Shown: piece after piece, positions 1-64,000 of the stretch
Numbering within the stretch: the first letter of the stretch is position 1
Layout of the letters: each line of letters opens with the position of its first letter
NCBI GenBank assembly: GCA_963675745.2
Contig: CAXXWX010000019.1
Coordinates: 1-64,000 of the forward strand
Length of the DNA: 64,000 nt
Reading direction: 5' to 3'
Source: Phycisphaerae bacterium
GTDB lineage: Bacteria; Planctomycetota; Phycisphaerae; UBA1845; Fen-1342
Translations under genes and position numbers: made by a program
Notes under the pieces: model-generated
The model's input: the letters and a program-made list of their open reading frames with translations, nothing else
Told to the model about the DNA's origin: nothing
Database searches by the model: none

Positions 1-1716
1 TGGGGCGCCGCCACCGCGAGGTGTCCGCCGAAGAGAAAACCGTGCCCTACGAGATTGTCGGCGGTGCGGACGAGCTGGTACGCGTCAAGGTCCGCGACAA
101 AGACTACGCCCCGCCCGAGATCTCAGCTATCGTGCTGCGTGATCTGAAGGCCACCGCCGAGCGATACCTCGGCCAGAGCGTTGAGCGCGCCGTGATTACC
201 GTGCCGGCGTACTTCAACGACTCCCAGCGGCAAGCCACCAAGGAAGCCGGCCAGATTGCCGGCTTGAAGGTTGAGCGCATCATCAATGAGCCCACGGCCG
301 CCGCACTGGCCTACGGCATCGCCCATGTCGACCAGAAGACGGCGAAGAAAATCGCCGTTTTTGACCTCGGCGGCGGCACGTTTGACATTTCCATCCTCGA
401 TGTGGCCGACAACGTGTTCGAGGTTTTGAGCACCAGCGGCGATACGCATCTGGGCGGTGACGACATCGATCAGGTGCTGATCGACCATCTGGCCGAGGGG
501 TTCCGCCAGAAGGAAGGCATCGACCTGCGACAGGATCCAATGGCACTCCAGCGCCTGAAAGAGGCGGCCGAGCGCGCCAAGTGCGAGCTGTCGGGCAGCA
601 TGGAGACCACCATCAACTTGCCGTACATCACCGCCGACGCCGGTGGGCCCAAGCACTTGCAGATGACCATGACCCGGGCCAAGTTCGAGCAGCTTATCAA
701 CTCGCTGGTGGAGCGCTGCCGGGGGCCGGTCATGCAGGCGATCCAGGATTCCAAGCTCTCGCCTTCGGATGTGGACGAAATCGTGCTGGTGGGTGGCTCA
801 ACGCGCATCCCGCTGGTGCAGCAGTTGGTCAAGGAGATTTTCAGCCGCGAACCCAACCACACGATCAACCCGGACGAGGTTGTCGCGATGGGCGCCGCGA
901 TCCAGGGCGCCGTGCTGACCGGCGAAAAGTCCGACATGGTGCTGCTCGACGTGACCCCGCTGTCGCTGGGCGTCGAGACACTGGGCGGCATCATGACCGT
1001 GCTGATTCCGCGAAACACGACCATACCGACGAGCAAGAAGGAGACCTTCTCGACCGCCGCCGACAACCAGCCGGCTGTCGATATTCATGTGCTCCAGGGC
1101 GAACGCAAGATGGCCTTGGATAACCGCACGCTGGGGCGCTTTGAGCTGGCCGGCATCCCGCCGGCCCCGCGCGGTCGACCGCAGATCGCGGTTACGTTTG
1201 ACATCGACGCCAACGGCATCCTGAATGTCTCGGCCCGGGATGAGGGCACGGGCAAGGAGCAGAAGATCGAGATCAAGTCATCGTCTGGTCTCGATGACGC
1301 GGAAATCGAACGCATGGTCCATGACGCCGAGACGCACGCCGCCGATGATGAGGCCAAACGCGAGCTCGTCGACCTGCGCAACAAGGCCGATCAGCTCGTC
1401 TACCAGACCGAATCAGCGCTCAAGGAGCATGGCGACAAGATCGACCAGGCGACCCGCGGCGAGATCGAGCAGTCCATCAATCGTCTTAAAGACGCTCAGA
1501 AGAGCGACGACAAGACGACGATCCAAAGCGCGATCGACGAGCTCAGCAAGACGTCCCACAAGCTGGCCGAGGAGATGTACAAGGCGACCGCCGCCGTCGG
1601 GTGCGGCCGGCGACGCACAGGCCGCGGGCGTGGGAGCCTCCGCCGCCGATGCCGGCGGCGAAGCGCCGAAGGCTGATGACGACGTCATAGACGCCGAGTT
1701 CGAGGTCAAAGAGTAG
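1..1716 (+). CDS. dnaK: Chaperone DnaK (Hsp70); 5' end outside window; apparent frameshift near 1590-1600 in the C-terminal tail
   Basis: Hsp70 motifs [41 protein letters not shown] and [10 protein letters not shown] in ORF 21..1676. The reading frame is open back to the window start. The typical tail [13 protein letters not shown] lies in another frame and ends at 1716. Confidence 0.97.
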
Positions 1717-2027
1717 CGCCGCCGTCATCGCCGACGCCAGCTTTGGCATAACGTTACAATGCGGTAGCCGGGGTCTCTCGTCAGCCCCGGCCACCGCATT
1801 GTCTTTGCGCCGCGGCTCGTTCGATGCCGCGTTTGAACCACGGGACGATTGGGGCTTCTGCAATGTCGGATCAGCGGGCTGGCGAGGCCGGGCAGCTTGC
1901 GCGAAACCCGCTGTGGTGAAGTTGCCGCGATGTCTCCGGACGCTGGTCCGCACGCCCCGCGTCGAAAACCAGTGCCGCGACACCAGGAGTGGGCTTATAA
2001 TGCCGGCGGTGACAGGGAGACGCACGG

Positions 2028-3290
2028 ATGCGCGGCAGGATGGCATTAGCGGTTTGGCCGGCGGTATTCATGATGTGCTGGTTGCTCGCGGCGCCGGCAC
2101 ACGCGGTGCTCGTGCGTTTCGAGACGGGCGGGGCGCTGGAAGGCAAGCTGCTGGGGGTCAGTGAAACACACTACGAGGTCAGAACCGATTTGGGGGTGGT
2201 GTGGATTCAACGCAGCGCCGTCTCGCATATCGAGCACGCGCCTTCGCTCATCATGCGCTATCGCCATCGCCGCGAGCGCACCGGGGATACACCGGACGAA
2301 CTCTACGCACTGGCCGAGTGGTGTCGGCCGCGTGGGCTGCTCGGCGAGCAGCGCGAACATCTGTGGCAGGCGCTACGCCTGGATCAGAACCACGCCGCCG
2401 CTCGCGCTGCGCTCGGTTTTGTCCGGGTGAGCGACCTGTGGATTGACGGCCGCGCGCTGCCCGCCTCGACAGTCGCTCAAGAGGCCCGCAATGCGCGTCG
2501 CATCGAGGCCTCGATCCAGGCCTGGTGGGAGAAGCGCGTTCGCGACATCATTCGCCGGCACTTTCTGCGTGAACAAGAGCAACTGAACACTGCCGGCCGC
2601 GAAGCTCTGGCGGAGATATCCGACCCGCTGGCGGCGACGCCGCTGTTTCTGGTGCTCAGCGAGACGCGTCAGGTCGTGGCACGGACGGCGATGGTCGATA
2701 CGCTGGCGCGCTTCACTACCGAGGAGGCCGGCGAGTACCTGGTCGTGGCGGCGCTCGAGGATGCCGACGAGGAGGTACGGCAGAAAGCAACTGACCATCT
2801 GGTAAGCCGCGCCGACCCGCATGTCATCGCCGTATTGCGCAAGGCGCTTGCGGATGAATCTGAGCGGCTGGTGGCGCACGCAGCCAAGGTGTTGGCGGCG
2901 CTGCGCGACACTAATTCGGTGCCGGCGTTGATCGACGTGCTTACCGCGCGGAAAAAGCGGCTGGTCGAAGTGCCGTACCAGGCGCGTCAGCGGTACGTCT
3001 CGCTGCCCGGCCGCCGGTACTGGGGTGATCGCTATCGGTGGGTGCCGATTGTGAACTGGGTCGACCGCTCAGGTGTCAGCCTCGGCGCCATCGATCTGTG
3101 GGATCGCCTGCCGGCGTCGACGATTGGGTATTGGTACACGTCGACCACGCCGAAACCGACCGTAAAACAGAAGCAGGAAGTGACCGTCTACTTCAGCGAT
3201 GTGCGCGACGCCCTGGTCGATATCACCGGCCAAGACTTCGGCTTCGACAAGGATGCTTGGCGCGAATGGTACAGAAAAAGCCGCCCGTAA
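2028..3290 (+). CDS. Secreted HEAT-repeat protein
   Basis: Signal peptide (..LLAAPAHA); HEAT-like units ALEDADEEVRQKA and ALADESERLVAHAAKVL; C-terminal ITGQDFGFDKDAWREW motif common in planctomycete HEAT proteins. Confidence 0.7.
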   Translation: MRGRMALAVWPAVFMMCWLLAAPAHAVLVRFETGGALEGKLLGVSETHYEVRTDLGVVWIQRSAVSHIEHAPSLIMRYRHRRERTGDTPDELYALAEWCRPRGLLGEQREHLWQALRLDQNHAAARAALGFVRVSDLWIDGRALPASTVAQEARNARRIEASIQAWWEKRVRDIIRRHFLREQEQLNTAGREALAEISDPLAATPLFLVLSETRQVVARTAMVDTLARFTTEEAGEYLVVAALEDADEEVRQKATDHLVSRADPHVIAVLRKALADESERLVAHAAKVLAALRDTNSVPALIDVLTARKKRLVEVPYQARQRYVSLPGRRYWGDRYRWVPIVNWVDRSGVSLGAIDLWDRLPASTIGYWYTSTTPKPTVKQKQEVTVYFSDVRDALVDITGQDFGFDKDAWREWYRKSRP

Positions 3291-3462
3291 TGCTACGCCG
3301 GCCTCCCCGCAGTCTGCACGCGGTGGCTGCTCGTCCTGATCGTCCCCCGATTTAAGTTGCCGCCGCACGACGAGTGAGCGACAATGGTCGTAGTTCGGTG
3401 GGCACGGGGCAGTGTCCACGGGAAAGCCATCACTTCAAGCACCTCAACGGGGAGAAGTTGTC

Positions 3463-6339
3463 ATGTCATCTGAAGTACGGGCGGGATGTGCCGTGCTGCT
3501 CTGTTGCGTGATGGGTAGCGTTGCCCAGGGGCAGCCGATCATTGATGGACGGGACTTTGACCGCGACCTGCCGTCGCCGGTCTGGGTGCAGACCATCGGC
3601 ACGGATTTCGGCAATAATACTGACCCCAATGCAGATGCCGCCAACGGGTCGGAGATCGACGCGTTGTACGCGAAGGTCCAGAACGGCGTGCTGTACCTCG
3701 GCGTGGCCGGCAATCTCGAAACGAACTTCAACAAGCTCGAGCTGTTCTTCGATGTCCGACCGGGCGGGCAGAATCGCCTGCGCGGCGACAACCCCGACGT
3801 TGACTATGACGGGTTGAACCGCATGGGCGATGACGGCGGCGGGAACGGCCTGACGTTCGACGCCGGCTTCGAGCCCGACTACTACCTGACGTACAGCGGC
3901 GGCAGCGACCCGACCGAGCACCATCTGAGTGTCGCAGAGCTGCTCACCGCCGGGGGCGGCGCCGGCATGTACGTCGGTGGCGGGTTGAAGTCGGATGTCC
4001 CGGTCATCAGCGGCACGGGCATGCACTTTGGCGACATCAGCATCGCCTGCGATAACTCGAACGTGCTGGGTGTCAACGGGCTCGGATATCCCTTCGATGG
4101 CCCGCCTGACGACGTGACAACCGGTATCGAAATCGCGATTGACCTGCTGGAACTGGACTGGGATGGCGTGAGTTCGATTCGCGTGGCCGGCTTCGTCAAC
4201 GGGCTCTATCACGACTTCGTGTCGAACCAGGTGATCGCCGGGCTGCCGGCGGGTTGGGGCAACCTGGGCGAGCCGCGCGCCGTCGACTTCTCAACGATCG
4301 CCGATGACCAGTTCATCACACTGCTCGCGGCGCAGAGTGACGACCTGGACGGTGATGGCTTCCTCGACGCGGCCGACACCGACCCGCACATCTTCAACCC
4401 CGAGCAGGCCGACCTGGCCACGCCCCCGGCCGGGTTCTACCAGCTCACGTATCTAGCGAGCAACGGCGATCCGGATATCTACCTGTCCACGGACGGTATG
4501 TGCAAGCTGACGTTGCCGACGCGCTTCGAGACGTTGTGGACAAACGTGACAGTGGACGGCGTATGGGCGGTGCAGAACGTGCCCGGTTATCCGGTGGAGC
4601 TCAACGAGTTCATGCATCCGGAGCAGCATCAGAGTTGTCTGTTCACGCTGGACGTGCCGGAAGGAACCCCCGCCGGCTCGGTGGACTACCAGATCGTCCT
4701 GACGCGCTCACCGCTGGATGCGTTCCCGGCCGGCGTGCCGATCGCGGCGGCGTCGGTCAGCGAGGTGGAAATCCTGGTGGGCGGCGTCGAGGAGGAAGAG
4801 GAGTCGCTGCGCATCGGCGACGGCGGCCTACTGCCGCTTGCTGATGATCACGCGTTTCCCACGCCGCGCTGGTTCATTCGCCTCAACTACCGGCAGGTAG
4901 ACCTGACACGCTGGAGCGAGAACATGTCGTGTGTGCCGGGGGCGCTGGCCAGCAGCTTCGACTGGCTCAACCGCACGTACAAGCTGGGGCTCACGTCCAC
5001 ACCCGAGCAAATGCTGGGCGTGTTCAAGAAGATGCTGCATGTCAAGCGGGACGACGGTGCCACAAGGGAAGAGGCAATGGCGGCCAAGCTCGGCTTCATC
5101 AGCGACAATGATCTGCCGCTGGTAGTCGAGGGCGGGCCCGTCAGCGGCCAGGCAGGGATCGAGGAGATTTACAGGCAGATGTCCAAGGGCCAGGATGTCG
5201 AGCTGTACTATGCCTTCCCCACGCAAGACAAGGGCATCGGTCGCCATTGCGTGAGCCTCGTCGGAATCGACAAGCGCAAGCAGAATGACGGATCCAGCAA
5301 GTACGACATTGTCGTGCTCGACGATGGAAAACAGACGGCGTCGGGCTTCGACGATGATGACGGCTATCCCTATGGTCGCAGGCGGCGCAGCGACATCGTG
5401 ATCGGCGGGGACGGCCGCCTATGGATGCCGGGACTCGGGCGCGGCAACCGTCTCCTTGAAGGCTACACCGCCGAATCACCGACCGCGGCCGTGGCACGCG
5501 AAGGCGCCCGCGACTGGTCCGAAGACACGCGCGGAAAGGTCACCAGCGGGATGGGCGGCGGTGGGGCCGGCGCAGATGATGCGGAGGCGATCTACGAAGG
5601 CACGATCCAAGCCGCGTACGTGACGAAGAAGCTCGTGGCCATCATGGAAGACAAGCCGGGCGACCCGAACGACCCGAATGACCCGAGCGGGCCCGCCCTG
5701 GACCTGGCCGAGACGGCTGCGCTCATGGCACGCTACGCGCAGCGAGCCGGGCGCGATGTGGTCGTCTATGTCGGTGATCCCAATGACCAGCTCCCGGCCC
5801 TCTACGAGACCGACAGCTACCTGGCGCTGGTGGAGGCTGCACTGGCGGACGTCGAGAGCCTGCTCCCGCCCGATCTCGATCTCGATGACGTACCGGACAG
5901 CGTGGATAACTGCTGGCTGGCCAACCCCGATCAGGCCGACTGCGACGACAGCACGGTCGGCGACGTCTGCGAGCTTGACGCGGCGACCGACTGCGACAGC
6001 AACGGTTACCTGGACACCTGCGAATTCGTGGCCGGCACCGCCGAGGATTGCAATGGCAACGGCATCATCGACTTATGCGACATCGACAGCGGCTGGTCGA
6101 ATGACCTGAATGAGAACTGGGTGCCCGACGAGTGTGACGGAGACACGCCCGGCGATCTGAATTGCGACGGATTCGTCAACAACGGCGACATCGACCCGTT
6201 CGTGTTGGCCCTGACCAACGCGAGCGGCTACCTGCTGTCTTACCCGGATTGCATCATCTACAACGCCGACTGCAACTTCGACGGCTTTGTCAACAATGCG
6301 GATATCGATCCGTTTGTCATGCTGCTGAGCGCGCCGTAG
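3463..6339 (+). CDS. Large secreted multidomain protein: N-terminal beta-rich domain, putative papain-like Cys peptidase domain, Asp/Cys Ca-binding repeats, C-terminal dockerin-like module
   Basis: ATG 3463 after GGGAGA; signal peptide; SCVPGALASS...RHCVSLVG...VLDD; DCNGNGIIDLCD repeats; GDLNCDGFVNNGDIDPFV...DCNFDGFVNNADIDPFV. Confidence 0.7.
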   Translation: MSSEVRAGCAVLLCCVMGSVAQGQPIIDGRDFDRDLPSPVWVQTIGTDFGNNTDPNADAANGSEIDALYAKVQNGVLYLGVAGNLETNFNKLELFFDVRPGGQNRLRGDNPDVDYDGLNRMGDDGGGNGLTFDAGFEPDYYLTYSGGSDPTEHHLSVAELLTAGGGAGMYVGGGLKSDVPVISGTGMHFGDISIACDNSNVLGVNGLGYPFDGPPDDVTTGIEIAIDLLELDWDGVSSIRVAGFVNGLYHDFVSNQVIAGLPAGWGNLGEPRAVDFSTIADDQFITLLAAQSDDLDGDGFLDAADTDPHIFNPEQADLATPPAGFYQLTYLASNGDPDIYLSTDGMCKLTLPTRFETLWTNVTVDGVWAVQNVPGYPVELNEFMHPEQHQSCLFTLDVPEGTPAGSVDYQIVLTRSPLDAFPAGVPIAAASVSEVEILVGGVEEEEESLRIGDGGLLPLADDHAFPTPRWFIRLNYRQVDLTRWSENMSCVPGALASSFDWLNRTYKLGLTSTPEQMLGVFKKMLHVKRDDGATREEAMAAKLGFISDNDLPLVVEGGPVSGQAGIEEIYRQMSKGQDVELYYAFPTQDKGIGRHCVSLVGIDKRKQNDGSSKYDIVVLDDGKQTASGFDDDDGYPYGRRRRSDIVIGGDGRLWMPGLGRGNRLLEGYTAESPTAAVAREGARDWSEDTRGKVTSGMGGGGAGADDAEAIYEGTIQAAYVTKKLVAIMEDKPGDPNDPNDPSGPALDLAETAALMARYAQRAGRDVVVYVGDPNDQLPALYETDSYLALVEAALADVESLLPPDLDLDDVPDSVDNCWLANPDQADCDDSTVGDVCELDAATDCDSNGYLDTCEFVAGTAEDCNGNGIIDLCDIDSGWSNDLNENWVPDECDGDTPGDLNCDGFVNNGDIDPFVLALTNASGYLLSYPDCIIYNADCNFDGFVNNADIDPFVMLLSAP

Positions 6340-6396
6340 CGGCTGGTTGCGCTTGGTATGATTGCGGGTTGCGCTGCGCCGGTACCTGCCCGCGCA

Positions 6397-6921
6397 TCAA
6401 TACTCGTCGTAGCGCTGGCCGTTCTCGTCAAGGACGTTTGAATTGGCGGCTATCGTGCCGGTTTGACAGTTATACACCCAGCCCGCATCAGCCGCCGTGG
6501 CTTCGAAGCGCGGCAGGCGATCGTCGGAGTAAATGCAAACACCCGCAAAGCCCAGGCGCGGTTCGACCGGGCAGGCTGGAATCCCGTCACGCAAGTACGG
6601 TCCGAAGCGAAAACGCTCTGACTTCCGTTGCGACGTGACACCCGTGCGATCCGTATAGCGCGTGAGTTGGGCGATGAACGCGGCCTCGCTGCCGGCCGCG
6701 TGTTCGCCATCACCCATCTGCGCGGGCCAGGCGACGTGGTCATAGCAGTAGCGCTCGATGGCGCTACGCAGCGTTTCCAGGTGTGCTCTGGTAGCGGGTT
6801 TGGTGGGGATTGTCGCCGCGTGGCCGAGTCGCGGGACGATCAGCATGCCGCCGATGCTGATGACCACGGCCACGGCGATGAGTTCAATTACACCCAGGGT
6901 GCGAAACGCGTTGGTACGCAT
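6397..6921 (-). CDS. Type II secretion/pilin-like (GspG-type pseudopilin) protein with atypical N-terminal cleavage motif
   Basis: ATG 6921 after GGAG; hydrophobic helix VIELIAVAVVISIGGMLIVP; LETLRSAIERY, GPYL..IP..P and GWVYN motifs. Confidence 0.7.
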   Translation of the reverse strand: MRTNAFRTLGVIELIAVAVVISIGGMLIVPRLGHAATIPTKPATRAHLETLRSAIERYCYDHVAWPAQMGDGEHAAGSEAAFIAQLTRYTDRTGVTSQRKSERFRFGPYLRDGIPACPVEPRLGFAGVCIYSDDRLPRFEATAADAGWVYNCQTGTIAANSNVLDENGQRYDEY

Positions 6922-6976
6922 GCGTCGCTTCTCCACTTCTCCCCGGAAACTACGTACGCTCGTTACCTGGCGCGGG

Positions 6977-8491
6977 TCAGTTGCCCTGGGATGACGATGC
7001 CATCGTGTCCAAAGCGCCATGTTCATCGGCATCACACGCCAGTTCACAAGCCTGGGCGCGGGCCTTGTCCAGCAGATTCAGCGCTTTACTCAACAGGCCC
7101 TCGGGCTCGGCCCACTCGAGTCCCGTTCCGGACATCCCGGCGCGCAAGCCGACGTGCAACGATCCTTCAGGGTCCACGCGCTCCAGCACTTCTTCGCGCA
7201 CATGCTCGAGCAGGCGTCTGGCCGTCGCCTGGCCCAGCACAGCCGTGGTACGCCGCATGGCGACCACAAAACGGTCGTCGGAGAAGCGCGCGAGCAAATC
7301 ATCAGCACACAGGTACTTGCGCAGTGATTGGCCCAGGCGGCTGACGAGTTCGTCGCGCTCGGCCCATTGGCCGGCGTCATCCAGCCGGCGCAGGCCTTCA
7401 AGTGTCAGCACCAGGACGGCGACCGGTTCGTCGCGGTGGTCGCCCGACGTTTCGCGCAGGGCGGCGAGCAGTTCCGTACGCGTCAACAGGCCGGTTTGCG
7501 TGTCGGTTCGCCGTGCGGTGCGCAAGGCTTGCATGCCGCGCACGTGTACCCAGCACAATTGCAGCAGATCGCGCACCGCGTGGGCCACGCTGGGGCGGTC
7601 GTACTCGGAACGCTCGATGTCGGCGATGGCCACGAGGGCGCGGGCATGGCCGCGTTCGCAGAGCGGGAGTACCCACTGCCAGTGTTGCGCGTCGTCGGTC
7701 GGAACACCGGCGGCGCGGTGTCGCGGGGCGCTGTACACCTGTTGCGTACGGATGGCGCAGCCGAACGGCCCCGAATCCGCCGACTCCAGCGCGCGCGACC
7801 GGTCAGCGCGCGGCGCCAGGGGACGCACGCGCGCCGGTTCTTCGGAAACCTCGAATATCTCGACGTCACCTACGCCCAGACGATCCCGCAGCGCCTGGCG
7901 CACGAACCGCGCAAATGCCGGCCATACTGGGGCGCCGTCATCGGCCGCGCGCACCACGTCCGTGCCCGTCCAGACGCAGAAATCCGACACCAATCCGCCC
8001 AGCGTCCGCTCGATGGTGGGCTCGGGCTGTGTGTTACGCCCCCAGACGTGCTGCTGTGGTTCGGGCTGGAATCCGCGGCCGGACCTGGCGAGTCGACGCC
8101 GGCCGACCTCGCTGGCGCTCGGTTCTCGATCCGACGCGCCGGCGATTCGCCCAATCAGGACCAGCACGCTGGTGGATGCCAGCGTGAACGCCGCGTGCCC
8201 CAGCACCACGGCCCCGGAGAAACTCGCCAGCGCCATCGAGATGCTGACGGCGATCACCACGCCCAGGCCCGCGGCGACGCCGACGCCCAGCCCGCGCGCT
8301 ATGAGCATGAACGAGCTGCACACCGCGAAGACCAGCAGGAACACCGTGGTCGAGCGCGTCGGGTGTGGCTCGGCGCCCGATAGCGAGTTCAACAGGCCGA
8401 GTGCGGTTACGATGATGGCGGCGGCCAGCAGTCGTAGCGGCAATTCGAAGCGATCTTCGCGGCGCATCATGCTGAACCCTCCATTGCGCAT
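6977..8491 (-). CDS. Membrane protein with GAF-like region and degenerate GGDEF domain
   Basis: About four N-terminal TM helices; TDTQTGLLTR start of the GGDEF fold; active-site motif reads ARFSDDRFVV. Confidence 0.75.
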   Translation of the reverse strand: MRNGGFSMMRREDRFELPLRLLAAAIIVTALGLLNSLSGAEPHPTRSTTVFLLVFAVCSSFMLIARGLGVGVAAGLGVVIAVSISMALASFSGAVVLGHAAFTLASTSVLVLIGRIAGASDREPSASEVGRRRLARSGRGFQPEPQQHVWGRNTQPEPTIERTLGGLVSDFCVWTGTDVVRAADDGAPVWPAFARFVRQALRDRLGVGDVEIFEVSEEPARVRPLAPRADRSRALESADSGPFGCAIRTQQVYSAPRHRAAGVPTDDAQHWQWVLPLCERGHARALVAIADIERSEYDRPSVAHAVRDLLQLCWVHVRGMQALRTARRTDTQTGLLTRTELLAALRETSGDHRDEPVAVLVLTLEGLRRLDDAGQWAERDELVSRLGQSLRKYLCADDLLARFSDDRFVVAMRRTTAVLGQATARRLLEHVREEVLERVDPEGSLHVGLRAGMSGTGLEWAEPEGLLSKALNLLDKARAQACELACDADEHGALDTMASSSQGN

Positions 8492-8892
8492 CCGCCGGCG
8501 TGGTGGCGGAGGCGCACCGATGCGAATCTACTGGCCACGATCGGGTACTGCGGTGCCAAGCCGGCGCTGGTCGGCGCGACCGCGTGCGTATCGGTGCCGT
8601 CCCTGGTTGCGTGCAAAGAAAGCTCCTTCGCGCTGCCGCGCGCACGAATGGCCAATAAACAGCCTGGCAGGTGACGTGGCTGCACAACCAGCGCACCTGC
8701 GGCCGTACGGCCACTCGGTACCGCTGATTTCATCGAACGGACTGATGACGTGCTTTGCACCAGATGTCACCCCGGCATCGGGAACGCGGGGCGCGGCGTA
8801 ATTTGGGACGCAGGCGGCCGGACGTGCCTGATAATCAAATCAGCGCGTGCAGGGGCCGGCGCGGCCCCAACCACGCGGTTGATTGTGATTGC

Positions 8893-9822
8893 TCAGCCGG
8901 GCTGCTTAAACCAGGCGATGGTCTTGGCGAAACCCTCGGCGCGCTCGACCTTTGGCGACCAGCCGAGCTCGGTGCGCGCGCGGGTCAGATCGGGACGGCG
9001 GACTTTCGGATCGTCCGTGTTGCCCGGGATGTGGGTCACCTCGCTGCGACTGCCGAGCAGCCGGGTCACTTCACGGGCCGTGTCGAGCATTGAAATCTCG
9101 GCGTCGTTACCGATGTTGACCGGTCCGGTGACATCGCTGTTCATCAACCGTACCAGACCGTCGACCTGGTCGGAGACATAGCAGAAGCTGCGGGTCTGTC
9201 GGCCGTCACCGTGCACGGTGACCGGCTCACCGGCCAGAGCCTGGTTTATGAACGTGGGCAACGCGCGGCCGTCATCACCGCGCATGCGCGGCCCATAGGT
9301 GTTGAAGATGCGCACGATGCGCACCTCGACTCCGTGTACGCGCGAATAAGCCGTCAGCAGCGCCTCGGCGAAGCGCTTGCCCTCGTCATAACAGGAACGC
9401 GGCCCGATGGGGTTGACGTGCCCCCAGTAGGACTCCGGTTGCGGATGCACCTGCGGATCACCATAGACCTCGCTCGTGCTCGTTTGGAGCAGGCGTGCCC
9501 CGCACTTCCGGGCCAAATCGAGCAGATTTCGGATCCCCTGGGAACAGACGGCGAGAATCTCCAGCGAGATCCGATCAAAATCGACTGGCGAGGCCGGGCA
9601 GGCCAGGTTGTAAATCTGGTCCACCTTGCCCAGATCCGGCAATGGCTGCGTGATGTCGTGCTCGAAGAACCGGAAACGCTCGTGCGCCGCCAAGTCATCA
9701 GCATTACGCCGTTGGCCACTCGCGAAATTGTCCATGCCGACAACTTCATGCCCATCGTTGAGCAGCCGCTCAGCCAGGTGAAATCCGATAAACCCCGCGG
9801 CACCGGTCAGCAGAATGCGCAC
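8893..9822 (-). CDS. UDP-glucuronate decarboxylase-like NAD-dependent epimerase/dehydratase
   Basis: GTG 9822 after GGGAG; TGAAGFIG, NLACPASP, STSEVYGDP, GPRSCYDEGKR, RIFNTYGPRM. Confidence 0.93.
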   Translation of the reverse strand: MRILLTGAAGFIGFHLAERLLNDGHEVVGMDNFASGQRRNADDLAAHERFRFFEHDITQPLPDLGKVDQIYNLACPASPVDFDRISLEILAVCSQGIRNLLDLARKCGARLLQTSTSEVYGDPQVHPQPESYWGHVNPIGPRSCYDEGKRFAEALLTAYSRVHGVEVRIVRIFNTYGPRMRGDDGRALPTFINQALAGEPVTVHGDGRQTRSFCYVSDQVDGLVRLMNSDVTGPVNIGNDAEISMLDTAREVTRLLGSRSEVTHIPGNTDDPKVRRPDLTRARTELGWSPKVERAEGFAKTIAWFKQPG

Positions 9823-9982
9823 GCTGTTTCTCCCTGAACAAGGCCGGCCCGGATGCGCCCGGACGGTTTTCGTGTCACGGCCGGTCAGTATACGAGTTAG
9901 AATGCGCGGCGTCAGTCTGCCATGGCTGTATCCTGGCGCATGTGGCACCGGGTGAGGCGAGGCCTCTATCAGGCGGACCACC

Positions 9983-11053
9983 ATGAAGACGCAACGGCAC
10001 ATATCGCTGCGCCAGTTGCTCGCCGAGCATACGGCAGCCGCGGCGGCCGAATTGTCCGCAACCGAGGATCAGGACGCCGTTCGTTGCCTGGCGTGTGGCC
10101 ATCGCTGCAAGGTGCTCGAAGGACGCCACGGCGTGTGCCACGTGCGGTTCAATCGGGGTGGCGAACTGCGCGTGCCACATGGATACGTCTCGTCGCTGGC
10201 CGTTGATCCAATCGAGAAAAAACCATTCTATCACGCCTATCCCGGCCGGCCGGCGCTTTCGTTCGGCATGCTCGGCTGCGATCTGCACTGCTCCTATTGT
10301 CAAAACTGGATCACGAGCCAGACGCTGCGCGATGATGACGCGATCGCCGAGCCACAATTCGTCACACCCGAGCGCATCGTCGAACTGGCCCTCAAACACA
10401 ACTGCCCGGTCATCACCAGCACGTACAACGAGCCGCTGATTACCACCGAATGGGCCGTGGAGATATTCAAGCTCGGCAAACAGCATGGGCTCACATGCGG
10501 TTACGTTTCCAACGGCAACGCGACGCCGGAAGTACTCGAGTACCTACGGCCACACATGGAGCTGTACAAGATTGATCTCAAGGCCTTCGAGGACAAGACC
10601 TATCGGCGTCTGGGGTGCGCTCTCTCGACAGTCACCGACACTGTGCGCCGAGCAAAGGCCCTGGATTACTGGGTTGAGATAGTCACGCTCGTCGTGCCGG
10701 GCCTGAACGATACGCCTGATGAGCTGCGTCGCATGGCGGATTTCATCGCGGAAGTCTCGGTCGAGATCCCCTGGCACGTGACGGCGTTTCACCCGCAGTA
10801 CAAGATGACCGATCCGCCGCGAACGCCCGCCGAGACGCTGGCGCGCGCTTACGAAACCGGAAAGCAGGCCGGCTTGCACTACGTGTACGCCGGCAATCTG
10901 CCGGGCCTGGTCGGCGATCGCGAGCACACCGATTGTCACGTTTGCGGCCAACGCTTGATTACGCGCCGCGGATTTCACGTCACCGACAATTACCTGGATC
11001 ACGGAGCCTGCCCGGCTTGTCGGACGGTGATCGCCGGCGTGTGGGAAAAGTGA
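9983..11053 (+). CDS. amrS: AmmeMemoRadiSam-system radical SAM enzyme
   Basis: N-terminal CLACGHRC...C; VDPIEKKPFYH; CDLHCSYCQNW (CxxxCxxC); TYNEP; C-terminal CxxC pairs. Confidence 0.9.
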   Translation: MKTQRHISLRQLLAEHTAAAAAELSATEDQDAVRCLACGHRCKVLEGRHGVCHVRFNRGGELRVPHGYVSSLAVDPIEKKPFYHAYPGRPALSFGMLGCDLHCSYCQNWITSQTLRDDDAIAEPQFVTPERIVELALKHNCPVITSTYNEPLITTEWAVEIFKLGKQHGLTCGYVSNGNATPEVLEYLRPHMELYKIDLKAFEDKTYRRLGCALSTVTDTVRRAKALDYWVEIVTLVVPGLNDTPDELRRMADFIAEVSVEIPWHVTAFHPQYKMTDPPRTPAETLARAYETGKQAGLHYVYAGNLPGLVGDREHTDCHVCGQRLITRRGFHVTDNYLDHGACPACRTVIAGVWEK

Positions 11054-11068
11054 CGGGCGTCCCAAACT

Positions 11069-11224
11069 GTGGCACCGGTTTTCAACCGGCGAGAATCACT
11101 ACGCGGCTGCCCTCGTCGGGTGCCCCCGCTCGTCGGGTGCCCCACCCCTTGGAGTGGGGGACTGACTCATGCCAAAACGAATGCGCCCGATCGATCAGTC
11201 CCCCACGGCAAGCCGTGGGGCACC
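11069..11224. repeat. Cluster of REP-like palindromes between convergent genes
   Basis: GTGG-CACCGGTT-TTC-AACCGGCG hairpin (11069-11091); 15-bp direct repeat CTCGTCGGGTGCCCC (11112, 11129); inverted pair 11136-11165 / 11195-11224. Confidence 0.65.
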
Positions 11225-11238
11225 GGCGTGGGGACCGG

Positions 11239-11943
11239 CTATGGCGTGTTGCTGCTGGTCGCCGCACCTCGTGACTCGAGCTCGGCGGTCTTCTGCGCGA
11301 TGAATGCGACCGGCGAGTTGCGCTCCGCCAGCATCGGCCCCAGATAACACAGGGCCAGCGCCAGCGCCATGGTCACCAACCCGGCCAGTCCGACGATGCG
11401 GCGCGCCTCGGGGCTCAACCACGCGAACGGTGAGTTTACGGCGTCGAGCGCCGCATTAGCCATGTCCCGCAGCACCTGGCCGGGCGAGCGGCGCGGCCGC
11501 GGAGGTGCATCCGCGGGGCTGGCATCTTCTGCTGGGGGCGCAGCGGCCTTCGATTTCGCACGCCTGCCGGGAAGCAGCGACAGGAGCCTGCCGACCAGAC
11601 CCCGCGTGCGCGTGGCGCCCGGCGCAGCCACCGGCTCAACAGATTGATCCTGAACCGGCTCCACGGCCGACGCCGGCGGCGTTTCGGAGGCGGGGGCGGG
11701 TGCCGGGTCGGCAGGTTCCACCTCGTCGGCTGCCTCGGCATCCTTCAGGGCCGCATCGGCCACGGGGGGGGCGGTTTTGGCAGGTGCGGCCGCCTCGGCA
11801 ACGGGTTCCGGCGCGGGGTCGTCGCCGAGGCCGTCATCGAGGTCGGGAATGGCGTCTTGCTGGTCAGGCGACGTCTCGATTTCCGAGAGCGCGGCCTCGA
11901 TTTCCTCTTCGGAGAGGATCGCATTGCTGCCGCTAATCGCCAT
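11239..11943 (-). CDS. Hypothetical membrane-anchored protein (acidic, Pro/Ala-rich linker, C-terminal TM helix)
   Basis: ATG 11943; N-terminal ILSEEEIEAAL; TM IVGLAGLVTMALALALCYLG. Confidence 0.65.
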   Translation of the reverse strand: MAISGSNAILSEEEIEAALSEIETSPDQQDAIPDLDDGLGDDPAPEPVAEAAAPAKTAPPVADAALKDAEAADEVEPADPAPAPASETPPASAVEPVQDQSVEPVAAPGATRTRGLVGRLLSLLPGRRAKSKAAAPPAEDASPADAPPRPRRSPGQVLRDMANAALDAVNSPFAWLSPEARRIVGLAGLVTMALALALCYLGPMLAERNSPVAFIAQKTAELESRGAATSSNTP

Positions 11944-12239
11944 GCCGTGTGGACCGCCTGCGCAAGGAGTTTCTCCCCGGTAGCATCGGCTTGCCGACGC
12001 GGCTGCTTCAACGTCAGCGGATGTTGACGCTCGCAAGCGAACCGATGCGCCGGCTGACAGCGTTCTCCCTGCCGCAAAAGCGTTGTTTTCGGACGCGCGG
12101 GGCGACACTCTCGGACCAAATCCGACGCAGAGGCAATCGACAGCCGGCCCGCGCCGGGTTACTAATGTGTGTCGGGAATTCGCCGCGGACCGGCCGACCG
12201 CGCCGCGGACCATTGATTGGAACTTCAAGGAGAGCACAG

Positions 12240-14033
12240 ATGCGAATACTGACAGTCTTGGTCGTGGGGTTGATGGCCGCGATCGCGCCGGCCGGCGCGA
12301 TGGCACAGTCCATCGATGGCGTATGCAAACACATTCCGGACGAAGCCGGATTCGTAATGGTCGTCCCCAACCTCGATACGCTGCTCAAAGGCGTGAACGG
12401 GTTCGTAAAGGCCATCGGTGTTGACAGCGATGGCGAGCTATCCGCCGACGACATGCTGGACAACTCGCCCGGCGGCGCGGAGTACTACGACACGGGCGCG
12501 CCATTCGCCATCGCCATGCTCGCCGAAGAGCAGGAAGTCGTGGTTATCGCCACTTTGAAGGATCCCAAGAAGTGGCTGAGTGAGACTGAGACCACCGAGG
12601 CCGAGGGTGGCCTGCTCTCGATCGACACGGGATGGGAGGAGTTCTTCGTCAAGCTCGACGGGAACACCATCGTGTTTGGCGCGAGCGAAGAGTCGGTGGG
12701 GGCGGCGGTCAAGTCCACCGGCAAGTTTGCGGCCTCGTTCAAGAAACACGCCGGCAAGATGGTCGCCGACAGTCAGGCGCTGATCTACATCGACGTGACT
12801 CAGTGGCAGGACACGGTCGACCAGACCTGGGGCATGGTGCAGATGATGGCCCCCATGATGGCCATGCAGATGGGGGGCGGCCAGATGCCGCCCGGCGCGA
12901 TGGAAGGTGTCCAGTTCGCCCTGGAGAAGATCCGCGAGTTCATCAGTTCGGTTGAGACGGCGGTGATCGGCGGGCAGATTGGCCCGGATGGTCTGCACCT
13001 GAAGTTTGTCAACAGGCTCGATCCCGAAGCCAACCTGCCCAAGTACTTCGCCAAGATCAGCCCCGTCGACGCGGATCTGTTGCGTGGTCTGCCCAACGCC
13101 GCCGCCCCGCTCGTGTTTGGCTGTGAATGGAAAGAGCCGCCCCAGACCGAGTCGCTGCTCGACCAGTTGATCGCCAGGCTGCCCAGCGCCGACGCCAGTG
13201 CCGAAGGCGAACCGGATCAGCAGGCCTTGCAGGCCGCCGCTCTTAAGAAGAGCCTTAAACAGGCCTCGGCGATGATGAAAAAGACCACCGGCATTTCGGG
13301 CTTGATGGCCTCAAACGCCGAAGGCAAGCTGGGTTTTGTCGGCTACTACCTGGGCGAAGATGGACCGGCCTTGATGAAGGACGTCGAAGGCCTGTATGAC
13401 CCCGAGACGGCCAAGGCATTTGGCGCCAAGGAAGTAACGCAGGGCAAGGAGGAAATCGCCGGCCAATCGCTCAGCCTGTACAGCTACACGCTTGATGCCA
13501 ATGATCCCATGAAAGCCAAGGCCAACGCCGCCATGTTCGGCGAGAGCATGGACGTGCTGTTTGCCACCACAAAGCAGGGCGTGCTGTTCGCGTCCGGTTA
13601 TGGCGAGCTGGCCCGCAAGCTGGCCGGGGCGGCCTTGAAGCCGGACGGCGACAGCCTGGCCGCGGCTCCCTCGGTCCAGGCCATCATGAAGGGCCTGCCG
13701 CCCAAGCCGCAGTTCTGCCTGCTGGTTGATCCGTTGGAGCTGATGAAGTTCGCGATGACCATGGCGGCGGCGATGGGCAACCCGGTTCCGCCGGCCGACA
13801 TGGGCGACACCAAGTCCGCATACGCCGGCATGACCGGGTACTTCACCAAGGAAGAAATCCGGCTTGAGCTGAAGGTGCCCACCAAGGCCGTCGCGCCGGC
13901 CGTCGAATTCGGCAAGAAGATGGAAGAGGCCATGAGTGCCGGAACGGCCGAAGACGATGATGAGGGGTACGAAGATGACGACTTCGGCGAGGATGAGGAG
14001 CACGAGGGCCACGAAGACGAAGCGCCCGAGTAG
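12240..14033 (+). CDS. Secreted hypothetical protein (possibly DUF3352-like) with acidic tail
   Basis: AAGGAG RBS, ATG 12240, signal peptide ending AMA-Q; long ORF with G/C-rich third codon positions. Confidence 0.75.
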   Translation: MRILTVLVVGLMAAIAPAGAMAQSIDGVCKHIPDEAGFVMVVPNLDTLLKGVNGFVKAIGVDSDGELSADDMLDNSPGGAEYYDTGAPFAIAMLAEEQEVVVIATLKDPKKWLSETETTEAEGGLLSIDTGWEEFFVKLDGNTIVFGASEESVGAAVKSTGKFAASFKKHAGKMVADSQALIYIDVTQWQDTVDQTWGMVQMMAPMMAMQMGGGQMPPGAMEGVQFALEKIREFISSVETAVIGGQIGPDGLHLKFVNRLDPEANLPKYFAKISPVDADLLRGLPNAAAPLVFGCEWKEPPQTESLLDQLIARLPSADASAEGEPDQQALQAAALKKSLKQASAMMKKTTGISGLMASNAEGKLGFVGYYLGEDGPALMKDVEGLYDPETAKAFGAKEVTQGKEEIAGQSLSLYSYTLDANDPMKAKANAAMFGESMDVLFATTKQGVLFASGYGELARKLAGAALKPDGDSLAAAPSVQAIMKGLPPKPQFCLLVDPLELMKFAMTMAAAMGNPVPPADMGDTKSAYAGMTGYFTKEEIRLELKVPTKAVAPAVEFGKKMEEAMSAGTAEDDDEGYEDDDFGEDEEHEGHEDEAPE

Positions 14034-14065
14034 CCTGTCCCGGTGAAACCGCTGAAAACTCGCGA

Positions 14066-14100
14066 ACCCCCGCGCCCGGTCATATGCCGGGCGCGGGGGT
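14066..14100 (+). terminator. GC-rich hairpin after the 12240-14033 gene (possible terminator; no U-tract)
   Basis: ACCCCCGCGCCCGG-TCATATG-CCGGGCGCGGGGGT, perfect 14-bp stem. Confidence 0.55.
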
Positions 14101-14195
14101 CTGCTATGATGCGCGTTCATCGCGCCGTCATCGTCCGCACGGGCGCGGCCCGGCCGCGACCATTCGCGGCAGCGTAAGAAACCGGGAAGCCTGCC

Positions 14196-15212
14196 ATGAT
14201 CATCATTATGCAACCAGGGGCGACACAGGAACACATCGACCACGTTGTCGAGCACGTTCGTGAGGCGGGGCTGCGCGAACACGTGATTGTCGGAACCGAA
14301 CGTAGCGTCGTGGCCGTCATCGGCGACGAGCGCAAGAGCGAACTGAGCGTGCTCGAGACCGCGCCCATGGTCGACCGGGTGCTGCCCGTGCTGGCGCCCT
14401 ACAAGGTCGCCAGTCGCGCGGTTCACAAGGACACATCCGTCATTCCGCTCGGCTCACAGGCGCGGATCGGCGGTCAACAGATCGGGATCATCGCCGGCCC
14501 GTGCAGCGTCGAGTCACGCGTCCAGTTGCTCGAGATTGCCCACGCCGTAAAGGAGAACGGGGCGGTTGGGCTGCGCGGCGGCGCGTTCAAGCCGCGCACC
14601 AATCCCTACAAGTTTCAGGGGCTGGGCGAGCAAGGTCTCGAATTACTCGCCGAGGCCCGCGAGCAGACCGGGCTGGCCGTGGTCACCGAGGTGATGAGCA
14701 TTGACCAGGTCGCGCTGGTCTCACGTTATGCGGATGTGCTCCAGATCGGCACGCGCAACATGCACAACTTCAATCTGTTGATGGCGTGTGGCAGGGCGGG
14801 TAAACCCGTGCTGCTCAAGCGCGGCTGGAGTGCCACGCTCGACGAATTTCTGCTGGCCGCCGAATACGTGATGACCGCCGGCAACTCCAATGTGATTCTG
14901 TGTGAGCGCGGCATTCGCACGACCGAGGACTACGTGCGCAACACGCTGCCGCTGGCCATCATCCCGGCGGTGAAACGCGCCAGTCACCTGCCGATTGTCG
15001 TCGATCCATCGCAAGGCACCGGGCATGCGTACATGGTGCCGGCGATGTGCCGCGCCGCGGTCGCCGCCGGTGCCGATGGCTTGCTGATCGAGGTTCACGC
15101 GGACCCGGAACACGCCCTGACCGACGGCGCCCAGTCGATCACGCCGCGGACGTTTGCCGAGATGATGAGTCAACTGCGTGCGATCGCCGAAGCGGTGGGC
15201 CGCCGCGTGTAG
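14196..15212 (+). CDS. aroF: DAHP synthase, type I-beta with N-terminal regulatory (ACT-like) domain
   Basis: [46 protein letters not shown]. Confidence 0.95.
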
Positions 15213-15381
15213 GAAACGGTCGCATTTTCTGCTGACGTGCGAATTGGGGATGCGCCGGCGGGGGGGCGCATGGTATATTGGCTAGCGTGCGCATTCTCGA
15301 CCGGCGCGCAGTGCGCTGGAGCGGTCACCGGGGCGGTGGGCGCACAGTGGCTAACCGTACTTGCTTCAAAAGGAGCCGGCC

Positions 15382-18300
15382 ATGCCGTCTGGGTTTGTTC
15401 TTGCACCATGCCGCAACCTATCACTCATACTGGCCTGCCTCTGCCTGGCCGCATCGACCGGGTTGGCCGCGGACGCACCGCCGAGCGTGAGGACTGCGAT
15501 CGCCGCCGCACCGTATGAGATCAGCGCTGTGGAAGGCCGGCAAGAGTTGACTTTGGAGGGGTTCGGGCATCTGCAAGTCCCCGGTACGCCGCGGCTGCCT
15601 TCGCGGATCATCGCGATCGCAATTCCACCGGGGGCCGAGTTCGTCGGGTTGTCCTGCGATCCCGGCGCCGGCGTCGTGCTGCCGGGAACGTACGACATCG
15701 CGCCCGCGCGTCTGCCGCGCGTGATCGGCGAGGAGAATCCGGACGCTTATGCGCGCGACCTGGCACGCTATGAGGCCAGCCGCGCCCAGGTCTATGGCAG
15801 CAACGACGCCTACCCCGCCGCGCCGGCCGAGTTCGTCCGCACGGCCGGGTACCGGCGCTACAACCTGGTGGACGTGCGCGTCACCCCGTTTGCGTATCGG
15901 CCACTGTCGGGCGAGCTGACCTACTACCCAAACCTCCGCGTCAACGTGAATTACAGGATGGGCCAATCGACGCGCGGCCTCCCGGCCGGCAGCCTGACGC
16001 GCTGCGAAGCTACCGCCGCCGACATCGTTCACAACTATGCCGAGGCACAAAGCTGGTATCCCGGCGGCGTAGTTGCATCGCGCGGATTGCACGATTACGT
16101 GATCATCACACTCGACAGCCTGACGTCCGCTGTTGCGCCGTTGGTGAACTGGGAAACCGCCAAGGGCCGCACTGTCGAGGTCGTCACCACGTCGTGGATC
16201 GATAGCACCTACGCCGGCTACGATCTCGCTGAGAAGATGCGCAACTTCCTGCGCGACAAGTACCCGGCGGACCAGTGGGGCATCGAGGATGTACTGCTCG
16301 TCGGTCATTACGACGACGTGCAGATCCGCCGCACGGCGCAGGATCTTGGTTACGGCAGCCCGGAGACCGACTTCTACTTCGCTGAGCTGTCGCTGCCTGA
16401 CGACGAGTCCTGGGACCGGGACGAAGATCGCAAGTGGGGTGAAACCAGCGACCCGACGGACTTCTACGCCGAAGTCAACGTCGGGCGCATCCCCTGGAGT
16501 GACGCCGCGACCGTGCAGAGCATCTGCGAAAAGTCGGTGGCGTATGAACAGAACAACGATCCGGCCTATAAGCGCAATATCCTGCTATTGGGCGCGTACT
16601 TCTGGACTACGCCCGATCCGGTAACCGACAACGCCAATCTGATGGAGGCCATCGCCGGCCAGGCGTGGATGGTCGACTGGACCGACACACGCATGTACGA
16701 GAAGAACGTGGACTGCTACTCGCCGATCCCGTGTGACTACGAGCTGCTGCACACCAACGTCATGGACCACTGGTCAAATGCGCCATACGCATTTGTAACC
16801 TGGGCCGGGCACGGTTCCCCAACGTCGTCACACATTTACGGCCTGGGCATGCCGGCCCTGATCCAGTCCTCTGATTGCCCGTCGCTGAACGACGATTATC
16901 CGGCGATCATCTTCGCTGATGCGTGCAGCAACCACGATACCGACTACGCCAACATCGGGCGCGCCATGTTGAAGCAGGGCGGCGTGGGTTTCCTCGGGGC
17001 CACCAAGGTGGCGCTGGGCATGCCTGCCTGGGACTCCCCGTACGATGGCTCGACCCAGTCGCTGGATTACTTCTTCACGACGCGGATCACATCGGGCGAA
17101 ATGACCCAGGGGCAGGCCCACCAGTGGGCGATGCGCGAGATGTACACCCACATGCTGTGGAGCGCCCTCAAGTATGAGACCTTCGAGTGGGGCGCATTTC
17201 TCGGCAACCCCAACCTCGCCCTGCGCGAGGCACGCGCGCTGCGAATCGCCTTCCCCGAGGGCGTGCCGGACGCGCTGACACCCGGAGCGGTAACACAAAT
17301 CGCAGTGCAGATCATCGACGATCAGCAGGCGTTTGTCCCCGGGACCGCCACGCTGCACTACCGCCATGACGGGGGCGTTTTCAACAGCGTGCCGCTGACC
17401 CCGCTCGGCGGCGGTTTCCACGAGGCCGTGTTGCCCGCGGCACATTGTGGTGACACTCCGGAGTTTTATTTCAGCGCCGAAGGCGACTCCGGCACGATCG
17501 AGACATCTCCCCTCGCCGCACCGTCAGTCGTGTTCACCCCATCCGCGGGACAGCGGACGGTCTGCTTCAACGACAACGCCGAGTTCGGGCAGGGTTGGTC
17601 TGCCGGGACGATCGGCGCCACGTCAGGCCAATGGGAGCGTGGCGTTCCCGTGAACGACCCGAATTGGGCATACGACCCACTCGCCGATTCGGACGGAAGC
17701 GGGAAGTGTTTCCTTACCCAGAACGAGATGGGCAATTCCGATGTCGACAACGGGGCGGTATTCATGATGTCACCCGTGATCGACATGTCGGTCGGCAGCA
17801 TCACGATCAGCTATGACTACTACCTGCACCTTAGCGATGAGGATGGGACTGACGCCCTGGTCGTCGAGATCAGTAGCAATGGTGGCGGCGATCCGTGGAT
17901 TGAGCTTGCCAGACATGATGCGAACCGCGGCCTGGCCTGGACCAATCACGTGATCACCCAGGACGATCTCGACGCCGCCCTGGTTACTCTCACCGACAAC
18001 ATGAGAGTCCGCTTTACGGCCAATGACGGCGATCCCCAGGGCGCCGTCGAGGCCGGCGTCGACGCCATCTCGGTCGTCAGCATCGAATGCGAGAGCATGC
18101 CTGATGGCGACGGTGACGGCGTGTTCGACATCTATGACAACTGTGTCGGCACGTACAACCCGCTTCAGGAGGACTCCGATTCCGATCTCGTCGGCGATGC
18201 CTGTGATGGCTGCCCTTACGACCCGTACAAGCTCGCCCCCGGATTCTGCGGCTGTGGCTACACCGAGGCCGACATCGACGGCGATGGCTGGCCGAACTGC

Positions 18301-18804
18301 GTGGACGATTGTCCATTCGACCCCAACAAGGTCGAGCCGGGCATATGTGGCTGCGGCACGCCTGACGACGACACGGACGCGGACGGCGTCGAGGATTGCA
18401 TCGACGCGTGCCCCGATACGCCCGGCGGGACGCCGGTAACCACCGACGGGTGTCCGGACTGCAACGGCAACGGCATCTGGGATGTCGATGACATCGATTC
18501 CGGCTTCAGCGTCGACTGCAACCTCAACAACGTGCCCGACGATTGTGATTTCGCCGATGGAACCCTGACCGATGACAATGGCAACGGCATCGCTGACCAG
18601 TGCGAAGGGCAGCCCGGCGATCTCAATTGCGATGGTTTCGTGAACAACGGCGATATCGACGCGTTTGTGCTGGCGCTGACTCTGCCCGACGACTACGCGA
18701 TCGCTTTCCCCGACTGTGACATGGCCCTGGCCGACTGCAACGAGGATGGGTACGCGAACAACGGTGACATCGACGCGTTTTTGGAATTGATCACCGGGTC
18801 GTAG
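15382..18804 (+). CDS. Secreted C25 (gingipain-family) cysteine peptidase: propeptide, catalytic domain, adhesin/MAM-like domain, TSP3-like repeats, dockerin-like tail
   Basis: AAGGAG RBS; signal peptide; PGTPRLP propeptide motif; VLLVG, VNVGRIP, WAGHGS (His), FADACS (Cys), FLGNP; GDLNCDGFVNNGDIDAFV. Confidence 0.88.
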   Translation: MPSGFVLAPCRNLSLILACLCLAASTGLAADAPPSVRTAIAAAPYEISAVEGRQELTLEGFGHLQVPGTPRLPSRIIAIAIPPGAEFVGLSCDPGAGVVLPGTYDIAPARLPRVIGEENPDAYARDLARYEASRAQVYGSNDAYPAAPAEFVRTAGYRRYNLVDVRVTPFAYRPLSGELTYYPNLRVNVNYRMGQSTRGLPAGSLTRCEATAADIVHNYAEAQSWYPGGVVASRGLHDYVIITLDSLTSAVAPLVNWETAKGRTVEVVTTSWIDSTYAGYDLAEKMRNFLRDKYPADQWGIEDVLLVGHYDDVQIRRTAQDLGYGSPETDFYFAELSLPDDESWDRDEDRKWGETSDPTDFYAEVNVGRIPWSDAATVQSICEKSVAYEQNNDPAYKRNILLLGAYFWTTPDPVTDNANLMEAIAGQAWMVDWTDTRMYEKNVDCYSPIPCDYELLHTNVMDHWSNAPYAFVTWAGHGSPTSSHIYGLGMPALIQSSDCPSLNDDYPAIIFADACSNHDTDYANIGRAMLKQGGVGFLGATKVALGMPAWDSPYDGSTQSLDYFFTTRITSGEMTQGQAHQWAMREMYTHMLWSALKYETFEWGAFLGNPNLALREARALRIAFPEGVPDALTPGAVTQIAVQIIDDQQAFVPGTATLHYRHDGGVFNSVPLTPLGGGFHEAVLPAAHCGDTPEFYFSAEGDSGTIETSPLAAPSVVFTPSAGQRTVCFNDNAEFGQGWSAGTIGATSGQWERGVPVNDPNWAYDPLADSDGSGKCFLTQNEMGNSDVDNGAVFMMSPVIDMSVGSITISYDYYLHLSDEDGTDALVVEISSNGGGDPWIELARHDANRGLAWTNHVITQDDLDAALVTLTDNMRVRFTANDGDPQGAVEAGVDAISVVSIECESMPDGDGDGVFDIYDNCVGTYNPLQEDSDSDLVGDACDGCPYDPYKLAPGFCGCGYTEADIDGDGWPNCVDDCPFDPNKVEPGICGCGTPDDDTDADGVEDCIDACPDTPGGTPVTTDGCPDCNGNGIWDVDDIDSGFSVDCNLNNVPDDCDFADGTLTDDNGNGIADQCEGQPGDLNCDGFVNNGDIDAFVLALTLPDDYAIAFPDCDMALADCNEDGYANNGDIDAFLELITGS

Positions 18805-19228
18805 CATCGCGGCCGAGGTAGTGTCGCCCCGCCACCCAGGCGTGCCGAGCGAGTGTGCCGGTTGCACTTCGGGCCACTCCTTATCGGACTATCTCTGCGC
18901 CGACAAGCCTCGCGATGCCCCCTGTCGCCGCAATCTTCCCCCAGATTAGCGGCAAACCGCTGTAAATCCGGATATCAAACTCGTTATACTCGCAATTGAC
19001 GACAATTATGCAGAGTTATACCTATCGTAGCGCCTGTATTCTAAGGACTTGCGCGTAGGAAGAGATGGCGACAGCCCGGCGGCCTCTGAACGAGCTAGGT
19101 GGCTTCTCGTGTGTCCGTCTGGGCCGGCACCGATGCAACCCCGCGGAACACTCGGGTACCGCCAGGTGCCTGTGGAGGCATAACTGCTCAAGCGGGAGTC
19201 GTCAGTTCTGACGTCCCCGGAAAGGAGA

Positions 19229-22200
19229 ATGGGAATAATGCTAGGCACAAAGACATGTTCACGGGATGCTGTCTGCGCATGTATCGCGCTGGCAGTGCTG
19301 GCGCTGGCGGTCGGCGCGGCTCCGGCTTCTGCTGAGGTGGCCGTCGATTACGCCTTTGAGCGCCCCGCGGTTACAACCGTGGAGCACGCCGGTCAGAAGT
19401 ACGACCGCGTCACTATGCCTGGGGCGGCAACGGGCGGCAATGTCGGCGAGCCGGCACTGCCGGCCAAGGGCGCGCAAATCCTCTTGCCGGAAGGAACGGA
19501 AGTTGCGCAGGTAGAGGTGATCGCCGGCGAGAGAGTCCTGCTCGGTGAAGGCTTCCTGATCGAGCCCGTTGAGCGGCCGCACCGCCTCTCGGACGGCCCG
19601 CAGGCGGCCAACGTGCCCGAGCCCGACCTGGAAATCTACGGCTCCGAGCTCCCATTCCCCAAGCAACGCTACCAATCCGTGGGCACGTTCGGTTTCCGCG
19701 GCTACAACATCCTCACCCTGAAGCTGCAACCCGTCGAGTACCTGCCGGCAACCGGCGCCTTGTACTACTACCCGAACATGCAGGTCGTAGTACACACCCA
19801 GGCCGCCGCGCGCGCCAACAGCCTCCTGCGCGGGCTGGACAGCGACGCACAGGCCGTGCGCCGTCGCGTCGACAATCCGGGGCTGGTCGCGACATACCCG
19901 ACCACCGGCACGCGTGGTCCGCGCTCGTACACCCTGCTCATCCTGACCACGCCGACGTTGGCCAGTTCGTTCACGGCGCTCAAGAATCATCATGACTCCA
20001 ATGGAATCGCGACCGAAATCCATACAACTACCGACGTCGGCAGCACCAATCCCGACGACGTGCGCGACTACATCCTGGCCCGCTATCAGGCCGACGGGAT
20101 TGAATACGTCCTCATCGGCGGCGACGACGATCTGATCCCCGCGAAGAACCTCTACGTGGAAGCCTGGTCCGGCGGCGATGTCGAGACCGCCATGCCGGGC
20201 GACATCTACTTCGCCTGCCTGGACGGCACCTGGAACTATGACAGCGACTCACGCTGGGGTGAGCCCACGGACGGCCCAGGCGGCGGCGACGTTGACCTGG
20301 TCGCCGAAGTGTACGTCGGCCGCGCCGCGGTCGGCACCACCACCGAGGCGACACGCTTCGTCAACAAGACCATCGAGTATCTCAACGGCCAACACAACAA
20401 CCTCGACAAGGTGCTCAGTTGCGGCGAGTACCTCGGCTTCGGTGGCGTATCGGATTACGCCGGCGACATGATGGACCAGATCATCGACGGCTCCAGCGCG
20501 GACGGCTATACCACCGTTGGCATCCCGTCGAGTGAGTATGACGTGGACTACCTCTATGACCGCGACTGGCCCGGCAATGACTGGCCGAAATCAGAGCTAA
20601 TCTCGCGCATCAACAGCGGCCTGCACATCATTAACCACCTGGGCCACGGCAGCGAAGGCTACGGGCTGAAGCTATACAGCAGCGACGTGACCGGTAGTCT
20701 GAACAACGACGACCTGTGCTTCATCTACTCGCAGGCGTGTCTGTGCGGCCATTTCGACGGTACCGACTGCTTTGCCGAGACGCTGACCATCAAAACCGAT
20801 GACGCCGCATTCGCGGTGGTCATGAACGCGCGCTACGGTTGGGGGTCGAGCTACAGCACCGATGGCCCGTCACAACGATTCGACCGCCAGTTCTGGGATG
20901 CCGTTTTCAACGTGAGCGAGTCAAAGCCGGAATTGGGCCGCGCCAACCACGACTCGAAGGAAGACAACCTCTATCGCGTCAACGAATCGTGCATGCGCTG
21001 GTGCTACTACGAGACCACGCTGTTCGGTGACCCGACCATCCAGGTGGCCGGGGCTGAAGCCGGTGGGCTGGGCGTCACGCCACCGACCGGATTGGACTCG
21101 TCAGGACCGGTGGGTGGACCGTTTACACCAGTCAGCAAGGTTTACACCTTGGAGAACCTCGGCGACACGAGTTTCGTGTGGTCGGCGAACCCCAGTCAGT
21201 CATGGGTGTCACTCAGCGACAACACCGGAACCCTGGCCGCGTACGACACGACCGACGTCACGGTGTCGATCAATTCATATGCCGGCAACCTCCCCGCCGG
21301 GAACTACTCGGCCGTTGTTAACTTCTACAACTCCTCGACCGGCGTGGGGACTACCACGCGCACGGTCAACCTCGAAGTTATCCAGGTGCCCGCGCTTTAT
21401 CTGAGCCTGCCGAGCGGCGCCCCTGCGTACGTCGATCCCGGCGTCGCCACGCCGATCACGGTTGAGATCCTGGACGGCAGCGAGAGCTACGTTGCCGGCT
21501 CCGGCCGTCTGTACTACCGCTTCGATGGCGGCACTTACAGCTATGTGACGCTCACGCCGCAAGGCGGCGATCTGTACGAGGGCGTGCTGCCGGCCGCCGA
21601 TTGCGACGATAGCCCGGAATTCTACTTCTCGGCGACCGGCGACGGCGCCACCACCGTCTACGATCCCAGCGGTGCGCCCGGTAGCGTCTATTCCGCAACC
21701 GTCGGGACCTTCGGCGTAATCCTCGACGACAACTTCGAGACCGACCAGGGATGGACCACGGCCGTAAACGGCGCCAGCAGCGGTCAATGGCAACGCGGCG
21801 TGCCGGTCAACGATGGAAGTTGGGATTACGATCCCACATCGGACTCCGATGGCAGCGGCCAGTGCTTCCTGACCCAGAACGAGTACGGCAATACCGACGT
21901 CGATGACGGCTCCGTGCTGCTGATGTCGCCCGTGCTCGACATGTCGGGTGGCGGCATCACGATCGACTATGACTACTTCCTGCGCCTCACCGATGACGAC
22001 GGCACCGACATGCTGCTTGTCGAGATCAGCAACAACGGCGGTGCGAGCGGCTGGATTGAGATCGCGCGGCACGATACCGACGGTGGACTGAGCTGGCGCA
22101 GCCATACCATCACGCAGGCCAACCTCGATTCCGCCGGCGTCACCCTCACCGACACCATGATGCTGCGCTTCACCGCCAACGATGGCGACGCGCAGAGCAT

Positions 22201-23320
22201 CAACGAATCCGGACTCGACGCCGTATTGATCACCGGCATCAGTTGCGAGGTCAGTGACTCCGACGGCGACGGCTATCCCGACGATGTCGACAATTGCCCG
22301 ACCGTCTGGAACCCCGATCAGACCAACTCTGATCCGGACGAGCATGGCGATGCCTGCGACAACTGCCCGTACGTCGCGAACTCCGACCAGCAAGATACCG
22401 ACGGTGATGATGTCGGTGACGAGTGCGACGGCTGCCCCAACGATCCGGACAAGATCGATCCGGGTGTCTGCGGCTGCGGCGTTCCCGATACCGACAGCGA
22501 CACCGATGGCACGCCTGACTGCATTGATGGCTGCCCCAACGATCCGGACAAGATCGATCCGGGTGTCTGTGGCTGCGGCGTTCCCGATACCGACAGCGAC
22601 ACCGATGGCACGCCCGACTGCATTGATGGCTGCCCGAACGATCCGGACAAGATCGATCCGGGTGTCTGCGGCTGCGGCGTTCCCGATACCGACAGCGACA
22701 CCGATGGCACGCCCGACTGCATTGATGGCTGCCCCAACGATCCGGACAAGATCGATCCGGGTGTCTGTGGCTGCGGCGTTCCCGATACCGACAGTGACAC
22801 CGATGGCACGCCCGACTGCATTGATGGCTGCCCCAACGATCCGGACAAGATTGAGCCGGGTGTCTGCGGCTGCGGCGTGCCGGATGATGACACTGACGGC
22901 GACGGCGTGGAGGACTGCATCGACCTGTGTGCCGATACGCCGCCGGGAACTCCCGTCAATGTTGATGGTTGTCCGGACTGTAACGGCAACGCGATCTGGG
23001 ATGCCGATGACATCAGCAGCGGCTTCAGCCAGGACTGCAACTACAACGAGATCCCGGATGAGTGCGACATCGCCGAAGGCACTTCGGACGATGACAATGA
23101 GAACGGCATTCCGGATGAATGCGAAGGCCAGCTTGGTGACCTGAACTGCGACGGTCTGGTCAACAATGGCGATATCGACGCGTTCGTGCTGGCACTTACC
23201 GAGCCGGCCCAGTACGACGCAATGTATCCTGATTGCAGCCGGCTGCTGGCGGACTGCAATGAGGATGGTTTCGTGAACAACGCCGACATCGATGCGTTTG
23301 TCGCGATGCTCTCCAAGTAG
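19229..23320 (+). CDS. Second secreted C25 peptidase (tandem paralog) with extra Ig/BACON-like domain, expanded TSP3-like repeats and dockerin-like tail
   Basis: GEPALP propeptide motif; YVLIGGD, EVYVGR, NHLGHGS (His), YSQACLCG (Cys), LFGDP. Start could be 19229 or 19238. Confidence 0.9.
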   Translation: MGIMLGTKTCSRDAVCACIALAVLALAVGAAPASAEVAVDYAFERPAVTTVEHAGQKYDRVTMPGAATGGNVGEPALPAKGAQILLPEGTEVAQVEVIAGERVLLGEGFLIEPVERPHRLSDGPQAANVPEPDLEIYGSELPFPKQRYQSVGTFGFRGYNILTLKLQPVEYLPATGALYYYPNMQVVVHTQAAARANSLLRGLDSDAQAVRRRVDNPGLVATYPTTGTRGPRSYTLLILTTPTLASSFTALKNHHDSNGIATEIHTTTDVGSTNPDDVRDYILARYQADGIEYVLIGGDDDLIPAKNLYVEAWSGGDVETAMPGDIYFACLDGTWNYDSDSRWGEPTDGPGGGDVDLVAEVYVGRAAVGTTTEATRFVNKTIEYLNGQHNNLDKVLSCGEYLGFGGVSDYAGDMMDQIIDGSSADGYTTVGIPSSEYDVDYLYDRDWPGNDWPKSELISRINSGLHIINHLGHGSEGYGLKLYSSDVTGSLNNDDLCFIYSQACLCGHFDGTDCFAETLTIKTDDAAFAVVMNARYGWGSSYSTDGPSQRFDRQFWDAVFNVSESKPELGRANHDSKEDNLYRVNESCMRWCYYETTLFGDPTIQVAGAEAGGLGVTPPTGLDSSGPVGGPFTPVSKVYTLENLGDTSFVWSANPSQSWVSLSDNTGTLAAYDTTDVTVSINSYAGNLPAGNYSAVVNFYNSSTGVGTTTRTVNLEVIQVPALYLSLPSGAPAYVDPGVATPITVEILDGSESYVAGSGRLYYRFDGGTYSYVTLTPQGGDLYEGVLPAADCDDSPEFYFSATGDGATTVYDPSGAPGSVYSATVGTFGVILDDNFETDQGWTTAVNGASSGQWQRGVPVNDGSWDYDPTSDSDGSGQCFLTQNEYGNTDVDDGSVLLMSPVLDMSGGGITIDYDYFLRLTDDDGTDMLLVEISNNGGASGWIEIARHDTDGGLSWRSHTITQANLDSAGVTLTDTMMLRFTANDGDAQSINESGLDAVLITGISCEVSDSDGDGYPDDVDNCPTVWNPDQTNSDPDEHGDACDNCPYVANSDQQDTDGDDVGDECDGCPNDPDKIDPGVCGCGVPDTDSDTDGTPDCIDGCPNDPDKIDPGVCGCGVPDTDSDTDGTPDCIDGCPNDPDKIDPGVCGCGVPDTDSDTDGTPDCIDGCPNDPDKIDPGVCGCGVPDTDSDTDGTPDCIDGCPNDPDKIEPGVCGCGVPDDDTDGDGVEDCIDLCADTPPGTPVNVDGCPDCNGNAIWDADDISSGFSQDCNYNEIPDECDIAEGTSDDDNENGIPDECEGQLGDLNCDGLVNNGDIDAFVLALTEPAQYDAMYPDCSRLLADCNEDGFVNNADIDAFVAMLSK
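22427..22921 (+). repeat. Intragenic 99-bp tandem repeat x5 (33-aa unit DGCPNDPDKIDPGVCGCGVPDTDSDTDGTPDCI)
   Basis: Units begin at 22427, 22526, 22625, 22724 and 22823. Units 1-4 differ only at a few synonymous positions; unit 5 is diverged. Confidence 0.95.
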
Positions 23321-23360
23321 GTAGCCCTGCCGAAATCAGTCCGGCACGCGGTAATTCACC

Positions 23361-23393
23361 CAAGCCCCCGGCTCTCTTGCCGGGGGCTTGTTT
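23361..23393 (+). terminator. Intrinsic terminator after the second C25 gene
   Basis: CAAGCCCCCGGC-TCTCTT-GCCGGGGGCTTG followed by TTT. Confidence 0.7.
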
Positions 23394-23460
23394 ATGCGCG
23401 CTCGCCGGGATGTTGGCGACGGGGCACCAGCTCTCTTTTGTGTGGACTGCGTAACGGCGT

Positions 23461-25101
23461 CTATCTTGGTGGGCGGGCGGCGATCGGCATGCGGCGACCA
23501 AAGCCAAACGCCTTTGACGTGACCTTCAAGCCCGGAGCGGCCTGCTGACGCTTGTACTCGTTGAGCCGGATCAGACGCACCATGCGCTCGACCGTCGCGC
23601 GCTCGAAGCCGGCGGCGACAATCTCATCCACAGTCTGCATCTGTTCCTCAAACCGCTCCAGGATCTCGTCCAGCACGTCATATTCCGGCAAGGTGTCCTG
23701 GTCGGTTTGGTTTGGCTTCAGTTCAGCCGACGGCGGCTTGGTGATCGTGTTCTGCGGGATGAGCTCACGCCCGGCGCGCGCGTTTATGTGCCGTGCCAGG
23801 TCATAGACCATCGTCTTCGGCACATCGCTGATTACGGCCAGGCCGCCGCACATATCGCCGTACAGCGTGCAGTAGCCGACGGCCAGCTCGCTCTTGTTGC
23901 CGGTGGTGAGCAACAGGCTGCCGAACTTGTTGGACAGGGCCATGAGCAGGCCGCCGCGCACGCGGGCCTGGACGTTTTCTTCCGCCACGCCGCTCTCACT
24001 GTCGGCGAACTCGGCGGCGAGTTGCTTTTCGTATGCGGTGTGCATGGGCTCGATCTCAATGACGGCGAAGCGGATGCCGAGGTTTTCAGCCAACGCCCGT
24101 GCGTCGCTGATGCTGTGATCGCTGCTGTAGCGACTGGGCATCGCGATACCTTGGACGTTTTCGCATCCCAATGCTTCCACGGCCAGCACCGCCGTCACCG
24201 CCGAGTCGATACCGCCCGACAGTCCGATGACGACTTTTGCGAAGCCGCACTTGCGCACATAGTCACGCAGGCCCATCACCAGCGCGTCGTGCAGCGCGAC
24301 GACTGTGCCCGGCAGCGGCTCCAGGCGCGCCGCGGCTGGATCGTCGAGATCCACCATGAGCAGATCTTCGCGGAACGACACTGCCTGGCCAATCACCGCG
24401 CCGTGCGCGTCGATCACGCAACTGGCCCCGTCGAAAAGCAGATCGTCATTACCGCCCACCTGGTTGACGTACGCGAAGGGGCAGTTGCCGCGACGGGCGC
24501 GCGCGGCCAGCATCTGCATCCGCCACGCCTGTTTGTCGAGCACGAAAGGCGACGCGGATATGTTCACCAGCAGATCCGCTCCCGCCGCGCACAGATCCGC
24601 GACGGGGTCCGCGTCGTATAGCGGCTTGCCCAGCATCGGTTCAGCAAGCAGGTCCTCGCAGATAGAGACGCCCAGTATTCGCCCACCGAACTCCACGACC
24701 GTTTGCGGCCCGGCCGGTTCGAAATAGCGGGCCTCGTCGAACACGTCATAGGTCGGCAGCAGACGCTTTCTCCAGCGGGCGACCACGCCGCCGCCGTGCA
24801 GAAGCGCCGCCGAGTTGTATATCGGGCGTCCAAACGCATTGGGGTTTGGTTCGGCAAAACCCACCAGAGCCGCCGTGGCGGTTGCCCGCTGAGCGATGCG
24901 CTCCAGCGCGGCCACATTACGACCAATAATCTCACGGCGTAACAGCAGGTCTTTGGCCGGGTATCCGATGATGGCCTGCTCGGGGAATATCACCAGATCG
25001 GCTTCCAGTTCCGCGGCCTGGTCCAGTCTCGCCAGGATGGCATCGGTGTTGGCGTCGATGTGGCCGATCGTGGGATTGGTCTGAATCAGTGCTAGTTTCA
25101 A
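23461..25101 (-). CDS. nadE: Glutamine-dependent NAD+ synthetase
   Basis: Nitrilase-fold N-terminus (FPE, KRLLPTYDVFDE, ICED) plus GLSGGIDSA, ENVQARVRG, TGNKSE, PPSAEL. Confidence 0.96.
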   Translation of the reverse strand: MKLALIQTNPTIGHIDANTDAILARLDQAAELEADLVIFPEQAIIGYPAKDLLLRREIIGRNVAALERIAQRATATAALVGFAEPNPNAFGRPIYNSAALLHGGGVVARWRKRLLPTYDVFDEARYFEPAGPQTVVEFGGRILGVSICEDLLAEPMLGKPLYDADPVADLCAAGADLLVNISASPFVLDKQAWRMQMLAARARRGNCPFAYVNQVGGNDDLLFDGASCVIDAHGAVIGQAVSFREDLLMVDLDDPAAARLEPLPGTVVALHDALVMGLRDYVRKCGFAKVVIGLSGGIDSAVTAVLAVEALGCENVQGIAMPSRYSSDHSISDARALAENLGIRFAVIEIEPMHTAYEKQLAAEFADSESGVAEENVQARVRGGLLMALSNKFGSLLLTTGNKSELAVGYCTLYGDMCGGLAVISDVPKTMVYDLARHINARAGRELIPQNTITKPPSAELKPNQTDQDTLPEYDVLDEILERFEEQMQTVDEIVAAGFERATVERMVRLIRLNEYKRQQAAPGLKVTSKAFGFGRRMPIAARPPR

Positions 25102-25187
25102 TCAACCACCGTCCGTCGTGTGTTCCGTGCGGAAGTAACGGCCCGCGGGGCGCCGGCCGCCGGGCGTAGTCTCCGCATTGAATGGCT

Positions 25188-25916
25188 CTATCTCGGGCCG
25201 AGCACCTGCCAGATTGTCACGCTCATCGTAGCCAACGCCGCCACCACCAGAATCGCCGCAACTGCGATGACCAGCATGAACCGACGGCTTTGCTCGCGTA
25301 CCAGTGCTTCGAGCGTCTGGCGTTGCTCGCGCTCGCGCTCATGCAACCGTTCGAGTGTCCGCACCTGCGAATCCGCCGATCCGCGCAATGATCCCACCGC
25401 CTGGCCCAGCTCGCCCAGTGAGTTGGCCACGCGGTGTTCGGCTTCCTGTGATATCTCCAGGTGTCGCGAGAGCGACTGCACCGCCTCGGCCTGGGCGTTG
25501 AGCGACGCCGGAAACTGGCTCAGCGTCTCGGACAGCTTGCCGGAGTGATTGGCGGCGACGGCCACGTTTTCGGCCATGGTCTGGATTGAGGCGTCCTGGG
25601 ACTTCTGTGCCTCGGTCAACTGGGTCAGGATCTCCCCCATATCGCTGACGGCGCCGTTCAGCTCGCGCGACCGTTCGTCCTGTTTCTGGAAGTGCGATTC
25701 GAGTGCGTCCATCAGCTCCAACACGCGGTTGTAGCGCTCCGCCAGTTCGCGTTTGCTGGGATTGCGCCGGAGGACTCGTGACGCGACGTTTGCCGGATCA
25801 TCGACCGCGCTGGACGACATCGTGGCGCCGCCGATGTTCTGTTCGCTTCGGCTGGATCGGTCATCGCCGCGCAGCAGGTTACCGAGACGGTTCCAGATCG
25901 AGGGGCGGCTGCTCAT
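25188..25916 (-). CDS. Hypothetical coiled-coil protein with C-terminal TM anchor
   Basis: GGAG RBS; heptad-rich helical body; terminal hydrophobic FMLVIAVAAILVVAALA. Confidence 0.7.
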   Translation of the reverse strand: MSSRPSIWNRLGNLLRGDDRSSRSEQNIGGATMSSSAVDDPANVASRVLRRNPSKRELAERYNRVLELMDALESHFQKQDERSRELNGAVSDMGEILTQLTEAQKSQDASIQTMAENVAVAANHSGKLSETLSQFPASLNAQAEAVQSLSRHLEISQEAEHRVANSLGELGQAVGSLRGSADSQVRTLERLHEREREQRQTLEALVREQSRRFMLVIAVAAILVVAALATMSVTIWQVLGPR

Positions 25917-26231
25917 TGTCATTCTCCGTGTCGCGCATGACCGGTGGCGCTGCGTCCGGGCGGCGGGCCATACGTGCCGGGCGGCGAGTGCCGCACTCTC
26001 AGAGCCGCGGCCGCCACGAGTCAGGCACATACAGCCCGCACGCATTATATGGCGTGACCGCTTTCTTCAAACCCGGCCGAGTCACTCATACCCGCGGCGC
26101 CCAGTCCCGCTGATGTTGCCGGCTTCACAATGGGGCTCGCCCAAACCAGCGAACTGACCTTATCATACCCGCAACATCGACCCGGTTGTTCGTATCCGCG
26201 GCGTGGGCCGCCAGACACAGCGAGCAGACAC

Positions 26232-27527
26232 ATGAGCAAGACACTCCTGATTCGTGGCGGTCGCATCATCGATCCTTCGCAGGAAATCGACGAGGTCGGT
26301 GGGGTCGCCGTCATGGATGACAAGATCGCGGCGATCGGGCGCAACACGCCGTCATCCGCCGACGAGATCATCGACGCCACCGGTTGCCTCGTAGTCCCCG
26401 GCCTGATCGACATGCATGTACACTTGCGCGAGCCGGGTGGCGAAGAAGCCGAGACGATCGAGACCGGCACGGCGGCCGCGGTGGCCGGTGGATTCACGGC
26501 CGTTGCTTGCATGCCCAATACCACGCCCGCCTTGGATAGCGATGCGGAGATCGAGTACGTATCGCGCCAGGCGGAACGGGTCGGACATTGCCGTGTGTAC
26601 CCCATCGGCGCGCTGACCAAAGGCCGCCGGGGAGAAGAACTCGCCGAGATCGGGCTCATGTTGCGCGCCGGGGCCGTGGCCTTCAGCGACGACGGCGCGG
26701 GGATCGCAGATTCCGGCGTGTGTTTGCGCGCCATGCGTTATGTCAATATGCTCGGTGCGCTGTTTATCCAGCACGCCGAAGATGTATCACTCGCCGGCGG
26801 TGGGTGCATGAATGCCGGCGTGCTGGCCACCAAGCTCGGACTGCCCGGGATGCCGGGCATCGCCGAGCAGGTCATGGTCGAGCGTGACCTGACATTGGCC
26901 CGCGCCAGCGGCGTGCGCTATCACGTGGCACACGTCTCCACGCGCGGCGCCATCGACCTGATCAGACAGGCCAAGGCGCGCGACGAACGCGTCACCACCG
27001 AAGTCTGTCCCCACCACCTGCTGCTCAGCGACGAACTCTGCGAATCGTTCGATGCGAACTTCAAGATGAACCCGCCGCTGAGAGGCCATGATGACGTCGC
27101 CGCCTGCATTGAAGGTGTGCGCGACGGCACAATCGACTGCCTGGTTACCGATCACGCACCGCATCCGGCCCAGACCAAGCAACTCGAATTCCAACATGCC
27201 CCCTTCGGCGTGATCGGCCTTGAGACTGCACTGCCGCTCTACATCAAGGCACTGATCGAGCCGAACATCATCGAATGGTCGCGTCTGGTGGGAATGCTTT
27301 CTACACGCCCGGCTGCTCTGCTCCAGGTCTCCGGCGGCAGCCTGAGCGCCGGCAGCGTCGCCGATATCACGATCATCGATGCGCAACGGGAGTGGACGAT
27401 CGAGCCCGAGCAGTTCCGCTCGAAGTCGCGTAACACACCATTCGCCGGCTGGCCTGTGCGCGGCCGCGCCGTCTGCACAATCGTCGCGGGCGAGCCGCGC
27501 TATCGCGCTGCCGAAACAGCACTGTAA
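26232..27527 (+). CDS. pyrC: Dihydroorotase
   Basis: PGLIDMHVHLREPG, CMPNT, EVCPHHL, KMNPPLR, TDHAPH, KSRNTPF. Confidence 0.95.
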   Translation: MSKTLLIRGGRIIDPSQEIDEVGGVAVMDDKIAAIGRNTPSSADEIIDATGCLVVPGLIDMHVHLREPGGEEAETIETGTAAAVAGGFTAVACMPNTTPALDSDAEIEYVSRQAERVGHCRVYPIGALTKGRRGEELAEIGLMLRAGAVAFSDDGAGIADSGVCLRAMRYVNMLGALFIQHAEDVSLAGGGCMNAGVLATKLGLPGMPGIAEQVMVERDLTLARASGVRYHVAHVSTRGAIDLIRQAKARDERVTTEVCPHHLLLSDELCESFDANFKMNPPLRGHDDVAACIEGVRDGTIDCLVTDHAPHPAQTKQLEFQHAPFGVIGLETALPLYIKALIEPNIIEWSRLVGMLSTRPAALLQVSGGSLSAGSVADITIIDAQREWTIEPEQFRSKSRNTPFAGWPVRGRAVCTIVAGEPRYRAAETAL

Positions 27528-27542
27528 CGGCTTGCGCCGCGC

Positions 27543-29822
27543 TCAACGCAGGATAATCTCGACAAATGCGTCAATGTCGCCGTTGTTGGCCCAGCCGTCG
27601 CCGTTGATGTCGGCCAGCATCTCGTCGCACTCGGGGTATGTCGCCCGATACGTCGGCGGGTCGTGCAATACCATCACAAACGCGTCGATGTCACCGTTGT
27701 TGACCGAGCCATCACAGTCCAGGTCGCCGACCAGTCGATAACCCGCCGCGGCCGCGACGGGCTCGTCCATCAGAACGGTGGTCTCCAACTGCCCGGCGGG
27801 TTGCTCGATGCCCCCGGTTGTCCAACGGTCAAACCGATACGCACTCTCACCGATCACGGTCAACAACGGTGCGGTCAGCGTCACGCTGGTCGAAGTTGCG
27901 TAGAGGCGGTCAAATGGCGTCGTGCCAACTCCGGCCCCGCGCCGATCGGCCGTTGCCGTGATGGCCACGCCGGACGCCGGCTCCGAGCTGACGGACAGAT
28001 CGTACGATTCGCCGAAGATCGCCTCGACGACACATGGGCCCGGCAGATCGGCGTACAACGTTGTGCCCGACAATTGCGGCTCATCGGCGACGCGCCACTC
28101 GAAGAAGTCCTCGCCGTCGTGTGTATCCGGTGCATAGAACACCACGTTGGGCTGGGCATATAGCCTGGTGAAAGGCGTGAACGCGGCGCCCTGGGCATCA
28201 AGGTCCGCTGGTGCCAGGTTGATGTAGGCGCCGGGCGGTATCGAGTGAACGTCAACGGTCGCCGCAAACATCGCGCGCAACGACGTGTGCTCTTGTGCGA
28301 TCACGTAGACCTGCTGCTGATCGCGCGCCTGGGCGACGCCGTCAACTTCCCACCACACGAACGGGCTGCCTTCATGCGTCGCCAGTGCCGAGAATGACAC
28401 CGACGTGTCATAAACATACTCGCGCGTAAACCAGGTCCAACCGTACGTATCACCATGCATGTCCGCCGGAATCACGTTGATGAACGCGCCGCTGTTGGGC
28501 CATGAATCCACGGCGATGTTGATCTCGGTCTCGAAGTCGAGCGCCACTATCACGGCGTTTTTCAGGTTGACCCGGCCATGGCCGAAGGTGTCGTCTTCGC
28601 CGGCGGGGCCGATGTCGTCGACGCTGGCATAGAGAATTCCCTGCACCTGGTCGGGCGTGAACTCGGTGTTGGCCGACCAGATCATGGCCACAACGCCGGC
28701 GGTAATCGGCGATGCCATGCTCGTGCCGCCCGCCAGTCCATAATCGCCGTTGTTGATCGTGCTGAGTATCGAGGTGCCCGGGGCCACAACATCAATCGGC
28801 CGGCCGTAGTTGGAGAAAGACGCTTTCGCATCGCTTGTCGATGTGGCGCCAACCACCACGTATTCACTGTGGTCCCAGTCGCCGAGATCGCTGTTGGCGT
28901 TGCCCGCGGCCCACAGCAGCAGGCCGCCGTTGGCCTTGATGTACGCTCCGGCTGAGCGTATCGCGGAAGCCCCCACCCCCTCAAAGCTGACGTTGATCAC
29001 CTTCGCCCCATGATCAACCGCCCAGCGCGCCCCGCCGGTCAAGTCACTCAACAACGCCCCGTTGGTGTTGGTGACCTTGATCGGCATGATGTCGAAGTTC
29101 CAGCCGACACCCGCCACGCCGATGCCGTTGTCGCCATGAGCGGCGGCGCAGCCCGCGACGTGGGTTCCATGGCCGACATTGTCATCGGTGAGTTCGCCGG
29201 CGTAAGTCTCCTCAAGCTGGTCGGGATAAACGGTGTAGTAACCCGGCACATACAGTCCCTGAAGATCAGGGTGGTCGGCGTCACACCCCGTGTCGACAAT
29301 CGCAACCGTGACGCCGGCTCCGGTCAGGTAGTCCCATGCCTGGTACGACTCTATTCTCGCATGGTGCCATTGCTCGCTGAGTCGCGGGTCGTTCGGTTCG
29401 GTCGCGACCGGATACAGCAGCCAATCCGGCTCGACATATTCATAGTCACCCGTCTCGAGCAGCGCCGCGGCGAACTCGGCGTCGCGCATGCCGCTCGGCA
29501 CGGCGACCACATATTCATCCACCGCCGCCGCGTGCTTCAATACGTGTGGCGTCAGACGCGCACGGGCGACATCCGGCGCAGCGCCATCAACCATCGACCG
29601 GGCCTGGCCGGTGGCTTCGGCGGGCGGCTGCAATGGACGCACGATCAGACGCCCGGACAACTCGCGCACGCCGGCCACCTCGGTAAACCGCGGCTCAGCG
29701 GCCCCCGCCGTCACGACCGATAGCACCAAGACATACGCGACGACGAGCACCGGCGGGCATTGCGTTGCTCGCATCCGGGATCGGCACGATCTGGTCCGCA
29801 TCACACTCTCCCTTACCCGCAT
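27543..29822 (-). CDS. Secreted S8 subtilase with three C-terminal beta repeats and dockerin-like tail
   Basis: Triad VAIVDTG / GHGTHVAG / GGTSMASP; WAAGN; GDLDCDGSVNNGDIDAFV. Exact start uncertain (29773 possible). Confidence 0.92.
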   Translation of the reverse strand: MRVRESVMRTRSCRSRMRATQCPPVLVVAYVLVLSVVTAGAAEPRFTEVAGVRELSGRLIVRPLQPPAEATGQARSMVDGAAPDVARARLTPHVLKHAAAVDEYVVAVPSGMRDAEFAAALLETGDYEYVEPDWLLYPVATEPNDPRLSEQWHHARIESYQAWDYLTGAGVTVAIVDTGCDADHPDLQGLYVPGYYTVYPDQLEETYAGELTDDNVGHGTHVAGCAAAHGDNGIGVAGVGWNFDIMPIKVTNTNGALLSDLTGGARWAVDHGAKVINVSFEGVGASAIRSAGAYIKANGGLLLWAAGNANSDLGDWDHSEYVVVGATSTSDAKASFSNYGRPIDVVAPGTSILSTINNGDYGLAGGTSMASPITAGVVAMIWSANTEFTPDQVQGILYASVDDIGPAGEDDTFGHGRVNLKNAVIVALDFETEINIAVDSWPNSGAFINVIPADMHGDTYGWTWFTREYVYDTSVSFSALATHEGSPFVWWEVDGVAQARDQQQVYVIAQEHTSLRAMFAATVDVHSIPPGAYINLAPADLDAQGAAFTPFTRLYAQPNVVFYAPDTHDGEDFFEWRVADEPQLSGTTLYADLPGPCVVEAIFGESYDLSVSSEPASGVAITATADRRGAGVGTTPFDRLYATSTSVTLTAPLLTVIGESAYRFDRWTTGGIEQPAGQLETTVLMDEPVAAAAGYRLVGDLDCDGSVNNGDIDAFVMVLHDPPTYRATYPECDEMLADINGDGWANNGDIDAFVEIILR

Positions 29823-30100
29823 GAGCGCGCCGCGGCGCGCATCTGCCGGCGCAGCACCAGAAACTACCAGATGATAGCTCGGCTGCTGCTGTTATAGCGA
29901 CCGAAAAACCCGAAGGCAAAAGCACCGCCTATGTGGCGGGCTGTGGCCCTTTTATCAGACGACTGAGCCGCCCGGTCGCGCTGTCCCTGCTATCGTCGAA
30001 CCAGCGCCGGCAGTCCAGCAACCCCACGCCGCACCTTGAAACCAGCTCGATATCCGGTTCTCATGGTGTTGCCAACCAGTAACCGGAGCGCCGCGCGGAA

Positions 30101-30679
30101 ATGGACTTCCAAAACACGACCAAGCTCGATGACACACGGTTGGAGGCGCTCTTCCGGCGGCACACGGCGCCTTATCGTCACGATCATCTGACTGTGCGCG
30201 TCCGCGACAGTCGCGGCGCGGATTTCTCAGGAAGCTGTTACTACGACGATGCGCGCATCCTGATCAACCTCGGTCAGCACGTCCGCTACCCGTACCGGCT
30301 CGCGACACACCTGGCGAAGGCGCGGAGTTACCGTACACACTGGTCGCGCGATACGCTCTGTATCACAGTCAACAGCGCCTATCAGCTCGCGCTGTTCGTG
30401 TACCTGCACGAGCTGTATCACTACCTGGTCAAAAGCGCCGGGCGCGGACCACGGCGCAAGGAGGGCATGTGTGACCGGTTTGCGGGCCGTGTGCTGGCGG
30501 ATGAATACGGTTGCGCCATAACCGATCGCCACGGCCGCCCGGCACCGCGTGCGCAGTGGGATTTCAAGGACCTGCACGCTTTCGTCGCCCGCGCACCGCG
30601 GGCACCCGCTCCCCCGGCGGGGCATCGCGAGATACCAGTCCGCATTCTCGGTTTGACGCCACCGCCGACGCCGCGCTGA
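30101..30679 (+). CDS. Hypothetical HExxH zinc-metallopeptidase-like protein
   Basis: LHELYH followed by KEGMCDRFA. Confidence 0.6.
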   Translation: MDFQNTTKLDDTRLEALFRRHTAPYRHDHLTVRVRDSRGADFSGSCYYDDARILINLGQHVRYPYRLATHLAKARSYRTHWSRDTLCITVNSAYQLALFVYLHELYHYLVKSAGRGPRRKEGMCDRFAGRVLADEYGCAITDRHGRPAPRAQWDFKDLHAFVARAPRAPAPPAGHREIPVRILGLTPPPTPR

Positions 30680-30725
30680 GGTTGGTGGTACCTGAACGGG
30701 CTCGCACCCCGGTCTGGCGAACCGT

Positions 30726-30835
30726 GTAACGGCCGGCGCCTCGCCGGCCGTTGAGCGTCGAGGACGCTGTTGCGCCCCGCCGGCCCGCGCGGCGCGGGCG
30801 CGCGAAAGACGTCCGACTCGGGGGTCGGACGCTAC
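30726..30835. repeat. REP doublet (GTAA/GTAG-footed palindromes in inverted orientation)
   Basis: GTAA-CGGCCGGCG-CCT-CGCCGGCCG at 30726-30750; on the minus strand GTAG-CGTCCGAC-CCCCGA-GTCGGACG at 30810-30835. Confidence 0.7.
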
Positions 30836-30869
30836 GGGCGTCGGACGCCACGGGCAAGCGTGATTGGCT

Positions 30870-32837
30870 CTAGTCCTTGGGGAACAGCTCGAGAAACGCG
30901 TCGATGTCGCCGTTGTTCGTGACCCCGTCACCGTTGCAGTCGGTCAAGCTGATATCGCAATCGGGATACGATGCGGCGTAAGCGTCCGCATCGGTGATGG
31001 CCAGGACAAACGGATCGATATCGCCGTTACTGACCACGCCGTCACAGTTGGCGTCGCCCAGAACCGGCTCGATGATGATCTCGGTGCCGTATACCTTGAT
31101 GCGGAAGTCCTGCCAGGTGGCCGTATCCGAAGCGCCATAGTCCGCGATGTTCACCTGCCAGGTGCCGCTCGACTCCTCGTCCCAGCAGCGCAGCGACGTG
31201 AAGATATAGTCAACGTAATCATCCTGCGCGTCGGCGCGCTCCACGGCGAGAATCGACTCGGTTCCGTCAGGCGACGTAAGCGTGATTCGCAGATCACCGA
31301 CGTAGGGCGTGGTTACGTTGAGGATCAGCTCGACGCTCTCAATGCGGATGTTGTCGGCAATCTCTACGGTCTGCGATATGCCATTCGGGTCGGCGTCCGG
31401 CAGCACCTGATCAACCGTGATCACACCCGTATCAGCGGAGACTTCCGCGCCGACGGTCACCCAGGTTTCCGCGGCGGCGATGGCCGACAGCGCGTCGATC
31501 GCGCCGAAACCGTAGTTGTAGTTGACATCGCGGCCGGCACCGTTGACGGTCCAATCCACTTCGTTGGGATCGCACTTCCGCGCCGTCTCGATCAGCACGT
31601 GCTGCACGTCGCGCCAGGTCAGGTTTGGATTCGCCTCGAGCATAAGCGCGACGGTGCCCGCGGCCAGTGGGGATGCCGAGCTGGTGCCGCCAAAGGACGA
31701 GGTGTAACCGCTGCCCGCGGTGGTCGTGTAAACCCCGCGCGTGTTGCCGCTCGAGTGGGTCACCGCCAGCATCGAGGAACCCGTCTCGTTGTAATACGCG
31801 CGGTAGTCGCCGTCGCCGATCGAACCGATCGCAATGGTCATCCGGCTCGACGCGTACGGATCGTACTCGACGCGATCGCCGAGACCGCCGTTGCCGGCCG
31901 CCCAGACGAATATCTCACCAAGCCCATCGCGGCCGGTCGCGACGCTGTTCTCCAGCGCGGCGCGCTCGACGGATGAGAGGTAGGTGACTTCGCCGTTGTC
32001 CGATGGCCCCCACGAGTTGCTCTTGATGTCGTTGAGATCGTTGCGGTACTCAAACGCGGATGCAGTTTGCGTAGTCGACCCGTAAATCTGTCCGGAGATC
32101 TCGGCACCATACGCCAGCCCGACCCCACCCAGGCCATTGTTGGCAACGGCGCCAACGACACCGGCGCACGAGGTGGCGTGACTGGTCGTATAGCCGCCCG
32201 GCTGCGTGGCGTCGACCGAGAAGTTGCCGGCCAGGTCCGGGTGGTCGTATTGCCAGCCACCCTCGACTATGCCGACGATCACGCCGCTACCCGTGTAACC
32301 CAGGTCCCATGCGGGCTCCGCGTTTACGTCCGCGATCGGGAGCAGCGTGTTATTCAGGTGCCACTGGTTTGTGTAATGTGGGTCGGTTGGCGCGCGTAGC
32401 ACCTTGGGCGCCGAGATGTCAACGTATGCTTCACGCACGTTCGGGTTGTCAGCCAGCGCCTCCGCCAGCAGAAGCGCATCGGCAACGCTGTCCGAGGTGA
32501 TCACGTAATAGCCCGGAATCCCCTTGAGTGGACGGAATCCGCTGGTGGCACGGACGCCCTTCGGCAACGTGATGACCGACGGATCAGGCAACTGAACAAC
32601 CACACGATTCAGCACTTCGTAACCATGGATCGGCCCCAGATTGCGGCCGTGCTTATCGACGCGCTCGGCGGCGTCAAGCGTGGCGGCGCTCCTGGCGGCA
32701 TGCGGATTATCCAGCAGGAACACGCGCGCTCCGCGCGACGTTTTCACCGCCGCGGGCGTTCGGTCCGCCATGCCGGCGAAGACCACCATCGGAGTTGCCA
32801 GAATCAACGCCAGTGCCAAGCCGCTACGCATCTGCAA
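30870..32837 (-). CDS. Secreted kexin/furin-like S8 peptidase with P-domain and dockerin-like tail
   Basis: SHATSCAG, SNSWGP, VWAAGNGG, FGGTSSASP, NPNLTWRDVQH, YGFG; P-domain GDLRITLTSPDGT. Confidence 0.92.
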   Translation of the reverse strand: MQMRSGLALALILATPMVVFAGMADRTPAAVKTSRGARVFLLDNPHAARSAATLDAAERVDKHGRNLGPIHGYEVLNRVVVQLPDPSVITLPKGVRATSGFRPLKGIPGYYVITSDSVADALLLAEALADNPNVREAYVDISAPKVLRAPTDPHYTNQWHLNNTLLPIADVNAEPAWDLGYTGSGVIVGIVEGGWQYDHPDLAGNFSVDATQPGGYTTSHATSCAGVVGAVANNGLGGVGLAYGAEISGQIYGSTTQTASAFEYRNDLNDIKSNSWGPSDNGEVTYLSSVERAALENSVATGRDGLGEIFVWAAGNGGLGDRVEYDPYASSRMTIAIGSIGDGDYRAYYNETGSSMLAVTHSSGNTRGVYTTTAGSGYTSSFGGTSSASPLAAGTVALMLEANPNLTWRDVQHVLIETARKCDPNEVDWTVNGAGRDVNYNYGFGAIDALSAIAAAETWVTVGAEVSADTGVITVDQVLPDADPNGISQTVEIADNIRIESVELILNVTTPYVGDLRITLTSPDGTESILAVERADAQDDYVDYIFTSLRCWDEESSGTWQVNIADYGASDTATWQDFRIKVYGTEIIIEPVLGDANCDGVVSNGDIDPFVLAITDADAYAASYPDCDISLTDCNGDGVTNNGDIDAFLELFPKD

Positions 32838-33124
32838 TACTCCTTTGATACTTGAAGGCCGGCCACACGATTACATCGATGGAACTGCGACGGGGAGCCA
32901 TCTTCAGCTCCCCTACAATATTAGCCCGCCCGGACGGGCAAAAGCAGGAAAAATAGAGGATTGCACTACATAAGTGCCCGCATAATAGCCCGATGCGATC
33001 CGATAAGGCCGGCGTTCCGATGCGTGCGGTGCGGCCGACCCGGACCTGCGTCTGAGGTCCGGATTACGCGTCACCGCCGGGATCAAGCAGTGGCCCCATA
33101 GCCCGCCTCATTGACCGGCTGTCA

Positions 33125-33153
33125 TTGCGACACGGGCGCTAACAGGGTATCTT
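33125..33153 (+). promoter_or_regulatory. Candidate sigma70 promoter
   Basis: TTGCGA-17 bp-TATCTT upstream of the 33237 gene. Confidence 0.35.
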
Positions 33154-33236
33154 TATCGGCTTGTTGAATAACGATGGCGACGCGCTCCCCGCTGGCGAGC
33201 GTGACCTCCGGTGTCTTGCAAGCAGGAGACGATGAC

Positions 33237-34013
33237 ATGCGACGGGGAATCATAGTCGGTTTGGTGTTAATCACGGCTACGTTGCCGGCTCTTGGCCAGA
33301 TGCGCCGGGCGCCGCGACGCCCGGAAGGTCAGCAGTACAAGGCGCAGAAGCTCCAGGGCGAGGAGGAGCTGCGCTACATCGCCGGTACGCTGGCACTGGA
33401 CGAAAAACAGCAGCAACACGTCGAGGGCCTGATAGAGGAGTATGTGGCCTTCACAACCGCCCCGGCCGGTGAAGGCACGATGTCGCATATTGCCGACCTG
33501 CTCACGCAACTCGCCGAGGCGCGCAAGGCCGGTGACAAGGAGAAGGAAAAGCAGATCCAGCAACAGCTCGAGGACGCCCGGCCAGGCAAGAAGGCGCGAA
33601 CCGACTTCCTCGAGGGTCTGCGGCAGATCCTCAACGACCAGCAAAAGGCCAGTCTCGAAGTCACTCTGAAATTCCTGGAAACCAACCCGTCGGGCAAGGT
33701 CCGCCCGCTCGACGTTTACCTGATTGCGATCGACCTCAAGCTGTCGCCGGAGCAGAAGAAGGCTCTCGACGGCGTCCATCGCGACTTCCGCAAACGGGTC
33801 GAGTCGATCCCGGATAAGTCCACCGTTCCGGACATGGTCGGCGACGGGTTCATCCTCGCTGTGCATGATGTGCTGAACAAGCAGCAGCAGGGCGATTTCG
33901 TAAAGCGGCTGGCGGCCCTGGTGCCCAATTTCAAGATGCCGGAACCGAAGGCCGAAACGGCCAAGCCGGCCGTCGCCCCCGCCCCCGCCCCCGGTGGCAC
34001 GGAGAAACCCTGA
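33237..34013 (+). CDS. Secreted helical protein, Spy/CpxP (LTxxQ)-like
   Basis: AGGAG RBS; signal peptide; repeated LDEKQQQ, LNDQQKA, LSPEQKK, LNKQQQ motifs. Confidence 0.6.
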   Translation: MRRGIIVGLVLITATLPALGQMRRAPRRPEGQQYKAQKLQGEEELRYIAGTLALDEKQQQHVEGLIEEYVAFTTAPAGEGTMSHIADLLTQLAEARKAGDKEKEKQIQQQLEDARPGKKARTDFLEGLRQILNDQQKASLEVTLKFLETNPSGKVRPLDVYLIAIDLKLSPEQKKALDGVHRDFRKRVESIPDKSTVPDMVGDGFILAVHDVLNKQQQGDFVKRLAALVPNFKMPEPKAETAKPAVAPAPAPGGTEKP

Positions 34014-34181
34014 CGCACAACCGGACACGCCGGCGCGCATCGTGCCGCGCTGACATTCTCCGTTAAATACACAGCGGCGTGACACGTCCCGTGTCACGCC
34101 GCCGTCTTAGGCTCCCCCGCGTGGTAGCTATCCGCGCGGATTGCCTGCCGCCATGCGGCAGTCTCGGTCGCCCGGCGATAT

Positions 34182-34541
34182 TCAGGTGTCCACGAAGCGG
34201 TCCCTCAACTCCTGCCAGGCCTGGCAGTTCTCATGATCACCACAGCACAAATCGCGAATCTCTTCGAAGTAGATTTCCGGCGTCAGATTGATGTCCTTCC
34301 GTAACGGGCACTTCAGCGCGATGCGCGGCTTGGTTGTGCCCGAGCCGGTAAGGAGTGAGCGGATATATACCTGGTTGCGTCCCGCCGGACACTTCATCTC
34401 ATCGTTCAGACGGTTCTCCAGTACCGTCAAGTTAGTCGTCAACTCTTCCTCGGTCAGTGGCGGGCCAAACGCCTGCCCGACGCGGCCTGACCGGCTTCGA
34501 TATTGACGCAGAGCGTCTCTCATCGTCATCGCGTACTCCAC
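34182..34541 (-). CDS. Small Cys-containing hypothetical protein
   Basis: 119-aa ORF with KCPAG...KCPLR...LCCGDHENC. Confidence 0.6.
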   Translation of the reverse strand: MEYAMTMRDALRQYRSRSGRVGQAFGPPLTEEELTTNLTVLENRLNDEMKCPAGRNQVYIRSLLTGSGTTKPRIALKCPLRKDINLTPEIYFEEIRDLCCGDHENCQAWQELRDRFVDT

Positions 34542-34890
34542 GAAACTGTGCTTACCGTGCCACCAAGAATGTGCATCGGCAACGTGCCCTCAGAGTGCTT
34601 AGTACGGGCGCCTGGCTCAAATTGCCGTGTTAAAACGCGATTTTCCGCTGCACGCCGCGAAAAAGCGATGTCCGCGGGTTGCCGGAGGGCGCAGACCAAC
34701 TTGGCGCACCCGCTCCAACCGGCACCACCAATAGTGTACTTTGTCGTGGTGTATCAGGAGTGGCTGGAATTGGATGAATTCAAGACGAGAACGGGTATCA
34801 AATGAGTTCGGGGATAATCACACTCCACACCTTTTGCCACGCCCCATCATAGCGGCCACCAAGTGTCGTAGCGCGGCTGGCGCGAGTGGT

Positions 34891-35877
34891 TTATCGGTCG
34901 CCGTAGCCGTCCGGATGGGCGGTATGCCAGTGCCAGGCGGTGCTGATTACGTCCTTGATATTCCGATAACGTGGCTCCCAGCCCAGCGCCTCGCCGATCT
35001 TGCTCGCGTTCGCATATAACGCCGGCGGGTCGCCCGGTCGCCGGGGGCTGAGCTCGACGGGGATCTCGTGCCCCGTTATCTCGCGCGCCGCGCTGATGAT
35101 CTCCTGCACGCTTTGTCCCTGCCCGGTGCCCACGTTGTACGCCTCGGCCTGTCCTTCCTTCAACGCTTCCAGCGCGCGCAGGTGCGCTTCGGCCAGGTCG
35201 TCAACGTGGATGTAATCCCGCACGCAGGTTCCGTCGGGCGTGGGGTAATCCGTCCCGAAGATGGCGATTTTCTGGCGTTGCCCAAGGGCCACTTCCAGCA
35301 CGACCGGGATCAGGTGGAGGGTGGGCCGATAATCCTGCCCGATTGAACCGTCGCCGGCCGCGCCCGAGGCGTTGAAGTAGCGCAGCGCCGTCGAACCAAG
35401 CCCCCACGCCGACGCCGAGGCGCGCAGCGCCCACTCCATCACCAGTTTGGTCTCGCCATAGGGGTTGATCGGCGCCTTGGGCAGATCTTCGGTGATCGGC
35501 AATTCCGCGGGCACGCCGTAGACGGCACAACTGCTGCTGAACACCAGTTTGCGGACACCCTTGTCACGCATTTGCTCCAGCAGGCCGATCGTGTTGGCGA
35601 CGTTGTTGCGGTAGTACATCAGCGGCTCATCCACCGACTCGCCGACATTCAGCGCGGCGGCGAAGTGCATGACCGCGTCGAACCCACCGCCGAGCAATTC
35701 GCCGATGCGCCCCGTGTCGGCCAGATCACCTTCAACAAGCGTGGCTTGGGGATCGACGGCGGCGCGATGTCCGGTGCTGAGGTTGTCAAACACGGTGACC
35801 GCATGTCCGCCGGCGACCAGCCGCTTGACGCAGTGGCTGCCAACGTATCCCGCTCCGCCAGTAACAAAGACCTTCAT
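34891..35877 (-). CDS. galE: UDP-glucose 4-epimerase
   Basis: TGGAGYVGSH, HFAA, PINPYGETK, LRYFNASGA, DYPTPDGTCVRDYIHV. Confidence 0.96.
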   Translation of the reverse strand: MKVFVTGGAGYVGSHCVKRLVAGGHAVTVFDNLSTGHRAAVDPQATLVEGDLADTGRIGELLGGGFDAVMHFAAALNVGESVDEPLMYYRNNVANTIGLLEQMRDKGVRKLVFSSSCAVYGVPAELPITEDLPKAPINPYGETKLVMEWALRASASAWGLGSTALRYFNASGAAGDGSIGQDYRPTLHLIPVVLEVALGQRQKIAIFGTDYPTPDGTCVRDYIHVDDLAEAHLRALEALKEGQAEAYNVGTGQGQSVQEIISAAREITGHEIPVELSPRRPGDPPALYANASKIGEALGWEPRYRNIKDVISTAWHWHTAHPDGYGDR

Positions 35878-36048
35878 CTGCCGCTACTCCGCTGACACAA
35901 TGATCGAGGTGTGGCGAGTCACACCCGCCAGCCGTCCGCGGCATATTAACGCAGCGGACCACCGGCCGCACCTGTTATCCGTTTGACCAAGTCACGACGG
36001 TGGGTGAATTGTCTTCACGTCGTGCCGCTGGTCGGATACATTCGCGGC

Positions 36049-38766
<2,718 letters not shown>

Positions 38767-38892
38767 GCAAGCGGTTCCCGCCGAGCTTTGCCCATGGTGC
38801 TCGTGCCCGTAGACGGCGCTACACCTGCGATCACACCTGGACCGATAGTAATAGTTGGTCTCGTTACACCCTCAACACGGGAAGGAGCCGCT

Positions 38893-39555
38893 ATGCGCGC
38901 CGTCGGGATCGTGCAAGCCCGAGGTGGCTCGAAACGACTGCCGAACAAGAACATCCGCCTGCTCGACGGTAAGCCGATGGTTTTGTACTCCTGCGAAGCC
39001 GCCACTTCGAGCGGCGTTCTGGAGGCGGTCTACGTCAACACCGATTCGCCCGAGATCGCGCTCGTCGCGCGTCGCGCGGGTGTCGAGTGTCCGGCCTTGC
39101 GACCGGCGCAGCTTGCCACCGATGATGCCAGTTCCGAAGACGCCAACCGCTGGCTGCTCGGGTTTCTGGCCGAGCGCGGTGAGCGCTTTGACGCGCTCGC
39201 GGTGCTCCAGGCGACCTCGCCGTTGCGGACAGCCCAAGACATCCGCGATGCCATGAGTGTGTTCGAGGACAACGCGCCCTGCGCTCTTAAATCCGTCTGC
39301 CCGACCAAACCGGCCCGCTGGCATGGCCTGCTTGGGCGCGGCGGCGTTTGGGAGCCGATCGCGGGCGACGAGACGCTGTTTCGGTTGAACGGCGCTATTT
39401 ACATCCACACGTACGGCGACTACATGGACGGCCGCGCGCCGCGGAAGACCGTGGCGTTTCCGATGCCGGCCGGCCGTAGCGTGGACGTCGATACGCTCGA
39501 TGACTTTCGTCACGCGGAATTCCTGATGTCGCACCAACAGGCAATCGCGGTTTAG
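38893..39555 (+). CDS. neuA: Acylneuraminate (nonulosonate) cytidylyltransferase
   Basis: AAGGAG RBS; ARGGSKRLPNKN, LQATSPLR, SVDVDT. Confidence 0.9.
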   Translation: MRAVGIVQARGGSKRLPNKNIRLLDGKPMVLYSCEAATSSGVLEAVYVNTDSPEIALVARRAGVECPALRPAQLATDDASSEDANRWLLGFLAERGERFDALAVLQATSPLRTAQDIRDAMSVFEDNAPCALKSVCPTKPARWHGLLGRGGVWEPIAGDETLFRLNGAIYIHTYGDYMDGRAPRKTVAFPMPAGRSVDVDTLDDFRHAEFLMSHQQAIAV

Positions 39556-39634
39556 AGGCTTGGCCTTACAGTGTCGCGGCCGACACCCGAGTCGGCCGTG
39601 GAATCGTTGCCGCCTTGATCGGATCTTCAGACAA

Positions 39635-40714
39635 ATGGATGGCATGCCGCAGCCCGACACAGACAGATTCCCCGTTGTCCACGTAAACGGCCGCGCCATC
39701 GGTGCCGGACAGACCTGCTACGTGATCGCCGAAGCCGGCGTGAACCACGACGGAGACATTGACAGCGCCCTGGCACTGGTCGACGCGGCCGTGGCGACCG
39801 GCGCCGATGCGGTCAAGTTTCAGGCTTTTGATGCCCAGACGCTTGCGGCGGCGGCGGCTCCGGCTGCGGAGTATCAGCGGCAATCCGCCGGGCGGGACCA
39901 GCGCGGCATGCTCGCGGCGCTGGAGCTGGATGACAGCGCATTTGCAGCCATTCGCGCTCGCTGTCTTGGCCGGGGCATCGAGTTTCTCGCAACGCCCTTC
40001 AGCGTGCCTGATGTGGCGCGACTGATGTCCGTGGGCGTGTGCGCGATGAAAATCGCCTCAACCGATCTGAACAATCTGCCGCTGCTGCGCGAAGTGGTCG
40101 CCACCCGGCTGCCGCTGATAGTCTCGACCGGCGCCGCCACGCGCGATGAGATTCTCACAAACGTACAGCGGCTGCAATCGCTCGGCGCGCGTGAGCGTCT
40201 GGTCGTGATGCACTGCGTGAGCAGCTATCCTACGCCGCTGGATCACGCCAACCTGCGAGCGATCGGAACTTTGCGCCGCGCATTCAACATCCCGATCGGA
40301 TTCAGCGACCACACCACCTCGCTGCAAACGGGGGGTTGGGCGGTGGCGGCCGGCGCCTGTGTAATTGAAAAGCACCTGACGCTCGACTGTGCCGCCGCCG
40401 GGCCGGATCACGCCATGTCACTCGAGCCGGCCCAATTCAGCGAATATGTGACCGGCATCCGTCTGGCGGAAACGGCCCTGGGAGACGGGGGCCTCGGCAT
40501 GAGTGAGATTGAGCGCAACGTGCGGGCCGTGGCACGCAAGAGTGTTGTCACGGCGGTCGATGTGAACGCCGGCACGCCGCTAATGGCCACCATGCTCACG
40601 ACGAAGCGTCCGGCGGGAGGCATCGAACCGGACCGCGTGGATGAGCTGCTTGGCCGGATGCTCAACCGCGATGCCGCCGCTGACACGGTGCTCACTTGGG
40701 ATATGGTCGAATGA
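39635..40714 (+). CDS. neuB: N-acetylneuraminate/legionaminate synthase family protein with C-terminal SAF domain
   Basis: IAEAGVNHDG, ADAVKFQ, HCVSSYP, GFSDHT, IEKHLTLD, KRPAGGI. Confidence 0.93.
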   Translation: MDGMPQPDTDRFPVVHVNGRAIGAGQTCYVIAEAGVNHDGDIDSALALVDAAVATGADAVKFQAFDAQTLAAAAAPAAEYQRQSAGRDQRGMLAALELDDSAFAAIRARCLGRGIEFLATPFSVPDVARLMSVGVCAMKIASTDLNNLPLLREVVATRLPLIVSTGAATRDEILTNVQRLQSLGARERLVVMHCVSSYPTPLDHANLRAIGTLRRAFNIPIGFSDHTTSLQTGGWAVAAGACVIEKHLTLDCAAAGPDHAMSLEPAQFSEYVTGIRLAETALGDGGLGMSEIERNVRAVARKSVVTAVDVNAGTPLMATMLTTKRPAGGIEPDRVDELLGRMLNRDAAADTVLTWDMVE

Positions 40715-41865
40715 CAGCGGCGCTCAGCTCGCGACAACGCAAGCGCGTGGCCGTTGTCACCGGGACTCGCGCCGAATACGGTTTGCTCCGCTCCGTCATG
40801 ACAGCGCTTTGCGCGCAGCCCCGGATCGAGATGCAGCTTGTCGCGACCGGCATGCACCTGCTGCGAAAGTTCGGCCATACGGTCGACGACATCAAACGCG
40901 ACGGCTGGCACATCGACGCGCGCGTGCGCATGCAGGCCGGTGACGACTCCGCTATCGACCAGGCGGAGGGCCTGGCGCGCGGCGTGCGCGGGATGGCGCG
41001 CTTTTTCCAGTCGGCGGACACCGACATTGTCGTGGTCCTCGGCGATCGCATCGAAGCCATGGCGGGAGCACTCGCCGCCGTCACAACCGGTCGCGTCGTC
41101 GCGCATATCCACGGCGGCGATGTGGCGACCGGTGACTTTGATGACGCGCTACGCCATGCGATTACCAAGCTGGCGCACCTGCACTTCACGGCCACACGCG
41201 ATTCAACCCGCCGCGTGATCCGCCTGGGCGAAGCGCGGTCGCGTGTTTTTCAAGTCGGGGCTCCGGGCCTCGATCGAATGCGTGAGTTGCTCAACGGACA
41301 TCGCCGGAGAAAGCGGCGCTCGCATCTGGCGATCGTGGCCCAACACGCCTTTGGGCGCCCGGCCAAGACCGAAGAGCGGGCCGCAACCCAGGTGCTGCGG
41401 GCGGTCGGCGACGCGGGCCTGCGCCGTCTCATTCTGTGTCCGAACAGCGATCGCGGACATACGGGTGTGCTGCGTGCCATCGAGCGCCACAAGCGCGCCG
41501 CCAACCCGGGTGATGTCAGAGTGGTCACATCGCTGCCGCGCGATGACTTTCTGCGCGAGCTGCTGTCGGCGGACGTGCTTGTGGGCAACTCCTCCGCCGG
41601 CATCATCGAGGCGCCCTTTGCCGGCACGCCGTCCATAAATGTCGGCCCGCGCCAGGCCGGACGCCAACCGGGGGGGAAATCCGTGCTTCAGGCGGCCGAG
41701 TCGTATGCCAGTGTGCGCCAAGCGCTAGCGCTGGCGCTGAATCGCCGACGCACCCGGGGCAGGCGCGGCGTCTATGGCGATGGGACGGCCGGCCCGCGCA
41801 TCGCGCAGATCCTCGCTGACACGCGGCTCACTCGCGCGTTGGCTCAGAAGAGGATTACGTATTGA
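40711..41865 (+). CDS. neuC: Hydrolysing UDP-GlcNAc 2-epimerase family
   Basis: TGTRAEYGLL, LGDRIE, HIHGGD, RHAITKLAHLH, GNSSAGIIEAP; ATGA overlap with neuB. Confidence 0.93.
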   Translation: MTAALSSRQRKRVAVVTGTRAEYGLLRSVMTALCAQPRIEMQLVATGMHLLRKFGHTVDDIKRDGWHIDARVRMQAGDDSAIDQAEGLARGVRGMARFFQSADTDIVVVLGDRIEAMAGALAAVTTGRVVAHIHGGDVATGDFDDALRHAITKLAHLHFTATRDSTRRVIRLGEARSRVFQVGAPGLDRMRELLNGHRRRKRRSHLAIVAQHAFGRPAKTEERAATQVLRAVGDAGLRRLILCPNSDRGHTGVLRAIERHKRAANPGDVRVVTSLPRDDFLRELLSADVLVGNSSAGIIEAPFAGTPSINVGPRQAGRQPGGKSVLQAAESYASVRQALALALNRRRTRGRRGVYGDGTAGPRIAQILADTRLTRALAQKRITY

Positions 41866-41923
41866 TAACGTACCGCCGGCGCTGGGCGCGTTGCGGGCAT
41901 CATCGATTGGGGACGAGGATGGC

Positions 41924-43357
41924 TCAGACCGCGATGCCCTGGGCCAGCACCTGCTTGGCGATGCCGACCAGGTATACCGATCCGGTCACGCAGACCAGAT
42001 CGTCGCGCGTGACGCAATTAGTGGCGATCCGGTAGGCCTCTTCCAGCGTGGGGGCGACCTGCGCCATTTTCTGCGTCTTTTCCTGGAAACGCGCCAGCAG
42101 ATCATTGGGGTCCGCCGAGCGCGGGTTGCCGATGCTCGTGAAGATCACCTTGTCGGCACCCAGACGCAACTGGTTCAGCATGCCGTCGATGTCCTTGTCG
42201 GCCGAGCAGCCGAATATCACGACCATCGAGTCGTAATTGAAGCTCTGGCCGATCGCGCGCATCAACGCCACAATGCTGGCGCCGTTGTGGGCGGCATCGA
42301 CGACCGTGAGGGGCTGCTCGCGAATGCTCTCGAGCCGGCCAAGCACGTTTACATTTGCGAGTCCGTCAATCGAATCCTGGATGCTGATGTCCAGGCCCGA
42401 TTCCCGCAGTGCATCCACAATCCCCAGAGCCACGCCGCAGTTATGCGCCTGGTGCTCACCCAGCAATGGAACCGGCAAATGGTCGAAGCGGGTGGTTCTG
42501 GTCGCCATGCACACGCGGTTCTGGGGTCCCTGCGCGCGGGACGACTCGAAGCGATAGCTGAACTCGATGTCATCGCCGATTATCCGCAGAGGGGCACCCA
42601 CACGCTCGGCCTCGGCACGCAGCACGCGCTTGACCGCCAACAATTGTGGTGCGCTGATCGCCGGCACTCCTGGCTTGAAGATGCCGGCCTTCTCCGCGGC
42701 GATGCGTTCGAGGCTCGACCCGAGCTGGGCCATGTGGTCGTAACTGATGCTCGTGATTCCACAAGCCAGCGGCTTGACGACGTTTGTCGAGTCGAGTCGG
42801 CCGCCGAGACCGGTCTCGAGCACGACGATGTCCACCTTCTGCTTCACAAAATACAGGAATGCAATCGCCGTGAGGATGTCGAAGTAGGTTGGTCCGTGTT
42901 TATCAAGACGGCGGACAATTGGTGCGAGTTTGGCGACGAGCTTGGTGAAGTCAGACTCGCTGATCATCTGCCCGTCGATCGCGATGCGCTCACGGATGTC
43001 GACAAAGTGTGGCGACGTGTAGAGCCCAACACGCAGACCCGACTGCTGCAGCATCGAGGCGACCATGCTGCATGTGGAGCCCTTACCCTTGGTGCCGGCC
43101 ACGTGGATGGCGCGCACCGCCTTATGGGGGTTGCCGATCTCGCCCAGAAGCCGTAACATCCTGGAGATGTTAAAGTTAGCGTGATTATAGGTCGGCCGCA
43201 GCATGCGTTCATAGTTGGTACGGCTGTTGAGGAACTGCTGGGCGGCGTGAAAGGTGCGGATGGCCGTGGAGCGCGCAGTGGTCTTGGCTGGCTTTCGGGC
43301 GACAGTCGATTTCTTGCGACTACGTTTTGGAGCTTGCTTAGTTACGGGCTTCGCCAT
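41924..43357 (-). CDS. folC: Folylpolyglutamate synthase/dihydrofolate synthase
   Basis: HVAGTKGKGST, YTSPH, ETGLGGRLDSTNV, EKAGIFK, DAAHN. Confidence 0.95.
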   Translation of the reverse strand: MAKPVTKQAPKRSRKKSTVARKPAKTTARSTAIRTFHAAQQFLNSRTNYERMLRPTYNHANFNISRMLRLLGEIGNPHKAVRAIHVAGTKGKGSTCSMVASMLQQSGLRVGLYTSPHFVDIRERIAIDGQMISESDFTKLVAKLAPIVRRLDKHGPTYFDILTAIAFLYFVKQKVDIVVLETGLGGRLDSTNVVKPLACGITSISYDHMAQLGSSLERIAAEKAGIFKPGVPAISAPQLLAVKRVLRAEAERVGAPLRIIGDDIEFSYRFESSRAQGPQNRVCMATRTTRFDHLPVPLLGEHQAHNCGVALGIVDALRESGLDISIQDSIDGLANVNVLGRLESIREQPLTVVDAAHNGASIVALMRAIGQSFNYDSMVVIFGCSADKDIDGMLNQLRLGADKVIFTSIGNPRSADPNDLLARFQEKTQKMAQVAPTLEEAYRIATNCVTRDDLVCVTGSVYLVGIAKQVLAQGIAV

Positions 43358-43598
43358 GGCCGGATAATACCAGATTGTGTGAAAACCGTCAAGGCGACGC
43401 CGTGCGCACGACGTGTGCCGTAAGCGGTTGCGGGACAGCGGTTTATCGAAGGCCGCTCACAACGGGAGGCGACATTTCGGACATCATGTGGCGTAAATGG
43501 CCATTGCCGATTCAGGCCTGCCCAGGCGGATTCATTATTAGTACATTACGGGCTATAACGTCGCCGGGTGCGGTAAAATCCGATATTGTGAGGGATCA

Positions 43599-44684
43599 AT
43601 GCAGACTGTTCAGGTGCCGTTAGCGGGCCGTTCATACTCAATCAACATCGGACCGCGCATTAGAAACGAACTTGGCGCGGTTATCGGGCAACTGCAACGC
43701 GTCGCCAAGCTGGTAGTCATTGCCGACCGGCACGTCGCCGACCTTCACCTGCCGGCACTGATCGAGGCATTGCCGCTCGAGCCGGCCGTGCTCACTTTCG
43801 AGCCGGGTGAGGCCAGCAAGTCGCTTGCGAGGTTTGCTGACCTCGTCGATGGTCTCGCCCGGGCGCGACTCGAACGCGGGGATCTCGTGGTGGCCTTTGG
43901 AGGGGGAGTCGCGGGCGACCTCGCCGGGTTCGTCGCGGCCACCTGGCTCAGGGGAATTCGCTTCATTCAGATCCCCACAACGATCGAGGCCGCCGTCGAT
44001 GCGTCCGTGGGCGGCAAAACCGGGCTAAACCACGCCTCGGGCAAGAACCTCATCGGGGCTTTCCACCAGCCTTCCGCCGTCCTGATCGACACGGACTTCC
44101 TCGAAACCCTGGAGCAGCGTGATTTCATCGCCGGCCTCGGTGAGAGCATCAAACACGCGGTCATTCGCGATGCGGACTTCCTCGACTGGCACGAACGCCA
44201 GGCAGACGCGATCCTCACCCGAGACACGCGCGCCGTTACCGAGCTGATCGCCCGCAACTGCACGATCAAGGCCGACGTTGTCGCCCGCGATGAGCGCGAA
44301 CAGAACCTGCGCGCGATTCTCAATTACGGCCACACCATCGGGCATGCGATTGAGCTGCTGGCCGGGTACGAACTGCGGCACGGCGAGTGTGTGGCCCTGG
44401 GTATGCTGGCCGAGAATGAGCTGGCCTGCACTAGAAAACTGCTCAAACGCCCAGTCGCCGACCGTATCAGGCGGGTGCTGGAACATCTGGGATTGCCCGC
44501 GCACCTGCCCAAACCCCTGGATTGCGACGCTATCGTCGAAGCGTGCCACATGGACAAGAAGAATCGCGGCGGACACATCAACGCGATTGTGGTAAGTGAT
44601 CTGGGGAGGCCCACCCGCCTCTCAGACGTCGGCGACAATGAGATTCGTGACGCTATGACGGTCCTCGCCGGACCGCAGGCCTGA
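43599..44684 (+). CDS. aroB: 3-dehydroquinate synthase
   Basis: GGGVAGDLAGF, DASVGGKTG, KNLIGAFHQP, LNYGHTIGHAIE, HGECV. Confidence 0.96.
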   Translation: MQTVQVPLAGRSYSINIGPRIRNELGAVIGQLQRVAKLVVIADRHVADLHLPALIEALPLEPAVLTFEPGEASKSLARFADLVDGLARARLERGDLVVAFGGGVAGDLAGFVAATWLRGIRFIQIPTTIEAAVDASVGGKTGLNHASGKNLIGAFHQPSAVLIDTDFLETLEQRDFIAGLGESIKHAVIRDADFLDWHERQADAILTRDTRAVTELIARNCTIKADVVARDEREQNLRAILNYGHTIGHAIELLAGYELRHGECVALGMLAENELACTRKLLKRPVADRIRRVLEHLGLPAHLPKPLDCDAIVEACHMDKKNRGGHINAIVVSDLGRPTRLSDVGDNEIRDAMTVLAGPQA

Positions 44685-44885
44685 TTCTCGGCCCGTTAGC
44701 ACCGCTATTCGCCCGAGGTGCCGCCGGCCGTAAGTACGCGGCGTCAATCGGTCGATAGTTGTGGTCAGAGTAGCGGCGCATTGACTCGCATTATCGGTAC
44801 TCGTAGCATTCGTTGTACGCCCGCAAGCGGTATGCGCGCCGCCTGCGGTTGCCCCGTCGAGCCACACCGGCCATGGAGTGCTGTG

Positions 44886-46946
44886 ATGTCCAAGGCAGAC
44901 ACAATCCTATCGATCGTCAATAACCACCTCGACACCGAGCAATTCAAGCAGCGGCACTGGGAGGGCACGTTTCGGGAATACCTCGACATGGTTGCCCAGG
45001 ACCCGCGCATTGCCCGCAATGCGTTTCAACGCATCTATGACATGATCATGCACTTCGGCACCGACAAGTACAAGCTGATGAAGCAGGATCTGGTCCACTA
45101 CAAGTTCTTCGACGACCCCTTCGAAGAGGGCGCCGATGCTATCTACGGGCTTGACACCGCCATTATGCGCCTCGTCGAGTGCTTCAAGTCCGCCGCCCAC
45201 GGCTACGGCACCGATCACCGTATCCTGCTGTTGCACGGGCCGGTCGGCTCGAGCAAAAGCACCATCGCGCGGCTGTTGAAGAAAGGCCTCGAGTACTACT
45301 CGCGGATCGATGACGGCGCTCTCTACACGTTCGCCTGGAAGGTGGCCGGCGCTGACGGCAAAGTCGATGTCCAGCCCTGCCCGATGCACGAGGACCCGCT
45401 GCGTCTGATCCCGACGGCGGCGCGCAAGGACGTACTGGCTTCGATCAACGCCGACCTGCCCACCGACAAGCAGGTCCGCATCGAAGGCGAGCTCGATCCT
45501 TTCTGCCGCAGGATGTTTCAAGACCTGCTCGTCGAGTACGGCGGCGACTGGCACAAGGTGATGGAGCATATTACCGTTCGCCGCCTGGTGCTCTCGGAAA
45601 AGGACCGCATCGGCGTCGGGACGTTCCAGCCGAAGGACGAGAAAAACCAGGACTCGACCGAGCTGACCGGCGACATCAATTACCGCAAGATCGCCCAGTA
45701 TGGCTCTGACTCAGACCCGCGCGCGTTCAACTTCGATGGTGAGCTGAACATCGCCAACCGCGGGTTGTGCGAGTTCATCGAGGTGCTCAAGCTGGATGTG
45801 GCCTTCCTGTATGACCTGCTCGGCGCGTCGCAGGAGCACACCATCAAGCCGAAGAAGTTCGCGCAGACCGATATCGACGAAGTCATCATCGGCCACACCA
45901 ACGAACCCGAATACAAGAAGCTCCAGAGCAACGAGCTCATGGAGGCGTTCCGCGATCGCACGATCAAGATCGACATCCCGTACAACACGCGTCTGGATGA
46001 CGAAATCAAGATCTACGAGAAGGACTTCGGCAAGGACAAGGTGCGCGGTATCCACATCGCGCCGCACGCCGTCGAGATTGCCGCCATGTGGGCCGTGCTG
46101 ACGCGCCTGGCCGAGCCCAAGAAAGCCGGCCTGACGCTGATGCAGAAACTCAAGCTGTATGGCGGCAAGAGCGTGCCGGGCTTTACCGAGGATTCGGTCA
46201 AGGAGCTGCGCGACGAAGCCCCGCGCGAGGGTATGGACGGCGTCAGCCCGCGCTACATCCAGGACAAGCTATCCAACGCGCTGGTCAGCGAGCAGGCCCA
46301 GCTCGACCGCGGTATCAATCCCTTTATGGTCATGAACGAGCTCGAAAGCGGCCTCGACCACCACAGCCTGATCACCGACGAGGAGCAGAAGAAGCGCTAT
46401 CGCGAATTGCTCAGCGTTGTGCGCGAGGAATACGAGGAAATCCTCAAGACCGAGGTTCAGCGGGCCATCTCCGCCGACGAGGACGCCATCACGCGGCTGT
46501 GCGCGAACTACATCGACAACGTCCGGGCCTATACGCAGCACGAAAAGGTCCGCAACAAGTACACCGGCAAGGACGAGGAGCCGGACGAGCGCCTGATGCG
46601 GGCGATCGAGGAGAAGATCGAGATCGCCGATGCGCGCAAGGACGACTTCCGCCAGGAGATCATGAACTACATCGGCGCGTTGGCCCTCGACGGCAAGAAG
46701 TTCGAGTATCACACCAACGCCCGGCTGCACCGCGCGCTGGAACTCAAGTTGTTCGAAGACTCGCGCGATACGATCAAGTTAAAGAACATCGTTTCAGGCG
46801 TGGTCGACGACGAGACCCAAGCCAAGATCGACGTCGTCAAACAACGCCTGATCAAGTTCTTCGGCTACAACGAGACCAGCGCCACGGACGTGCTGAACTA
46901 CGTCGCCAGCATCTTCGCGCGCGGTGATACGAAGCAGGGGGAGTGA
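44886..46946 (+). CDS. prkA: PrkA/YeaG-family AAA+ serine protein kinase
   Basis: [44 protein letters not shown]. Confidence 0.95.
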
Positions 46947-46950
46947 GGGG

Positions 46951-47017
46951 GGCAGAAGGCAACGAGGCAACCAGGCAACCAGGGAACAGAAGGGAACAAC
47001 AGGCGGCTCGGCAGCCA
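46951..47017 (+). repeat. Short tandem array, left arm (GGCAGAA GGCAACGA GGCAACCA GGCAACCA GGGAACAGAA GGGAACAACA GGCGGCTC GGCAGCCA)
   Basis: Read directly; begins 4 nt after the prkA stop. Confidence 0.85.
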
Positions 47018-47044
47018 GGCGGTGGGCTGAAAGGGGGTGTGGTT

Positions 47045-47428
47045 GTGAGCGCGGAGATTCGGTCGTTTCGGGATCTTGTGGTGTGGCAGAAGGCGATGGA
47101 GTTGTGCCAGGGCGTGTACGGCATATCGCAGCGGTTTCCGCCCGATGAACGGTTCGGCCTGACCTCCCAAGTCCGACGCGCGGCTGTGTCGGTGCCATCG
47201 AACATCGCGGAGGGCTATGGCCGCAAACGCAAGCAGGATTACCTGCGTTTCCTGCATATCGCGCTCGGATCGCTCTGCGAACTTGAGACACAAGTGCTGC
47301 TGGCCATTCGCCTGGAATTCACAGACGACGATTCGGCTGTGCCGATTACGGGTCTGATCCGAGATGTTGATCGCCTGCTGAGCGCGCTGATCCGCTCTCT
47401 GAGCCGAACATACAAGGAGCCCACCTGA
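47045..47428 (+). CDS. Four-helix-bundle protein (23S rRNA intervening-sequence protein / TIGR02436-like family)
   Basis: SFRDLVVWQKAMEL, FPPDERFGLTSQVRRAAVSVPSNIAEGYGR, FLHIALGSLCELETQ. Confidence 0.93.
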   Translation: MSAEIRSFRDLVVWQKAMELCQGVYGISQRFPPDERFGLTSQVRRAAVSVPSNIAEGYGRKRKQDYLRFLHIALGSLCELETQVLLAIRLEFTDDDSAVPITGLIRDVDRLLSALIRSLSRTYKEPT

Positions 47429-47507
47429 GAATGTGTGGCAGAGAACAGCCAATGCGATGGCTACCGCCGACCACTGCCCGAAACGAGCGCACCATGCCGC
47501 GTCGTTT

Positions 47508-47561
47508 TTCTGTTGCCTTGTTGCCTTGTTGCCTTGTTGCCTTCTGTTGCCTTCTGTCGCC
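47508..47561 (-). repeat. Short tandem array, right arm, inverted relative to 46951-47017
   Basis: TTCTGTTGCC TTGTTGCC TTGTTGCC TTGTTGCC TTCTGTTGCC TTCTGTCGCC, ending 10 nt before the yeaH ATG. Confidence 0.9.
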
Positions 47562-47571
47562 TGAGCCGCCC

Positions 47572-48669
47572 ATGATCGCCAAAATCGAAAAAGACCACCA
47601 ACGCTTTCGCCAGATCATAAAAGGCAAGATCCGGAAGGACTTGCGCAAGTTCCTTACGCGCGGCGAGCTCATCGGCAAGGAGGGCAAACATCTCGTCAGC
47701 ATCCCTTTGCCCGGTATTGATCTGCCGCACTTCCGCTACGGCGACAACAAAAACACCGGCGTCGGGCAGGGTGATGGCAAGGCCGGCGAAAAAGTCGATG
47801 GCGAGGGCGAAGGCGGCCTCGGCGGCGACGAGCCAGGAAAGCACATTCTCGAAGTCGATGTCAGCCTCGACGAACTCGCCGACATCCTCGGCGAAGAGCT
47901 CCAGCTCCCGCGCATCGAACCCAAGGGCCGGCACAACATCACCACCACGCGCGAACGCTACTCCAGCATTCGCCAGACCGGACCCGAGTCGCTGCGCCAC
48001 TTCAAACGCACCTTTCGCCGGGCACTGCGACGCATGATCATGACCGGCGCCTACGACCCCGACGACCCCGTCATCGTCTTCGAGCGCGGCGACAAGCAGT
48101 ACCGCAGTTGGAAGACGACCAAAAAGCCACAGTCCAACGCCGTCATCGTCTACATGATGGATGTATCCGGCTCGATGGGGCACGAGCAGAAGGAGCTGGT
48201 GCGGCTCGAAGCGTTCTGGATCGATGCCTGGCTGCGGCGCAATTATGAAGGCATCGAAAGCCGTTATATCGTCCACGACGTGAACGCCGCCGAGGTTGAT
48301 CGCGAGACGTTCTTCCGCATCCGCGAGGATGGCGGCACCAAGATCAGCAGCGCGTTCAAACACGCCCGCGCACTGCTCGACGAGCACTACGCCCCGGACG
48401 AGTGGAATGTCTACCTGTTCCACTTTTCCGACGGCGACAATTCGTCCGAAGCCGACTCGCGCGAGTGTTGCGCGATTCTCAAGGACCACCTGCTGCCGTT
48501 CAGCAACCAGTTCGGCTATTGCCAGGTGGCCAGTGCCTACGGCAGCGGCGCCTTCATCAACGTTCTCCGCGAGCACCTCGCCGACGCCGAAAACATGGTC
48601 ACGACGCGCGTGAACACCAAAGACGATATTCTGGACAGCATCAAGGCGTTTTTTGCGAAGGGGAGGTAG
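47572..48669 (+). CDS. yeaH: YeaH/YhbH (DUF444) vWA-like protein
   Basis: DHQRFRQIIKGKIR, MMDVSGSM, GGTKISSA, YLFHFSDGDN; canonical partner of prkA. Confidence 0.92.
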   Translation: MIAKIEKDHQRFRQIIKGKIRKDLRKFLTRGELIGKEGKHLVSIPLPGIDLPHFRYGDNKNTGVGQGDGKAGEKVDGEGEGGLGGDEPGKHILEVDVSLDELADILGEELQLPRIEPKGRHNITTTRERYSSIRQTGPESLRHFKRTFRRALRRMIMTGAYDPDDPVIVFERGDKQYRSWKTTKKPQSNAVIVYMMDVSGSMGHEQKELVRLEAFWIDAWLRRNYEGIESRYIVHDVNAAEVDRETFFRIREDGGTKISSAFKHARALLDEHYAPDEWNVYLFHFSDGDNSSEADSRECCAILKDHLLPFSNQFGYCQVASAYGSGAFINVLREHLADAENMVTTRVNTKDDILDSIKAFFAKGR

Positions 48670-48810
48670 ACAGCGACAGGAGCCAACGCCCGCTTGACGT
48701 CCAGCTAGGCGGAATGGCGTTCCCTCGTGACGCCGATGAGTTCCAGGAGGTGGCTTGTGAACCGGACGGATGATACGATCGTATAGGTGTGAGAGGAGGC
48801 GCCGATCCAG

Positions 48811-49599
48811 ATGAACGCACAGGCGGCACTAACGATCGATCCGACGCAGAAGTTCCCGCACCTGGACCGGGCGCCGATTGTCGAGGCGGTGATCCACTGG
48901 CGCGCCAGAAGCGAAAAAGCACATCCGCGCGACGAACTGCTGAGGCAACTAAAAGAGAGGCTACCGGGCTACCCCGCAGCGCGATCCCAGCAGGAGATAC
49001 AGTTCGAGACACAGATTGGCCCTGAGGGGGCCGCTCAAGCGCAACGCGCGCGATGGGATGGCTTCCGCTTCGAATCAACGGACCGGCGGCATATCGCGCA
49101 GTTCACGCACAACGGGTTTGTCTTCAGCCGGGTCACGCCTTACGAGGACTGGGACCGCTTCGCCGCTGAGGCCAAGCGGTTGTGGCAAATCCACGTCGAG
49201 TTGGCCCAGCCGTCAGAGATTGAACGACTGGGCGTGCGTTTCATCAATCGCATCGTTCCGATTGACTTGGCCAAGCTGGACGAGATACTCACGCTGCCGC
49301 CGCAATCGCCGAACGGGCTGTCGTTGCCGATCGGGGAATTCCTGCATCGCAATCTGTTCGATGTGCCTGGGCACGCGTATCGCGTTCATGTGATCCAGAC
49401 GAGCCAGCCGCCCGCGCCGCCAGAGACGGACGCGCTCAGCCTCATCCTGGACCTCGACGTGTTCACGACGAAGACCATTGAGTTGGATGATGCGACGTTG
49501 GACGCCCGTTTGTGCGAAATGCGCTGGTTGAAGAACATGGCTTTCTATTCGCTCCTCACCGAGCAGACAATCGAACGATTCAAGGAGGCCAGGCCATGA
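48811..49599 (+). CDS. TIGR04255-family protein
   Basis: GGAGG RBS; PHLDRAPIVEAVI, PYEDWDRF, RLGVRFINRI, LILDLDVF (family recognised from motifs, not from a search). Confidence 0.8.
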   Translation: MNAQAALTIDPTQKFPHLDRAPIVEAVIHWRARSEKAHPRDELLRQLKERLPGYPAARSQQEIQFETQIGPEGAAQAQRARWDGFRFESTDRRHIAQFTHNGFVFSRVTPYEDWDRFAAEAKRLWQIHVELAQPSEIERLGVRFINRIVPIDLAKLDEILTLPPQSPNGLSLPIGEFLHRNLFDVPGHAYRVHVIQTSQPPAPPETDALSLILDLDVFTTKTIELDDATLDARLCEMRWLKNMAFYSLLTEQTIERFKEARP

Positions 49600-50054
49600 G
49601 GGAGGCAGTCATCATTCGCGGCGTCAGCGGTGTGGCCCAATACATCGAAGACGCAACGCGCCGTGACCGCCGCTACCTCCACAAGTCCTCGGCGTTCGGT
49701 ATTCAGAGTGTGCTGCGCGACGAACTTGCTGAGGCTTGGGAAGAGTGCCATCAACCCAATTGGGACGGCTATGATGCATTGCCCGTCTCACGGGATGCGC
49801 TGCGGAACATGTACACGTTCTTGGAGGCAATGCCGCTCGGATTCCCTCGTCCGACGATCGGGGCCGATCCGCATGGTCACCTCTCGGTCGAGTGGTATCG
49901 AAGCCCGCGACGCGTGCTGTCCGTGAGCGTCAGTGACGACGACCTGTTGCACTATGCCGCACTACTTGGCTCCAACAGCACGTGTGGAACTGAGACGTAC
50001 TTCGGCGAGGTTCCCGAGAGCATTCTCAACCTGGTGCGGCGGGTCTACTCATGA
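49596..50054 (+). CDS. Hypothetical protein (NWDGY motif), coupled to the TIGR04255-type gene
   Basis: ATGA overlap at 49596-49599; PNWDGYDALP...DPHGHLSVEW. Confidence 0.75.
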   Translation: MREAVIIRGVSGVAQYIEDATRRDRRYLHKSSAFGIQSVLRDELAEAWEECHQPNWDGYDALPVSRDALRNMYTFLEAMPLGFPRPTIGADPHGHLSVEWYRSPRRVLSVSVSDDDLLHYAALLGSNSTCGTETYFGEVPESILNLVRRVYS

Positions 50055-50482
50055 TCGACTCGCGTAGCGTGCCGGACGTTGAGTCGGACGAGGTACTCGC
50101 CCGGTTCATTCTCTTTAGCAGACACATCCGTAGCAGCGACGACACGATTAGACCCGACGCATTCGTCCCGCATCCCCATGACGAACTCTCTGTGACGCGC
50201 CATCGCGATGCGACGGAGGACGAAGTTTGGGGCGCGGGCAGGGCAGTTGCAGAAATACAGCAACGGACACTGCATGGGCGCGGCGATGTCATCGCTGACA
50301 CCTTCATGAGGCAGGGCCTGGCGACTCAGGCAGCGCCTGTCTTGGGGCATGCCGCCCTGCCGGACAACCCGAACCACGCCAACGTGATCGGCTGGCCAAA
50401 GGACGACAAGGGGCGGCAGAGGTTACTCGCGCTAAGAGTCGCGCAAGAAGCCAATCTGGTTCGACATTCCATTCTGTCGTAA
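50051..50482 (+). CDS. Hypothetical protein, possible ADP-ribosyltransferase/RES-like fold
   Basis: ATGA overlap at 50051-50054; LARF...AF..ELSV.R...NPNHANV pattern. Confidence 0.65.
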   Translation: MIDSRSVPDVESDEVLARFILFSRHIRSSDDTIRPDAFVPHPHDELSVTRHRDATEDEVWGAGRAVAEIQQRTLHGRGDVIADTFMRQGLATQAAPVLGHAALPDNPNHANVIGWPKDDKGRQRLLALRVAQEANLVRHSILS

Positions 50483-50751
50483 CGTACCAATGCCGAGGTG
50501 GGCTGAGCACGAAGTGGTTGACGCTCCAACCCTGGTGGGTGCCCCACACCGTGCGTGGCAGGCGTGCACGATTGGCCGGCGCCACCAGTTGCCCCACCGG
50601 CGCCTTGCTGGCCGCCGAACTTGAAGCACCCCAAACGCGACGGCTTGGCCGGTATTCTCCGTGGACAATCTCACCTGCCCATGCCAGAATAAACCGCAGT
50701 GTGGCAGCCGCGCGGGGTGGGTCTGCCAACGCGGGGTTCGGAGGATTACTC

Positions 50752-51885
50752 ATGTCAGAGGGGACGGCGGAGCGCATTGTCATCCAGTGCGAGGCGTGTT
50801 CAGCGCGCTACAAAGTGCCGGCGGCCACGATCGGGAAACGCACCAGGTGCAAGAAGTGCGGCACGGCCTTCACAATCGATCCACCCGACCAACCCAAGCC
50901 GGGCTTGGAGCAATCGGCGGCGCCCGAGCAGACGCCCGACGAGCCACCGATCAGCTTTGAGTGTGAGGTTTGCGGCGCAACCCTGAAAGCCCGCGCCGCG
51001 GCGATTGGGAAACGCGTCAGGTGCAAGTCCTGCGGCGGTATTCAGACCGTACCCGAGCCGCCCGAGCCCGGCGGCGTCGGTGACGACGACGTCTGGGGCG
51101 CCCTCGCCGAGGGACAGGCCGTTCAACTCGCACCCGCCGACGACAGCACAACCGGCCGGCCGTGCCCATCCTGCGGCGGAAGCATGCCCGGTGGGGGCAC
51201 GCTTTGCACCGCGTGCGGATACAACATCCAGACCGGCATCGCCGCAGCGCCGTCGGTGACACGCGACCCAACGACGGCGCAGCGATCCAGCGAGGGTTTC
51301 CTTAACAAGCTCGGCGTACGTGTGATCCTAGGTTGTGGCCTGAGCATTATCGCCGCCGGACTCGGCACGATCCTCTGGATCGTGGTGCTGGCGTTGACGG
51401 GCTACGAGAGCGGCTTTGTGGCCTGGGGCATCGGCGGGCTGGCCGGCCTGGGTATGGCGCTCGGCTTCCGTGGCGTACATCCATTGGCCGGCATCGGCGC
51501 CGCGCTGTTCGCCACCGGCGGCATCCTCATCGCCAAGATGATCATGGTGCTGGTGATTCTTGCTCCATCGCTGATGTACGCTGTCGATGAAACGCTGCCC
51601 CCGCGCCAGGCGCTGACCGAGCACCTGGCGAATCGGGCATTCTGGGATGACCCCGAGGATCGGCCCCCGGAAGCACACCAGGCCGAGGCCATGGCTCGCG
51701 TTGCTGAAATGACCGACGAGGAGGTCCTCGAGGAATTGGACGTGGCGCGCGATTACGCCAGCTCCCAAACAGGCGGTGCTACAATCGGCGATGTGTTCGG
51801 GCTCATCGATCTGCTGTTCTTTGGGCTGGCGATCATAACCGCGTACCGACTCGGAGCGCGCGGATTCTCATCGGCACCATCCTGA
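50752..51885 (+). CDS. Membrane protein with three N-terminal zinc-ribbon (paired CxxC) domains
   Basis: GGAGG RBS; CEAC..CKKC, CEVC..CKSC, CPSC..CTAC; several TM helices. Confidence 0.8.
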   Translation: MSEGTAERIVIQCEACSARYKVPAATIGKRTRCKKCGTAFTIDPPDQPKPGLEQSAAPEQTPDEPPISFECEVCGATLKARAAAIGKRVRCKSCGGIQTVPEPPEPGGVGDDDVWGALAEGQAVQLAPADDSTTGRPCPSCGGSMPGGGTLCTACGYNIQTGIAAAPSVTRDPTTAQRSSEGFLNKLGVRVILGCGLSIIAAGLGTILWIVVLALTGYESGFVAWGIGGLAGLGMALGFRGVHPLAGIGAALFATGGILIAKMIMVLVILAPSLMYAVDETLPPRQALTEHLANRAFWDDPEDRPPEAHQAEAMARVAEMTDEEVLEELDVARDYASSQTGGATIGDVFGLIDLLFFGLAIITAYRLGARGFSSAPS

Positions 51886-51983
51886 ACAGGCTTCGAGGGC
51901 GGATGCCGCGCCGATCGCCTTGGAGGTCTGCGTGTGCAAACGCGTCGGCTTAGCCGGTGCCACAGAGGGCGACACCACCCACC

Positions 51984-52015
51984 CTGTGGCCTTGTGGCCC
52001 TGTGGCCTCGTGGCC
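51984..52015 (-). repeat. 8-bp tandem array x4 (minus strand GGCCACGA GGCCACAG GGCCACAA GGCCACAG)
   Basis: Read directly, 7 nt past the amylase stop codon. Confidence 0.8.
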
Positions 52016-52022
52016 TTTTCAC

Positions 52023-54593
52023 CTACCCACTCAGCAGCGCGACAAACGCATCAATGTCGCCGTTGTTGACGAAGCCGTCGGCGTTTACGTCGGCCAGCAT
52101 GATGTCGCAGTCGGGGAAGGCGGCGGCGTAGCCGGCCGCGTCGCTGATCGCCAGCACGAATGCGTCGATATCTCCGTTATTGATGGAGCCGTCGCAGTTC
52201 ATGTCGCCGACCTGGTGGAAAGTGACGGTCGCGAACTGGTCGCCGGGAACGGTGGTCATGTCGGGCGTCTCGCCGAGATTGGACCAGCCGCCGCCGAGGC
52301 CGGGCAGCCATTGGTTGCTGACGTCGCCGTTGGACTCGAAGATGAAGACGCACACGCGAATGGGATCGACGATCGGCGTGGCGAGGCCGATGTCAACCAG
52401 CGGGACGAGCAACTCCAGTCCGGTAGTCGCCGTGTCAGCTCCCGTGGCGCTGGTATCGGTGACGCCGGCGGTGTTGGTGTTATCAAACGCGCACTCCATC
52501 TGGTTGGGGTTTGAGCCGCCGGTGATCACACCATCGCCGTCGTTGACGGTGCCCTGGCCCCGATAGGTCTTGTCCACCCCGCCGCCGGTCAGCAACTCAT
52601 ATTGATCGACCCAGAACGTCGCGCTGTTGGCGTTGACGAAGTAAAGGTGATCCGGCGCAAAGCCCGCATCGAATTCGAGACCGGTGAGCAACGGCGGTTG
52701 CTCCGGCGGTGTGGAGGCGCCATCCAGGTCGAGCACGGTCTGCCCGCCGCTAACCGTGTCGAAAAACAAGGCCAGCCCCGTGCCATCGGTTGCGAGGTTG
52801 CCGGTGATACCCACGCTGAGCATCTCGCCGCTGACGTCGATAAAGAGCTGGTCTAATTCAGAGACGTTGTCGCCCAGGCCGGTGGCATTGTCCTGCGTGG
52901 CAACCAGGGCACCGGCGCCGAGGTCGGTCGGAATCTCGCGCCCGTCCACCGCGGAGCCGCCGCCGTCGGGCGGGTCAATCTGCACTTCCATGATGCGATA
53001 GGAGTATGCCGCCATCCCCATTGGATAGGAGTCTTTGTTCGCCTCGGTTAGCGCCGGCAGGCTCACCTCGTTGAGCACATCGTAGGGCGTCGTGGTGCCG
53101 CCGGGGATCGGGAAGTCGCTCAGATCGAGGCTGACCGACTCGCTGTAGCCGCTGAGGTTGATGACAACGAGCATTTGCTGGTCGTCATGGTGGCGGACGA
53201 ACGAGTAGACCGCTTCGTTGTTGTTGTAGACGGAGTAATACGCGCCACGGCGCAGGGCGATATGGGCCTTGCGGGCGGCGATCAGCAGCCGGTATTCCTC
53301 GAGCAGCGACCCGCTCACGCCGAGCTGCTCTTCGACGCTGCGCCCGTCGTTGTTCTGCGAGAAGCGGTTGTTGTAGGCCGGCGGGTAGAGCACGTCGTAG
53401 TTCGACATCGGTGCGCCGGCGATGGCTTTCCACTTGAACGGCTCGCGCATCGGGATGTCCTTGGCGTCGCCGGCGTAGCTGTCCTGTTTCCACCCGAGCA
53501 TGCCCAATTCGTCGCCGTAGTAGATGATCGGCGGGTGCGCAAGCGTCATCAGCACGGCGGCGGCAACCTTCCCCTTGGCCATGCTGCCGCCGATCGCCGT
53601 CGCCAGCCGGTCAACGTCATGGTCGCCGATAATGCCGACAAACAGCCGATCGGCGGGCTGCAACGCCGCCGCCGCCTCGGCCTGGCTGTAGAGCGAGGCG
53701 GCCAGCTCGTTTGCCAGCGCGTCACGCGCGCCGAACTCGAGCGGCTTGGTCATGGTCGCATCATGCGCCGGCATCAGCTCGACACCCCAACTGCCCCAGT
53801 CGGCCTGCTCGGCAAACGTGAACACGTCGGGATTGACCGATTGAAGGGCCTGTTTCCAGGGCACCCAAAAGCTGTCGATGTTATAGCCCCAGCCGTCCGG
53901 GCCCGAGGAGTAGTATTCCCACACGTGATCGAGCCGGTAGCCGTCCACACCGTCGGCGAAATTGCCGTCGTTGTCCGGGTCGAGCCAGTGTTGGGCCCAG
54001 GTCGTCACCAGATTGACCGGTGACGGGTGGCGCAGGTCCCAGTGGATGAAGCCGACCGTATCGCCGTTCCACGTCGTGTAGCTGCTGCCCAGGTACCACG
54101 TGTTGGCGGAGTTCTCGAAGGCGAGCCAGTCGTCGTACGGGCTACTCGGGTTGCCGTAGGCGCTCTGAAACCAGATCGAGTCGTGGCTGATGCCGTAGGC
54201 TACGTAGTCGATGAAGACCTTGATGCCGCGCGCATGGGCGGCTTCGACGAAGCTGATGAACTGGGCCTCGCTGCCGAACCGCGTGTTGAGCGTATCCGCC
54301 GCGCCGTGCTGATAACCGTGATACGCGGGTGAGGGGAAGATCGGGTTCATCCAGATAGCGGTGACGCCGAGGTATTCGAGATAGTCGAGCGAGGCGATCA
54401 TGCCGTCGAAGTCGCCATAGTGCGGGTCGCCGGCATCCCAGGGCTCATTCGGATCGAACCCGCTGTCGCGCCAGGCGATGGGCATGAAGTGATAGAAGAC
54501 GTCATCGACCGGCTCGCCGGCCGGGCCGGGCGTCACGAGCGCGCCCGCGCAACATATAACACAGATAGTCCTCAGGATTGCCGGCAGGCGCAT
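52023..54593 (-). CDS. Secreted GH13 alpha-amylase-family glycosidase with accessory domain and dockerin-like tail
   Basis: GDFDGMIASLDYL..LGVTAIWMNP, YHGY, GVDGYRLD (nucleophile), FAE, DHDVDR, IYYGDELGM; GDMNCDGSINNGDIDAFV. Confidence 0.92.
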   Translation of the reverse strand: MRLPAILRTICVICCAGALVTPGPAGEPVDDVFYHFMPIAWRDSGFDPNEPWDAGDPHYGDFDGMIASLDYLEYLGVTAIWMNPIFPSPAYHGYQHGAADTLNTRFGSEAQFISFVEAAHARGIKVFIDYVAYGISHDSIWFQSAYGNPSSPYDDWLAFENSANTWYLGSSYTTWNGDTVGFIHWDLRHPSPVNLVTTWAQHWLDPDNDGNFADGVDGYRLDHVWEYYSSGPDGWGYNIDSFWVPWKQALQSVNPDVFTFAEQADWGSWGVELMPAHDATMTKPLEFGARDALANELAASLYSQAEAAAALQPADRLFVGIIGDHDVDRLATAIGGSMAKGKVAAAVLMTLAHPPIIYYGDELGMLGWKQDSYAGDAKDIPMREPFKWKAIAGAPMSNYDVLYPPAYNNRFSQNNDGRSVEEQLGVSGSLLEEYRLLIAARKAHIALRRGAYYSVYNNNEAVYSFVRHHDDQQMLVVINLSGYSESVSLDLSDFPIPGGTTTPYDVLNEVSLPALTEANKDSYPMGMAAYSYRIMEVQIDPPDGGGSAVDGREIPTDLGAGALVATQDNATGLGDNVSELDQLFIDVSGEMLSVGITGNLATDGTGLALFFDTVSGGQTVLDLDGASTPPEQPPLLTGLEFDAGFAPDHLYFVNANSATFWVDQYELLTGGGVDKTYRGQGTVNDGDGVITGGSNPNQMECAFDNTNTAGVTDTSATGADTATTGLELLVPLVDIGLATPIVDPIRVCVFIFESNGDVSNQWLPGLGGGWSNLGETPDMTTVPGDQFATVTFHQVGDMNCDGSINNGDIDAFVLAISDAAGYAAAFPDCDIMLADVNADGFVNNGDIDAFVALLSG

Positions 54594-54732
54594 CGCGATC
54601 TCCGTAGGTGGTTACATTCGCTCATCTCCCATGCTAGCGAAGTGAGCGGCCACAGCAAAGGATAATGCCCCCGCTTGCCGGCGCCGTGACACTTCCGGCG
54701 GCAATCCCGCGTCCGTGGTTTCCGAGTTACTT

Positions 54733-54914
54733 GCCCCGTAGGGGCACCTGAATACAGCCCAGCACGCAGTGCTGGGTTTGGGTCGCGTAACCGGCCGCCA
54801 AGTCCCGCACGGGACGACTGAAAGCTCAGCCGTCCCGGTGGGACTCGGTTTTCACGTGGCCACGATTGCCCCAGCACTGCGTGCTGGGCTATGTTCATTG
54901 CGCCTCTGCGGGAC
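54733..54914. repeat. Long nested palindromic element (REP/MITE-like)
   Basis: 54749-54776 pairs with 54870-54897 (26/28); inner pair 54801-54821 / 54826-54845; GCCCCGTAGGGGC at the left end. Confidence 0.8.
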
Positions 54915-55054
54915 GACATCGCCACGATCCGCCGATTGTGTCACCGGACTCCCGCTTGCGCCCAATCGACCTCTCAAGCCATCGCGCTGGACACGGTGTG
55001 GCAGCGTGGCAGGGGTTCGCGGGGGCTCGATCCGGCCCTGCCGGATCTGTCTGA

Positions 55055-58000
55055 TCAGCGCACGTTGAAGTATCGCGCGTCGGGATGATAAGTGGCGATG
55101 GCGCTGGTTGTCTGTTCCGGCTCAAACTGGAACTCGTCGCTGAGGGTTACGCCGATGCGCTCCGGGTTGAGCAGAGCCATGAACGCCCGTTGGTCCTCCA
55201 GGTTGGGGCAGGCCGGGTAGCCGAAACTGTAACGACTACCCTGGTAGCCCTGCTGGAAGAGCTTGCGCAACTCGCGGGCGTCGCGTCCGGCCACGCCTAG
55301 TTCCATGCGAATCTGCCGGTGGATGTACTCGGCCAGCGCTTCGGCGAGCTCGACGCCCAGCCCGTGCAGGTACAGGTACTGCCGGTACTCGTCCGCAGCG
55401 AACCAGTCACGGGCGACTTCGCTCACGCGCGGTCCGGCCGTCACGATCGACAGGGCGCAAACATCCACCGTCCCGTCCTCCAGCGGGCGCCAGAAGTCGG
55501 ACAGGCACCAGAACGGCTTACGCATCTGGCGCGGGAACTTGAACCGCCAGACTTCGTTGCCATGCCACTCGGGGCGGTCGATGGTCCCGTGTGGCGGCTC
55601 GAAGATGACCAGGTCGTCGCCGTCGGAATTGCACGGCCAATAGCCATACACGGTCCGGGGCAGGAGAATCTCGTCGCGCTCGCACCGCGCGACAAGTTCG
55701 CGGTAAATCGGGCGCACTTCGCGGTCGATGTACTTCTTGAACTCGCCGGCGGATCGCCCCTTCTTGCGGAAGCCCCATTGCACCTGGAAGAGCATGACCT
55801 CGTTGATGTAACCCAGCGCCGCGCGCAGCGGCACATCCACCACACGCGCCCCCCAGAAAGGCGGCTTCGGCACCGGCCATGTGTGACCGATGTCCGAGCG
55901 CATCGGCCTGGCCTCGAATGCCGCGCGCGCGGCGGCGGCGGCTTCCTTGGCCTCACGCGCCAGCGGCGCCAGCTTCTCGTCCAGCGGCTTGAGCCCATAC
56001 CGCTTCTCCATCTCGTGGGCCAACTGCTCAATCGAGCTGACCTCGGTAGCGGCGGCTGTAACGATCGCCTCTTCGGCCAGTTCTTCTTCATCGGCCGCGA
56101 CTGATGTGCCGGCTGCGATCCGTTCCATGGCGCGCAGGCCGTCGAAGGCGTCCTTGGCGTAGTGCACCTCGCCGCGGTACACGCCGCGCAGTTCTTCTTC
56201 GACGTACTTACGGGTCAGCGCCGCGCCGCCGAGGATCACCGGGACGGTCACGCCGCGCTCGTTGAGCACTTCCAGATCCTCGCGCATCACGACGGTGGAC
56301 TTGACCAGCAGCCCGCTGAGGCCGATCGCGTCGGCCTGGTGCTCGTGCCAGGCCTGGATGATGTTGTTGATCGGTTGCTTGATGCCCAGGTTGTAGACGG
56401 TGTACCCGTTGTTGCTGAGGATGATATCCACCAGGTTTTTGCCGATGTCGTGTACGTCGCCGCGGACGGTGGCCAGCACTATTTTGGCGCGCGCGTCGGT
56501 GTCGGACTTCTCCATGTGTGGTTCGAGGTGCGCCACCGCCGCCTTCATCGTCTCGGCCGACCTGAGCACGAAAGGCAGTTGCATCTGCCCCGATCCAAAC
56601 AGCTCGCCGACCGTTTTCATGCCCGCCAGCAGAAACTCGTTGATGATGTAGAACGGCTGGTATTTCTCCATCGCCCGGTCGAGATCCTCGGCCAGGCCCT
56701 GTTTCTGGCCGTCGATGATTCGTTGGCTGAGTCGCTCTTCCAGCGGCAAGTCGGTGATGCGCGCCTTTTCGCCAAGCGTTTCGCCTTCGGAGAAGAGCGC
56801 CATGAAGCGTTCGAGTGGATCGCCGCTCTCGCGCCGGTCGTGAATCAGATCCAGCGCGGCCGTCCAGCGCTCATCGCCGATCTGGTGGCGCGGGAGGATC
56901 TTGCTGGCGTGAACGATGGCGGCGGTCAGGCCATGCCCGCGCGCCTCGTGCAGGAAGGCCGAGTTGAGCACGACCCGCGCCGCCGGCTGCAACCCGAAGC
57001 TCACGTTGCTGACACCCAGAATCGACTGGCAGTTGGGAAACGCGTCCATCACCCGCTTGATGCCTGCCAGTGTCTCCAGGGCCAGGCGGCGGTCGGCCTC
57101 GTTTCCGGTCGTGATCGGAAAGGTCAGGCAATCGAAGAAGATGTCTTCATCGCGCAGCCCGTGTTTCTCTGTCAGCAGACCGTGCAGTCGCCGGGCAACG
57201 GCCAGCTTCCGATCGGCTGTTTTCGCCATGGCCTCAGCCGGGTCATCATCGATCGTCAGGGCCACGACGGCCGCCCCGTATTGCAGGCACAAGCCGGCGA
57301 TCTTCGCCAGGCGCTCTTCGCCGTCTTCCAGGTTCACCGAATTGATGATGCACTTGCCGCCGGTGAGTTTCAGCCCGGCCTCCAGCACATCGGCCTGGGT
57401 GCTGTCGAGCATCAGGGGCAAGGTAATGTCGCTGGCGAAGCGGTCCGCCACCAGTTGCATGTCCGCCACCCCATCGCGCCCGACGTAATCGACACAAACG
57501 TCCAACACGTGTGACTCGGGGACTTGCTGCTGGGCCGTCTGCACCAGACCCTCGATGTCCCCCTCGGCCAGCAAGCGCTTGAACATGCGCGAGCCGTTTG
57601 TGTTGCAGCGCTCGCCGACAATCAGGAAGCTCTTGTCCTGACGCATGGTCACGGCTTGGTACAGGCTGCTGACCGACGGCTCATGGACCGGTTTGCGCGG
57701 CTTGGGTGTCAGGCCGCGGACCGCGGCCGCCACCGCCGCGATGTGCTCCGCGGTTGTGCCACAACATCCCCCCACGATATTCACGCCGTCTGATTCGACA
57801 AATTCCCGTAGCCAGCGGGCGAGTTCGTCGGGAGAGAGCGGGAAATGGGCGTGTCCATCCACGACCTGCGGCAGGCCGGCGTTGGGCTGCACGCTGATCG
57901 CGCGCGTGCAGTGGGCCGCCAGGTACCTCACGTGCTCCCCCATCTCCCGCGGTCCGGTTGCGCAGTTCATCCCGATCACGTCGACTTCGGGATACGCCTC

Positions 58001-58642
58001 GATCGCGGTCAGCGCCCCGGCGATCTCCGTGCCCAGCAGCATCGTGCCGGTCGTCTCCACCGTGACCTGCACGATCAGCGGCACGCGCACCCCGCAGGTG
58101 TCAAACCCGCTGCGCGCGGCCTGGATCGCCGCCTTGACTTGCAGGATGTCCTGGCAGGTTTCGATGATCAGTACGTCAACGCCGGCGTCGAGCAGAGCGC
58201 GGGCCTGCTCGGAGTAGCTGGCGACCAGCGCATCATAGGTCGTCTGGCGCAGCGAAGGCAGCTTGGTTCCCGGGCCGATTGAGCCGGCGACATAGCGAGG
58301 GTGGGCCGGCGTGCTGAAGGCCTCGGCGGCCCGCCGCGCGATCTCCACCGCCCGCCGATTCAAGTCGCAGACGCGCTCGGCCAGATCAAACTCCGCCAGA
58401 ACGATCCGGTTCGATCCGAAAGTGTTGGTTTCGACGATGTCGGCGCCGGCCTCGAAAAAACCGCTGTGAATCCGCTCAATCACGTCCGGGCGGGTTTCGC
58501 AGAGAATCTCCGAGCAGTTCTCCAGCCCACGATAATCGCTGAGCGGCAGATCAAACGCGTGAATCGACGTGCCCATCGCGCCATCAAAGACCATGACGCC
58601 ACCGGCAAGCTGTTCCAGAAATCGTCTTCCAGAGTCCCGCAA
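55055..58642 (-). CDS. metH: Cobalamin-dependent methionine synthase
   Basis: AAGGAG then TTG 58642; DGAMGT, GGCCGTT, VGERCNTNGS, GDVHDIGKNLV, GSRYSFGYPACP. Confidence 0.97.
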   Translation of the reverse strand: MRDSGRRFLEQLAGGVMVFDGAMGTSIHAFDLPLSDYRGLENCSEILCETRPDVIERIHSGFFEAGADIVETNTFGSNRIVLAEFDLAERVCDLNRRAVEIARRAAEAFSTPAHPRYVAGSIGPGTKLPSLRQTTYDALVASYSEQARALLDAGVDVLIIETCQDILQVKAAIQAARSGFDTCGVRVPLIVQVTVETTGTMLLGTEIAGALTAIEAYPEVDVIGMNCATGPREMGEHVRYLAAHCTRAISVQPNAGLPQVVDGHAHFPLSPDELARWLREFVESDGVNIVGGCCGTTAEHIAAVAAAVRGLTPKPRKPVHEPSVSSLYQAVTMRQDKSFLIVGERCNTNGSRMFKRLLAEGDIEGLVQTAQQQVPESHVLDVCVDYVGRDGVADMQLVADRFASDITLPLMLDSTQADVLEAGLKLTGGKCIINSVNLEDGEERLAKIAGLCLQYGAAVVALTIDDDPAEAMAKTADRKLAVARRLHGLLTEKHGLRDEDIFFDCLTFPITTGNEADRRLALETLAGIKRVMDAFPNCQSILGVSNVSFGLQPAARVVLNSAFLHEARGHGLTAAIVHASKILPRHQIGDERWTAALDLIHDRRESGDPLERFMALFSEGETLGEKARITDLPLEERLSQRIIDGQKQGLAEDLDRAMEKYQPFYIINEFLLAGMKTVGELFGSGQMQLPFVLRSAETMKAAVAHLEPHMEKSDTDARAKIVLATVRGDVHDIGKNLVDIILSNNGYTVYNLGIKQPINNIIQAWHEHQADAIGLSGLLVKSTVVMREDLEVLNERGVTVPVILGGAALTRKYVEEELRGVYRGEVHYAKDAFDGLRAMERIAAGTSVAADEEELAEEAIVTAAATEVSSIEQLAHEMEKRYGLKPLDEKLAPLAREAKEAAAAARAAFEARPMRSDIGHTWPVPKPPFWGARVVDVPLRAALGYINEVMLFQVQWGFRKKGRSAGEFKKYIDREVRPIYRELVARCERDEILLPRTVYGYWPCNSDGDDLVIFEPPHGTIDRPEWHGNEVWRFKFPRQMRKPFWCLSDFWRPLEDGTVDVCALSIVTAGPRVSEVARDWFAADEYRQYLYLHGLGVELAEALAEYIHRQIRMELGVAGRDARELRKLFQQGYQGSRYSFGYPACPNLEDQRAFMALLNPERIGVTLSDEFQFEPEQTTSAIATYHPDARYFNVR

Positions 58643-58860
58643 CTTGGCTCCTTTGTCGGATAGTATAGCGCGACGACCGACGCGCACCCCGGCCCGGACA
58701 TATCGGATGCTGTTCGGCGACCGCGGCCCCGGCGGATGCGGACCGGAATGGCGCGGCTCGGCGACCGCTTGCCACATTCTCGCAACGCGATATTATAACA
58801 GGTTACGAAACCGGGCGCCGCTAGCTACTATCGCCGCGATTTGCTGGAGATTTGACACCG

Positions 58861-60189
58861 ATGACAGATGTATTGCAGGATCTTGCCCCGTTCTTTGATC
58901 TGCCGGAACCGACGATCGAGGCGGTTAATGCCATGGCCGACACCGTTCACGAGTCGTCGGCAACCTGGGAGAAGTTTGAGGGGCTCCTGCGCGAGCGGGT
59001 CGACGCGGGCGACACGGGGCCACTCAAGCTGGCGACCGGTTTCTTCATGCTCGGCCGGTTCGGCGAGGCACTCGAGTGGTTTGGCAAGGCGGGGAACGAC
59101 AAGTACGGCCATTACTACGCGTCGTTGTCGGCGTTGGCGCTCGGGCGCACCGATGAGGCGCTGGCGCTGCTGGGCCAGGCACAATCCGCCGGTTGGGACG
59201 CGTTCGACGCCGATATGCGCGCGGTTGAGGTGCACGTCCGCGCCGGCGATATCGATGCCGCGCAAAAGCTCGTCGAGCGCCACGCGCGCGTCGGCGAGGA
59301 TCGTGCCGACTGGTATTACGCGCGCGCCTTGGTCACCGAAGCGCGTGACAATCGGGAAGAGGCTGTCACGCTCTATGACAAGGCACTCACGCTGAGTCCC
59401 GACCATGAGCGCGCGCTTTTCCGCTGCGCCTGGCTGTATGACATGCGCGGCGACGACGAGCTGGCCATAGAGCTGTACCGCAAACTGACCACCCGGCCGC
59501 GGGCACGCATCAACGCGCTCATGAACACCGCCGTGATCTACGAGGATCTGGGCCAGTACGCCGAGGCGATCTCATGTCTGCGGCGGGTGTTGCACGTCTG
59601 CCCCAACCACGCCCGAGCGCGACTGTTCCTGAAGGACGTGGAGAGCAGCCGCGAGATGATCATCGATGAGCACGCCGACAGTGAGGTCGACGCGCGCAGC
59701 CGGCTGCTGGACGCCCCGATCAGCGAGTTCGAGCTGTCGGTCCGGGCGCGCAACTGCCTTAAGAAGATGAACATCAATACCCTCGGCCAGCTCATCCAAC
59801 TGACCGAATCCGAATTGCTGGCCTACAAGAACTTCGGCGAGGCCTCGCTCAACGAGATCAAGCAGTTGTTGGCGCGCAAGGGGCTGCGCCTCGGCCAGCG
59901 GCCCGACGAGATCGACCCGACGACCATCTCCACCGATGATATCGGCGTGCGCGTGGTTGTCCCGCCCGGACGTGAGGCGATTCTCAACAAGTCGGTCGCC
60001 GAGCTGGAGTTGTCGGTTCGCTCGCGGCGCTGTCTCCAGCGGCTCAACATCGTCACGTTGGGCGACCTGATTCAGCACAACGAGCCGGAACTGCTCGCCA
60101 CCCGCAACTTCGGCGTGACCTCGCTCAACGAGATCAAGGCCCGACTGGCCGAGATCGGCATGACGCTCGCGCCCAAGCAGCCTGACTGA
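58861..60189 (+). CDS. TPR protein with two RNA polymerase alpha-subunit C-terminal domains
   Basis: TPR helices, then ELSVRARNCL...KNFGEASLNEIK and ELSVRSRRCL...RNFGVTSLNEIK. Confidence 0.9.
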   Translation: MTDVLQDLAPFFDLPEPTIEAVNAMADTVHESSATWEKFEGLLRERVDAGDTGPLKLATGFFMLGRFGEALEWFGKAGNDKYGHYYASLSALALGRTDEALALLGQAQSAGWDAFDADMRAVEVHVRAGDIDAAQKLVERHARVGEDRADWYYARALVTEARDNREEAVTLYDKALTLSPDHERALFRCAWLYDMRGDDELAIELYRKLTTRPRARINALMNTAVIYEDLGQYAEAISCLRRVLHVCPNHARARLFLKDVESSREMIIDEHADSEVDARSRLLDAPISEFELSVRARNCLKKMNINTLGQLIQLTESELLAYKNFGEASLNEIKQLLARKGLRLGQRPDEIDPTTISTDDIGVRVVVPPGREAILNKSVAELELSVRSRRCLQRLNIVTLGDLIQHNEPELLATRNFGVTSLNEIKARLAEIGMTLAPKQPD

Positions 60190-61331
60190 TGGCTGACACC
60201 GGTGACGGTGGCTTTCGCTTCGTCGTTACACACTCCAGCGGCCGCGCGCGGCGCGGCCGACTGACCACCCCGCACGGCACCATCGAGACCCCCGCGTTCA
60301 TGCCCGTCGGCACGCGCGCCACGCTCAAAGGGCTCACGCCACGGCAAGTGCGCGAGACTGGCACCCAGATCGTGCTGGCCAACACCTACCACCTGATGTT
60401 GCGCCCCGGCAGCGACGTCGTCGCGCATTTTGGCGGCTTGCACAGCTTCATGGGCTGGGATGGACCGATTCTGACCGACAGTGGCGGCTTTCAGGTGTTC
60501 TCACTGGCCCAGTTGCGCAGGCTGGACGACGACGGCGTCGAGTTCCGTTCGCACATCGATGGCGCCCTCATCAGCCTGACGCCCGAGTCATCAATCCACG
60601 CTCAGAACCAACTCGGCGCGGACATCATCATGGCTTTCGACGAATGCCCGCCGCTGCCCGCCGAGCGCGCTGCCATCGCCGCGGCCGTGCGCCGAACCGT
60701 GGCCTGGGGACGCCGCAGCAAAGGTGCCCATACGCGCGCGGAGCAAGCGCTTTACGGCATTGTGCAGGGCGGGCTCGAGCTGGACCAGCGACGAGCGTGC
60801 CTTGCCCAGCTTGCCGAGATCGGTTTCGACGGCTACGCCATCGGCGGCCTGTCGGTGGGTGAGCCGCCCGCCGAGATGCACGCCCTGCTCGCGGAGTTCG
60901 CGCACGAACTGCCCTCGGATTGCCCACGCTATTTGATGGGGGTCGGGCGTCCGGTGGATATTGTCGAGGCGGTCGCGGCCGGGGTAGACCAGTTCGATTG
61001 CGTATTGCCGACCCGTAACGGTCGTAAGGCCTACGCGTTCACCAGCGCTGGTGTGCGGCGTCTGCGCAACGCCGAACACAAGCTGTCCGAGCAACCGCTG
61101 GATAGCGCCTGTGACTGCTACTGCTGCCGCCACTTCACGCGCGGCTACTTGCGACACCTGTTCATGTCGGCGGAGCTGCTTGGCCCCACGCTGGTTTCGC
61201 TCCATAATGTGCACTTCTATCAGGATCTGATGCGGCAAGCGCGGGACGCGATCGAGGCCGATCGTTTCGAAACCTGGCGGCAAGAGTTTCTCACCAGCCC
61301 GGCGGCCTGCTGCAACGAGGACAACGCATGA
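60189..61331 (+). CDS. tgt: Queuine tRNA-ribosyltransferase
   Basis: TPAFMPVGT, LANTYHL, TDSGGFQVFSL, YLMGVG, DCVLPTRNGR, CDCYCC. Confidence 0.97.
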   Translation: MADTGDGGFRFVVTHSSGRARRGRLTTPHGTIETPAFMPVGTRATLKGLTPRQVRETGTQIVLANTYHLMLRPGSDVVAHFGGLHSFMGWDGPILTDSGGFQVFSLAQLRRLDDDGVEFRSHIDGALISLTPESSIHAQNQLGADIIMAFDECPPLPAERAAIAAAVRRTVAWGRRSKGAHTRAEQALYGIVQGGLELDQRRACLAQLAEIGFDGYAIGGLSVGEPPAEMHALLAEFAHELPSDCPRYLMGVGRPVDIVEAVAAGVDQFDCVLPTRNGRKAYAFTSAGVRRLRNAEHKLSEQPLDSACDCYCCRHFTRGYLRHLFMSAELLGPTLVSLHNVHFYQDLMRQARDAIEADRFETWRQEFLTSPAACCNEDNA

Positions 61332-61738
61332 ACGATCTTCTGGCACAAATCGCGGACGCAGCCGCCCAGGACGCCGCCCCGTCGGAAGCGGCCCCGGCGC
61401 AGACAACCACCAATCAGCCGGTCACACCATCCGGCACCCAGCCGCCCCCGACGCGCCCGCAAGGCAGCATCTACGACTTTCTCGTGCCCATGGGCCTGAT
61501 GCTGGCTGTGGTCTACTACATCATGTGGCGCGGCAGCCGCAAGGACCGCCAGAAACAGCAGGACATGCTTAACGCCATCAAGCGCAATGATCGTGTGCAA
61601 ACGATCGGCGGCGTTCTGGGCACTGTTGTCGATGCGCGCGACGATGAGGTAATCGTCAAAGTTGACGAAACCAATAACGTCAAGATCCGCTTCAGCCGCA
61701 GCGCAATAAAAGAGGTCATCAGCGCGGATGCGTCCTAG
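61328..61738 (+). CDS. yajC: Preprotein translocase subunit YajC
   Basis: Single TM; DRVQTIGGVLGTVV, RSAI; follows tgt with an ATGA overlap. Confidence 0.92.
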   Translation: MNDLLAQIADAAAQDAAPSEAAPAQTTTNQPVTPSGTQPPPTRPQGSIYDFLVPMGLMLAVVYYIMWRGSRKDRQKQQDMLNAIKRNDRVQTIGGVLGTVVDARDDEVIVKVDETNNVKIRFSRSAIKEVISADAS

Positions 61739-61796
61739 CACTGTATCCGCCGGAGGCGTTTCGTGTTTCGCGCGACGCTTCAGTGCAACATAACGT

Positions 61797-61876
61797 GTAA
61801 CGGCCGGCGCCTCGCCGGCCGCCTGATATCGGAAACGCCGTTTAACCGCGACGGCCTGCGAGGCGCAGGCCGCTAC
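61797..61876. repeat. REP doublet (REPIN-like)
   Basis: GTAA-CGGCCGGCG-CCT-CGCCGGCCG (identical to 30726-30750) and inverted GTAG-CGGCCTGCG-CCT-CGCAGGCCG at 61852-61876. Confidence 0.8.
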
Positions 61877-61975
61877 AGCGCCGCAGGCGCGGAACAATCG
61901 AACTGGACACGGCACTAGCGCACGTTGGCACATGCCCCTGAGCCTGGGTGGCACAGGCGGCCCGCCTGTTATGTT

Positions 61976-62962
61976 ATGAAATCGACCGCGCAGTATCTCG
62001 ACCCCGACGTGATCAGCCAGGTCACGCGCCTCGATCTGCGTGCCCGGTTCATTGTCGAGGGCTTTCTGGCCGGGCTGCACCGCTCTCCGTTCCACGGCTT
62101 CTCCGTCGAGTTTTCCGAGCACCGCAAGTACACGCCCGGCGATGATCTGCGCTCGATCGACTGGAACGTCTTTGCCCGCACCGATCGGCTGTACACGCGG
62201 CGCTACCAAGCCGAGACGCACCTCGCGTGCAACCTGCTGGTCGATACCTCGGCCAGCATGGGCTATGTGGGCGCGCTCAAAGACGGGCTGCCGGGGAACC
62301 CGACCGCCGAGAGCACGCCGGCATCAGCCAAGCTGAGCTACGCGATTCACCTGGCGGCAGCGCTTGGCTACCTGGTCGTACACCAGCAGGACGCCGTCGG
62401 TTTGGGAGTAATCAGCGACGGGCTGACACACCTGTTGCCCTCCCGCGCGCGGCGTGCCCATCTGGCCGAAATCCTCGGCGTGCTCAGCGCTATCGAGCCG
62501 AGCGGGGGAAGCCACACCGGCGAGCGGCCCGACGATACTCCCGCCGTACGCTTTGGCGCCGGGTTGATCAGCGGGATTCACGAGGCCGTGGCGCGCGTGC
62601 CCCAGCGCGGGTTGATCGTGCTGTTGAGTGACCTGATCGCCCCGCCCGACGCGCTGCTCGAGGCCCTGCACCACATTCGTTTCCGCGGACATGATCTGAT
62701 CGTGATGCACATTCTCGATGCGGCGGAAGTCCACTTCGACTTCGCCGGGAATGTCGAGCTTGAAGACCCCGAAACGCGCGGCCGGCTGCGCGCCGACGCG
62801 CCGGCCGTGCGCGAGCGCTACCGGGCCGAGCTGCAAAGCTGGCGCGAGAAGCTGGCCACAAACCTCGCCGAAGCGCGCATCGATTATGTCCCACTCGACA
62901 CATCCATGCCGTTCGACAGAGCGCTGACCGAATTCCTGGTCCAGCGCAGCCGCCGGCAGTAG
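61976..62962 (+). CDS. DUF58 (MoxR-associated vWA-like) protein
   Basis: GLHRSPFHGFSVEFSEHRKYTPGDDLRSIDW, VDTSASM, LLSDL. Confidence 0.92.
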   Translation: MKSTAQYLDPDVISQVTRLDLRARFIVEGFLAGLHRSPFHGFSVEFSEHRKYTPGDDLRSIDWNVFARTDRLYTRRYQAETHLACNLLVDTSASMGYVGALKDGLPGNPTAESTPASAKLSYAIHLAAALGYLVVHQQDAVGLGVISDGLTHLLPSRARRAHLAEILGVLSAIEPSGGSHTGERPDDTPAVRFGAGLISGIHEAVARVPQRGLIVLLSDLIAPPDALLEALHHIRFRGHDLIVMHILDAAEVHFDFAGNVELEDPETRGRLRADAPAVRERYRAELQSWREKLATNLAEARIDYVPLDTSMPFDRALTEFLVQRSRRQ

Positions 62963-62986
62963 CGGCCGCTACGCTTGAAACGAATG

Positions 62987-64000
<1,014 letters not shown>

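Follow-up and report, generated by a model that had tools for sequence, protein, structure and literature searches.

A four-helix-bundle gene between inverted arrays of short repeats in a prkA-yeaH operon, and its apparent kinship with 23S rRNA intervening sequences

The closest described relatives of the element reported here are the S23p intervening sequences (IVSs) of 23S rRNA in Coxiella burnetii and Leptospira (PMC4990558). According to the available text of that source, the Coxiella IVS has a 28-bp terminal stem, which RNase III cleaves in vitro, and GACAGAT heptamers 5' of its S23p ORF; the S23p protein appeared not to be made, and the repeats are treated as a strain polymorphism rather than as a family feature (PMC4990558). 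Like these IVSs, our element carries a PF05635 gene in sense orientation within the loop of a terminal stem, with heptamer-type repeats near the ORF (units of 8 and 10 nt at our locus and of 7 nt in three relatives with the same insertion site), and these likenesses support the kinship with 23S IVSs suggested by an initial, sequence-only reading of this DNA. Unlike them, the cassettes described here reside in operon mRNAs or in coding sequences, their ORF is under purifying selection and those copies that lie within a gene leave its reading frame open. The element lies between prkA and yeaH, outside any 23S rRNA gene, in a 64,000-nt stretch of DNA from a Phycisphaerae bacterium, the whole of which is hereafter called the window.

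Heptamer repeats also form arrays elsewhere, as in the cyanobacterial STRR. In Xanthomonas and Nostoc, arrays of GGGAATC, which form 70 inverted pairs in Xcc, have their purine-rich strand after stop codons and the complement before start codons (PMC4692102), and in Beggiatoaceae TAACTGA arrays precede start codons, for which MacGregor proposed a repeat-binding regulator, adding that a repeat-binding protein may be the mobile element (PMC4679880). In their available text, these two papers propose G-quadruplexes or an unknown binding protein, and a term search of that text found no mention of S23 or four-helix-bundle genes. Our arrays resemble theirs in having 7-nt units, about four per array, in often forming inverted pairs and in their polarity, and differ in being tied to a four-helix-bundle gene family and in including 8-nt classes. 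A further comparison is Avd, the accessory protein of diversity-generating retroelements (DGRs), described as a homologous pentameric four-helix-bundle barrel, all five protomers of which take part in binding an RNA stem-loop by way of bases flipped out between them (10.1101/2023.10.23.563531). Unlike Avd, the window protein scores only 25.9 against NF033474, below the cut-off of 80, and unlike in a DGR, its gene is flanked neither by a reverse transcriptase gene nor by a template or variable repeat. The available texts of PMC3936711, PMC10053308, PMC8700078 and PMC5524665 mention the family without flanking arrays. We found no published statement linking S23p/PF05635 genes to flanking arrays in a search confined mostly to openly accessible articles, and an earlier mention is possible.

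The upstream host gene is prkA (yeaG; 44886..46946, plus strand, as are all features of the locus), which encodes a PrkA-family AAA kinase matching PF08298 and PF06798 above cut-off and whose stop codon lies at the base of the predicted stem. The 5' arm (46945..46999) comprises a G-run and about five purine-rich units of 8 or 10 nt of the GGCAACNA class. The enclosed gene (47045..47428) encodes an S23p-like four-helix-bundle protein of 127 aa; a Shine-Dalgarno-like AAAGGGGG (47030..47037), putative in function, lies 7 nt 5' of its GTG start, and an alternative in-frame GTG start is found at 47039. After a spacer within the loop (47429..47504) comes the 3' arm (47505..47561), a pyrimidine-rich reverse complement of the 5' units with four 8-nt and two 10-nt units, and then the downstream host gene yeaH (yhbH, DUF444; 47572..48669; NF003711, 561 bits; PF04285). 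In profile searches the full-length window protein scored 118.4 bits against TIGR02436 (cut-off 24) and 121.4 bits against PF05635 (cut-off 33.8) and matched no catalytic family. Its closest solved relative is XCC0516 (2GSC; E = 2e-26, residues 8-120), deposited with five chains. PF05635 is the sole family found inside the window arms, and the unit is free of any transposase gene, as the sequence-only reading had held. No cognate transposase was identified either, the near-identical dispersed copies typical of IS elements and MITEs appear to be absent, and the window element contains no nuclease gene of the homing endonuclease kind. The locus had no Rfam match at E ≤ 1, and no sigma-70 promoter-like or sense terminator-like sites were found in 46800-47700.

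A repeat search recovered an inverted pair at 46938-46991/47508-47561 (54 nt, 80%) and 8-nt direct repeat families on each side of the gene. The arm match described in the sequence-only reading, 46953-46991 against the reverse complement of 47508-47546, was reproduced at 35 of 39 positions, and the array borders it gave were likewise borne out, the 5' array starting at 46951-46953, 4-6 nt past the prkA end at 46946, and the 3' array ending at 47561, 10 nt upstream of the yeaH ATG (47572). That reading also proposed that the arms could pair, in several registers, to give a long stem with the ORF in its loop. Folding of 46930-47580 gave −290 kcal/mol (z −4.2, with 0 of 20 shuffles as low) and a predicted stem of ~42 bp around the gene, which includes an unbroken run of 21 bp. 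Several registers do exist, but one of them (46945-46994/47505-47554) dominates with ~37 of the ~42 expected arm-arm pairs, compared with ~2 each for the registers offset by 8 and 10 nt. The predicted arm duplex has a free energy of −73.4 kcal/mol and alternative duplexes −71.2 and −63.6. Each arm is unstructured when folded singly, the 5' arm alone folding no better than shuffles (z +0.98).

A survey of 40 relatives gave 29 yeaH loci, and no four-helix-bundle match was present at any of them. prkA is adjacent to yeaH in 19 of these loci, the distance between the two ranging over 9-1054 nt (in the three congeners it is 130, 49 and 9 nt), and the empty site that the sequence-only reading had called for was found in all 19. 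Wider searches for the closest homologues found the same junction filled in four other genomes (L031, L033, L037 and L287). Units at this site are of 8 nt in the window and L031 and of 7 nt in L033, L037 and L287; both arms belong to one unit class at every filled site, and arm pairing scores higher within the 7-nt or 8-nt class than across classes. Because four other genomes are filled at this junction with arms matched within each, the insertion appears to be old and patchy and the arms to change together, and we rejected a recent insertion at prkA-yeaH. The window and L031 four-helix-bundle genes differ with pN 0.19 and pS 0.68.

The same-site cassette of L037 also contains an HNH endonuclease gene within its arms (L037:1776-2249; PF01844, E 1e-8), of which L033 retains the initial 60 bases; in L287 that position is taken up by a short, unrelated ORF. 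The window spacer has no detectable homology to the L037 HNH gene (alignment score 20, shuffled mean 20). Other, unrelated inserts occupy the prkA-yeaH gap in L011, L014, L019 and L023, which suggests an insertion-tolerant site; they consist of REP-like palindromes, small ORFs and, in L023, a lone GGGAACA array. Two low-depth joints that skip the cassette, in contigs from two runs of one sample (likeness 85), were considered as evidence of processing and rejected: their intervening letters are not known, and they most likely come from other organisms with an empty site.

Arms were scored across the family by local alignment of 300-nt flanks (score ≥ 30) in 78 of 80 genome loci and 27 of 30 relatives' loci, the rest being dropped for short flanks. 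Inverted arms were present at 61 of the 78 and 23 of the 27, versus 5 and 2 in the direct-orientation control, and other controls gave 0/29 for yeaH genes, 37/520 for mismatched flank pairs and 5/84 for shifted windows. With 74 of 80 further regions added, divergent subfamilies included, inverted arms were found at 146 of 183 loci, with period 7 in 72, period 8 in 69 and a matched length of 4-5 units in 79. An independent metagenome set (13 of 80 without flanks left out) gave 52 of 67, every one of period 7 or 8, against 9 in the direct control. The purine-rich arm leads in 90/94 cases and, in the metagenome set, in 49/52; in L221 and L060 it is the pyrimidine-rich arm that leads. Where long open frames flank the gene on both sides (58 non-dnaE2 loci), both neighbours lie on its strand in 38 cases and both on the opposite strand in 3. 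The proposal of insertion into a conserved operon extends well beyond prkA-yeaH: in a scan of 21 such loci, the pairs found split include gmd-fcl, sdhA-sdhB, gnd-zwf, ubiX-ubiD, lpxA-lpxI and a kinase-regulator pair, and atpG-atpD is split too.

Unit class tracks protein clade across phyla, and a well-supported 21-member clade from five named phyla has AGG(A/G/T)TTCA-like 8-mers wherever arms were scored. As far as sequence comparison goes, this tracking shows that gene and arms are transmitted together; it says nothing on binding. The protein tree mixes phyla (23 changes, minimum 11), and copies occupy unrelated sites in each lineage, number 0-13 per genome and are missing from 10 of 40 relatives. 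At one Flavobacterium site the cassette is present in 9 of 24 alleles, with pN 0.18 versus pS 0.67 over 36 pairs; purifying selection thus acts on the ORF even where the site is inherited vertically. Alleles scored there as empty (L185, L187, L189, L191 and L194) often contain ORF-less hairpins, and L186 holds a decayed cassette. Among copies at the same site, own-arm means lie above cross means (52 vs 40, 37 vs 26 and 70 vs 28), but a copy's own arm outscores all other partners in only 3/5, 4/9 and 9/16. Arms of differing period do not align with each other. Wobble asymmetry on the sense strand, which would point to selection at the RNA level, is weak (G.U 199 vs A.C 166, p 0.09; 51 vs 47 loci). 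Target-site duplication gave no general signal (10/143 loci vs 7.2 expected from shuffles), and a TGAG 4-nt duplication seen around the window arms in a shifted register was rejected as such on this count; there is no fixed end sequence, the arms varying freely between copies.

The present genome (G000) has four paralogues, at prkA-yeaH, at atpG-atpD, inside dnaE2 and on C26. The first three each have their own unit class and inverted arms, so that the comparison of paralogues suggested at the outset found such arms at three of four, the C26 copy having arrays but no inverted pair. This fourth copy (L144; G000:C26:697122-697442, minus strand) has upstream arrays of several classes, a downstream repeat of a different kind and a C-terminal extension. 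Genome-wide, 65 inverted array pairs were found, versus 1 each in reversed and complemented controls, and these merge to 49 short-loop ORF-less hairpin sites with the same unit classes as the cassettes. The sites are mostly intergenic, often immediately 3' of a stop codon; on inspection their loops look unrelated, and the hairpins are thus unlike copies of one miniature element. Many further arrays are unpaired, and the genes that adjoin arrays have no evident common function. MITEs, and REP elements with RAYT, are likewise dispersed ORF-less intergenic hairpins with rarer ORF-bearing partners, and their copies inside genes are tolerated when in frame. The elements here differ from these in that the arms are periodic arrays, the loops unrelated and target duplications absent, and in a partner protein devoid of known catalytic motifs.

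Three array patterns from this genome were matched in 24 of the 30 relatives that carry PF05635 and in 1 of the 10 that lack it, and the array class of the window has 51 matches in this genome and 0 in three congeners, in counts that include cassette arms and come from incomplete genomes of non-independent kin. The match between class and gene is imperfect, since G013 has 216 GAATG-type matches and no cognate-clade gene was found in it. Array loads can be high, with 658 TCAG-type matches in G008 and 150 and 128 matches of two classes in G012. The present genome encodes RNase III and has six Y1 transposase matches, unlinked to the cassette, and four group II-type reverse transcriptase matches, all on contigs other than that of the window; no enzyme that mobilises the cassette was identified, and no GxxExxY nuclease was found in the genome as a partner. 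Three of the reverse transcriptase frames (G000:C7:128376, C26:80903 and C26:611707) have equal scores and 469 codons and are probably copies of one group II intron, and an additional partial frame lies on C16.

Copies inside genes bear on whether the unit is removed from the message. Among 28 dnaE2 loci, 16 have a cassette, one an ORF-less hairpin and 10 neither, and one is unresolved; the paralogue of this genome is L141 (G000:C21:28364-32377, minus strand), and the relatives' loci are L145-L172. All 16 cassettes, of 567-870 nt between fixed motifs, span multiples of three and have no stop in the host frame, despite units of 7 or 8 nt, and their four-helix-bundle ORF is always in the +1 frame relative to dnaE2; arm units, arms and lengths differ among all 16, which form one clade and so are not independent but largely vertical. 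For comparison, 5 of 28 other GC-rich family genes have no stop in this frame, or 2 of 25 once three dnaE2 copies are left out. The single ORF-less dnaE2 hairpin is in frame, as are an ORF-less 8-nt hairpin of about 39 codons in valS (L143:1123-1238; G000:C10:87122-87237) and a 7-nt hairpin within a Ser/Thr kinase-like ORF (G000:C26:635318-635430), none of which has the indifference to phase expected of an intron. The dnaE2 frame is open in 16 of 16, and selection therefore keeps the unspliced message translatable, making splicing or obligate cutting unlikely. Ribosomes appear to read through the intragenic copies in dnaE2 and valS. We accordingly rejected a spliced-intron model. The sequence-only reading had likened the unit to an RNase III-cleaved IVS, but the host frames kept in dnaE2 and valS do not support the idea that it must be taken out of the mRNA. 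Partial cutting by RNase III, or cutting only at intergenic copies, without re-ligation, is possible. The dnaE2 case amounts to a gene overprinted within an in-frame insert of 150-250 residues and kept across a family. The dnaE2 ORF of L141 has more in-frame 8-nt arrays in its 3' part, and second four-helix-bundle copies, whose proteins fall in the dnaE2-embedded clade, lie about 1.3-2 kb from the dnaE2 site in L212, L221 and L225 (G017, G012 and G019).

The best reading of the cassette is as an mRNA-resident form of the S23p-carrying 23S rRNA intervening sequence. The architecture, its recurrence, the matched and co-changing arms, the sense orientation and the presence or absence at given sites belong to a real design that extends across the family and that, as a unit, seems not to have been described before. 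We give about an even chance to the full account, a cross-phylum cassette of a four-helix-bundle gene between inverted 7/8-nt arrays, inserted in sense in operons, in which a predicted stem hides the insertion and a pentamer likely binds the repeats. The cassette would ride on transcription of the host operon, and its arms would fold into a stem in the transcript, bringing the prkA stop and the yeaH start within about 15-25 nt and looping out the gene, so that the insertion is likely to be nearly harmless. The protein would be translated from its own Shine-Dalgarno-like site, and the product, putatively pentameric by homology to the five-chain 2GSC, likely binds the periodic purine-rich arm, which we take as the candidate site of a five-subunit Avd-like ring because the modal 4-5 units fit five subunits. 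From what is generally known of Rho, purine-first polarity would keep C-rich RNA paired past the stop codon and so avoid Rho loading. Ribosomes would read through the unit, or it would be cut at the most, but splicing is not part of this account. Its movement would be rare, by enzymes in trans or occasional cargo such as the HNH gene at the same site in L037, and might leave the ORF-less hairpins behind; against mobility, sites are old and largely vertical. A bolder and more doubtful version, though a possible one, makes the cassette a selfish element of a new class. It would encode nothing but a pentameric, non-catalytic ring that binds RNA and reads a 7/8-nt repeat code, with some five units matching the five subunits; its gene would be hidden in an mRNA stem, and with a borrowed enzyme it would drive the copying or growth of cognate hairpins across the genome; 23S S23p IVSs, bacterial heptamer repeats and the Avd role in DGRs would then have a common origin.

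Other explanations share parts of this evidence. The unit might be an mRNA IVS excised by RNase III, the stem being cut, the prkA-yeaH message split and the four-helix-bundle RNA released, with processing as the purpose of the arms. The Coxiella IVS, with the same ORF family and heptamers, is reported to be cut in its stem by RNase III in vitro (PMC4990558), the enzyme is encoded here, the stem has a 21-bp uninterrupted run and an intergenic cut would leave both host ORFs intact. However, cutting would destroy the dnaE2 and valS messages, yet insertions persist there with the frame open (16/16 in dnaE2 vs 2/25 other GC-rich family genes), and the ORFs here are under purifying selection whereas the Coxiella protein is apparently not made; we judge excision unlikely. 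Inverted arms pair equally on both strands of DNA, and the wobble bias is not significant, which would suit a DNA-level mobile element whose arms act as ssDNA hairpins or recombination ends (through an HUH transposase, HNH cargo or array recombination), the RNA stem being a by-product. The HNH gene within the L037 arms and its remnant in L033, the six Y1 transposase matches and the filled, hairpin-only and empty states seen at one site, in dnaE2 and likewise in Flavobacterium, fit this equally improbable alternative, but it is opposed by the strong sense-orientation bias (38 vs 3), by HNH cargo at only 1 of 160 loci screened, by the absence of target-site duplications and fixed ends and by a protein without a catalytic family match.

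Domestication as a post-transcriptional regulator, the protein being a host RNA-binding factor with dispersed arrays as operators and own-gene arms for autoregulation, would account for the long vertical retention, the low dN/dS and the co-occurrence of arrays with the gene family. Arrays adjoin stop and start codons here as described for Xanthomonas (PMC4692102), and a repeat-binding regulator is what MacGregor proposed for the TAACTGA arrays (PMC4679880). That account is at odds with copies at unrelated sites per lineage, 0-13 per genome and missing in 10/40 relatives, with a tree that mixes phyla and with array-adjacent genes that share no evident function, and we consider its probability low. 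By far the least probable is chance, i.e. slippage repeats that merely happen to lie on both sides of an ordinary gene gained by horizontal transfer: this genome is rich in arrays, many of them unpaired, but about 80% of the family has matched inverted arms, versus 0/29 controls and 7% of mismatched pairs, and these family-wide counts already refute chance unless the control genes are unrepresentative.

The mRNA-resident cassette joins two long-open questions, the role of the S23p/four-helix-bundle family and the origin of bacterial heptamer repeat arrays, to which a link is likely, and makes the arm unit a candidate ligand for each protein clade.

Directly 3' of yeaH, window positions 48811-50482 hold a TIGR04255-family gene and then two unannotated overlapping ORFs and resemble a second sporadic insert. 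At G000:C12:72013-72856, GAATG-type arms surround an antisense ORF that by eye resembles a REP-associated tyrosine transposase; it has its own palindromes and is not among the PF01797 matches. Some hairpin neighbourhoods are near-identical (G000:C2:109632 and C22:3321; C2:118414 and C22:12080), which may reflect duplication or redundancy of the bin (contamination estimate 6%).
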